Under the pieces are notes generated by a model, which saw only the letters and a program-made list of their open reading frames with translations, was not told where the DNA came from and made no database searches. The translations under genes and the position numbers were made by a program. Shown here piece after piece: positions 1-64,000 of a stretch of 64,000 nucleotides of DNA. The stretch is from Callorhinchus milii (Eukaryota). How positions within the stretch are numbered: the stretch's first letter is position 1; each line of letters begins with the position of its first letter. The DNA is taken from positions 12,772,001 through 12,836,000 of the forward strand of contig NW_024704751.1 in the NCBI RefSeq assembly GCF_018977255.1, read 5' to 3'.

Positions 1-3000
1 TTGCATTTGATACAGCGCCTTACCACGTCTTTGAGATGTCTCAAAGCGCTTCATGGAATATACTGTAAAGTGAAGAGGTGAACCAGCATTGATAGCCATC
101 AGAAACCATTTGAACACTGATACGATCAGCAAGTGCAAGCTACAGGTCAGCCCCTTGTGAGGTGGCTTGTGGGTTGGAAGGTACATGATGAAGGCCATTG
201 ATCAATATTTTTGTCTACTAATCAATTATCATGTATATTGCTTTGTTTTCAACACTCTCTCGCTCCAAATGGCCAAACAATGGCAACACACAAGAAGTCA
301 TCCAAAGTAACCTCAGAAGGGTTTCAGGCAGTGTAAGATTTTTTTCTAATTTTTTATAACTAATGATATAAAAAAAAGTTGACCTTTTTGCATCCTTGAA
401 CAGTTCAGCGTTGGTACCAGTTACTAAAATCAAATGCTTGTATATGAAGGAATATTTTCTTTGCCCGATGCACGCAGTGTGGTTTTGTTGTGTTCCCGGG
501 AATTGAAGAATTATTACTGAGACGCGAGAGGATTAATTGCCCCTCTACCTATCTCTCGCTTTATATCTTCACAGAGACGAGTTTATTTAGTTCCACTGCA
601 ATTGAACAGCACTTTCTTTATGATGTCATGCTATAGCCACTCTGCTGTAACGGAGAATTTAGGCAACGTACGTCTCGCTCTCCGTAACTCAGACACTGTT
701 CCCTTGGCCAAAAGGATGGTGGTTCTTCTGCCTTTTGATAATAAATAATAATAATTCTTGCATTTGATATAGCGCCTTACAAAAACTTGCATTTAATATT
801 GCGCCCTTCACACAGGGTAACGTCCCAGGAGAAGAGCCTTATCACGTCTTCGAGACGTCTCCAAGCGCTTCACAGAATATACTGTCAAGTTAATTGTTCT
901 GTGTATTTTGTGGGCGAAACGCGGCAGCCAATCGCGCACAGCAGCGTCCCCACAAACAGTCGTGGATTGAGTGACCAAATTATTATTTATTATTATTTTT
1001 ATTTTGAAGGGATTATTACTGCAGGTGTCAGGCGATTTCCCGGCTGGCTTTCTGCGGGGAAGTGCCTGATCTCCCTCCGGCTGCACAATCCTCCCAAAAT
1101 AATGGCTGAGTTTGAGACTTTGCTGTATATAGGGGTGGTGTTGGCCAGCACTTGCACCTTATCACTCCATGCCACAGTGTGTTATAGCATCTCCGCCCCT
1201 CTCCAGCAGAGCGATGACATCGTAATGAATCCTCGCTGCCTTCGTTGCAAGTCCTCACCTGGTTTTAAAAAGCAACGCAAATCTAATTAGTGTCTGCAAT
1301 TCTTCCTGAGGTATAAATCGAATGGCAATAGAACTCCTTTCAATTATATCACAGGGCAGATAGACCTAATGCGGAGAAACAGAGTACAAAATAATTTTGC
1401 TCTGACGATTGGTATCATCAGAAAGAACTCCCTAAGGAACAATGAGATCTGGAGATCACAAGTAAGACTTGAATGGTGGGAAGGTTCTTGCCTGGGTGGT
1501 GGGAGGAGGAGGGGTAAACTGTCCTGTTGTGTATGCTTCATGTACCTGTTTCCAACTCTCACATCAGGCTGGGAGAATGGTTACCTCTCAATGCTGACTT
1601 CCCACGAGATAACCTCTGTATTAGCCCTCTTGAGTACTGGAAGTTTGCAATTATTTGGAAAGTTTGCGATCATTTGTTCAGCCAAACCTTCAGTGTTGGC
1701 TTCAAGCAACCAGGGTTCCTGGGTGGGGTGGGTCTTGCTTAAACTACGGCATTCATCGTCCACGTTGACCCTTTGTTAAACTTGGGTCTTTTTGTTTTTT
1801 AAGTTGATAACAAATTGGTAGACAATTCGGATTTACAATTCGACAACAAATTACACTTCGGAAAGACGTCCCAGAACGCTGGACAGTCGGGTTCGGACCT
1901 GAATTTTAATTCAAGCAGACCGAACGCATGGTTCACTTCAAATTTCAGGAGTCCTCTTCTCTCCTCACCGCCCCCCCCCCCCCCCCCCACCACCCAAAAA
2001 TATATATTTCAGCAGAAATGTCCTTCATAGCTTTAAAATGTACAACTTTAAAACAAAGTGTGTGGTGTACATTGGGATAGATACCTAGAACCTCAGAACC
2101 TTCCAGAATTTAAGTGATCTCTGACGATGATGCATTGATTATGTGGATTACTTTATGCTTTTGCAGTACTCAAGAGACTTAATGAACTTTGCTGAAATTA
2201 TTTTTGTAAACGCGTTCATAATTTGTAAATTCTAACAACCCAACCTTTTAACAAATGTATGAGTCCGATTTTGTTAACCGCAAATGTAACTGTTATCCAA
2301 CCTGTTTGGGTAATCTGGAGCTTTCTGATCCGGGGCTTTGTGTGACTGGGCAGACATGTTGATTGTCCTTTTTAAAATCCTCGCAATGCTTTGAGTATTT
2401 AAGACATTTTCAGCTTTTGAGTACATTTTTCACGTATAGTTTTGGGGGAATTTAATTTTGCTCTTCCCCCCCCCCCCCCACAGTTTAGCTAAAAGCACTA
2501 AATTTAATTCCTACCAATAAAAATGCCATATGATAACATGTAATAAAGTTATCTGCGTGATTCTGTGCAGGATTTCCTCTCGCCTTTTGTGCGGCTGACT
2601 TTTTGAAAAATCACAAACATTTGAAACCGCTTTTGATCATCACCGTGCAATGGAAGGGTACCATCTGTCGCTTCCTCACCTGCTGCAAAAACCAAGGCGA
2701 TCCCAAAAGTTGATAGGGGGGGCGAAAAAAAAATATCATTCTTCACCATCAAACTGTGCATTAGTTTGGCGCTTTACCGCTTTTTTTAATATAAAAACAA
2801 ATTGGAGAATTACAGCGCCACACAGTACATTTCTGCATTAACAAAATGTTCTCCCATTAAGAAACACCTAATCGTGATCTTGTCATGTTGACTTTTGGTG
2901 CAGGAATCCTCCTCGGGTTCCTTCTGAAAGGGTTTAGAAAGCCTTAATGCACAGTCTGTGTTTCCAGCCCTGCGGGTCTTTGTGTCAAGCCAGACAGAAA

Positions 3001-3779
3001 CAAATAGTTCCAGAGGGCTTCCTCACAAGCTTTTGTAAGTTAATAATATACCATCAGGCAGTATTCAGCGGTCTGCCATTGCAAGGGATGTGTCCTCGTC
3101 TTAATATTTATTGAAAATCAAAACTACAACACACAGCATCACACAAAACAAACAAATGCCAGCATTCACCCATGTAATCCTTGAGGTTTTGCAGGTACTG
3201 TCAGTTTTCTTTATGTACTCATTTTTGTTACTCTTGAATAAATGTTTTCAATTACTTTACGGTTCAGGCAAGCCCACAATTTCTCGTGTTCCAACAAATA
3301 ATGGTCGGTCACTACTTTTAACTACTGAAACGCATCCGTGTTTATTCCGTTAATGAAGCCATGAAGGACCGGGTCTGTTCCTGATCACTGATATCTGATC
3401 TTAGTTGGGGGTACTTTGCAGTGATGCTATATTTGGCATCGGCACTTCTGGGGTCTGGAGGGTAAAAAATAAACCGACCCGATCATTACCCAGTGACCTC
3501 TGCTGGGAAATGCATACCTGGGCTGTTGGAGACGTGCTGCACGGGCAGAGGTACCGCCTTTCAGGTGAGGGGTAAAACCGAGGTCGCAGGTGGACGCCGG
3601 ACAAAATCGGACAAAACTCTCTGCCCCGGTGCGTCCAGCTGTATTCTGGTCGGTCAACGACAACAACAACAACAACAACGACAAGATTCCATTTATTGAG
3701 CGCCTTTCACGTCGGGAGGACGTCCCAAAAGGCGCTGTGCAGTTGGGTCAACAACAACTTGCGTTTAAATAGTGTCCCT

Positions 3780-4265
3780 CGGGCGGGCCCCTCGCTTGGT
3801 CCAAACCAACCGCAAGGGGTCGGTCGGGTGAGCTTTCCGGCCGGAAAGTGACCTCTGACGGTGGACGATTACCGATGCCCCGGGCGTGAGGGCATTGACG
3901 TCGGCATCTGCGGGTCGCGGCGGAAGACCTTCACTCTTCGACCACGGCTCTGGACATCTCTCCCCCCCCGGGGGGCTGGGTGCGGTGCTCTGCCACTGTC
4001 AAGCGCTCTGGGTCGCTATACGGTGTGTGTGTGTAAGTCGCTGCAGGTGGGACCAGAGGCTCTCTGGGGAGAGGTCACGTGGGAGGGTCCCGTCTGTTGC
4101 CGTCGGTCGTCACGGTTACCATTGTCGCCGAGACGCGCTCTGATTGGCGCGAGCGGAGCGGTCACCTGGTTACGGGGCCGCGTCCTTAGCAACGAGGAGA
4201 AGCCCCGACCCGGTGGGTCTCACAGGGACCGACCGACCGACCCCCACACACCGACACCGCCACCG
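3780..4265 (+). promoter_or_regulatory. CpG-island promoter and probable non-coding first exon of TEKT2, with RFX X-box-like motifs
   Basis: CpG-rich stretch; X-box-like GTCACCTGGTTAC (4161-4173) and GCGTCCTTAGCAAC (4180-4193); inverted CCAAT (ATTGG 4143-4147); donor CCG|GTAAG after 4265; matching acceptor TTCCGCAG ends 4852, just before the TEKT2 ATG. RFX control of ciliary genes is established knowledge. Confidence 0.65.
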
Positions 4266-4556
4266 GTAAGGCCTTTCCCGCGGGGGGGGGGTGAGGGGAC
4301 ACACACACACACACACATCTCCTCTCTTCCTGTCTCAGCGGCGGTTTCGATGCATTTATTTGCATTAAAATCTCGGGGTCGCGCGTTTCTTTTAAACCGC
4401 TCCGAACTGCACCCGAACCGACTCCGTGATTTAGTGGATCAACTGACTTCGCCTCCGCCCGCCCTCCCGCCCACTCCCCGCTGTGTCAAAGGCTGAGAGT
4501 GCCTTTACATTGCTGTTGTCAAAGATGCTGAAAATAAATGGATTATTTCACGGAGA

Positions 4557-4805
4557 GGAGGGGGTGGGGGTGGGGGGGGGGGGGGGTGAGGGGCTGGGGG
4601 GGCTGGGGGGGTGAGGGGCTGGGGGGGGGTGGGGGGGTGAGGGGCTGGGGGGTGGGGGCTGGGGGGAGTGAGGGGCTGGGGGGGTGAGGGCTGGGGGGGT
4701 GAGGGGCTGGGGGGGTGAGGGGTTGGGGGTGTGAGGGGGTGGGGGATAGGGGGGGTGAGGGGCTGGGTGGGGTGGGGGGGGGGGGGGTGGGGTGGAGGGG
4801 GAGGG
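4557..4805. repeat. G-rich minisatellite (GGGGGTGAGGGGCT-type units) in the TEKT2 5' UTR intron
   Basis: Direct reading of repeated G-run units; accounts for the Pro/Gly-rich spurious ORFs here. Confidence 0.85.
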
Positions 4806-4871
4806 AAAGTCCTGTGTTATTTCTCTCACCAAATCTTGTCATTTTTCCGCAGCTACACTTTGCAACCAAAA

Positions 4872-7800
4872 ATGGCCACTCTGAGTTTGAAGTCAGCTCA
4901 GAGGTATTCTGTTCCCGATTGGTTCACCAACAACAACCAGATCTCGACCAATTCAGAGAGGCAGCGTTACATGTCCCATGAGATCCGCCAGGAAGCCAGG
5001 GCCTTGCGGAATGAAACCAACAACCAGGTAAGGGGTTAACAACCAATCACACTTCTGTCACGCCGTTCAAGCCGGGAGGATGTCCCAAGGCATCGGGAGG
5101 ATCAGATGAACATCAAGAGCTTTGCGGCTTGTATCCTCTCTGACCCCAGGCTCCGTAAGCCCATCGCGCTCATCTCCTCCCTAAAACAAATATCTATCTA
5201 CCTCAGTCTTGAAAATTTGAATGGGTTCGGCATCCACAGCCTTCTGGGGGAGAGAGTTCCAGATTTCTCTCATATATTCCACTACCATTTCGGTAAAAAC
5301 TTGCTTCCAGATTTCACTCCTAAATGGTCTCGCTCTAATTTTAAGATCGTGCCCCCACCAGAGGAAATAGTTTCTCTGTGTCCGGTTCTGCTACCGGTCC
5401 CAGGCAATTCAGAGTAATTTGCTTATCGATTCCGCAACTTCGTCAAGTCTGAGACCTGAATATCTTTTCCTTGTTGTAGACTAAATGGGATCAGGAAGAC
5501 AACAACACAAGACTTGCTGAGCGGATAGACGCGGTGGACAGATGGAAAGAACTTTTAGAAATTTGTCTCTGTGATATCAATGCCGAGATTGATGCTTTAA
5601 CTAAAGTAAGTTTTTTTTTTTCGTGCTCAAGTTTCTGTTTTGAAAACGGCACCAAGATAACAATATGTGTGGGTAGTAATAATAATAATCCTTGCATTTG
5701 ATATACAGCGCCTTATCAAGTCTTCGAGATGTCTCAAAATGCTTCATAGAATATACTGTAAAGTGAATTGACTATATTTTGTGGGAAAAATTTATCTTAA
5801 TGATACCGTGATGTTAATTTTATATTGAAATTCAGTGACTGTGTATTTTGTGGGCGAACCGAGGAAGTGCAGGCAATGGGAGATTCAGTGTCCTGTACTA
5901 TATATAATCCATTTACTTTGCTGCTTGTGCTACCTGTCCCAGAGTAAGGAGGAGGCAGAACGGGCCCTGGAGGCCAAGAATCTTAACCTGGATGTTTCGA
6001 TTGAGAACCTGACGTTGAGGGAAGGTCGTCAAGACATTGATCTGGTGACTGACTCAGTGCACGAAGAGCTGCTGAAAGAGGTGGAAGTGATTAACGGATC
6101 AAAGAAAGCTCTTCAGCAGAAAATCAGTGAGGCCTTTGAACAGCTTTGGTAGGTACAAACCAGTACCAATGCCCCGTTTAACTCAATAAGCCTTGCACTT
6201 GATGTTGTACCTACAACATAGAAACTTGTTAAAGCACTTCACAGCCAGTTCCTGTGAAGAACAATGACTGTTTATAAGACAGCAATGTCCTACAGTTAGC
6301 TTTGAAGTGAAGACCAATTTATCTGGGAGAATTGTTGGCCATTACACCAAGAGAAATTCCCTTTTGATTTCAAACAGTATCAGGGGATCTTTAATGGTTA
6401 CAGGTTTCAGGGTGCCACCAGGTTGCCATTGAAGCATTTCATGTTGAGTTGGAGCTTTGGTCTCTTTAATTCCAGCAGCAGTAACAGGAATGTAGACTAC
6501 ATTTTCTGTAGATCTTTTGGAGATGAGGGTTTAATTTATGTTTGTATCTGTGACATGAGGCACATTGAGACCTATAGAGGCAGATAATGCAGTGAAAGGC
6601 TCAGTGATAATAATAATCCTTATATTTGATATAGTGCCTTATCACATCTTCTCTTATAATGCTATACAGTATGTACTGTGTACAATAGCTACATTGAAAT
6701 GCTAATAATGTTTTGGGGGTAGGTTATCAGGAGCTATGTTATACAGAGCACGTTTGCCATCTTTATTATTTTCTCCCCAGTCTGTTGCAGGAGGCTCGTC
6801 AGCAGCTGAATTTCGATCTCCGCAATAAGAGAGAAGCTTTGAACATTGATGAAGTCTGTCTGTCACTCAACAACAATTCCCCGAACATCTCATTCAAACC
6901 AAACCCCCTGCGGATCCCCCCCGGGTGAGAAAGACCTTGATTTGTTTCCAAATCCGACATCGAAACATAGGAACAGGCCATTTAGCCCTTCGAGGCTGTT
7001 CTGCCATTCTATAAGATTGTGGCTGATCTGTGTCTCAATTGCAATTACCCACCCTTGCCCCATATCCCTTGATACCCTGGCCTAGCAAATATCCACCCAC
7101 CACAGTCTTGAATGTGTAACATCTTCAGTATTTGATATTTAATTTGACATTGATATTTAAACTTTGGTGGGGAGGAGGGTAAAATGTTCTGATAAAACAA
7201 TTGAGCCAGTCGAGGGCGCTGTACGATAGGCCAATTCCTTGTGTTTGATACACATCGGGCACATCTCAGTGTTGTGGCTGTGTATTTTGTAGGCGAATAC
7301 AGCAACCGATTTGTACACAGCAAGGTCTCACAAACAGCCATGAAATGATTGACCCCAATTTTATCTCGGGTCACACGATCGTGGCCTGAACAGCGCATGG
7401 AGTCAGCCTGTGTGACACCCAGTGACAGGCCCGTGACAGTAGTCTGTTTGGAAGGAATTCATTCGGTGGATGACGTTTTCTCCCACATCCTCCCCAGATG
7501 CGGAGGTTTGTGCTGTGGTTCAGTTACACAAGCAGCAACAGCCTTCTGTGGCCTGAGTGAGCACTTCCTCATGAGACGGTGCAGATAGGCAGCCCTTGCT
7601 GTTCTTACACACGCTCTTCAGCAGAGGTCTCTCTCGTTCAGCAGCAAAAGCAGCAATGAGTTTAATGCTAACCCAACCTCACTTGTCTCACTGATAATAA
7701 TTAATAAATAATAACAATCCTTGCATTTTGACATAGCACCTTACCACGTCATTGAGACATCTCAAACTGCTTCACATAATATGTTGTGGGGTGAATTGAC

Positions 7801-10800
7801 TGTATAATTTGTGGGCTATATATTTTTGTGTATTTAGAGACTGATAGTTAAATCCCCATAGACCGTCAGGATGGCTATGGCATCAGGCCATTCATTTTAA
7901 ACCCCAATTTGACTCCAAAATAGTATGTTTTTTGAAAAAAAAATTGTTTTAATGTTCCCATTTTTGGCCCGATCAAACCAATAACGATCATCCTTGGATT
8001 TGATACAGCGCCTTATCACGGTGTTATCACCAGCTTCCGACATGAAATTTTGTATTGTCATGTGAGCAGAAATGTTGACTATGTTTCTGTGCTGTGACGA
8101 CAGCTCCACCACAGTGCAGCAATGGGACCAGTTCAGCCGCTACAACAAGGACCGCGCGGAGGCAGAGATGGAAGCTTCCACTGCTCTCCGTGAAGCCATC
8201 GCGGCCACCATCGGCTTTGTAAGTCCCATTATAAACCCAAAGCCTTCCATTTTAAACAGCTGCAGTTTATAGTTCTAGACAGTAGATGGTTTGGGACATG
8301 TCGCGTGTATGCAACTACTGGGAAGGGTGGAAGGCGAACTGGATGGACCTTGGTCTTCTTTTGTCTAGCAAACTCTTATGTTCTTATAGCAGGAATCAAG
8401 ATGACTGATTGCTAATGATTTTATTGCAAGGATTATAACCAAGTCACAGCCATCACAACACAGAAACATAGTCAACCTTAGTAGGTACAGCCTCAGTAGA
8501 ACCTATAATCAGAATCGCCCCAGATTCCTATTTGTTTAATTTTGCCATTACAGACGGATAATGAAGTGGAGGCACAGCGGGTGGCTACGGAGTTTGCCTT
8601 CAGGAAGAGAATCCACGAGTTTGAACAGGCGCTGACTGAGCTGCGGTGGCAGGAGAAGAATGTAATGTTCCGGTTAATAACAATAATTATACCATTTATT
8701 TTTAATATTAGCTTTTTATAAACATATGTCTCCTAATACCTGTTCAAAGGAATACTCTTCTCTGACGTGTATTCCTTTGAACAGGTATTAGGAAATATCA
8801 TTATTCTCGTAATCACTTCAGAGACATTATTAACTCTTCCTGAACCAGGGCTGTGGTTAGATTTAATACTGAATCAGGTTGTTGGAAAACGTACTCAGGA
8901 CTTATCACACCTGACTCTAGTATAACATCCATCCATTAAACGCTCGAAAGACAAGTTCTGTTATTGGTAAAGTGCCAAGAGATTCAGTACGAATGTCGGT
9001 GGAGTGGTTGTTGGCTGTAACCTCTCACCTCCCTCGCTCAGCTCCTGGAGGAGATTGCAGATCTGGAAGAAGAAATCCGGCGTCTGGAAGCAGACCTTCG
9101 AGCTAAAGCTGCTCCGTTGAAGTTGGCGCACACCAGACTGGAGACTCGCACCTACAGATCCCACGCCGACCTGTGTAGGGATGAGGTGAGAAGAGACTCA
9201 GCTATCACGTTTTCCTGTAGCATAGTGGTTAGAGCGCTCACCTCTCAGCCGAGAGGACTCGGGTTCGATTCCCAGACAGGACAATACTTTAGGCAAGCTT
9301 CCTTACTCCACACACACACACACACACACACATGCCTCTATTTGCCGAGCAGTAAAAAGGAACCCGGTTGTTAGTCGATTGGTAGATCGCTTTTTTGGGG
9401 GTAATGATCGCTTCAAAATAAATAAATGAATAATTTGGTCACTCAATCCACGACTGTTTGTGGGACACAGCTGTGTGCAATTGGCTGCAGAGTTTTGCCC
9501 ACAAAACACAGTCACTCCACTTCACACTATATTCTATTAAGCGCTTTGAGACTTCCCGGAGACACAATAAGGCGCTATATCAAATGCAAGGATTGTTATT
9601 ACTAGGATTAAAATAAATCTCAGGCATTGAAGTGAAAATGAAATTGTAAACTCCTGAAGTGTACATCAGTTGGTTCAGTTGCTTCCACCAGCGCAATTGG
9701 AGAGAATACATTTATTTTAATAAAACTATTTTAAAAAAAAGTTTAGAGGCAAAGCATCAAATAAAAAACAGACCTTATACCCTCATATAGTCTGAATATT
9801 TCATTCCTGTTTAACGTGTAATAAAACTGAGAGACTGTGTTTATCTCTGCAGATGGTTGCGAGCAAGTCAATTGATAAAAATGCCCAATTTCCACAATGT
9901 GAGTAAGGTTTTATCTTTCTCTGCAGGTTCAGTACGGGCTGACCGATGAGGTTCACCAACTGGAGGGAACGATCTCTGCACTCAAACAGAAGCTGGCACA
10001 GGCTCAGTACGTAAACTCTCCTTATCTCCAGAGAAACTTACCCTCTCTCACCCAGAAGCAGTCAAATCAATTCACGCAATTCCTACTAAGTAGACAGTAG
10101 AATAGGTACCAAAATCTGCCCTATTCTAATGACAGCTATTGAAGGAGAATGGTACAGACTCTGGAAGAAAAATACTAAATGGTTTGGGGAAAGAGTAGGA
10201 GAATGGGGCTAACTCCAGTGGGGGAGGTGCAGCAGAACAACAACAACAACAAATGACATTTACACAGAGCCTTTCCCGTCGTGAGGACGTCCGAAAGCTC
10301 TGGACAGGCAAGAATGTGCACCCGAGCTGGGGATTGGGATCAGGAGTGATAGATTTTTTAAAAATAGCGGAATTAGGGGATATGGGATAGGGCGGTAATT
10401 AGAGTTAGGTCTGAAGATCAGCCATGATCTTATCGAATGGCGGGGCACAGGCTCGAGGGGCCGAATGGCCTACTCCTGCTCCTAATTCTTATGTTCTTAG
10501 GAGGGATGGAGGGCGTCCACAGGCACAATTGAAGTGGAGAGTTTTGAGATGGGAGCCTTGAAAGAGGCAAGACAGGAAGCGAGGCGAAGGTATTGTTGGG
10601 TGGAGTTCCAAAGGATGGGGTCAGAAAGGCTGAAGGTGGGGCAGGCAGGGTGAGACGTGGAGGGACAAATGTCTCCATCTGAGAGTAAAGGTTTATATTG
10701 ATGATAATTCTCATTCCTGTGCTTTAGAGATGCTCTAGATGCTTCATACAAACAACTAGCAAGAGTCCAAGCGGATATTGGCTTCAAATCCCACTCCCTG

Positions 10801-10941
10801 TGTCTGGATAATCAGAGCATGGATGTGAGAAGAAAGTTAATCACTCCCCCCGAGAAATACGTCTCAAAGGTGGACGGTTTCAACCGCACACCCCACCACG
10901 AGCTGTCTCCAATCAAGTGCCGTCAGCTGGACCTGGCCTAA
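4872..10941 (+). CDS. TEKT2: Tektin-2 (axonemal filament protein), 9 coding exons, 430 aa
   Basis: Coding exons 4872-5027, 5480-5605, 5943-6148, 6781-6924, 8104-8218, 8554-8661, 9042-9185, 9927-10006, 10728-10941; all GT-AG, phases consistent, total 1293 nt. Translation MATLSLKSAQRYSVPDW...EARALRNETNNQ...VQYGLTDEVHQLE...LSPIKCRQLDLA* is collinear with vertebrate TEKT2 as recalled. Confidence 0.96.
5165..5385 (-). mobile_element. CR1-type LINE fragment (3' part of ORF2)
   Basis: CTACCTCAGTCTTGAAA...GCATCCACAGCCTTCTGGGGGAGAGAGTTCCAGAT resembles the reverse complement of a CR1 ORF2 end; related minus-strand pieces near 6960-7110, 21255-21430 and 36545-36695. Confidence 0.6.
9213..9603 (+). mobile_element. 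Full-length tRNA-derived SINE (Deu-like core, L2-type 3' tail)
   Basis: Pol III A box TAGCATAGTGG (9218-9228), B box GGTTCGATTCC (9262-9272), core CTGTTTGTGGG...GCAATTGGCTGC, tail AAGGCGCTATATCAAATGCAAGGATT(ATT)n. Truncated copies of the tail occur throughout the window (e.g. near 1, 750, 5690, 7715, 12680, 21690, 25160, 25540, 26990, 37760, 50935, 59270). Confidence 0.85.
10345..10498 (+). mobile_element. CR1-type LINE 3' end inserted in a minus-strand L2 fragment
   Basis: GATCAGCCATGATCTTATCGAATGGCGGGGCACAGGCTCGAGGGGCCGAATGGCCTACTCCTGCTCCTAATTCTTATGTTCTT is a CR1-type tail; flanks (about 10240-10340 and 10500-10670) read as contiguous minus-strand L2 sequence. Confidence 0.7.
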
Positions 10942-11103
10942 CCATAAAGGAGCAACACACAGGAAGGAAAGGCACAGTGTAAAGTGCTGCCCCCATTTCC
11001 AATAACGAACAAGCAAGTCTAATCATGGATTGAATCCCACAGGAAAAGAAATAAATGTATAGGTCTGATAGCAAAGTTCATGAATGTTCACTCCTGCATG
11101 AGG

Positions 11104-11137
<34 letters not shown>

Positions 11138-13714
11138 TAATACAAGCAAATGTAATTCACAGGATCTGGTTTCTGTCTTTGCAAATACCAGAGTCCTGTC
11201 AGAGTTCCGAGGTTGGTGAAAATAAAGTTTCTCTATGTGAGCTCCCACAATAGTTTAGTGTTTTGAGTTGAGCCAAAGTGGGAACTGTAATTATACTAAT
11301 AATATATATAATAATAGTAATCCTTGCATTTGATGTAGCACCTTATCACGTCATTGAGACGTCTCAACTTTTCACAGGATCTCTGGGCTTCGGAACCAGG
11401 GAGAGAAACAGTCAGTCAGGTTCCTGCTGTTGATCACAATCACCGTGAGCTCTGCTGTAAGGGCCAATTATCAGTTAATGACAGAATTTGCTTCAGCTGT
11501 GACATTCTCTCCCTGTGAGTTTCATAGCCCGACAGCACTCAGTGTCAAAGATTACACAGAACAAATGACACTAAACCAAGGTAACACAGGAATACGAGCG
11601 AGTGTCTACGGAACTTGTGCAACTCTTAGTGAGAAACATCATCATGTTAATAACAATCTTTCTCCGCTCTCTTCTTAAAGGGCAAAAAGCTCCTTCTACT
11701 TCTCAAACTGTAGAGTGGGTGAAGATACCTGGACTCATTCCTAATGCCCTGAATCTTTCCCGCTGGGGCTTTGCTGTCCATAACATCCAATCCTAGCAGT
11801 CTCTGTGGAGTGTTGCTAACTGGAAATCATCATACTTTCCTTCCGTTCATTGATGAAGGCAAAAAGTCCCTTTGTCAGAATCAAGCATCAAACAACTTTC
11901 AGCTGTGATTGATTCATTCCACTTTAAGACAATTCATCAGCTGGTAGTTTAGTTCTGTGTTGATGTGACAAACTGCCTGTAAAATAACATTCATTCAGTT
12001 AATAAATAAATACGTGTTCAAATGACAGAACCTAAATAGGATTCAAAATATCCTACCGTACAAGTTAAAGAATCACAAATAAACTCCTTGGTTTCATTTT
12101 GCGTAAGTCAGCCTCTCTGTCACTGAATATCCGTATATAATTTGCAATAATATTCCCAACCAGATTCAACGTGTGAAATCTGATTTACACTTCTGAACAT
12201 TAAACGCAGGATAATTTGCTATTTGAAATTACCTAATTGTGATTTCCAAAAGGTGTCAATGTGCAAAAAGAAACGCACTTCTTCCCCCAATGGGAAGTTT
12301 CAATTTAGCAATTTAGCATCTGATTTGCAAATTAGATTCCCTCTGTGACATTTTTTTTAACAAAGGCGTGAAACAAAGAAACATCCTGCACGTCTGCAAT
12401 AAAACCCAATTCGAAGGCAGAAAAAAAAATGATACACGAGTTTTGTGGAGGTTGAAAGAAAGAACTTGTGTTTATTTTAGTGGCTTATGTCAAATTGTCT
12501 CAGAGTGCTTTACCGGAGTGCCCTCAGTCCAATCGCTGTTCCGTGCTGAAATGCTCTGGGATGCTACCCTGCATGAACGACATTAGATAAGTGCAAGTTG
12601 TTGTTGAAGTGAGCCAACATGGGAGTGCGGAGTTCCAATCGGCCTCAATCCCCTGTACCAGGAAACGGGAATAATAATAATAATAATCCTTGCATTTGAT
12701 ATAGCGCTTTTCACGTCGGGAGGACGTCCCAAAGCGCTTCACAGAACACACTGTAAAGTGAATTGACTGTATATTTGTGGGCGAACGCGGCAGCCAATTG
12801 CGCACAGCAATGTCCCACAAACAGTCGTAGATTGAAAATGACCAATTTATTATTGTTTTGTTTTGGAGGGATTATTATTAGGCTGTGTGGAGTAAGGAAA
12901 CTTGCCCAAGGTTTCGCCCTCTGCCTGGAATTGAACTCAGGTCTCTGGGAGAACAATCAACGTAGATTCCCTTGCCTTCATTGCTGCCCAATGACACGCG
13001 CTCACCCCCCCAACCCACACACACCCGAGACACACCCGGAATCAAGTGTTGTTCTCTTGCTCTTTATTCACTGTAATCATTTGACCAGAGGATTGGCGAC
13101 ACCCGACTGAATAGGATCATGGCACGAGTCAATTGTGGCTGCTGGGGGGCAAGTAATAATGAATTGGTCACTCAGTCCACGACTGCTCGTGGGCCTCCGC
13201 TGTGCGCAGTTGGGCCGCCCACAGAATATAACGTGCGCTTTACAACATATTCCTGGGAAGCGCTTGGAGACGCCTCGAAGACGTGATCAGGCGCTGCATC
13301 AAATTGCACGTCTTTTTTTTTTAACGCTTATGTTTACGCTTATGTTCTTCACGAGAGGGCGACACCTGTCCACAGTATCCACCGCACACACTTCTCCCCC
13401 CCACACACACCCACCCCCCTCCTCCTCCCTATTTCAAATCCGCCCATTCCCCCCACAAAAACAATTGCGATAAATATCTCAGCCGCCCCCCACCCCCAAA
13501 AAAAAAAGTCCAGGTACATTAAATAGATGATTGAGTTGGATTTATATATATATATATATATATATATGTGAGTGAGTGAGTGAGTGAGTGTATAAATGTG
13601 AATCAAATGCAATAAAGTCTCACTATTGTTCCATCGCAAGTGATTGACAACGTGAACAGCCAATAGGAGATGGAGGGGCGGGACATGTGCCAGGGTGGGT
13701 GGGTGTGGCGACCT

Positions 13715-14210
13715 GGGGACCAATCAGGGAGCGAGGGGCGTGTGCCTGGGGAGGAAGAGTGACGGGCTGGGAACCAATCAGAGAGCGAGGGGCGTGTGCC
13801 AGGGTGGAAGAGTGACGGGCTGGGGACCAATCAGAGAGCGAGGGGCGGGGGGGCGTGGCCTGGGGAGGAAGAGTGACGGGCTGGGGACCAATCAGGGAGC
13901 GAGGGGCGGGGGGCGTGTGCCTGGGGAGGAAGAGTGACGGGCTGGGGACCAATCAGGGAGCGAGGGGCGGGGGGCGTGTGCCAGGGGAGGAAGAGTGACG
14001 GGCTGGGGACCAATCAGGAGCGAGGCGGGCGTGTGCCTGGGGAAGAAAGTGACGGTTGGGGACCAATCAGGGAGCGAGGGGCGGGGGGCGTGTGCCTGGG
14101 GAAGAAGAGTGACGGGCTGGGGACCAATCAGGGAGCGAGGGGCGGGAGGCGTGTGCCAGGGGAGGAAGAGTGACGGGCTGGGGACCAATCAGGGAGCGAG
14201 GGGGGGACGT
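13715..14210. repeat. Minisatellite of about 55-61 bp units, each with a CCAAT box and GC-rich/Sp-type motif
   Basis: Unit GGGGAGGAAGAGTGACGGGCTGGGGACCAATCAGGGAGCGAGGGGCGGGGGGCGTGTGCC; nine ACCAATCAG copies counted. Confidence 0.92.
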
Positions 14211-14297
14211 GCGCATTAAGCCCCGCCCTCCGGGTCTTCTGGATACATTGTGAATGTGACAAAGAAACAAAAGCAACAGAGAGAGAAACAAAGGGAA

Positions 14298-15120
14298 ACA
14301 CTCACAGAGCTCACACTCACACACACACAGCTCACACTCACTCACACACAGAGCTCACACTCACTCACACACAGCTCACACTCATTCACACACAGAGCTC
14401 ACACTCACTCACAGAGCTCACACTCACTCACACACACAGAGCTCACACTCACTCACACACACAGAGCTCACACTCACTCACAGAGCTCACACTCACTCAC
14501 ACACACAGAGCTCACACTCACTCACACACACAGAGCTCACACTCACTCACACACACACAGCTCACACTCACTCACACACAGCTCACACTCATTCACACAC
14601 AGAGCTCACACTCACTCACACACACACAGCTCACACTCACTCACAGAGCTCACACTCACTCACACACACACACAGAGCTCACACTCACACACACACAGCT
14701 CACACTCACTCACAGAGCTCACACTCACTCACACACACACACACAGAGCTCACACTCACTCACACACACACAGCTCACAGTCACTCACACACACACAGCT
14801 CACACTCACACACAGCTCACACACACACACACAGAGCTCACACTCACACACACACAGAGCTCACACTCAAACACACACAGCTCACACACACACAGAGCTC
14901 ACACTCACTCACACACACAGCTCACACACACACACACACAGAGTTCACACTCACTCACACACAGAGCTCACACTCACACACACACAGAGCTCACTCACAC
15001 ACACAGAGAGCACACACAACACTCACACAGAGCTCACACACAGAGCTCACACTCACAGAGCTCTCACACAGATAGAGCTCTCACACACACAGAGCTGTCA
15101 CTCACTCTCTCACACACTCA
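14298..15120. repeat. Compound CA-rich satellite (ACACAGAGCTCACACTCACTC-like units)
   Basis: Direct reading; accounts for the 357-aa His/Thr/Ser low-complexity ORF. Confidence 0.92.
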
Positions 15121-15487
15121 CTGGCCCAATCCTGCAAGTGAGTAGCCACACACCTCAGCTCTCCGACCCCCCCCCCCTCCCTCTCCTAACCCCCCCCTCC
15201 AGAGCCCGTCTTGTCACACACTCCTCCTCTCCCCATTCATTTACACACAAAGGGGAGATTTTCACGTGTTGGGGGAGAGAGAGGAGGAGAGGAGAGGGGG
15301 AGAGAGAGAGAGAGAGAGAGTGAAAAAAAATAGTCTCTATTAATAATATTAATTAAAACCTCCCTTTAAACTTTGCAATTACGTCATTGTCTTCCGCCCT
15401 CCGCACAGAGAGTTGCATTTCGCTCTCTGTGTTCTGCCCTCTCTCAGAGCTCTGGTGTCTCTTTGTATTTTTTTTGCTCCTTCTTCC

Positions 15488-15820
15488 TCCCCCCAACCCC
15501 CTCCTCCCACCACCCCCCCACCCCCCAACCCCCTCCTCCACACCCCCAACCCCCTCCCCCCCCCAACCCCCTCCTCCACACCCCCCAACCCCCTCCTCCA
15601 CACCCCCAACCCCCTCCTCCACACCCCCCAACCCCCTCCTCCACACCCCCCAACCCCCTCCTCCACACCCCCCAACCCCCTCCTCCACACCCCCCACCCC
15701 CTCCAACCCCCTCCACCCCCCCCCACCCTCCAACCCCCACACCCCCTCCTCCCCCTCTCTTTCTCTCTCTCTCCTCCTTCCTTTCTCTCTCCCCCTCTCT
15801 CTCCCTCTCCCCCCCTCTCC
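15488..15820. repeat. C-rich minisatellite (CCCCAACCCCCTCCTCCACACCC) and CT tract upstream of the RRM exon
   Basis: Direct reading. Confidence 0.85.
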
Positions 15821-15831
15821 CGGTGTCAGTG

Positions 15832-18800
15832 ATGAACAAGGACCGGGTGTTCCGCAAACTCTTTGTGGGGGGTTTACCGTATCACAGCAACGAACTCTCC
15901 CTCCGACGGTATTTCCAGCGTTTCGGGGACATCGAGGAGGCGGCGGTGATCACCGACCGACTGACCGGGAGATCCCGAGGCTATGGCTTTGTGAGTACCT
16001 CTGATACGAACCCACGTTACGAAACGCAAGTGGTCCTTTTCCTTTTGCACTCACTCCCTCCACTCTCTCCCCACTCTCCCCCCACACTCTCTCCCCACTC
16101 TCCCCCCCCCCACTCTCCCCCCCACTCTCCCCCACTCTCTCCCTCCCACTCTCTCCCCCCCACTCTCTCCCCCACTCTCTCCCTCTCTCTCCTCCCCCAC
16201 TCTCTCCCCCACTCTCTCCCCCCACTCTCCCCCCCCTCTCTCCTCCCCCACTCTCTCCCCACTCTCTCCCCCCACTCACTCCCCCCCACTCCCCTCCACT
16301 CACTCCCCCCTCCGCTCTCTCCCCCCCCACTCTCCCCCTCCACTCACTCCCCCTCCGCTCTCTCCCCCCTCCGCTCTCTCCCCCTCCACTCTCTCCCCCC
16401 ACACTCTCCCCCCACTCAATCCCCCACTCACTCCCCCCCACTCCCCTCCACTCACTCCCCCCACTCTCTCCCCCCCCCACTCTCTCTCCCCCCACCAAAA
16501 AATATGTACTTCCTCTATTCCTGTGGGTGTATGGCAGGTATTCGTATTGTTATTATCTTTAGAGAGAAAAGGTATATTTTTGTTTGGGGAGGGGGGGGGC
16601 AATGTTTCCCACTTTCTGGTCCTCCCCGGGTACGTTTCGCTCACGAAATATGGACCCAGAGGTTGACCAAGTGGGGAAACTGCTCCCCCCTTCCACTCAT
16701 CACCACCCACCCACCCACCCCTCCTCCCCCCCCACCCCTCCCAAAGAAGTACCTTTCTCTATAATAAAATACGCAGTCAATTCACTTTACGGCGAAGCGC
16801 TTTGAGACGTCGCGGAGACGTGATAAGGCGCTGCATTGGTTGCGAGGATTATTCGGGTTATTGCCTCGCTTGGTGAGGGTACCCAGTAGTCAGCCCTCAC
16901 TCAGCCCAAGTGGCCATTCTTGGCTATGTCCACCTTTCATGCTTTGTGGTTGACGCCGTATCACCATGAGGAGGAAGCCAACCAGCCACTGGATGTGACG
17001 TGAGGCTTTGAGCACGCGCCACGGTAGCGTGGTACTTTGCCAGGCCAGCAAAGTAAATAATGCGCACACACACACACACACACCGTGTACTGCCGTGAGA
17101 TGGGACGCCATGTTTTTTTCTGGTTTGGAGGGCGGGACGTTAACGCAGGGCGTTATTCATGTGAACGGATTTTCGGCAGAGATCGGAGCGTTTCCGCAGC
17201 CAGCCAGAAGAAAAAAAAAACATGGCAACTTGGAAACCGAACCGCTTGGGGAAAATACTCTTTCGGCGTGGTGATGGATTTCCGCACGTGTCAGACTCCC
17301 GAAACAAAAATCAGCTTCTCGTTAGCTTTATCAGCTGAGCCGTTGGATGTCCGTCAGTTCGCTTCCTGGGTGGAAGATGCAATATCTATAAGGAACCTTT
17401 GACTCAGTTGGGCTCTGTAGCAGTTTTAAAGCTTCCCCCTAATTCCTCGAACTCTGCCACACATCATTATTATTGTTGTATTATTGCCACATTAGACATG
17501 GCCTGCACCTAATTGGAGCCCAGAAAGTGGATATTAAGGGATATTTCGCCCACAAAATATAGTCAATTCACTTTACAGTATATTCCGTGAAGCACTTTGA
17601 GACGTCTTGAAGTTATGATAAGGTCAAATATCAAATGCAAGGATTATTTATTCTTATGATGATGATGATGATGTGGAGGCTAATTTGGGGGTAAATGAGC
17701 ATTTCCTGTTTGTAAGATTTCCAATGTTCCTTATAGATATTGTGTCTCCGTCTCGTGAAGCTAACTGAAGGTCACCAATGTCTCAGCTGATAACGTAACT
17801 TGAAGCTGAGGTTTTTTTTGCCAGCTGGGTGTCTGACCCACACAGAGCCCCATCACCGTTGAGTATCCAAACCAAGCTGAGATTTCCGTGCTTCCCTTCT
17901 ACATGTGGAAATCCCAGAGGTTGATTGTTTGGAGTGGAATGTGCACTCTCTACCCTCAGGGGTGCATCAGCCACTATGCCCCGAAACTCTGGAACTCTCT
18001 CACTCAATCCTTCCACTTTGCTCCCTCCCTTCTCCCCACTTTCAAATCCTGCCTGAAGACCTTCCTTTTGGATCGTGTTTACGGTCACCTCCCACCCTCT
18101 CTCCCCACCCACCCTCCCCACCCCCTGGCTGGGAGTCAGACTCAAGTGCCTGGGGACTCTACCCCGCGCGGAGGGCGCTATATGAATGCAAGTTTTTGTT
18201 GTAAACGGCATTAACAGCCATTCTCATCAGTACAGCAATGATCCAAATCACGGTGTGAAGTTCCAGGATTGTCCAGGATCCTAAACCGGTTTCTCTTGCT
18301 GCTGGAAGCCACCTGTGGGGAACAATGCACCCGTTCTTATGGAAGGCAATGCTCTCTCTGCCCTATTGGAGCTCGATGGCAAATCCACTTGTTCTTTGGC
18401 TCGGGCCGTGTGGCAAGGCTTTCACGTCCTCGCAGTTGGATCCTCTTCTGCTGTGACCCTGAAACAGCATCAGAAGTGTTGAAAGTCGCTGCAAAACAAC
18501 AACAAGCTGTAAGAAAGAGGCTTGTCCTGGGTCTGATTTGAAGCAGTTCCCACTGGTTTGGTTTACAGGCCTAGACTTGGCCACTGATGTGATTTCCAAA
18601 TGAAGCGGGTTGCTCTGGCTGTCACTAGCCTGCCTGCCGCAGCAGTTTGATCTGTGTAGGAGGGAGATGTGATTGTAACAATTGCATATCTACATAACCT
18701 TAGGTAGATCTCACTTCCTTTTGTGGCTTCAACATGATAAAGACTTGATTGAGGCAGAAAGAGTGGCCGGTGATTTTCTTTATTGCCAGACGATCTCCCA

Positions 18801-21800
18801 AGCTGATGTCTGTTCTGTTTTCTGATAGATACTTTTCTTCCTTCCTCTCTTGGGAGTTAGATTGTGCTGGGGTACACTGCCTGGGTACTGTTTGGCAATT
18901 CCAGGTGTCAGTCTGGCTCAGTTGGTTGCACTCTTGCCTGAGTCAGACGATCGTGTATGTTCAAGTCCAATGTTAGGACTTTGAGCTCATAGTCTAGGCG
19001 GACACTGGGTGGAGCACTGCATCATCTGAGGTGCTGCCTTCAGGTGAGACATTAAACCGAGGTTCCAGTCTGCCTGTTCAGGTGGGCATCAAAGATCCCG
19101 TGGCACTATTTAAAAGAGAAAGGAGTTTCTCCCAGTGTCCTAACCAACAATCCCCAGATAAAATTGGTTATTCACTTCATGGCTGTTTGTGGAACATTAC
19201 TGTGTGCAAACTGGTCACTGTGTTTGCTTTCAAATGCACAGACACTACATTTGGCAGTAAATGCTGTGAATTCTTTTAAGACATTTTGACGGTGGATAAA
19301 AGCATATTGAACACCAAGATAGATGATTATTATTGTCTATACTAATATAACGACAATGTATGTATGTATGTATATCAGCCAAAATCTCAATAAGCGATTG
19401 ATGTAGAGACATAATTTATACCTCATTGGAAAGGTCTTGCATCTAGGAATCCATTGGGCATATTTGTTTTCAGGAATCTCCTAACGTTGATGAGCTTTGA
19501 CCTAAACAAGCTCATCACACATGTATGGCAGTTGCATGTACTGGTGGCCGCGTTGACTCCCAGTGGTGCCGTGCCTTGCATGCGCTGTGGCCAAATTGAG
19601 ATCCCCGAAGGTTGTGGGACCATTGGACATGATATAGCGGCGTTCAAAACCAAAGTTTTCCTGAACCTCAGCCATAACTACACAAACCTACATTCCAGAT
19701 CGGATCCTTTGGTTGCAAGCAACGGGTCGGTACAGCTAGTAACAACTAATAAAATCACCCTCCAGTATCACATAAACCTCTCCTCTGAACAAATGTGTCA
19801 CAGGATAGCGTTGCAAGGACAGATCACCGCCTGGATCCTCGCTTCCTCCCTGGGCCTCAAAAGGTCAATTAAACTCTACCGACACTATGATTAGCTTGGT
19901 GAACTCAACGGTCTGCAACAATAAGTCTGGAAACCTGGAAAAATGGCTTCGCCGACTGAGCCACCAAACTCTCTCTGGTAGCTCTTGAGTTGGTGAAATT
20001 ATTGTCTTGGATTTTTAAGAATAAATGCAGGTTTCTACGAAAAACTAAAATGCTTGCGCAATATCGAGGGTTAAGTAATAGCAATAGTAAAAATAATCCT
20101 TTGATATAGCACCTTATCGCCTCATTGAGACCTCTCAAAGGTCTTCACAGAATATACTATAAAGTGTGGTGACTGTTTTTTTCGTTGCTCTTTTGGTCAT
20201 CTCCCACCCAGCTCACTTCGCCCCCGCCCTCCCCAACCTCAGCAACCAAGCAGCTGTGAAACATGATCCCAACGTGAAAGGTATTACCGAATATAAATGT
20301 AATTTTATTGGACTTATCACCTAGTGATGGAAGTGTGTTTTTTTCTTCCTGTCTGTTATTTCTGTGAGTAGTTACTGAATCTGCTGATATCTTTGTTCTT
20401 TGCAAAACCTGTCACCTCCTCACCACATCCTGAGGGGAATCCAGTTCACAAATGTATTTCTGTGCAGTTCATTCATCGGTTGAGTAGAGGCACTTAGAGA
20501 GAAACTAAATGAACCTGTTCTTACTTCCCCTCCCCTCCCACAACTTTAGCTCTGCCCTGCCCCCAAACAAATGGACTTTACCGTTGCTCACTCCCATTAC
20601 CTATCAATTGATAAGCGTATCTTAAACTATGGACCTCCACCCACGACAATATAGTGATCTTAATCTTCTTGCTGCGTTCTCAACTCCTGCTTGAATACAT
20701 GCTTTCCGAAGCTGCTATTTTCAGAAAAGTCTTCTAACGTTAAAACTATGGGTGCTGTCATTTGGTTAAAAACAGACCAGTTCTGCTCGGAGTTGGCTGA
20801 TCTCAGTTGAGATAGTAGCTTTGGGTGGTGATTCATGTTTTTTTAGGTCAGGCCACATACAAACACCCATCGCCAAGTTTAAGAATATGCAAATTAAATT
20901 GAGAGTTACACATTTGAATGTCAGCTGCGCATGTAAATTGCCCACATGTCAGCGAGGTGATAAGGAGCAATAGCAAATGCAAGGATTATTATGATTATTA
21001 TTACAAACTGTGAGCTGAGTTAACTCCAATAACTGATTATGTGGCTTTGAATTGCAGGTCACCATGGCAGACTGGGCAGCCGCAGAGCGAGCTTGTAAAG
21101 ACCCCAATCCCATCATCGACGGAAGGAAAACCAACGTGAACCTGGCTTATCTCGGGGCGAAACCACGGACAGTACATTCAGGTATGTGGTCTCAACAAGT
21201 CCTTTCGATTGTCCTAAATCCCCCAACATCAGATCCTGAGTCAGAGAAAACCCAGAACATAGAAACATGAGGAGGCCATTGAGCCCCTCGAGCCTGTTCC
21301 ACCAATCTATAAGATCATGGCTGATCTGTACCTCAAGTCCAATTACCTGCCCTTATCCTGTATCCCTTAATACCCTGACTTGAAAAATATCTATCCACCT
21401 CAGTCTTGGAAATGTGAATGGATCCAGCATCCAAATACGGAAAGGATGAAAGGTTTAGGAAGTGGTCGTCAATGACAGGCATTAAACCAAACTTAATAAT
21501 GACCGAATAGGATAATTACAGACTGACCTCTGTACTGGGCAATATACTCGCCACCATCTCAACATTTTATTGAAATTGTTTCTTTACTTTTAATACCAGG
21601 TGGGCTTCTCGGTTTGCAACAAGTTCACTCGGCTCTGCTGCAAAGACCGTATGAGTAAGTTTACAAGTTGTTCTTTATTATAATAATAATAATCCTTGCA
21701 TTTATAGCGCCTTATCACATCTTCGGGACACCTCAAAGCGCTTCACAGAATATACCGTAAATTAATTGTATTTTTGCGGGAGAAATGCAGCAGCCAATTG

Positions 21801-22572
21801 CGCACAGCAGCGTCCCCACAGACAGTCCGTGGATGGAGTGACCAAATTATTATTTTTTTCTTTGAGCACCTATTGAGTTATTTCAAACAGAGACAGTATA
21901 ATGGCCTCCAAATGAATAATAATAATAATTATTCCTATAATAGCCAAGTAATAATAAGTGGCTCTCTGTCTCCTAACGGATTGATTGATTTCAAGTACCT
22001 CATCATTGCCTGTAAATCTATTCACACCCCAGCACCTCCCTGTTTCTGTGACCTTCTCCGAGCTCACTTTGGTGAAAGAATTTAACAGGAAGCAACGATT
22101 CCAGATTGGGACCAAGGTGGGTGGAGGGTAGGGAGAGTAGGGGAGGAGATGGCCGAAGAGGAGAGTCTTGAGACGTGCGTTGAAGGAGGCAAGGGAGGGA
22201 GCAAGACAAATGGACTGGGGGATGGAGTTCCCAAAAAAAAATGCATGTTTAAAAGCCAGAGAAAGACTAACAACACTCGGAAGGTTAATCATCATTATTT
22301 TGCTCCTGTTACAGGGTGGCCACCCAGTGCCTGATGCCACAGACTGTTCTGCAGCCCGGCCTGGTCTTGCCCCAAACCCGTACCTGGATTCCAGCGGGGC
22401 TCTGTACACGCATTACCCTACCTACGAACATCTCTACCCACATTGTTCCCACTACCTGAGCCCTGGCTACACCTACACAATGCAGCTTCCCATACAGACT
22501 GCAACAGCAAACCAGGGGCTGGGACAGCCAGAGCTAACCACACTGCACACCGCAGGGTTTCAGAGACGATAG
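15832..22572 (+). CDS. RBM24/RBM38-family single-RRM RNA-binding protein, divergent paralogue, with an apparent 1-bp frameshift in the last exon
   Basis: Exons 15832-15990, 21058-21181, 21600-21654 and from 22315 (GT-AG). Translation [18 protein letters not shown]...TGRSRGYGF|[37 protein letters not shown]...[13 protein letters not shown]; RNP2 and RNP1 intact. As written the spliced frame stops at TGA 22457-22459 (160 aa); the family-like C-terminus lies in the -1 frame and ends at TAG 22570-22572 (198 aa if one base is restored). An upstream exon is possible because an AG acceptor-like site precedes the ATG. Confidence 0.88.
16048..16495. repeat. Pyrimidine-rich minisatellite (CACTCTCCCCC units) in the first RBM intron
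   Basis: Direct reading. Confidence 0.88.
17940..18205 (+). mobile_element. L2 LINE 3' fragment
   Basis: Encodes decayed L2 ORF2 end ([11 protein letters not shown]...FKSCLKTFL) followed by tail GGGCGCTATATGAATGCAAG. Confidence 0.7.
18905..19330 (+). mobile_element. Older DeuSINE-like element (tRNA-like head plus Deu domain)
   Basis: TGGCTCAGTTGG...GTTCAAGTCC head, then GAGACATTAAACCGAGG...AAAGATCCCGTGGCACTATTT...GGAGTTTCTCCCAGTGTCCT, resembling the Deu domain of SacSINE1/AmnSINE1-type SINEs as recalled; related decayed copies near 40050-40290, 41670-41850 and 48950-49190 (minus). Confidence 0.7.
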
Positions 22573-25500
22573 CAAAACCAACTGCCCTCCTCATCATCCA
22601 AAACTGGGCGAGGATCCCAATCACTGATGAACAGGAATTTCCAATCCCTTTGGTTTCCAATATGCCAACTGGAGCTTTGCGAGTACCTCATTGATACGGA
22701 GAATACTTTTTTTTAAAAGAAGGATTGTTTTTCTCGCAAAACAAAACATGAAATCTCTCCTGAAATGCGTGGAAATGCATAATTGAAGTCTAAATACTTC
22801 CCGACTCGTAGACACTCCTCCAGATATTGTTGTTTTCTGTTCTTCCTTTCTTTTTCTCTCTCCCTTCCCACCCCTCCGTTCCTTTCCTCCCTCCCTCCCT
22901 CCTCTACAAAAGTAAAAGTCAGCCTATATTTTATCTTTAGAAATGCGCTGAGTTCTCTCGTGGGCTCACTCACTCAAAAAAATAAATAAGAGTGAGATAA
23001 ACAACCATGAATGGGCAAAATAGCCATTGGATCCAAGATGGCTGGAGCCAGTTCAACATTCTGCAAGAGGAATGTTTGTTCTATCTTCCCGTATGCCAAA
23101 CATCTCATCTCAGAAATCCCATGGAAAACTTTGATATCCTACAGCTGGTCGTATTCTGGCTGAATCCTAACTACTTTTCCAGGGACTGAGCTTCCCCACT
23201 TCTGTTCAGATCGAGACCTCTATTTAAAAGGAAACAGTACATTGCAATCCTCTACTGTACTTGGCTCAGGATTTTTTACATAATATTAGAAGCGGAATTT
23301 TGTACTTGGGTCAGAATTTCTATAATGCGGGAGTGGTAATGTTCATAATTCTTTGCTTGGATCAGCTATGCATCTGTCCAGACCATTGTAACTGGCTTTA
23401 CAAAGCTCAATAAGTTATAAGATCAGGTAGTCAGTCAGTCAGTAGTCTTTAGCTGCTCACTTCCTGGCAATAGTTGTAGCAGGAACAGCTTAAATTAATC
23501 TATAAGAATGCTCAAATGTTCCTTTTAGCTTGTAAACATTAAATTAAATGGAATATTTATAAATATGAATCGTTGGAAGATATTTAATTGTAATTTTTTT
23601 GTTGCTTCATGCTAGTTAGAATGTAAATGTATACTTTGACCTACTTTCAACTTGATGGTGATCTGAACCTCAATTAATTAAAGGCACATGCTCTACGAAT
23701 GATATTTTGTATGTAACTGTACAGAGGTCCTCATTGAAGGGGAATTGCTTTTAGTTCAAATTGGCACAGTTACAAAAAGATCAGGAAAGTGTTGATTCGC
23801 ACCTACAATGTCGCCATGTTTCTGAATCATGATAATCTTTGCATTAGATATCGTGCCTTAGTCTTCCAGACGTCCCAAGGCACTTCACAGAATATAATGT
23901 AAAGTGAATTGACTGTATATTTTGTGGGTGAAACGCATCAGCCAATTGCGCACAGCAGCGTCCCCACAAACACTCGAGGATCGGGAGACCAAACGTTGCT
24001 CAAATTTCCTTAAAATATTTTGTAAAGGATTATTACCCCCAGAAAAGCGAACTGATAAATGTCTCTGATTTGTGCGTGTTCTGGTGTGTGGGGCAACATA
24101 GCCCTGAAAGCAGGTTAGTATGTCACCATGTGTGACGGCAATGCCTACGGCCCTCAAGGTGTAGGAGGGTGTTTGAAACATCTACTCGGGAAGAAAAACA
24201 TTCCCACGATGGCGTGTGTGTTTTTTAAATAACTTATGGCTTCTCCTGTTTATCAAGCGCTCAGGTAGAATCATGTCAATGGAACTGGCTGGTGCTACTG
24301 TTGCCGCTCACAGCGTTCTGTCTTGTCTCAACAGGCAGGGCGCTCGCTGTCCATTTTAAAGTAAAAATGCTGTGAAGCGCTTTATGTGGCACTGCTACTG
24401 TGCTCTTGCTGCAATAATGTCGTGACAATAAGGCTGTGCGGGACAGCTAACTGCCGCGTTTCGTCCACAAAATCCGCAGTCGATCCACTTTACAGTGTGT
24501 CCTGCGAAGCGTGTTGAGATGGGTATAATAATCCTTGCGTTTGATTTCGCACCTAATCATGTCTTCGAGACGTTTCAAAGCGCTTCACAGAATTTACTGT
24601 ACAGTGAATTGACTGTCACTATGACATGATAAGGAACATTATTATTATTATTGTAGTTGAATTCATTGTCTGGACTCGTGCATCAAGCAAGGCTACTTGA
24701 GCTGGGCGCTAAATGGCATCCGGCATGAGCGGAATTGTATCTTAATTGCAGGAATCGGCACCTCCACGAGAGGAGGGGGATTTTTTTTCAACCCTGTATG
24801 ATCTTTTGCACCGAGTATTATTTATTTGCACACAATCTATGTTCCTTCCTTCTTGATTCTCCAATGTCAGATCTGGTATTACTCAGAACAGGAGTTTGTG
24901 TTCTGGCAGCATTCACATTGTTATCAAGTACTTTGTTCTCTAACCTTTCTCTCTCTCTCTCTCTCTCTCTCAAGACTGAACTCTTTGAAACAGAGCAAAC
25001 ATTTATAATTTCTAAGTGCTTGTGACAGCTTTTAATTTTCTTTTGTACTTTTTTTCAGAGCTTTGTGGTTTCTTGGTCCTTTTCTATGGTTTATGATCAA
25101 TGAGTTCCTAATTTAACAGCGGTGTATTTTTTAAAAATGTTTCGGCTGTGTGCCTATCACTGTTTGTGGGACGCTGCTGCGTGCAATTGGCTGCCACGAT
25201 TCACTCACTAAATATACAGTCAGTCCACTTTACAGTATAATCTGTGAAGCGCTTTGAGACAAGACATGATAAGGCGCTATATCAAATGCAAAGATGATTA
25301 TTATTATGCCTCTCACTTGCTAACTGTACAAATATCCTTTTCTGTGCTAAATTGAAGGGTGTCACTTTTTCCTCTTCAAATGAGCCATGATTAAATCACT
25401 GGGAGTGGTTATTTGATGCCCAGAATATTCCTGAATGGTTAAGCATTTGTTTTTTTCGCAAACAGATTTTTTAAAAAAAACAAAAATCTCTCCATGCATT

Positions 25501-27559
25501 CATTAGCATTATGATCTCCTAGCAGCAAACTATAATAACAGTCCTTGCATTTGATATAGCGCCTTATCACATTTCCGAGACGCCTCAAAGCGCTTCACAG
25601 AATATCCAGTAAAGTGAATTAACTTTATATCTTGTGGGCGAAACATGGCAAGAAATCGCGCACAACAATGTCCCAAAAACAGTCGTGGATTGAGTGACCA
25701 TATTATTATTTGATGCACATAGATTAGGACCAGAGCGAGTGGTGGCAATGCTCTCAACTGTTTTATGCTTGAGCTGTGTTCACAAGGAAGCTCACAGGGA
25801 AGCTCCATCTCTTGAGGGTTCAAACCTGCACTTGTCGGATATCAAATAACCATCTAACTAGTGATTATATTTCTTGGAGAGGGTGAGGTAAGCTTAGCTC
25901 TCTCCCGAGAAGACAAATGTTATGACAAAATGTCAGAATCATGTCAATGCTCTGTGGCAGTCTCTCGTCCATTTCCTGAGCAGTTGGGTCCATGGTGCTA
26001 ATGACAGACCAGCCAGTCTGGTTCATTGGCAGAATTTGGAGGGCACTAGGGGCAAGGAATAAGTGCTCTGGGACGCTACCCGGCTTGAAGGGCGCTATAT
26101 AAATGCAAGTTTTTTTTGTTGTCTCTTCCCACTCTGCTTCTACTAACCCTGTAAGCTAAAGCCCTAGAATGGGTATCATGGTCCTATCCGGAAAAGCAGT
26201 GGGACGCTTGCCAACACTACTCTCAACACGGCTTTAGCTGGTGAAACTCCAGCAATCGCCCAAAGCACATTCCACACACAGACATTTGCATGAGTCGGTG
26301 ACGGACAGATGTGGAACTCTTTCTGGTTTGGATGCTCTTTAGGGTGCAGATAGGTTTCCGCACGTGTTGGACACCGGCCGGGCTGCCCCCCTAAACAAAC
26401 GAGGACCAGAGTAACTTTATATTTTATAGTTGTATCTTGTTGCTGAAGCCAATTACGCTAATGAGGAGGCCAAATGTGATAGGATTATTCTGTGCACTGC
26501 AATGGAAATACTGGTCTAACGTCCTATTTTAAAATTATTTCTACCTTGTTACACATCTGGTTTGCGCTCGATTTGACCGTACATTTTTTTTTTTTTTTTT
26601 TGGTTTGGTACGTTAACTACGGAAAATAACTTAAATCGTTCCTCAACGGTTGAGAGAGAGAGAGAGAGGGTGGGGGGGGGCGGGTGGCAGCAGCAGCCCA
26701 GTTGCGTGTGGTTCTGCCATCTCCTCAGCTGCGAATCGGCTTCTGTCAACGGCCGACCGGAAGGAAATGCTGCGAAAAGCCGAGAAACAGGAACAGCGTT
26801 TTCGTTTCAAGAAAAAGTGAGATCCAAGAGCTATTTAGCGCCGCCCCCCCCCCCCCACCCCCCCACAACCCCCACCCCACCCCCCCACCCCAAAAAAGAC
26901 CCAACCCATCAGCATAATGTTGCGTTGGATGACAGCGCCTTATCAACGCGGTCGAGGTGCGCCACGGGATAATAATAATAATAATAATCCTCGCATTTGA
27001 TATAGCGCTTTTCACGTCGGGAGGACGTCCCAAAGCGCTTCGCAGAATAGACTGTAAAGTGAATTGACGGTGTATTTCGTGCGCCAAACGCGAGCGCGAG
27101 CTCCGGGTTGCAACGGCTTTGTTAACTGGGAGCCGGCGGGCGGGCGGATGGATGGAGAAGAAAAGACTTGCCACCCCCCCCCCCCCTCCTTCGTCTCCCC
27201 CGCAAACAATAAAGGTAAATTTAACAAAGGCGGTGGGTGGGGTGGGTGGGTGGTGGGTGGTGGGTGCAACTTCTTGCCTAAGGCTCTCACAGCCTTTCCA
27301 CGTACAAAAAAAAGAGAGAAGGCTGGAGAGGCAAACACAGGGTGTGCACCAGAGATGGGAATATTACATTGTAGCCCCAAAGCCCCAGAAGCAATAGCCC
27401 AAAAAAGTAGCCCACAATGTGATTGCATAGCCTCCTTCTGGGGGTGGGGGGGGGTCGGTGTGGTGGCAGATTTCGGGGGGTGATTGCTGTTCGAGGAAAA
27501 GTCTTCGGAGTGGGGGAGGGGGGGGTCGGGGGGGGTTTAAATCAAACGTTTATATCAAA

Positions 27560-27815
27560 AAAAGAGGAGGAAGCGCGAGTGCAGGGCAAACCCGCCCAAT
27601 TGGGGCGGGAAACCGCCCAACCCGCCCAACCCGCCCCAACCCGCCCACACCACAGCACAGCGGCTCCGGGGCGTCTTTTCTCCTTATTAGGACACAGCGG
27701 AAGTGAGGGACCCGCGCGGCGCGGTGGCTTGTGGGAGGGGGGGGGGAGGCGGGGCGGCACTTCCGGAGGCGGTGGACACAGGGGCACAGGGAGAGGGAGA
27801 GAGGGAGAGCACCGG
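27560..27815 (+). promoter_or_regulatory. CAP1 CpG-island promoter and non-coding exon 1
   Basis: Repeated CCGCCC boxes, CCAAT, CArG box CCTTATTAGG (27682-27691), ETS-type CGGAAGTG (27698-27705), donor CGG|GTGAGT after 27815; acceptor TTTGTAG ends 32035, before the ATG. Confidence 0.7.
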
Positions 27816-27974
27816 GTGAGTGGGGGGTCGGGGGTGGGGGGGGCGCGCGGGTGGTTTTATTAAACAACACACACGGACTGCGTTGTTCACTCGTTCTGCG
27901 ATGAGTTTGTGACTGAGGTTTACACCCGACTCTGTGTGTGTGTGTGTGTGGGGGGGGGTATGCGGTTTAAGTGG

Positions 27975-28628
27975 AAGAGGGGAGGGTGTTGGTGGGGGGA
28001 AGGAAGAGAGGGGAGTGGGGGGAGAGGAAGAGAGGGGGAGGAAGAGGGGAGTGGGGGGGAGAGGAAGAGAGGGGAGTGGGGGGGAGAGGAAGAGAGGGGA
28101 GTGGGGGGGAGAGGAAGAGAGGGGAGTGGGGGGGGAGGAAGAGGGGGAGGAAGAGGGGAGTGGGGAGAGGAAGAGAGGGGAGTGGGGGGGAGGAAGAGAG
28201 GGGAGTGGGGGGAGGAAGAGAGGGGAGTGGGGGGGAGGAAGAGAGGGGAGTGGGGGGGAGGAAGAGAGGGGAGTGGGGGGGAGGAAGAGAGGGGGAGGAA
28301 GAGGGGAGTGGGGGGGAGGGGAAGAGAGGGGAGTGGGGGGAGGGAAGAGAGGGGAGTGGGGGGGAGGAAGAGAGGGGAGTGGGGGGAGGAAGAGAGGGGA
28401 GTGGGGGGGAGGAAGAGAGGGGAGTGGGGGGGAGGGAAGAGAGGGGAGTGGGGGGGAGGGAAGAGAGGGGAGTGGGGGGGAGGAAGAGGGGAGTGGGGGG
28501 GGAGGGAAGAGAGGGGAGTGGGGGGAGGGGAAGAGAGGGGAGTGGGGGGGGAGGAAGAGGGGAGTGGGGGGGGAGGGAAGAGAGGGGAGTGGGGGGGAGA
28601 GGAAGAGAGGGGCGGGGAGTTGGGGGGA
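27975..28628. repeat. Purine-rich minisatellite (GGAAGAGAGGGGAGTGGGGGGGA units) in CAP1 intron 1
   Basis: Direct reading; accounts for the stacked Gly/Arg/Glu and Pro/Ser ORFs in all frames. Confidence 0.92.
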
Positions 28629-31600
28629 CAAATGGGTTTTCCATAGTGACTGTCAGGTACAGAAGGGGGAATAGAAGAAAAAACGATGTTTTTTGGGGGG
28701 GGGTGGGGGGCAATATAAAATATTCAGTCAATTCACTTTACAGTATATTCTGTGAAGCGCTGTGAGACGTCGCGAAGACCCGATGACGTGCTAATGCGAG
28801 GCTTATGATTATGGTTGTTATTATTATTATTATTTGGCACCTTCTCGCAGTGTTGAGACGTCTCAGAGTACTTTGGGGCTCGGAGACCGGGGGAAATTCC
28901 ATTTGTCGGCTCACCAGCTCGTTTGTACCAGGCTTCTTGCTGTAAACTATGAGCGAGCAGTAAAATTGTGTCTGAGTGTATAATTGTGCCTAGTAGCGGT
29001 GGGTTATTTATATGTATATATATTTTATATATATATATATATATACCAAAGCGGCTAGCAAACCCAGGTCTGAAAGCCAGCACATTAGCTGCAGGTCAAG
29101 ATGGTCACTCACTCACTGTCTGTCTGGGCTGTTGCAACAGCTCACAACTTTGAAATGTGCTGTTGCAACAACTTGACTTTAAATACTATTGCTTGCTGGT
29201 TTGGGTGGTGCACTGTTCCCATGAGTCTCTCCTGTGCTGAATGCCCTGAACACTGTGGTAATGTGGAAACTTTTTTTTTGCTGATAAAAGTTTAGTCTGA
29301 CTCGCTAATCATTATTTCAGTCGGATGTGCAACAGGTTATTTGAATAGAGGGCATTCGTTTGCTGTGTGTGTGTGTGTCAGCAATATTGATCGGACGTCT
29401 GAAGCCAACCTGTGTGCAGTGTGAATCGAGGAAACTTGTGTAAATATGTTTACATGCAAACAGGGCAGGTATTCGAGCAGCATTGCATTGTATCTATGGA
29501 GGATTCTGCCTCTTTTCCAACCTCAGTTGTGTTTCCTGTTGTGTATGGGCAGAGGGTCGTACAGTCGAGGTTTGTATTTCCGTGAAGACAAATCTGAGGT
29601 AGTAGATGAAATTGGTTTACTTTGAGCCCACACCTATTTGTTGAACACAAGTTATTTACTCCAGCTGCAAAATAAAATAATTTTAGTAATAGTATTCTGA
29701 AATAATTGTGACTTTTTAGGGGGAAAAAAATGGAGTCAATGATCTAATGTCTCACAGTTGAGCTTTAGCTGTGTATTTCTGTATTCTTAATCCTGTACCA
29801 CTGACAATAAGATGAAAGCAATAGGATGAGTACTGTCTGACCCGGGTTGACTCAAGAGGATTGCTAAATCAGAGTGTGTTGTGCTGTTTAAAAGGCATTG
29901 CCAAGTCAAATGTCCCTTCTAAAGTTATTAATTATAGCTGTTAAGAGTGTATTCTGTATTATATTTAGAATTAATTCCTCAGAATTCTTTTTAAAGCATT
30001 TTATAGGGTTGTGTTTGATGCTTTAGTAAAGTAATAAAGCTTTAAAGCTGCTTTGCCTTATGAAAGCCTTGATCTTGTTTATCTACCTGCTTCCCTTAAA
30101 TTAGCAGTTTAGGATTAAAATCTGAGATCAACTATTGAACACTGTTGTTGGCCTACAAATGTCCAGGGTTAGGGACTTGGCAAGAACAACAATAATAATA
30201 TTGATACTCCAGAGTTTGATTACAGTCAACTCAATGAAATGCTTAAGACCAAGGTCAAAATATTGTTTCTATAATACACACTATTTTGAATATGCTTCAC
30301 GTTGAACAGGTCCTGTATATTTTCATTGGTATCTTGTCTGGATAGATTCTAAAGTGTTGAGTTACTCCTGTTAAGTTGTTAATCACTTATTGTTCTGTTT
30401 ATTCTGAAGCTTAATTCTCATTCGATTTGGGGTATATTGAATGTAAATTGTATACCATTGGGTTTCCTTCGAAATCTACACCCGATTAGATGTTTTATTC
30501 ACAATTTTTTTTTAGAGGCAGTGGAGAAGAGAGGCAAAACTTGCATGTAGCAGTAAACTTTTTTACACTTAACTGACAAACATGGTGGTGGCAAATTCAA
30601 ATGTACTGTAGAAGCTGAGGTGGAAAATCAGATGAGGTTACAACCACCTGCCAAAACTAGGTGTCAAATGCGGTCTTTTATTCTGCTACCGACTTCCATC
30701 TTGTAGCAGAGCGGTTCCCTCCAAAGATGATGTAGTAGAGAATGCAGTCACTCAATCGTGTATTCCCAGAGGACTGGAAACACACTCAAATAGTAAACTT
30801 AGATTCTGGATTAGATTTTGCAACAGCGTAATTCTTTCTTTCAACTGGAGATAATAAGTAATTTGTGCTCCGTTTCACCTGGTTCATATTCACAGTCGCT
30901 TGAGGTTTCTACAAGAAGATGTTCATTGTAGTCGAAACCTGTCCCAGCGAGCCGCATGACGGGTGGACGGCAGCTAAAATTGAATGCGGTGTACTGAAAC
31001 TTGTAACTGTGGGGCACAGGCTGAAATTCAAAAGAAACCTGTTTTTCAAAGTGTCTCAGTGTACTGCTCATTGGTCTGTGGGGAAAAAAAAGTTATTGGG
31101 CTGCAAACGTAGGGAGAATAGCTGCTTGACTGAGGGACCCCAATGGAACTTTACCCCAAGGTGAGCTGCTGCCTTGAAGGGGGAAGAAAAGGAGTTGTAT
31201 GGGGAGTAAGGATGCAAAATGCAATCAATGTGAAGTAACCTCAGATCTTTTCTAATTGACAAAATGGAGGCAGAAGTCATTTTCTTGATCTCTCTCATTA
31301 TTTCCAAATGCTGCTGTGAATCCGATAACTGGTCGAGTTTGACTTTGATCTGCTTTGCATCCATCACTTCCTGGTTCTAAAGATTGCGAGGCTCTAACAG
31401 TACATTCCTGGACAAGTCCATACATTTTCATGTTTTGTGAATAGTTTGAAATCCAATGATTTCAAAGCTTGAAACCTCATGATCTGTAATCCTGAAGCCA
31501 CAAACTTACTTTCAGCAAATTCCGTTGTGTCTTGACTGAAACCAGTCTGTCTTGCCGGAAGCAGCTCACTTCCTGAAATGAGTACTTAGTAATTTGTGAG

Positions 31601-32055
31601 CTGCTCTGGTCAGGGTTATTCAGGATGTTGGTGTTACATTTGCGCCATGTTTACTGAACGGAAAGATCTAAAAAAGGTAGTCCTAGATAGATGGTTCAGG
31701 AAATGGGACACACTTCAATGGAAAATTCAAACGCATCTCTGATTTTAATTGCAGCAGACCTTTTTGTTTTAATCCTTGCCTTTCATATAGCGCCCACAAA
31801 ATGCACAATCAATTCACTGTGAAGCTCTTTGAGACGTCTTGAAGATGTGATAAGACGCTATTTCAAATGTAATTATTATGAGTGATAGATACTGCACCGT
31901 AAAGTGATCGTTTGGGGAGAAAATTCTACTTTGCCGCAATTATCATCTCTGGTGTGAGGCTTGCATGGCATAACATTTAGTTGAACAAAGAAATTTATTT
32001 TATTTTGACTCATTCTTGATCTTTCCTCTTTGTAGGTTGTTGAACAATTGCAAAC

Positions 32056-35000
32056 ATGGAGGCCTTGATACAGAGACTGGAGACGGCTGTGATTCAGTTG
32101 GAGACGGTGGTTCAATCCGGAGTGCCTGGAGCTGGCTCTGTAGATACTGGTAAAAAAAAACTACTGGACAATTTAGGATTTCAAAAGATGAAAGATTCTT
32201 CCATTGATTGATGGGTGATTCACGATTGTTCTCTGTTTGGCCAGCACGATTGTGGTTCAAATAAGTGACCTTTCAATCATTGTGTTGGTCTGTTGCTGAT
32301 CTAATTGGCCTTGTAAGGAATTAGGTCTGTGGATTTTTCTATTAGTGTAATTGGTTGTTATTGTTGGAGTTGAATGTTCTGCTTTTGAGTTTATTAGCGA
32401 TTAGATGCAGTGTTACCTGACAAATCAGACGGCTGGGCTATTTTTAAAATGGGTGTGCAGACCTGGGTAAGGACGCTGGCTAACATTCCAGTCTGGGACA
32501 GATTGGAGCTAACTATGCAATTTACCTTCAAAGTAGAATTGTTAAGATATTCAACAGTTCGTTTCTGGGGGTTGGTGTCTGTTTTCCTAAAAAAAATGAA
32601 GTGAAGAGTAATTAAACCCACATCCCATCACTTTGTGGGGTTATTGCATAGTAATGTATTTTACTGTTGAATAGTAAAACGTGAAACTTTTTTAGAAGCC
32701 CTTTTTTAGCCAGGAGCTGATCTATACATAGTACAAAAAGAGAGCGGAACAATAAAGGGCTCAGGTCTGCTCCAAGGAGAATTTCCCCACACAGTATCCG
32801 GCTACACATTACTCCCAGTGCTGGCTGCTTGAACACTGGAAAATATTAATGTAAGGAAGCGTCATTGGTGGAAAATGATCTCAGCGCATAACCATGCAAA
32901 CTTGGAATACAGGACGCCGGTATTTTGTTTAGCAAGATCCAGGCGTGACCTGGAGAAAATCTTGCGCAATAATGGTGGAGCAACTTGGCACAACTAACTG
33001 CCCTATCTATAACATTATGCTGATCAGACATTGTTGGTATATTGTGGTTGAGAAGATTCTATGTGTTATTGCTCTATCTTTAATGGTGACCAAGTTGAGC
33101 AATGAGCACATAAAATTCCAGTCCCATCAGTGAAGGAATGGCTCCATGGATGTTTTTTGATGCATGTGATTTACTTTATTTGGTATCAATCTGATGCATA
33201 TTATGAGAAGCTTCTTTGCTTAAAATTCAGTAGCAGATTTAGTGGTCAATTTGTTCATTACCTCGTGGTTGCTAAGTTTCATACATAAAAAACGTATTGG
33301 GTTGTATTATTATCGTGGGATATTTAATTACATATTTAAACTAATACAATTGTAGGAGAATGGGTGTTCAATTGTAAGTACATAATAATTCTGTGTGTAG
33401 TGCAAATTGTGTATGAGTGATAATGCAAATAATAATGCAAAACCAGACCAGTTGTGTAGTACTGTTTAGTTTATGAATACTGATTTCCATCTATTGTTTA
33501 CAGCGTGTGCTGCCTATGTGGAGGAGTTTGATGAAATTCTTGCTGGGCCGGTAGCTGAGTACTACAAACAGAGCAAAGGGATTGGTGGAGATGTTTTTAA
33601 ACATGTGAGTAATTCTGCCTTTTTTAAGTGGTGTTTTAATGACCAGCACGCTGTCTGCATTACTGGGTTCATAAGCAACTCCAGTTATCTCATTAAGTAG
33701 TCCATGCCTTCAGGGATTTGGAAATGCAAAGTAAGTAATCTTTGCTTTCACTTGTACTGTCTGCTTCCTTTGACAGTTGACCACTCTATCCTTCTCCACT
33801 GTCTTCTCTTTGCTGCACCTTCGTGGTTGTGTCCTATTTGATTTCACTCCCAGTGTGTTTACTTTCTCATCTAAACGGCTTCTGCCCTCACACAATTACA
33901 AGTTGCCTTCCTTTGTGGTTCTAAGTTTCATATTCTGTCATATCCATATTTGGAGTTGAGGTACAGATCAGTTATGATCTAATAGAATGGAAAATCAGGC
34001 TCCAGGGGCTGAATGGTCTGCTTCTGTTCATATGTTCCTATGTCCTTGGGCCTGTTTTTCATTTATATGCTCCCACTTGGTAACAATAGGATCCAATTCC
34101 ACATGTTCGTGTATGTTGGGCGTCAAGTCTGGATGAGCTCCAAATTGCTTCAATTAAAATTCTAAGATAATTGGCTGAATTAGGTTTCTTCATGAGGAAG
34201 ATTTGACTACTTAGTCATCGGGGTTGCATAGGTTTGTGCTCACTTAGGTCAGTCGGATGTCCAGTTTGATTAGAGTGTTGGAAATCCCAGGAAAAACCTA
34301 AATTTTCGAGGCGAGACACTGTTTGGCATGAAGGGCACTATATAAATGCAAATTGTTGTTGTTACATTTTTTCCACCTTAATCTGAGTTATGAAAGTGAG
34401 GGTTAAATGTGTCCTGATCAGTCCCCACAGTACTTTTGTGTAACCTGCTTTTGCTGTATGTCTAGGCTGAGATGGTGACCACAGGATTGAATCTGCAAAG
34501 GAAATTCCTGGTGATTGCTTCCCAATGCCAGAAACCTTCAGAGGTAGGTCAACATTCGGATTGGGTCTGTTTGCTGCTTGTACTCTCGGAAACCGTGTAC
34601 ATTTTCATGCTCAACATACAGGAGTTTCTCTTCTGTTTCTTTACTTTACTTTTCCAGTTAACTTTGTAATCAAGTAGAAATTCCGGGTAATTTGAATGGG
34701 GTTTGATGATCATGAATGAGTAATGCTAGAATTTGAAGATGACTAAAATTGAAGAATGATTACCGGATAGATATGTTTTAATGTCTAAGAATTGAAATTG
34801 GAGAGGTGTAGGTGTGGTATCTACTTTTATCAATGGATATTGGAGTGTAAAGCTATTGGTGCAGAAGTAATGTATTAACTGCATTAAGAACATGACATAG
34901 GTGATCTGACTGCAGCTGTTGGGTTAGGAAATGATACCTGACAAATGAACTCTTAATAGAAATCAGTGGGTTAATATTTAGATGTTTGCTGATTGTTTGT

Positions 35001-38000
35001 CCTAGCTGAGATTCCCTTTGGAGTTGAGTTCAGGTGTACAAGAAGACGTAAATTGCTGCTCAAAAGCTGGTGTCTATCTTAACAGAGAAGCATAACATTC
35101 ACACATCCTTTAACACAGCGCTCCAGGAGACTATTATTCATTCAAAACAGTCCATGATCTCTTTTCTCGGGTAGAGAACCGTTTACAAACCTATTAATGC
35201 AACAAAGTATTGCTTTACAGGACAATGTTTAGCAATGTTTGTCTTGGCTCCAGGCAGACTTTGGCTCCTTTTCCACTGTTGAACCATTTTTGTCGGTTCT
35301 TCCTTCCTCTTTGCTCAAATGGAAACCAGCATTGGCTTCCAATAAAAAAGTTTTCAAGCCCAAAGTTTTGAAAATTCGACAAATTCCACCCTTAGTTTAT
35401 AATTGTTTCCTTCCCCCCCACTTTTGTGCTGAAACTGGTCACTGGACTTACCAGCTTTGTTGCTATATGAAAACTTGGGGAAAGCGCAGGTAAATAGGAC
35501 CGAAAGGATTATACATCAGCTCATACATGATGCATCAAATAAAATACACTGGTCTGATGTTGCCTGATCTGAAATGTATTATTGGGAGAAGCCAAGTGGC
35601 AATTGGAAGAGATGATCTGAAAGCTAAAATCTGAAAGTAAATGTTTTTCACCGCTGAAGGCCACAATTTGGACTACTTTTTGGGATAAGGAGGGGATCAA
35701 ATATTGGGAAAAAAAATCTTGGTACAGACTTCGCAACACTTATTCATTGAAATGACCTGGCCAATTGGAGCTGCACTGGGATTGGTAAATATACATTGAC
35801 TTTTGTTGCAGGCTGAATTAACCCAAATACTTCAGCCTATCTCGGCTAAAATTCAGGAGATCCAAGACTTCAGAGAGAAAAATCGCCCCAGCAAGCAGTT
35901 TAATCATCTGTCTGCAGTCAGTGAGAGCATTCCTGCCCTGGGATGGTTGACAGTGGTAAGTTCTTTCTTTTTTTTTGGAGGGTGGGGGGAGTTTCAATAT
36001 AGTAATTTGTTGATTATGAATTTTGATTTCAGAATTTAGCACGGCTTCAGTGAGGAACTTTCCCAAACTTAACCTGGAGATTTACCTCAATGAAATTCAG
36101 AAGTGTCCAAAAAAAACAAATGGTATTGTTCGGTTTCTAGTTGCGTTGCTGACTCCCTGAGCCGCTCTACATATGAAGTGTCAAGTGCTCCGGGACACTA
36201 CCCTGTGTGAAGGGCGCTATATAAATGGAAGTTGTTGTTGAAGAGCATCACTCGCAGAGTGGAAAAGAGAGAAAATGAGGATTGGGAAAATTAGTTTTCA
36301 GATTGAATGTTTGTATGCCTGCTCCCCTACAAAGGCTTAGCCTAGTGATGTGGCAGATAATTAACATTTTCTTAAAATGGTTTGTTTCTGTCTAGGCTCC
36401 CAAACCTGGCCCTTTTGTTAAGGAGATGAATGATGCGGCGATGTTTTATACCAACCGGGTTCTTAAGGACTACAAAGAAACGTATGACTTTCCTGTATTA
36501 TCGTTTTACGCGCTAACGTCTATAGCTAGCGCTGGTTTACAGACACATAGACATACAAACAGGAATAGGCTATTCAGCCCCTCAAGCCGGTTCCACCCTT
36601 TTATAAGATCATGGCTGATCTGTACCTCAAGTCCAGTTAACTGCCCTTGCCCCATATCCCTTAATACCCTGACCTAACAAATATTTATCTACCTCCTTCT
36701 AAACCTCATCCGAAGCTGAGGCTGCAGGACTGATATTAACAGCCTTATATAATGTTAGGCCACAGGTTTGTGCTGATTTGACAGGTCCGTCAGTGTAGAA
36801 TTTTGCTCTAGTGCTGTAATTGACTGGACTACCTGGACTAAGGCAGTTTGCTTCATAAGCAAATGCATGCACTATTAAAGTGCTTTATAACTGGGTTGTC
36901 CTTTAGGCAAAAAGCGCTACAGAGCAAGCTGGTATTTGGTCTGATTAACATTTTTGATCTGCTTAATATGGATGTAATGAAAAGCAACTTGGTCATTATT
37001 GTTTTCTTATTTCAGAGATAAGAAGCATGTGGACTGGGTTAAGGCCTATCTAAAAATTTGGGCTGACTTCCAAGCTTACATCAAGGCAAACCACACCACT
37101 GGGGTTTCGTGGAGCAAGACTGTGAGTATTCTAGCTCCCTGTATAGAACTACTTCATGCTAGTTTGTGGTTTCTAAGTATTATCCACTGACAACCATCCC
37201 CTCCACCCCGCCCCCCCACACACACTAAAAAGTGCGTCACTAAAGAGCGTCGGCAAAGAACGTCACTTTTTATTGTATTTTCTGGAAGATATCCAGCGTA
37301 GCTTAGCGCTTGGTAAGCTGCCGTTTTAAATCTTAAAGTCTACAATGTGTTGAACAGATCACTCTAATTACCTCCTGTGTTGAACGCAGCACTTTGTAAC
37401 AAGGCCAGGATTTCACTTTAAAGCTCAGCAAATGACCGTACTTGGCTTTTTTTTAATTAAACCTAGTTCCTCAATATGAGATACGTTCCCGATTTGGCCC
37501 TCTTCGTGCACTTTGATCCAAGTGTTCATAGGGAACTCTTCAAGGGACTGATTCCAATCCAAGATATAAATGATTTGGCCATTGTCTTTGGTACAATGGC
37601 CACAGAACATCTTAAATCTTTGGCAGTTTTTAACAGGACGGTGTGAGAAGTTTGGAGAACAACTTGATGTCAAAGTGTGCCCATAGCAACTGTTAAATCG
37701 AATAAAGACAAGTTTATGAAACTCTGAAAGGATGATCTTTAAAACTGGCTGATTTATAATAATAATTGTTGCATTTGATACGGCGCCTTATTATGTCTTC
37801 GAGACATCTCAGAGCGCTTCACAGAATATACTGTAAAGTGAATTGACTGTATATTTTGTGGGCAAAATTTATCTTAATGATACTCTTATGTTAATTTTAT
37901 ATTGATATTCAAAAGTTAGTGCAGTTAAACCTATTAAAAAAAATCATTCAATAGACTGTACCTTTGATAGCTCAGGTTTCATTTATTAACTGTTCTACAG

Positions 38001-41000
38001 TCTCCAGCTGTTTGCATTGCATACCATGCATTATTATGTGGACTGTCACTGTTTTACAGATCATTATTTTCAATTCAGATTTAGGGCTTTTTTTAATGAG
38101 GTATTTGGGGTAAAAATCCAGAGAAGCCATTTTCCCCTGGAGCTAAATTTTCATGAGTGTTGCCCAGCAGGAGACACTTTTTTTCTTCCACAAATTCAGT
38201 AAATCGATCAGAACCTTTGAGTTTTGTATTCAGAGGAAAGCACTATTTTTCTCATAGTACCACACCACACTTTCCTGGGATGTATTACAGATTAGTAGCT
38301 ATTGAAGTCGCTCGCAATCACTTGCGATTGACATGTAATCTCAGTTTGTGGTGTCCTATTGAGGGGAACAATCCAATCTTGAAAAACGAATCCTAAGCCT
38401 TTTACTTGTCCCGATATACTTCTTTCCCATCTGATCCTGCCGGTTGACCGATGATCGATTTTTCTGTCATTTGCTTTGCAAACTCAAAACCCTTACAAGC
38501 AAGTCTTGCTCACAAAATGATTGGCTTGTGGTACCTCGCGCTCTTCACGGTTGAAGGGGGAGTTTGCCCAGAGTACAAGGAGCTTTTATCTAACAGGTGG
38601 TTTCAATTGCAGAGAGTAATAAATCTACGAAGTCTGGATCCATAAACCATTGCTCCACTTTAACCTTTGCTGGTTCCCTGAAAGAGCTATCTGTTTTGTC
38701 CCATTTTTTTTGTTCGCCTAAAACATAGTCACTCCACTTTACAGTCATTATATCCTGTCAAGCGCTTTGGGTACGTCTTCCTGACATGAAAGGTGTTGTA
38801 CTCTACATTTTTTTCCCTCCTCCTCCTGGTGTGTTTGTTAAGCTGGCCAGCTTTTTGTGCTAAAACGACCAAATCAATGATTCACTAGGTTTGTATCGCT
38901 TCCTGCGTGCATGTGCGCGAAAAGCAGAAGTGCTGTTGCAGTGACCCGGAATTTGGCCGTTTCAATTTAGCAGAACCTTCCTGATGTCTGATTCACTACA
39001 AGGTCACAAAAGCGCTGTCGTACTTCTCTATAACGCAGGTTGGGATTTTGTGGATCTCAACTGCTCCGTTATAACATGGCTGCCTACGTTCTTGCCATTT
39101 TTTTTTTCTCCTTTCCCCATCCATTGCAGCCAACAAGGTATTGTCCTGGTCACGGGTTTTTAGTACCACGTACATGTGTGACAACAATCAGGTGCCTGCA
39201 CTGGCCCTCTGTCTGCCCTTTGTCACCGTTCATAATCACCCATTTCCCTTCCTCACTAATGCTGTCTGCCTATAGGAAAGTCACCTCCTGGGTCACAGGC
39301 TCCAGACACCCTTTCAGACTCCCGCGCGCGATGCAATGATCAATAATTTCCCCAGCATTGGATGTAGCGCCTTTCACGTAAAGAGGAAGGTCTCAACGTT
39401 CTTTACAGGCTCCTGTTGTGGTTGGTTGTTTAATGTCCCCCACCGTGGCTGTTGCCCTCTTAAGATCTGTCGGTTTAAAAGACTTGAACAAGCGTTTTAG
39501 TTCCAGTTTCTGTGCCAGTGACCTATTTTCCGTAAACGGAAAATGACACCTCAATGGCTCCATCTGGTGTTGATGTTCTGTAATGGAGAATACTTCTCTA
39601 TTGTTAACTCTGTTCCAAAAATTGCTGACGATCTGTTCTGTATCAAACCCGGCGCCGCACGATGAGTTGCATTCCTGACAAGGACTTTGGGGTGCAGCAC
39701 AGTTGACTTTAAGAAGCTTATAAAGTAGTAGCTGCTATTAATACGTATGAAATGCATTTCTATCTTGATGTTAAATGGACTTTTTTCCCTCTTCGCAGGG
39801 TAAGAAAGCGACGGCAGCTAAAGGTTGCGGGATGCCCGGAGGCCCTGCTCCCCCCACTGCACCAGCACCTCCACCTTTTGTTCCTGCAACTGCGGCCTCT
39901 CCCAAACATGATGACTCCCAGGCACGATCTGCTCTCTTTGATCAGCTGAACAAGGGAGATAACATTACAAGTGGTGAGTCATAGATCGTGTTAATATTTA
40001 GCTTAAACCATAGTCCCTGGAGCAGATGAGCTACACTGGACTAATGCTCTTCCAGGTTGACACTCCAATGTAATGTTTGGGAGTGTATTTCATTGTCCTT
40101 TGGGTGAGACATTGAACCAGGGTCCCGTCTGATCAGATGGCCCCATGGCACTGTTGAAGAAGAGAAAGGGATTTTCTCTCCTGGTCTCCTGGCCAACAAT
40201 CTCCCAAATAAAAATGTCTTTCACTTTATGCTGTTTGTGGGACATTGCTATGTGTGAATTGCCTGCCTCGTTCACCCACAAATACACACACTCACACCAC
40301 TTTACACTTTGTGAAGTATACAGTGATATACTTCACTGTATATCAACAACAAAAACTTGCATTTATACAGTGCCCTTCACGCAGGGTAGCATTCCGGAGT
40401 GCTTATCCCGTGAAGCACTTTGAGTCGCCCAATGATGGGTTAAGTTTCTGTATCAAATGTAAGAATAATTACAATTTTTTTTTAAATCTGCAATTTCAGG
40501 ACTGAAGCATGTGTCAGATAACATGAAGACACACAAGAACGAAGCTTTGAGAAATCAAAAACCACTGCAAACTGGTCCAAAGCCATTTGTTGCCAAAACT
40601 CCCACACCATCAAAGCCAGCTGCCAAGAAACAGCCACCGGTGCTAGAATTGGAGGGGAAAAAATGGAAAGTGGTAAGTTTGAAATGCAATATAATAATAA
40701 TAATCCTTGCATTTGATGTAGCGCCTCGAGACGTCTCAAAGTGCTTCACATAGTACACTGTAAAGTGAATTGACTGTATATTTTGTAGGCGCAACGCGGC
40801 AGCCAATTGCGCACAGCAGTGTCCCCACAAACAGCCGTGGATTGAGTAACCAAATTATTATTTTAAAAAAATTGAAGGGATTATTACCCCCGGAAAAGCG
40901 ATCCACCAATCGACTAACAACTGGGTCCCTATTTACTGCTAGGTAAGCAGAGGCATATGCAGCAAGGAAACTTGCCTAACATTTCTCCCTGCCCGAGAAT

Positions 41001-42420
41001 CGAACCCAGGTCCTCTTGCTTGCAAGGCGAGTGCTCTAACCACTGAGCTACAGGACTCCCAAAGAATATGCCAAAGGGACCATGTAAAAAATGCATTACC
41101 AGTAAGAGAATAGATATTGGTGTTTTGATGGACTATCTTGCCATTCTGTAATATTATTAACATGGAACTTTCTCTTCCTTTGTTTGAAGGAAAACCAGGA
41201 GAATGTCAAAGACCTGGTGATCGGCAACACTCAGTTGGGTCACGTGGTATACATTTACAAGTGTGCACAAAGCACTGTTACCGTCAAAGGCAAGATCAAC
41301 TCCATTATTGTTGGTAAGCAGTGGTGAACCAAAGCTCCCAGAGATTTACTTCACTTTCATAAGGTTTTCGTTTGTCCCCTGAAAATGTTGGTCCCTGCTT
41401 GTAGACCAAAAAAAAATCGGCAGTAGATTTAGATATACACTTTGCCCTCTTTTTCAGATAACTGTAAGAAGCTCGGGCTAGTTTTCGAAGATGTTGTTGG
41501 CATTGTGGAGGTCATTAACTGCAGAGATGTGAAGATTCAGGTAAGGGCTGAAAAGGGGAACTGAATTCTGACCTGAAAGTTGGCAGCTGGTCGATGAGCA
41601 AAGTTTTAGTTTAAAGCCCGAGTTTGAAATGGTGGGGGGAGGGGGTTGGGGAGTGCAGGGGGGAATTAAACCTTTGGTGTCTTAACATTGAGGTGATTAC
41701 TGAATTGAACATAGTAATCAGTTAGACTTTCTGTATTTTCTGGTAAACGTTAAAGACTCCATGGCACTTTTCAAAACCAGAAGGGAGTTTCTCACAGTAT
41801 CCTGGCCAACAATTTCCCAGATAAAATTGGCCATACCCTTCATGGCTGCAGGAGCACAGAGACAGACAGTGCTGCTTATGTTGTTTTCTATGTGAGGTCC
41901 AAGTTAGAAACTGGTTTCTACATTTTTCTCTCTCTAGGTTTTGGGTAAAGTGCCAACTGTGTCGATCAATAAGACTGATGGCTGCCATACCTACCTCAGC
42001 AAAGATTCTCTTAATTGTGAGATTATCAGTGCCAAGTCCTCTGAGATGAATATCCTGGTTCCTGTCAATGATGACTTTGTAAGTGAACCTTTTTATTTTC
42101 TCTTCCTCACCTTTCCACTGTTCTACATTGTGTTCTCTTCCATAGTTGAAGAGGTGAGCAAAGCAGGCAAGAGCACTCTATGTCTCTTTTTTTTCTCTCT
42201 CTGTGATTTGATACCAGTTGGGTAATAAAGCTGTCTTGTTAAGATAATGGAGGCCTGTTTGTGTAGCTCTTTAGGAACATGTAAAGATGTGCTCTTTGTA
42301 TTGAGTGTCATTAACCTAGATCATCTTTTTAAATAGATTGAGCACGCTGTCCCAGAACAATTCAAGACTGTCTGGAACGGCAAGAAGCTGGTGACTACAG
42401 TGACAGAAATATCCGGTTAA
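32056..42420 (+). CDS. CAP1: Adenylyl cyclase-associated protein 1 (actin regulator), 12 coding exons, 462 aa
   Basis: Coding exons 32056-32149, 33504-33604, 34466-34543, 35812-35955, 36396-36481, 37016-37121, 39799-39973, 40500-40672, 41190-41313, 41458-41540, 41938-42078, 42337-42420; total 1389 nt. Motifs [34 protein letters not shown]2 [12 protein letters not shown]; C-terminus [22 protein letters not shown] is CAP1-type; tail-to-tail with PPT1 as in human. Confidence 0.95.
40691..41060 (-). mobile_element. Full-length tRNA-derived SINE, same family as 9213-9603
   Basis: Reverse complement reads GGGAGTCCTGTAGCTCAGTGGTTAGAGCACTCGCC...GGGTTCGATTCTC, then the core and the (ATT)n tail. Confidence 0.88.
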
Positions 42421-43210
42421 AGTGCATGGATGCTGGGACATCTACCTACAGGCATGGTCTTAATGTTGTCGCTTGTACTGATGAACATGATCTGTAGAAG
42501 CAATGAGCTAACTCTCTGCACATTCAACCCTTAGACTTGTACTATATTCCTATTGAGAGGTACTTAACCTGCTACAGCATAATACCTCAAGTACTGGTGT
42601 TTCCTTTCCCAGTATAAAAATGGCCTAAAATAGCTGAATTAGAGCATGGGGAGGGCTGGTGTCAGACTCTAGCAGTATGCATCTATGTTCATGAACCTAT
42701 GAGCATAGAACAATGTTATACTGGGAAGACTGTTGAGGTGATAGTGCACCAAAATGCATATTTAATAAAAAAAAACTAGCATTGCTGAGCTCTTTCCATG
42801 GGAAGATTTAGTATAGGCACTTTCTCCTTTTCCCCCTTCTCCTCCTCCTCCCCAAAATAGACAAGGTCACGTGTCCAAGATTTGAAAAGAATGGGTACCG
42901 CTTGAATCTTGAAGATGTGCCATCAGGGGAGTTCTGATATGCAATTACTCGTGTCTCTTTCCATTCCATTTTACTCTGTGCCTCTTTTTATTCATTTCTA
43001 GGCTTTGGGGTTCATGTAGTGCAGCAGGCAGTGTTTATAGAGTTCTCCCACGTTGTGTGCAAACAGCCCTTCACTGCACTGCCTGGGGTATGTTGGGGTG
43101 TTTTTGTTCTTGAAACCTTTTAGCCTATTAATATCCACAGTTCAACATGCACAAAGATTATAAAGCCACGGTAAGCACTTCATCCATGGGCCAGATTCAA
43201 CTTCTGTTTT

Positions 43211-43216
43211 AATAAA
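43211..43216 (+). other. Candidate CAP1 polyadenylation signal
   Basis: AATAAA about 790 nt after the stop; another at 42764-42769. Usage cannot be determined from sequence. Confidence 0.4.
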
Positions 43217-46200
43217 GCGTCGCTATTAAAAAGTCTCATCACGGACATGATTTAAAGGTACCATTTTATTTCCTTCCACACATCTAAACGCAGCACTATG
43301 CCAGCCTCATTTCCTTCTCTGCCAGAGCTGCTGGCTTTGCTGGCCTTCAGATTCTTGTGCACTAACAGAATACTGAGGTTTGTTGGCCCCTGTATCATTC
43401 CATACCATCCTAGTTAATTTTATCCCATGAGAATCATCCCAATACCTCCTGGAGACCTGGCATTTTCTGTTAACTTTGATCTGTTTTACCCTGGTTCCAC
43501 AGCATGTTTGGCCTGAACTTATCATATATATATATATATAACAAACATTAAGCATTAGCTGGGACCTTGACATTTTTGTGAACAAAATGTTCTACTTGAA
43601 TCAATTCCTCCCAAATCCTTACTAGGATGTGTATCTAACCAGGTCTCAAGACTATTGGCTGATGTCACGCAGTTCCTCTGGGGATTGTACCTACAGGCAG
43701 AGAACGTAATGCGAAATTCAATCCTGAGATCACTGTAGCTGCCAAAGGGTTAAACCTTTGTGTATTCCTAATCATAGCGTTTACTTATCAATTTACTCCT
43801 TTACTGTGTTGGATGAATCAGAGCGATTGGCTTGAAAACAGGTTATTTTGTTTCTGGAGACTAACATTCCAGCACCAGTTGCACTAATTCACGTGAATCG
43901 TTTTTTAAAAATATCTTAATAATTTTCCACTTGTACAGTAGAAAATAATGCAGAGCACAGACCTGTGGTAGATATTGCACACCATTCCTTTTCATTATAT
44001 TCTATGCATTCCATTAGCTTTAGACATATTAAGCTCCATTTCAATTTGTTTTGAAGATCTATTGTACTGTACTAATAGGGGACAGTAGTAGGGAACCTAA
44101 CCTGGTGCATATTAGATTTCTGTACGGGGCCACTGACTGCTATGGTTACAGTGTATTTACTGTGTGTAAATGTTATGGGTTCTGTGGAAATGCCCTTGAT
44201 CAGACTGTCTTTGTAAATTTGTGAATTATTGGGATAAATTGACCAGATGCAATAAACTCTAATAGATGGCTGCACCCGAGTTACAAAGCTTTGAGGATGA
44301 CGACAACTGGAGTTCAGAGTGAGAGATTTGAAAGGTGTGAGCTTGTGTTGAACTCGTTGGTTGGTCGGTCATTTATTTTTGTATCAAATGTACAATACAG
44401 TGAATACAGTTTTTAATATTAAAATTCAAAAGCTAATTTAGCAGTTATTGTTCCTTGGCTTTAACCAATCATAGGATGTTGATCATGCAACTGCTTGATC
44501 GGTATCAATAGGTTTTTTTTGTCTAAGTTACTCACTGTATTGTATATTCAATTAGATTCACTGATATCAATGTTTTATTATTGATCGGTCTGCAGAATTT
44601 CAGTAATGTACAAGAATTGCCCTTGGTTCCTGCTGCTTGTGATTACTTTGCTTTCCTTATATACATCAGGAATTAAACTGCAAAATTGAATAAAATTTAT
44701 TGCCAACTTGCTTAAAAATGTCACTTTTTCTTGTGTCTTCCCCTTCTTTCCACTTAACTTGCTTTGCAACCCAAAGGGCTGCTGACTGCCTGTCCTTTTG
44801 GGTCAGCTCGGTGTCTATACTTGTGGAAATCCATCACCATGATTTGAATAACCAAACTGCTGATGCTTCTGTGCAAGTATAGTTTCCAGTTGTCTGGTAT
44901 AAAGTGTGTATCCATTCTTGGCAAACTTGTATGGAAGCGAGTCATTATAAGCGAACGAAAAGGACATGAAAGGTACTTAACCCACTGCACTACCAAACTG
45001 CTTCCCTTTTCATTTGGGAATGTGATGGTGGTAGACTCGGATTAAAAGGGAAGTAATAGGATGTAGAAAAACACATACACAAGAGATAAATTTAATTTTT
45101 TAATAAAACAAAAGCGCATAGTTACAAATTCAATTGCTATTTGTCAAGCTTTCTGTAAAATTGTAAATTTCTTGGGAGTTTTGTCCTTAACATTTACTAA
45201 CATTAGCATGAATTTAAAGTGGGAACAGCTGTTAGGTAGGACGGATTGAGACTTCTTTGAGTAACTAAATAAAAACTCAACAAAAACCCATTATTATCTG
45301 CTCTAACGTACCCAGTGATGACACACATTTGACATGGCTATGCAGGTATAGCAGATTTACAGAAATAAACTTTTATTTTAAGGTTTAAATACACGTGATG
45401 TTTGTTTACTGTCAAATTTCAGTCATTTGAATTCCCAGTCACTTTTCCTGTAGGAATTGATCTGAACTGAGTCCTGACTGGAAGAGGGAGTGGATGTTGC
45501 AAAATGTGCTCCAGGTTCTCTGGAGGAAGGTCCACTACTCAGTTAATGATATTGGGAAATATCCTTGGCTCTGAAAAAACTCAGTAGATTCAGCAAGATA
45601 TGACTGACTCGCATTCAGTGTTAACCAAGGATTTGTTAGTGCAACATTTCTCATTTGGTGAATGGGTAAACAAAATAAGGCTTAAAATTATACTACCAGA
45701 CGATGCAATGGTTAAATTATGGGTTGAAAAAGTACAGTTTAAAAATTAGGTAGCGATCCAGTGCATAGGGGTGAGTGCTGTGAAACTCCTCACTACCCAC
45801 TTTTGTGCAATACTGTGGTATCAAATTAATTGCATTAAAAGTAATTTATGGAGTAGGGAACCTTGACTGATGAAAGGTAAAGCATCATAACTGTGCAGGC
45901 AGGATGCAATCACTATTTGAAGTAACAGCAGATTTCCTTTGGCACTGGGTAAAACTGACTTGTCTCAATTCAGCACTATATTCTGAGCTTAATTTTCACC
46001 AATCTACTGTTTATATGTTTCAGCGCCTTGGGACGTCCTCCCGACGTGAAAGGTGCTTTACAAAATACCAAAAAACTCCACTTTTCAAACCAGAACTAGC
46101 TAATGCTATTCTGAAGGTGCACAAGTGGTGTGAAAACCACTGACTGAACATCTGGGATTTAGAAAATGATTGCTTCATGTTTCAGCGGTTTTACCTCTTC

Positions 46201-46493
46201 CACAGGAACTTTACAGATTACAATGTTATCTGCCTCGATTCTTCTTTTCTTTAGTGGCAAAGTGAGTGCAAAGTGGGTTTCTAACTCGTATCTTTATAGA
46301 TTTAACTCTACCAATGAAGTGGATACATGTTTGAGTAACCGATGAAAGATACAGCGACTTCACACAGGGTTTACAAACCTGCCTGTAAGGATTTTTTACC
46401 TGACTTATTTTCACATATATAGGAGCAGCAGCATTTTGCAGAGGAGTTGATGCTAGGCTGAATAGAGCAGTGGCTCAGCAGATCTCAGAGGCC

Positions 46494-49400
46494 TCACTTT
46501 AGATAAGGGATTATATTGGTGATGAACCATTCCTCAGAGAACTGCAGATGGTCCCCATCCACCGTTAGAAATTGCAGTTTGCCAGCTTTGTCCATCGTTT
46601 TCAACCCCAACCGATCCTTCAGACAAAATGAGAAATTCTAAATGACTATTACCAATATTTTGAGCACCCAGTCATCAGGGCAAAGTGCTTTCAGACACCC
46701 AACATGAATGGTTCTATAAAGTAACAAACTGCATTTGTAAAGCGTCTTTCACATCACATTAGGAGGACGTCCCAAGGTGCTGGACAGGGTTGCAGGGGTG
46801 GATTTGCGAGGGGATGTAATAAAGAAGGTAAGTGGGAAACTTTATTTTCGCCCAAAGCTTCTTGCCTTTTTTAATTGTCTTACCTCTTTGTACAGAACGC
46901 TCTCCTTCAAAGTATAAGTCTCCTTGGCCTGGCCAACTTTGTAGAATCCAAACCACTGGGATGGAGAAACGAGAAGACAATGAATTAATGCTGATTTATT
47001 GCCCTGGAGAGGCAATGACCACTTGGTGTGAAAACAATTCAAAATTGTCTAATGGTTTTAAGAAATGAAACCTTTCAACCAACTATGTACATTATAGGTA
47101 CTGATGCTTGAGGGGATTTCGGACACGATTGTTCTTTCCCTTCCCCAAACAGAAAAGCCCACAGCTTTTTTTTAATAGAAAATCAAAGTCTGAGAACCTG
47201 CCTTGGTGCAGATTGATTCTCACTCTCCAGGACTTCCTCTGAAGCCCTGAATTTAAATACAATTAGGCAAAATCAGTAAAGTAATTTGCCAAATTAAATT
47301 TCTAATTAGTCTTGAGGAGGTAGATATTCAGCCTCACTCTTACTTTTACCTAAAAAAAACTGAAATGTTAATTCTCTGCATTGCAGCAACAGTTAAATCA
47401 ACAAGAGTAAATTTGGGTCCCAAGGTTAAAGCAACGGCTGCAGATGACACTTACCTCTGAATCAACTGGGTCCACCATGGAGTCCTGCAGAAATTTCACC
47501 ATGATAAACTTTTTCAGTTTCATCAGATTGTCTTTGTAGCTTTGATTGATGGCCTGAAACAAAAAAATATGTCCTGGCTTACGTTGCAAGATTTAGATGT
47601 GGCTTTTTAGATTCCTATTCGTGAAGCCAGACTTAAGAGGTAGTTCTGCTATGGATACATTGAACCTGGTCTGTTAACCTGGCCTTGTAGAAATGGATTC
47701 CAGCTATTAATCTGGTGAAGCACTGATTTCATTAACTATTTGATATTAATACATACCCTCTCCTGGTTAATGTCTGCCAGGAAAATGCTTTTGTTCCTGT
47801 AAAGGTCTTCATTCAAGGGATCATGCCAGTACTCTGCCTGCACCAAGCTGATGGAGAAGAAATTGTAAGTAACCCTCATTTCTCGGGTCTCAGGAAAAAA
47901 ATAGCAAACAATTGCTTGACAGAACATAACCCCTTCTTGGGTTTGCACCCGGATAATTTACTGCTCATTTGTGCACCAAAAGAAGGTATCTCTCTCAATC
48001 TCTTCGTCTCTCTGTCCCTCACTCTTTCAGTACCTTGGATGTCTTTCCCAACATGAAAGGTGCGATATGAATGCAATTTGTTGTAACAAATTTCGAGAAG
48101 ATACTGGGTCAATGGAAGTGAAAAAAATTAAAACAATTTCCTTTTTTATTTCACAATACTGGAATACTGAGCAAGAAGAAACAAGAAGTAGCTGTGTTCA
48201 GGCAAGACCACTAGTTCTACTTCTTTTCAACGCTTTGGGACGTTTTCCCTAACTGAAATGTGTTATGTAAATCATTATAAAGTCATTTTCAAACAGTGGT
48301 GAGGGAGGAGGAACAAAATTGAGTTGATTTGAATTGTTCCTCTTTACTGGTTGCTCAGTGACACCCCCAAAGGCTGAAATCTTTCTATACGGTATGCAAA
48401 CCAGGCTTGATAATTTACATAATACCATCAAATTTCTAATACCATACTTACTGGTCTTGAACTGCACTCCTGTAAGCACCTGTGTTCAGCATGTTCCTGA
48501 TCCAGTCACAGATGTGGGAGCTCTCTCCAGGACAGTGAGGCAAGCCATACACGCCTAGTGAAAAGGTCAACGTGACCAGAGTAGGTATTAAAGAAAAATC
48601 TGACGTTATTGGTTTTTGGCATTCAAGCAGCAGTAAGATCTACAATAGACTCAAAAGATCCCTGGGCTAAGCTAAGAAAAGGTAACATCAATCAGGGATT
48701 CTGTTTTCTGATCTTGAACAGAGGACTGTAAATGTTACCTTGATGTTGGCCTCCAAATGTGATGAGGTTGAACATAGCAGGAGAAGGACACCTTTGTGCT
48801 ACTGCTCTCCTGCAACCCAGAATCAAGGAAAAAACAGTGAAACTCTTCTGCATGTTATTATTAATCCTTTCATGATATAGTGCGCCTTATAACATCAAAG
48901 GCTTCACAGTAATTACTGTAATTACAAACACGGTAATTACTGTGTTGGGAGGTGAATACAGCAGTCAATTTGCAACGCAACAATGTTCCACAAACAGCTA
49001 CAATCCATTTTATCCGGGGAATCTTTTGGTCAGCACAACTGGGTGAAACTCCCTTCGAATCATCCCATGTGATCTTTAACATCACTGCGAACAGGCAAAC
49101 AGACGGGACCTTGGTTTAGCGTCTCGTCCGAAGGCACCTCTTGACAATGTAACACTACCCCAGTACTGCATTCAAATGTCAGCCAAAGAAGCAAATGATG
49201 CTCAAGAAGCAACTATCCCATTTGTAAGGATTCAGTCATCTATGTAGCTCACTTTTGGTCTAGGTATCTTTGTTGGTTAGTATCTATTGGGGCGCAATAA
49301 CTGATGAGTTGAATTTCTTATCCATAACCAGTGAATTACAGTATATTATTATTTGGTGTCACTTACAGGAACTGCCCGCCCTGGGAGAAGCCCATTGCAT

Positions 49401-51659
49401 TGTATCCTTTCTGCAGTTTCTCATCTTTGGATAGGACATCACACACCAACTTTACTTGGTCATTCACGTTCATGAAGAAACTGTTCTTCATATCCTGAAA
49501 AACAGTGTTTGTCTTGAGGAAGGGCATTTTGTCAATTCCCTAAATTGGTTACAAATTGCCCTTGATCAAATGCATTATAAACATAAACTGTTTATTTTTT
49601 AGCTGAATTAGCCAGAAAAAAATACGCTATTTATTGCGAGAACTGAATCGTGCCACAAACTCCTTATTATCTGAAAGTGAATAATTTAGTCAATGATCTA
49701 CAAGAATTGTTTTGTCCTTATAAAGAAACAAATGAACTTTGCATCAACAAAAAATATTTGTTTTGAACAATTTATGAGATTGTTGTTTCTGTCTTGAGAG
49801 GCACAGCAACAACAACTTGCGTTTATATAGCACCCTTCGCGCAAGGTAACATGTTGGAACATCTTTTAATGTAATCAATTTTTTTAAAAGAAAAGCTAGA
49901 TCAGCATTGATCCTGGTCTGACTGTTTATTGGACTGCACTTTACCTCAGTAATACTGCTTCCAATTTCCAAGGATAAAACATAAATTCCTGGGATTTTCT
50001 GCTCCACCAGTTTCTTGATGAAGCCCATGCTCAAAGGGTTACAGCAACTGTCACCTGAAATTAAACCATGACAATTTGTTTGAAACACGTTACCTCTGTA
50101 GCTAACAGCAATAATTCCTTTTGTGGTTTTTGTGTGTAAAAGTGAAAGTCGAGCAATATTTTCATCAACTTGAAATCACGTACAAGTCATGCAATGGTGC
50201 CTTTTTGTCACGATTTGTCCTTGACTCTGGTTGAAAATGAACCCCCCAAAAATGAAAACTTAACAATCCTTGCATTTGATATAGAGCTTTATCTCGACGT
50301 TGAAACATCTCAAAGCTCTTCACAGGTTTTACTGTTAAGTGTCAATGACTGTATTTTGTAGGCGTAAAGGGGACAGCCAACTTGTGCATGACAATGTCAC
50401 AATGTCCTCACTTTAATGTAAATTGTGGAATCCTTTAAAGATCTACATCTACGCTCTATACATTTTTCATGCTGATTTAAGATGTTTTGAATGATTACTT
50501 TAAATTAGATTATAGATAATTTGCTTATTGCAGCCTCAATTTCTCCAATTACTTTCACTTAGTGGGCCATTTCTTTGCAAACTCTCACTTCCTACTTCTT
50601 AAATCTCACTAATAGGATTTGCCTGATCTCATCCCGTGACAATGTGTCGATTTCTTAGTCCTTTATTTTCAAAATATCTTTATTTGACAAAACATTAAAA
50701 AAAAACGATGTAGATCGGTCTGGTTGAGAAATGTATAAATTTAAAGCGCTTTATCTTTCTAAAAAAATATATCATTATCATTAGTCAGTGTTTAGGAAGG
50801 AACCAGTTGAGCTGCTTCCAAATTAATATGTAGTAAGTTACTGCAGCACAGAACCACAGAGAGTTACAGCACTGTCACAATGTCCCTACTTTAATGTAAA
50901 TGGTCCCTGTGCTGTTCCTTTGAAGAGTAATAATAATAATAATCCTTGCATTTGATATAGAGCTTTTCACGTCTTCTCGACGTCTCAAAGCGCTTCACAG
51001 AATAGACTGTAAAGTGAATTGACCGTATATTTGTGGGCGAAATCCTCCAGTCCCTTTAAGACCAATTCCCCCGGTTATAGAATCATAGAATTATACAGCA
51101 CAGAAAAAGGCCATTCGTCCCATCGTGTCTGTGTCGGCTCTTTGAAGAGCTATCCAAATCAATCCCACTGCCCGGCTCTCTCCCTCCCTTTAAGAGCACC
51201 GGTTCCCCCCCCCCCCCCATCCCTTTAAGAGCACCCGCCCCCCCAGTCCCTTTAAGAGCAATCCCCCCAGTCCCTTTAAAAGCAATTCCCCCCATCCCTT
51301 TAAGAGCAATCCCCCCCAGTCCCTTTAAGAGCAATCCCCCCCCAGTCCCTTTAAGAGCAATCCCCCCCCAGTCCCTTTAAGAGCAATTCCCCCCCAGTCC
51401 CTTTAAGAGCAACCCCCCCAGTCCCTTTAAGAGCAATTCCCCCCCATCCCTTTAAGAGCAATCCCCCCCATCCCTTTAAGTATTTCTGCCACCAGCGACA
51501 CCCCGCGCGGCTGCTGTTTTCCCTCTCACACTGACCCATGCCGTGCCAGATGACCAGCGGGGGCGGCGCGGTACCGTTGGCGGCCGCTCTCCATGCGGAA
51601 ACCGGGAAGCGGGAGGAGGCGACGAGCAGCGCAGCGACCAACACCAGCAGCGCCGCCAT
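46494..51659 (-). CDS. PPT1: Palmitoyl-protein thioesterase 1 (lysosomal), 9 exons, 306 aa
   Basis: Exons (minus) 51659-51536, 50054-49945, 49494-49367, 48809-48739, 48554-48452, 47847-47757, 47553-47455, 46955-46884, 46616-46494; total 921 nt. Signal peptide, [15 protein letters not shown], nucleophile motif GFSQGG, catalytic Asp in LQDSMVDP and His in GDHLQ. Confidence 0.97.
51215..51480. repeat. About 25-bp minisatellite (CCCTTTAAGAGCAATCCCCCCCAGT) in PPT1 intron 1
   Basis: About ten tandem units read directly, plus isolated copies near 51050 and 51185. Confidence 0.9.
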
Positions 51660-52030
51660 CTTGCCAGTCACATGACCCTGCCTTTCCCGCCCCCTTGCTC
51701 CTCCCGGTCACGTGAGCCAGGGCTGTCGTGTCACCATCACCATCACCCTCCCCAGTCAGCTCGACTCCTCCCCCCCACCCCCGCCTCCGGGGCTCGGGCG
51801 CTGAATCACGTGGGCCCGGGCTGTCATGTGACCCGGTCAGCCCGACTCCTCCCCCCACCCCCTCCTACTCCACCCACTCGCGGGCGCTGAATCACGTGGG
51901 CCCGGGCCTGTCATGTGACCCGGTCAGCCCGACTCCTCCTCCTCCTCCTCCTCCGCTCCCCCCCCCTCTCCAAACATGGCGTGGAGTCACGTGGGCCCGG
52001 GCTGTCACGTGACTTCCTCCTGCCAGCGCG
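51660..52030. promoter_or_regulatory. CpG-island promoter with eight CLEAR/E-box motifs between PPT1 and the SLC17 gene
   Basis: GTCACATGAC 51667, GTCACGTGAG 51707, ATCACGTGG 51805, GTCATGTGAC 51823, ATCACGTGG 51891, GTCATGTGAC 51910, GTCACGTGG 51986, GTCACGTGAC 52004. CLEAR consensus GTCACGTGAC (TFEB/TFE3/MITF) is established knowledge. Confidence 0.8.
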
Positions 52031-52310
52031 AGCTTCAGGTCGGTAGGCAGTTGAGCGGGAAGGGCGCTCGTCTCTCTCTCCCTCTCTCCCTCTCTCTCGG
52101 TGGCTGTTTCTTTTCTTTTTTTTTTTACCTCAGAACTTTTCTCTCTTTGGCCCCCGAGGTGATGTCGGATGCTCGTCTTTCACGTCCGTAACCCGGAGGC
52201 AGTGCAAGCGGCTGTCGACGGGGTGGGGTGGGTGGGGTGGCGGCGGCGGTGTGTCGGGTAAAGGCACGTCCCGGTGTGTGCAGCGTCAGTTTGATCGCTC
52301 ACCTGAGCCG

Positions 52311-52344
<34 letters not shown>

Positions 52345-53996
52345 TAATAATAATAACCCAGTCTACCCGCAGCTCGTTTACAAGCAGCGCAACTGCTTCT
52401 GTGCAACCATCGCACAGTCACCGGCTGTATCATCATCATCATCACCATCACCGCCATCATCATCATCATCCAACGCGCCTCTGTCCCGGACGTCTCCAAA
52501 GCGCTTCACCGGACAACGCTCGTAAAGCGTAGTGACTGTTGTTTTGTGGGGTGAGGTTCTGCTCGCCAAGCGGCGGCCTGGGTGGCTATGCTGGCCGCTC
52601 TCGGCCGGACGTGCGGCGAACAAAAAGCAGCGACCGCGTGGCTATAATTATTATTGTAAGGATGATAATGATAATGGTAATGGTCCTTGCATTTGATATT
52701 GGGTCTGACCGTGCCTTCCAGACGTCCCGAAGCGCTTCGCAGAATACACACTGCGGAGTGAATTGACTGGGATCGACGGTACGCGATGTGGTTTTTGGTT
52801 GGTGGTTGGACTCCCCAGCGGTTACCCCACTCCGGGCTCGACCCCCCCCACCCCCACCACCTCGCCCCCCCCCCCCCCCCCCCGCCCACGCCTACACCCC
52901 AAGCCTCGGGGCTTGCCAATCCGAGCCTAATACTTTCCGGAATTAGGTAAGCAGGACGCGCCCCTCCAAGGAGAGAGAGAGAGAGCGCTCGCGCCGGTTT
53001 CATTCCAGCAATCCAATCTCCGGGATTATCATGAGTAGATGGGATGTATGGAAGTCTCAATTTGGTTTCGATACTCTGAAGCACATTTGTGTCAGACACC
53101 CGACTGTCCTCTCCGCCCCCCCCCCCCACCCACCAAAAAACTAAATGTAAGATGTTACTCCAGACTGTGACTCCAGGCAAATCGTGGATAATAATTCTTG
53201 CATTTAGTATAGGTGTTTAGCCCATATTCAAAGAGGAAAGGGTTCGGAGAGCAGGCGTGAGTGAGGTGTGATGGACAAAAAGCAGTGCGGGTCATGGCCT
53301 CGATGAATGAGCATATGAATGATTCCAGCGTCAATCACTGCTGAACACAGGCTTTGGTCAGACTGTGGGAGCACAGAATCAAGTAAGTACAGCGTTAAAA
53401 TATTTGTGAACAAACTTATTGTTTCGCTGGTTAGAATGATCATCAAAAACGACAAAATTAAATTTGTTGAGGACGTCTGTGAGGACGGTCTTAAGACCCT
53501 TGGAGGATGTCCCAAGGCGCCGGACAGACAGAGTTAGAGACCTGAGCTGGGGGTCGGGGAGGGTGGAGGGCGGGGGGAAAGCAGGGCGATCGAAAGCACG
53601 ATCGAAGAGTAGGGTCTTGAGTTGAGTCTTGAAGGTGGCAAGGAAGGGGGCAAGGCGGAGGTACTGAGTTATCAAATTTTTGGGGGGAATGGAAGGATTA
53701 TTAACCCCGGAAAACGATCTGCCAATTGATTGACAGCCGGTTTCCGACTTACTGCTGGGTACCAGTCCTCTTGCTTGCGAGGCGAGTGCTCTCACCAGTA
53801 CGCTACAGGATTCCAGATGGATAAATGGGCCAAAGTTGAAATGTTAAAAACTGGTATTTTTAATGTTTGCAAATTTCTTGGCAGGTAATACATTGATCAG
53901 AAATCCACTCTTTGTGAATTGTTTGAATATCTTATTTCCCCAGGAGTCGTCAGTAAGTGATTCCAGCCACGCCTCTTTCCAAAGCAAATCCCAACC

Positions 53997-56900
53997 ATGA
54001 CTGACCATCCCGGGTCACCTGTGAAATCAGAAGGCGCCGAATGTCCGAACAGCGGTGTGGAGGAATATCAGTACCGCGGGGCTGTAGAGGAGCACATCGC
54101 AATCCTCAATGAAAATAAATACAAAAATGGTAAGTGACCCCCCCCCCGCTCCCCTATCCAGTTCACCTTTCGCTATACTGGCAGTAGCTTGACATTTCGT
54201 ATCCCAAACTATATACTGTATCCCCAAATATTATTTTCTAACACAAGTCTACCTTCCCAACTCCTCCCTCCACAGGCTGCAGATAATCCAGAACTCTGCA
54301 GCCCGTGTCCTCTCCCGCACCAAACTCTGTGACCCCATCTCCCCCACTCTCGCCTGACTCCAATGGCTCCCTATCCTTCAGAGGATCCAGTTCAAGATCC
54401 TGGTCCTCACGTACAAAGCCCTCCATGGCCTCGTTCCACCCTACCTCTGCGACCTCCTAACCCCCTTCCAACCCACCCGTTCCCTCCGTTCAGCCGGCTC
54501 TGGCTGCTCCACGTCCCCCGACCCATCCGCCCCACCATTGGCGGGAGAGCCTTCAGCCACTCTGCCCCCAACCTCTGAAATTCCATCACCCAGTCTCTCC
54601 GCTTTTCCCCCTCCTTAGCTTCCTTCAAGTCCCGCCTCAAGACCCTCCTCTTCGACCATGCCATCGGCCACCCCCTTTCCCCTCCCTTTGTTCTTGAAAC
54701 AAACAACACTTTCTGCTTCCACTGTCTCCCCAATATTACATTGGTAGTATTATATAATACTGTGATGTATTCATCATCAGGTGGCGGTGAGAAAGAATGT
54801 TGGTTAGAGAAAACACAGGGTTATCTCACTATCACAAAGGCTATGGTGAGGAACATGGGATAGAGGAGGGGGTGAGGGCTAAGAGAGGAAGAAATGAGAT
54901 ATCAATTAGTTTCTTTCACTTTTTTTGGCTAATTGAAAGGACTGCCGATCTTCTTGATCAGTTAATAGTTCAGTTCTGTCTTTCCTCCCCCACCCACCCA
55001 CAAACACACACACAAACACAGGGTCGTGCATTTACTCCAGTCAGAGACACTGCTGTACACAATTGGCTGCCGTGTTTCTCCCACAAAATACCAAGTCAAT
55101 CCATTATACAATGCATTTTGTGAAGCACTCTTAAGGCATTTCAGCAACATGATGAGGTGCTATATCAGATGCAACGATTATTGTTGTTGTTATTGATGCC
55201 TTGGCCCCAGCTTTTGCTCTCAGTAACAAGCTGCTGGGAAGTGGGAGGGTGGGTGGGAGTAATATTTTCCCACACAAAACACCTAGCGTGTGGGCAGCAC
55301 CACCCCCTTGTAGTGGCGCAACTGAGTTTGGTAACATTCACTGTGCAAGGATTTGTGGCAGAGAACCTACATTCCACCCAACCAATGCATAGTGCACTTC
55401 TGTTGCAGAGTTGCACAACAACAATATTTTAACTGGAGAAGGGAGGGAAAGGAGAGGAGGATGATATCAGCCCCTGTTTTCTGTGGTATTAGCCTGCATA
55501 AATATTTAGCAATTCATTAATCTTGAATTATAATTTTTTCATGAGAGGTGGGAAATATTTGTCACCGTTTTATAGCTTATATTCCTCTTCCCGTTTAGAT
55601 TTTGCCTGGTCTGTAGCTTTTCAAAGCCAAAGTTCAAAATCTTGTCATTCCACTCGGCAGTGTGAGTGATAGGCTGCTGCTCTGTGCTTTTGCTTGATGA
55701 GGCAAAACCGAGTGCTGTGGTTCCAGCTTTGTCCCATGACCGTGTTAATGTAGTTCTTTATTTGCAAAATTAAAAACCCGAGTGCTTTTTTGGGGGGGGA
55801 GGGGAAAGGTTTTTTTTAAAAAAAGGTGAATTGGGAGGAGAGGGGATTTTCAACAAAATAAGATTCCCTGATATTCTGTATTTAGTTTGGAATCTCGCAC
55901 GCGGAAACTTGCCTGACTGCATTGCTGATCCCACAACTATGCTCAAACAACAGTTCCATTTGGAAACGAGTTTTGAACCTGTTCAAAGGACTATATTCAA
56001 CGCCTGCTCTTTCGAACACCACCCCAGAGTCTCTGACTCCCTCCCTCCCCTCGTTCAAAATATGTCTCAATATGGAGCTCTTTGAACAATCTTTCCCCCT
56101 CCGCCCCCCTCTTGGTTCACATTCGCAGCTCGGGTGCCCTTCCTTCATTAAGCACTTTGAGATGTCCTCCCGACATGAAAGGCGCTATATCTATGTGTGT
56201 AAATTTGATTTTATAAGAGCACCGTTGCAATGATTCACAATTCCGGCTCTTCTCACAGAATCATACTCTGCAAATAAAATCAGTGAATTCAGATTTAAAA
56301 AGTTAAATTCAGGTTAATTTTTTTTAAAAAAGTTTTAAAAAGGTATTTATCAGATAAAAATGACTTTCGTGCAAAAGTGCCATGTATCCAGCAGGAATTA
56401 TATTGATTTGAATGAAAACGTATCAAATAATAAGATTTTTCAGGAAAAAATGACGCTGTTCAGCTCTTCATACCTGTGCTAGGTCTCACTAAGCACATCT
56501 CGGCCACAAAATACACAGTCGCTGCTTTAATTTGCATTAGATTCTGTGAAGCGCGTTAAGACGTTTCAACGACGTAGTGAGGCATTATATCAAATGCAAG
56601 GATTATTATTATCTGGTTAGCTCCAGTCCCCGGTTTTGCTCATGTATCCTTTCTTTTTTTTCTTTTTGAACTGTTTTGTGGGACATTTTCTGCTGGCATG
56701 GTGTTAGCTCATTTAATGCCACAGTGTGTGTAAATGCTGGGAATTAACTGATCAACAACAACAAAATTACATTTATAGAGCGCCTTTCACGTCGGGAGGA
56801 CGTCCCAAAGTGCTAAACAGTCAGATGTCAGGTCCTGAGCATGGGGGAGGGGTGGTGTAGGGGTGAGGGAAGGCAGAAAAGTGGGAGGGAGACCAAACGC

Positions 56901-59900
56901 ACGGTCGAAGAGAAGGGTCTTGAGACCGGCCTTGAAGAATGCAAGGGAGGAAGCGAGGCGAAGGGACCGTGGAGTTCCAGAGTGTGGGGGCAGAGAGGCT
57001 GAAAGCCCGGCCACCGATGGTGGGTCGGACGGGAGACAAGGAGCAGCCCGGAGCCTGATGAGTGGAGGGAGCGGGTAGCTTGGTAGCGAGTCAGCAGGTC
57101 AGAGAGGTAGGAGGAGGCAAGGCCATGGATGGCTTAAAGGTGAACAGGATTAGTTTACAGAAGTAATTAATCATTTTAATTACAAAACCTGTAATTACCC
57201 CTGTCCACATGGTTTACAGGTTGCGAATTAGACCTGATTTGTTTAGCAGTGGGTGGTATTCACTTTTAACTGTACCATTTGAGGTTGAATGTCAATGATA
57301 AGTTACTTATTTTCAAAATAGATAATTAATGATTGGCTCCTATTACGGTATCGGAGCGAATAGATGCCCAGCTAATATTTCACTTGGTAATGTTGTGACG
57401 CTAATTAGCAACAGTCAGAATTCAACATACTGGTTCAAGTTATCATTTCTGTCTCTCTCCGAAGCACCGATTACACTGTCTTGACTCGGATGCTATGTGG
57501 AAGCATCCGTAGAACCACAAATCCAAGGTGTGGTCAATTAGGAAAAATAAGATGTTCAGTATTTTTCCTGACTTGAGTTCCTGTTTCTTTACAAGGCTCT
57601 ATCTTTCCCTACCTCCTTCCCATTCCTGTCAAACCAAGGTGAAGATAAGTTCTCAACAATTTTGCTATAACGTAATCTAATGGGGCCCTCCAAACTGAGG
57701 ATTTTTCATGGTCATCTTAGGGTCACTAATTTGTGTCCAATGTGCCTGTAGATGACTGTACAACTTCTCTTTCCATCCCCAGTTCCTGTCTGCTGTTCTG
57801 CCCGTTACAACCTTGCCATTATGATGTTCATTGGCTTTTGCATAGCTTATGCACTACGTGTCGATCTCAGCGTTGCCATGGTTGCCATGGTAAATGGCAG
57901 TGAACATCAAAATCTTCTCAACTCCTCAGAGAAAATTTGCCCTAAACATGACAACTACAATGCAACCAACAATGGTTTCCCATCAGGGGTGAGATTTTTT
58001 TCTTTGTCCACTTTCTTTGCCAAATACAGCAGAACCCTGTTATAGTGCGGTGTTGCTTATAAGGCAGATGGCCACGCCTGTTCTCTGTTTTGTGACAATG
58101 ACTGATCTCCTGGATCGCTGTCATATTCTGTAGAACTTACTTATTGCTGCTCATAACCTAAATACAGGCGCTAGTGGGTTAGGTTGTGTATTGTGAGGTT
58201 GGTGATCTTACGCAGGAAGTGATGACAACGACACGGTAATTCAGAAGCTGGCCGGCGTGCTTTGCAGTGACGTTATCAGTTATGCGGTCAGTGATGTGAT
58301 GCAGACTGTGTTAATGGAGCCCTACCTTCTCTCTCTTTCTCTCCTGAAGGTACACTTTTGTTGTACTGGGATACCAATATGTTACCAATTACTCACGTGC
58401 CCTGATGTTAATTGTCTTTTGCGTGGCTTATGCACTACGTGTCAATCTCGGTGTTCTATTGGTGGTGATGCACTTGGTTGATCCTGTCTTGCCCTCCGTA
58501 CAAACAGATCACTATAGCTAGCAGTCAGGAATGAGGACCCATACTTGTTTCTCCCCCACCTCCCTAAACCGAGCCACTGAGGCTAATTGTAACTTTCCCA
58601 TTGTGGGTCTATTGAGTCGAATTGACTGGAGAGATTTCCTGGAATCTTCCCAGTGGGTATGGCTTAGTAACTAATAAATAAACTCACTAAGCAATTGAGG
58701 GAGTTTCAGATCAAGTTATAACAAGAACCCAAATTTTTTCTCTACTGAAGGCAGTGATCCCGAGATTAGCGGCCATTATGTGCGTGCGCATGTGTGCACA
58801 GAGTGCCAGCAAGCATGATAGTGTCTTTTGTTGCGTCCATGGCTAGAAGTGCCTTGTCAGGCCTTTTGGACCTAAATAACTGGAAGGTGCCTGGTGCTAG
58901 AGCATTTGGCAGGACATGAGATTTGAGGATACCGTAATGGCTTTGGGCTACTGCAGGAGTTGAATTGGCTAACACCATGCAATTTACTGTAGGGAACACT
59001 GGCAAGTTTCCTGCTGTTTGTTCAGCTAGGATGAGCAGCAGGTCTGCTCCACCCAGTAGCACTTTGGCTTACAGCAGCTGTGGTTAACTTTTATGGTCGG
59101 CCAACAAAATAAATGTTCTTTATTGAATATTTGCTGACTTATCACGTAAATCGAGATATAGACATTCAAGGAAAGAATGGAACCTCACCATTGCTCCTGA
59201 CCAGAGCCCCATCAATGTTCTTTTACACCAGTAATTCTAATGCACTAAGTTATGCTACCGCATTACGCCACAAAATATACAGTCAATTCACTTAACAGTA
59301 TATTATGTGAAGCACTTTGAGATATCTCAAAGACATAAGGCGCTATATCAAATGAAAGGATTATTATTGTTGTGCTTTTTCCCCCTCCCCCTTTTTCTAG
59401 GTTGAGATGTACAACTGGGATTCTGAGACGCAGGGGATCATTCTCAGTGCGTTTTTCTACGGCTATCTCTTCACCCAGATCCCGGGTGGGTACTTGGCCG
59501 GGCGGTTTGGAGGGAAGGTACTGCTTGGCTACGGGATCCTCAGTGCTGGCATCTTTACCTTGTTCACTCCCATCGCAGCAAAACTAGGAGTGCCTTATCT
59601 GATCGCAGTCAGAGCCATAGAGGGGCTGGGAGAGGTAGGTCTGTCTGTCTGTCTGTCTCTGTCTGTCTGTCTGTCTGTGTGTGTATGTTTGGGAGTGTGG
59701 GGTGGTAATTGAATCTGGAAAGAATAATATTATTTGGTATATCAAAAATGAACAGATTAATCGAAAAAAGCACTATATTGGATTTATTTGAGTTGTGGGC
59801 TTCGGTGACAGCTAATTTCAATCAGGCCACCAGGGTGCACTGTAGCCAGTGCAATGCCTGAATATATCAGTCAGGGCTCATACTCCATAAAGGGGAAGAT

Positions 59901-62900
59901 GGATCCTGGCTGTGATATCTCTTGTCCGTTAGTTCCTTACAGACCAGTAGAAATAGTTTCTCTCTCTGTATAACTTACAAAAACATTTATAATGTTGGAC
60001 TCCAGCAGGTCTTCCCTTAGCAGACCATCATGGATTGAGAGACCAAATTATTATTCTTTTTGGAAGGATTATTACCCTCCAGAAAGCGATCCGTCAATCG
60101 ACCAACAACCAGGTTCCTAGTTACTGCTCGGTAAACGGAGGCATGTGGAGTAAGGAAACTTGCCAAAGATTTCGCCCCATCCAGGAATCGAACCCAGACC
60201 AGCGCTGTAACCAGGATTCTACATCAGTTAATCCACTTAAGCAAACCCTGTGAAGCTCTTTGAGACGTCTCGAATGCAATCAATATTATTATAGAAAGGA
60301 TATTAGAGCTATGGAAAGGGTGGATATGGTCACGAGGATGATGCAGGAGATGAAAAGATAGAACTAGGAGCTGAGAGATTTAACAGAAAAATTTCAAACC
60401 TTGCATCCTGAGTGTTTAATGGGTAACTCATTATTTTTATCTTTTTTAAATGTTTAGGGTGTAATGTTTCCAGCCATGTTTGCAATGATGGCACAATGGG
60501 CACCTCCACTGGAACGCACCAAACTCACAACCATTGCAAGCGCCGGTGAGTGACCTTTTGTTCCACCATTGAGCTGACACAGCAAAGCCCGCGATTAGAT
60601 ACTTGCCTGACTGAGTGTTTTTTTTAAAAAAAAGCATTGGGATTGGGAATGTTCTGTTTTGGGGAATTGCAGAGCTCAAGCTTGAGCTCCAGCACTCCAT
60701 TGAAATGCTGCCTTGGTTTCCAATCTCACAGAAATTTCCCTAAGCTTTTTTGTCGTCCTTTTTTATCTCTTAATCTTGTCATGCAACAGCAGCTCCAGTC
60801 TGTCTAGGAACATAGGGACAGAGTAGGCCATTCAGCCCCTCCAGCCTGTTCCGCCGTTGTGTTAGACTATGGCTGTTCTGTACCTCAACTCCATCCACAT
60901 TGTGAGGCGAGCGCACTAACCACTGAGCTATTGTTGTCAATAGGGCCTTCATGCGTTGTAAACAACAACAACAGGATTACATTTATATGTCCTTCCGATG
61001 TAAACCACAGATTGGGTGCGTGCATACTTCAGTGCAGTGTCTCTCTCTCGCCCGTGGAAGCACATTAGCATTTCTGACTTTTACAGGGACGCAGTTCGGA
61101 ACCTTCATTTCCCTCCCGCTCAGCGGCACGATCTGTCAGTACGTCGGCTGGCCCTGGGTCTTCTACATTTTTGGTAAGTATTTTTTCGTTTTGTTCAAGC
61201 GCTGGGCAGTTTTTGGGATGTTACAGGCCAGTATTTTGTTTTGTTCTCACACGGTGTAAAATAAGTTGCTTTTTTTTTTTTGCTTTCTTCCGTCTCTTGT
61301 TCCGTGTGCAGGTGCAGCCACCGTCGTCTGGTTTGTTTTCTGGCAGATTCTTATTTCAGACTTGCCGCGAAATCACCCGCGAATCTCCGAGCTGGAAAAA
61401 AATTACATTGTCGATAGGTTGGCAAACCAGGTGTGCAGAACGCAAGAGAAGTTGAAGCATTTTACACTATTTTTTTTCCTGTCTATCTGTCTGTCTGCTT
61501 TAGGCTAATGTTTGAGGGATGACCACTACTTTGATATTAACAGCTTGACCTTAAGCAGAAAACTGTGACTTCACATTGTGTATTGATTTACAATGAGCCA
61601 GGTATGTGCATGATTTGTAGGTTTGTTAGGCAGGGCTCACAGTGACAAGCTATGTGTGCTGGGCTGAAACCAGCTAAAATTACAAAGCTTGCCATTTGTG
61701 AGCACTGACTGACAACGCACACTCTGACTTCCCCAAACCTTGAGCTATTGCCAACATGTACCGATTACTCTTCAGAATTGTTTGCTGTTTGCAAGAGCCT
61801 GCTGTGTGGTAAATATCTTGTCACTCATCAGCAATTCCCTGAGGGAAAACCCCGTTAAGATGTTTTGACGTAAGCAGACACAATATCAAATAATAATGCT
61901 TGCATTTGCTATAACACCTATGATGTAAAATGTCTCTGAACTTGCCACAAAATTTCTGTTAAAGTGTAGTTCACGACCGTGTGTTTTGTAGGCAAATGTG
62001 ATAGCTAGTTTTGCACACAGCAATGTCCCACAAACAGCCACGACGAATCATATGAGGGATTATTGGCCAGGACACCAGAAGAAACTCCCTTCTCAAACGC
62101 AAGACCTATTTGTTGGCCACCTTTTGCCCCTCTTGCCTCCCCCCCCATCTTGGGTTCCCAGTCAGCTGCGGTGTAGCACTTTGAGAGGTCATCCTGAGAT
62201 GGAGGTACTATAGTGAATGTATATTGTCATTGTTCTCAGTATTATTCACTTGTAGGTAACTGGTTCTCATGGCTGGTCCATTCCAATGCTGTCGATGGTG
62301 AAATCTGTGCCACTGTGGGCAATCATTGTGACTCACTTCTCCGCCAACTGGTCCTTCTACACCCTGCTGACGGGTCTCCCCACATACCTGAGTGAAATCC
62401 TCAGGTTCAACATCAAAGAGGTATGAATATCTTAAGAGGTGATGCGAGTACAGCAATGCATTGTGTTTAAAATGTGACCGTTTTCTATACAAATGTCCAT
62501 TGGACTAGGAACCAACGGAACAGAAATGGAAACACTGCCCAAGTCGGTGACTTGAGATAACAAAGTTTTTCATTTATTTGTTTAAAAAGTGCTTAAAAAC
62601 GTGTCCTTGGAGTAAAATTTCCCTCACAAAAAGCGGAAGTGCAACCAAGTTGAAATTGTGATTGTTTTTGATACAGTCGTTCAAAGACTAACTGGAGGGT
62701 TCAGAGTGTTGCCCTGTACAGTACAGGGAACAATTTTATGGACTGATTGACAGGTATATTTGCTGCATCTGTCTCTTCCAAAATCTTTACTGACTCTTTG
62801 ATCTTAGTTTAGCTTCATTGTCGGTCAATGTATGTGAAATACAGTATACATTTATATAGCTCCTTCCACATCCGGACGACGTCTCGAAGCGCTTAACTCT

Positions 62901-63912
62901 GCTAGTCGGGCAACCGAGATGGGGATGGGAACGGAAGTAGGGTGAAGAGTTTCTTGCAGTGAAGATAGTTCTTCATTGAGGTGCGCTATGTAACGTGTAC
63001 CTGTGCCCTGTTACAGAACAGCTTCCTCTCTGCGTTGCCTTACCTGGGGGGCTGGTTGGCGATTCTTTTTGGTGGGCAACTTGCTGATTTCCTCAGGAAA
63101 CGTAAAATCTGCTCAACGTTGGCTGTCAGGAAGATCTTCACGTTGCTGGGTAGGTGACTCCCCATGTAGACTGAATACAACAAAGGTGTTTGTGTCCTCT
63201 CTGGAAAAAACTCTGCATTCCTGTAAAGTGGAGTGACTGTGGTATTTTGTGGGCAAAAAAAAATGGTTGTAACAGCTCTTGGCCATTTCCCTCTGTTCGT
63301 TCCCCATATCTGATTCCTACTTTATTGTTATCTAATCGCAGCCATTATAGAAGTTAGGAATGGAGTGGTACCCATCAAGTGTGGACTTTGATATTGGGTT
63401 ATTCAACCACAGAGAGCAATATAGCCAAACCCAATCTCGTCCTCACTTGATATCCACATATTAAACCTACGTCCCTCGGAGATTATTGCATAGGGCCATT
63501 GACCGATCAATGCACTTTATTAACGCACGTCAAAAGACAACAAGAAATTACGTTTATACAGCGCCTTTCACATCAGGAGGAGGTCCCAAGGCGCAGGACA
63601 GTCAGGGATTTGGACCTGAGAAGGGGGTTGGGATCAGGTGGGGTAGAGTATAGGAGTAGGGGTTAGATGGGTGGCCAAAGGCGCGCGGTCGGAGAGGAGG
63701 GTCTTGAGATGTGAGAAAGAGATATGGTGACTTAAATAAAGAAGTTATTTTTGTTCCCATTCAGGCACGTTGATGCCAGCGACATTCCTTATTGCTGCCG
63801 GATACGTGGGATGTAACTACAAGGCGGCAATTGCACTTCTGGCACTTTCCACCACTTTCGCAAGCTTCAACTCATCTGGATTTGCTGTCAATCACTTGGA
63901 TATAGCACCACA
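53997..63912 (+). CDS. Sialin-like SLC17-family MFS anion transporter, 3'-incomplete in this window
   Basis: Exons 53997-54129 (first coding exon, less certain), 57783-57988, 59401-59634, 60458-60545, 61087-61173, 61312-61430, 62256-62420, 63017-63149, 63765-63912; phases consistent. Motifs [60 protein letters not shown]. Orthology to SLC17A5 is uncertain, so no symbol is given. Confidence 0.92.
54240..54690 (+). mobile_element. L2 LINE ORF2 C-terminal fragment
   Basis: Decayed translation [13 protein letters not shown]...[23 protein letters not shown]...[11 protein letters not shown]...[11 protein letters not shown] is typical of L2-clade ORF2 ends. Confidence 0.85.
56752..57150 (-). mobile_element. 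L2 LINE 3' fragment with tail
   Basis: Minus strand encodes [19 protein letters not shown] and [14 protein letters not shown], ending in GGGACGTCCTCCCGACGTGAAAGGCGCT...(TTG)n. Similar pieces near 22080-22240, 53490-53665, 55890-56200 and 63540-63710. Confidence 0.8.
58350..58470 (+). pseudogene. Decayed intronic duplicate of the SLC17 TM1-coding exon (pseudo-exon)
   Basis: Shares GCTTATGCACTACGTGTC (58426-58443) with the real exon (57845-57862); translates [23 protein letters not shown] versus [24 protein letters not shown]. Confidence 0.75.
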
Positions 63913-64000
63913 GTAAGAGCAAAGGGCTGGTCAGTTCCCTTGGGAAGGAAAGAAAACCTAGTCCAGCTTTCCTATATTCTGCATAAGACATGATTAGTTC

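Follow-up and report, generated by a model that had tools for sequence, protein, structure and literature searches.

A tandem-amplified E-box array between the head-to-head PPT1 and SLC17A1-4-type genes of the elephant shark: a candidate shared lysosomal promoter

Introduction

The promoters of mammalian lysosomal genes, that of PPT1 included, carry the CLEAR palindrome GTCACGTGAC and M-box variants near the start of the gene (PMC6003119, PMC7593845). The CLEAR consensus and the M-box are described as bound by MiT/TFE factors, the M-box specifically so, and CLEAR sites as lying mostly less than 200 bp from the start of the regulated gene (PMC6003119), while PPT1 is cited as a TFEB target (PMC7593845). 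Gene pairs are termed bidirectional when their 5' ends are less than 1 kb apart (PMC8895820). Two head-to-head pairs, GALNS-TRAPPC2L (PMC8895820) and GLA-HNRNPH2 (PMC7792484), place a lysosomal gene within 1 kb of its neighbour under a common promoter, as is proposed for the locus described here, although the genes differ.

On the transporter side, a single teleost 'Slc17a1/2/3/4' gene was proposed in 2010 as the ancestor of SLC17A1-4 (PMC2824716), and proton coupling in sialin (SLC17A5) requires E171, E175 and R57 (PMC9858498).

CLEAR arrays, head-to-head lysosomal pairs and a fish ancestor of SLC17A1-4 are already known, and since such promoters and pairs have precedents, the promoter alone would be a modest find. 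SGSH and SLC26A11, a head-to-head pair of a hydrolase and an anion transporter, would be of the same design (the passages of PMC12448385 do not confirm it). The literature covered, mostly open-access and exclusive of supplements such as synteny figures, yielded no paper on a PPT1-SLC17 linkage or shared promoter. The locus of the elephant shark (Callorhinchus milii) differs from the described CLEAR promoters in that its eight boxes were built up through tandem duplication at the site and in that the island has another protein-coding gene leaving it in the opposite direction.

Organization of the locus

The window, that is, the whole stretch of 64,000 nucleotides analysed, corresponds to C10:12772001-12836000 of genome G000, and positions below are in window numbering. 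Contigs of five of the 14 listed runs (X1-X4 and X7) were aligned to it; none of these runs is recorded as RNA, and we treat them as such on the ground that introns of the GT..AG type are missing from their contigs. PPT1 and an SLC17 gene lie head-to-head on opposite strands, as seen by tblastn and from the splice orientation in contigs, and the exons of PPT1 (P0144, with the Pfam Palm_thioest domain) and of SLC17 (P0121) match the arrangement given in the first-pass annotation. One exon of each gene is 100% identical to a protein labelled Callorhinchus milii. The parts are as follows:

46494..51659, minus strand: PPT1 coding region, nine exons, ATG at 51657-51659 (tblastn of P0144; Pfam PF02089, Palm_thioest; spliced RNA loose end at 51534)
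51660..51688, minus strand: PPT1 5' leader, minimum extent in RNA (contigs to 51670 in X3 and 51688 in X7); contains E-box 1
about 51450..53250, no strand: CpG-rich island, from PPT1 exon 1 through SLC17 leader exon A (CpG scan)
53944..54129, plus strand: SLC17 ATG exon, ATG at 53997, encoding an N-terminal tail with the dileucine-like EHIAIL (RNA joints, tblastn of P0121)
57783..63913, plus strand: SLC17 coding exons 2-9 (tblastn of P0121, RNA joints, trees); two further exons lie beyond the window end, at window-equivalent 64542-65189

The acceptor ending at 53943, which had been read in front of the ATG exon, is indeed used in four of four runs. The gene order is CAP (plus strand, about 41190-42080), PPT1 (minus), SLC17 (plus), an EEF1A gene, a BTB-BACK gene and Elongin A. 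The EEF1A gene comes immediately after SLC17, at L009:2636-4500 (window-equivalent about 76.6-79 kb); one of its exons is 94% identical to a copy on the unplaced contig C1264, and the BTB-BACK-Kelch gene and Elongin A come next.

Several smaller features were observed within the two genes. Intron 2 of SLC17 holds a degenerate second copy of exon 2 (58348-58518, plus strand; TM1, ...AYALRVNL...), for which no in-phase acceptor was seen and no Pfam match was obtained; X4 covers its bin, though without exon 2. The database isoform P0122 (400 aa; 54111-54129 and 59401) begins at an ATG further into the first coding exon and skips exon 2, and would be without the tail motif and TM1. A minisatellite of about 11 copies of a 24-26-bp unit occupies 51212-51480, a stretch of PPT1 intron 1 that lies just below the island.

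The E-box array

Eight E-box cores lie within 51667-52013, a cluster narrower than the CpG island that holds it:

51667..51676, no strand: E-box 1, GTCACATGAC (M-box/CLEAR-type), 7 nt before the PPT1 ATG
51707..51716, no strand: E-box 2, GTCACGTGAG, within a degenerate fourth copy of the tandem unit (alignment)
51791..52013, no strand: three copies of a paired-box unit (TCACGTGGG, then GTCAYGTGAC 18-19 bp further) with a period of about 86-95 bp; six boxes, the last being the perfect CLEAR palindrome (TRF, alignment)

The first-pass annotation had counted eight CLEAR/E-box motifs in 350 bp, including a perfect site. As a count of cores this stands, as does the perfect palindrome GTCACGTGAC at 52004-52013: the mean over 2000 dinucleotide shuffles was 0.41 cores, none of the shuffles reached eight, and elsewhere in the window no 360-bp stretch has more than two. 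It requires qualification in that only five of the eight carry both the TCA and TGA flanks, the other three being TCACGTGGG, and in that the boxes are not independent, six deriving from three copies in a tandem duplication of ~86 bp and a seventh from the degenerate fourth copy (TRF, alignment). When two tandem copies were removed, four cores were left, a number again reached by none of 2000 shuffles; the four sites of the GTCAYGTGAC type were likewise matched in none of 2000.

A 27-bp unit has three exact matches genome-wide, all of them in this array, which identifies the array as a local amplification and rules out a mobile element. A looser paired-box pattern gave 20 matches across the genome, as against 29 for a reversed control that is without CpG and hence lenient, so that pairing as such is not shown to be enriched. 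Elsewhere, two paired E-box sites of opposite orientation were observed 1.3 kb apart (C1:13208217 and 13209480), possibly another divergent CLEAR-type promoter. No CLEAR-type site was seen at the true sialin locus (C3:246-296 kb), a stretch that has a gap and in which sialin exon 1 was not located.

SLC17 leader RNA

Upstream of the ATG exon, the contigs reveal two non-coding exons:

52476 or earlier..52778, plus strand: SLC17 non-coding exon A, donor ACG/GTACGC at 52779; joined to exon B in X1 with 300 letters and in X4 with 25 letters
53208/53213..53382, plus strand: SLC17 non-coding exon B, two acceptors 5 nt apart, donor CAA/GTAAGT

The joint from 53382 to 53944 occurs in four of four runs from two studies, and a single X1 contig spans 52476-52777, 53212-53382, the ATG exon and later exons. 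In X4, a joint from 52777 to 53207 has 25 letters on its short side, below the 31-letter bar, and gives weak support from a second study. The X1 and X4 joints together indicate that exon A is spliced to either of two exon B acceptors separated by 5 nt. This splicing of exons A and B to the ATG exon means that at least one SLC17 transcript starts within 788 bp of the PPT1 RNA end: PPT1 RNA extends to 51688 and SLC17 RNA to 52476 or earlier, a distance of at most 788 bp for one isoform, and for that isoform the pair falls within the 1-kb definition of a bidirectional pair. The observed leader holds 11 upstream ATGs.

The 5' end of exon A is hidden in masked TAA/ATC repeats, where the unaligned letters, if contiguous, would reach about 52376 (X1) or about 52321 (X2). 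The bins from 51695 to 52474 are without cover in four of four runs, and since much of this stretch is masked repeat and GC-rich, the gap is evidence in neither direction. Contig depth over exon A is below that over exon B in X2 and X3, though depth cannot rank parts of one gene. Between 52591 and 52656, in exon A, four substitutions are common to X2 and X3 and probably represent a second allele.

A firm joint between exons A and B is present in one of five runs (X1), and the exon B contigs of X2, X3 and X7 begin exactly at 53212, unjoined upstream, from which it follows that the main SLC17 isoform may start elsewhere. An exact start at 53212 in three runs nevertheless fits a branch at the tandem acceptors better than it fits a ragged start site. 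A possible first exon ending near 52947 was discarded, the stretch 52897-53109 being a dispersed repeat inside the intron skipped by X1 and X4.

Candidate plus-strand donors had been proposed near 52039-52043 and at 52258, with a junction from about 52040-52260 to 53944 as the expected product. The GT sites exist, and those at 52039 and 52043 could be joined to an acceptor with a strong polypyrimidine tract at 52133. Among the joints listed (15 of 254) plus one further joint, none uses 52039, 52043 or 52258; the observed donor is 52779, and the two non-coding exons are used in place of the expected junction.

Shared or separate control

Since spliced SLC17 RNA reaches the PPT1 CpG island, we regard a promoter shared by the two genes as likely for at least one isoform. 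The proposal that the SLC17 promoter is the PPT1 island is supported to this extent, for one isoform whose RNA comes within 788 bp of PPT1 RNA.

The strongest competing explanation holds that the array is PPT1's own CLEAR promoter and that SLC17 is an old neighbour, with its main start further on, near the repeat-derived exon A/B, and regulated separately, by tissue for example. Exon A matches a dispersed repeat over part of its length, which we take to be SINE-like, and on that ground probably arose after the gene pair; in three of five runs the exon B contigs have no join on their upstream side, and conserved adjacency is by itself no proof of common control. PPT1 is, moreover, a known TFEB target (PMC7593845), and box 1 lies inside its leader. 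Such an arrangement is harder to reconcile with spliced plus-strand RNA that extends to 52476 or earlier, with the exact 53212 start and its better fit to a tandem-acceptor branch, and with a scan of 52020-53950 in which neither a TATA box nor a second E-box cluster was found. On balance we consider separate control unlikely, while giving it more weight than the remaining alternatives.

A promoter may also be shared yet constitutive, with USF1/2 and ETS- and YY1-type factors giving housekeeping expression and the SLC17 arm showing no response to starvation or lysosomal stress. Boxes of the GTCACGTGAC type are also USF sites; an ETS-like ACTTCC adjoins the perfect box and YY1-like words occur at 51654 and 51973 (identities that we assume for these motifs), and three boxes are flanked on one side only. 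What renders this improbable is the presence of three TCATGTGA-type M-boxes, at 51667, 51823 and 51910, a type of site that is specifically MiT/TFE-bound (PMC6003119).

Identity of the transporter

The transporter had been annotated as sialin-like, a reading that the trees correct. The window gene falls outside the SLC17A5 clade, and the place of sialin is held by a gene at C3:222-253 kb. The latter is one of two further sialin-type genes on C3: it groups with shark and other vertebrate sialins, and the other (560-577 kb) is a divergent cartilaginous-fish copy. The clade of the window gene comprises proteins of coelacanth, lungfish, sturgeon and teleosts together with, from amniotes, a turtle 'NPT3-like' protein, peccary SLC17A3 and a cat 'small intestine urate exporter'; two uninformatively named rows also belong to it, with branching that roughly follows the species tree. 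Its support is 100/98 under LG+G4 (28 rows) and 99/95 under a mixture model (23 rows, omitting three invertebrate-type representatives, P0411 and the divergent C3 copy); the NPT-side rows include none named SLC17A1. Forcing the window gene and its fish paralogues together with the sialins, apart from the amniote NPT rows, was rejected (AU p=1e-4, for a group named after the tree had been seen).

On these trees, the transporter is a single-copy forerunner of mammalian SLC17A1-4 and not an orthologue of sialin, so that the known lysosomal location of sialin is not transferable to it. Its placement agrees with the teleost ancestor proposed in 2010, in a clade that takes in bony-fish Slc17a1/2/3/4 and mammalian NPT1, NPT3, NPT4 and NPT5 (PMC2824716); in comparison with that proposal, the clade is here extended to cartilaginous fish and linked to PPT1 and the CLEAR array. 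'Sialin' labels in databases hide the orthology of these proteins to SLC17A1-4. Long fused protein records proved to contain tandem MFS domains only (Pfam).

The window protein nonetheless resembles sialin in fold family (E 3e-177 to PDB 8dwi), exon layout, an acidic dileucine-like tail and an EEF1A gene directly downstream. Since eEF1A1a adjoins slc17a5 downstream (PMC5339811), the EEF1A gene next to each suggests that the two are ohnologues. MTO1, CD109 and EEF1A1 were sought beside the C3 sialin and gave matches on unplaced scaffolds or none on C3. The divergent C3 gene (557900-576800; L012-L014) is a third, sialin-derived gene in which E171 has become A and the pocket is remodelled; it groups with a sawfish 'sialin-like' protein and may mean that cartilaginous fishes lost proton coupling independently in this gene.

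Conservation of the gene pair

In the sturgeon Acipenser sinensis, PPT1 (FKN15_019489) and the SLC17 paralogue (FKN15_019488) have consecutive locus tags on one 56,631-base contig, and in Latimeria the accessions XP_005993967 (PPT1) and XP_005993969 (paralogue) are two apart on the same 22,682,709-base record. As a comparison for accession order, the two elephant shark genes, whose adjacency is established, have XP_007906942 and XP_007906946. The evidence of accession and locus-tag order, indirect but consistent, thus places PPT1 beside the SLC17 gene in all three main jawed-vertebrate lines, and the divergent pair appears to be old, dating from early jawed vertebrates. The synteny in other fishes that had been suggested as a check is indicated in coelacanth and sturgeon as adjacency, the order of identifiers being silent on orientation, distance and boxes. 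We take human PPT1 to have no SLC17 neighbour, human SLC17A1-4 lying elsewhere. PPT1 was present on none of 48 loci in a metagenome scan. Two PPT1-like genes were observed on one chromosome in Heptranchias and Hemiscyllium (P0151, P0233, P0231), suggesting a local PPT1 duplication in elasmobranchs.

Predicted function of the transporter

Residues are numbered after a mammalian sialin of 495 aa, which agrees with human sialin at the positions given in PMC9858498. The proton-coupling set R57, R168, E171 and E175 is kept in the window protein and in all 15 paralogue rows, and Y54, Y119 and N430 are also kept in the window protein. In contrast to sialin, H183, Y301 and S/N411 are replaced by F, A and A, and N59 is D in the elephant shark. 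H183 and Y301 occur in none of the 15 paralogue rows, as against 9 and 11 of 12 sialin rows, respectively. A TM4 pattern matched 118 of the best 120 of 1744 profile matches, all 118 with E171 and E175 and none with H183. Replacement of H183, Y301 and S411 points to a substrate other than sialic acid.

An N-terminal [DE]xxx[LI][LI] motif is present in 110 of the best 120 of these 1744 matches, a raw count without a chance control and over sequences not all placed in a tree; the same pattern misses two true fish sialins. The window protein's own version, EHIAIL, is non-canonical (IL). A dileucine-like motif is found in seven of seven fish-grade paralogue rows; among the amniotes, the turtle has it and the four other rows do not; E171 is replaced in four of five amniote NPT-like rows. 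The window protein thus differs from the mammalian NPTs in keeping the proton-coupling glutamates and the tail motif, which these have mostly lost.

The simplest reading of these residues is that the transporter exports by coupling to protons, is sorted to the lysosome and has a pocket that differs from that of sialin. From the sorting-like motif and the retained coupling residues, we consider a lysosomal location somewhat more probable than not, while its closest mammalian kin, being plasma-membrane, voltage-driven exporters (PMC10149257), count against it. That the protein is already like the mammalian NPTs, a plasma-membrane organic-anion or urate exporter whose pairing with PPT1 makes no lysosomal module, would suit its orthology with SLC17A3/A4, the loss of H183 and Y301 and the non-canonical tail motif, yet is the least probable alternative given E171, E175, R57 and R168 here and the fish-grade distribution of the dileucine-like motif.

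Proposed model and its implications

We propose that PPT1 and the SLC17A1-4-type gene point away from one CpG island whose tandem-amplified E-box array would be bound, at its palindromic and M-box sites, by MiT/TFE dimers. These sites being symmetric, the dimers may act on both genes: TFEB and TFE3 would drive the pair, with USF the likely basal occupant, so that the thioesterase of the lysosome would increase in parallel with an organic-anion exporter that is likely lysosomal and proton-coupled, and that would be sorted to the lysosome by its N-tail motif.

As a whole, with a shared array, TFEB/TFE3 drive of both genes and a predicted lysosomal exporter, this model is tentative, and we hold its chances to be somewhat under even. 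A TFEB/TFE3 response of the transporter gene is, on its own, close to an even prospect, and the odds for the shared promoter, this response and the lysosomal location are correlated. Against the model, the boxes are explicable by PPT1 alone and three of the eight are without CLEAR flanks. E-box 1, inside the PPT1 leader, agrees with the spacing of less than about 200 bp that is usual for CLEAR sites; the perfect site is up to 463 bp from the 5' extent of SLC17 RNA, and 300-460 bp may separate it from the point where SLC17 transcription begins, more than is usual. Nothing in the sequence data ties the transporter's cargo to the product of PPT1.

The value of the locus lies in the partner gene, and its evolutionary side is the interesting part. 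A lysosomal H+/anion exporter under CLEAR control may have been the ancestor of the NPT exporters. A fuller scenario, possible though doubtful, is that the jawed-vertebrate ancestor had a second lysosomal SLC17 exporter, a sialin ohnologue, head-to-head with PPT1 on one CLEAR promoter. Fishes would have kept it as a proton-coupled exporter of some lysosomal anion; the line to mammals would have left the PPT1 promoter, lost the glutamates and the sorting motif, and given rise to the NPT exporters, which are driven by voltage and carry urate and drugs in kidney, liver and gut. The question of how SLC17 carriers switch between proton-coupled lysosomal export and export driven by voltage has been posed as an open one (PMC10149257). 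If the scenario is true, the fish protein would be a living intermediate for this switch of energy source and membrane. NPT exporters are linked to gout, and the window gene and its fish orthologues are candidates for their ancestral state, with the zebrafish orthologue (P0124) making location, coupling and TFEB response directly testable.
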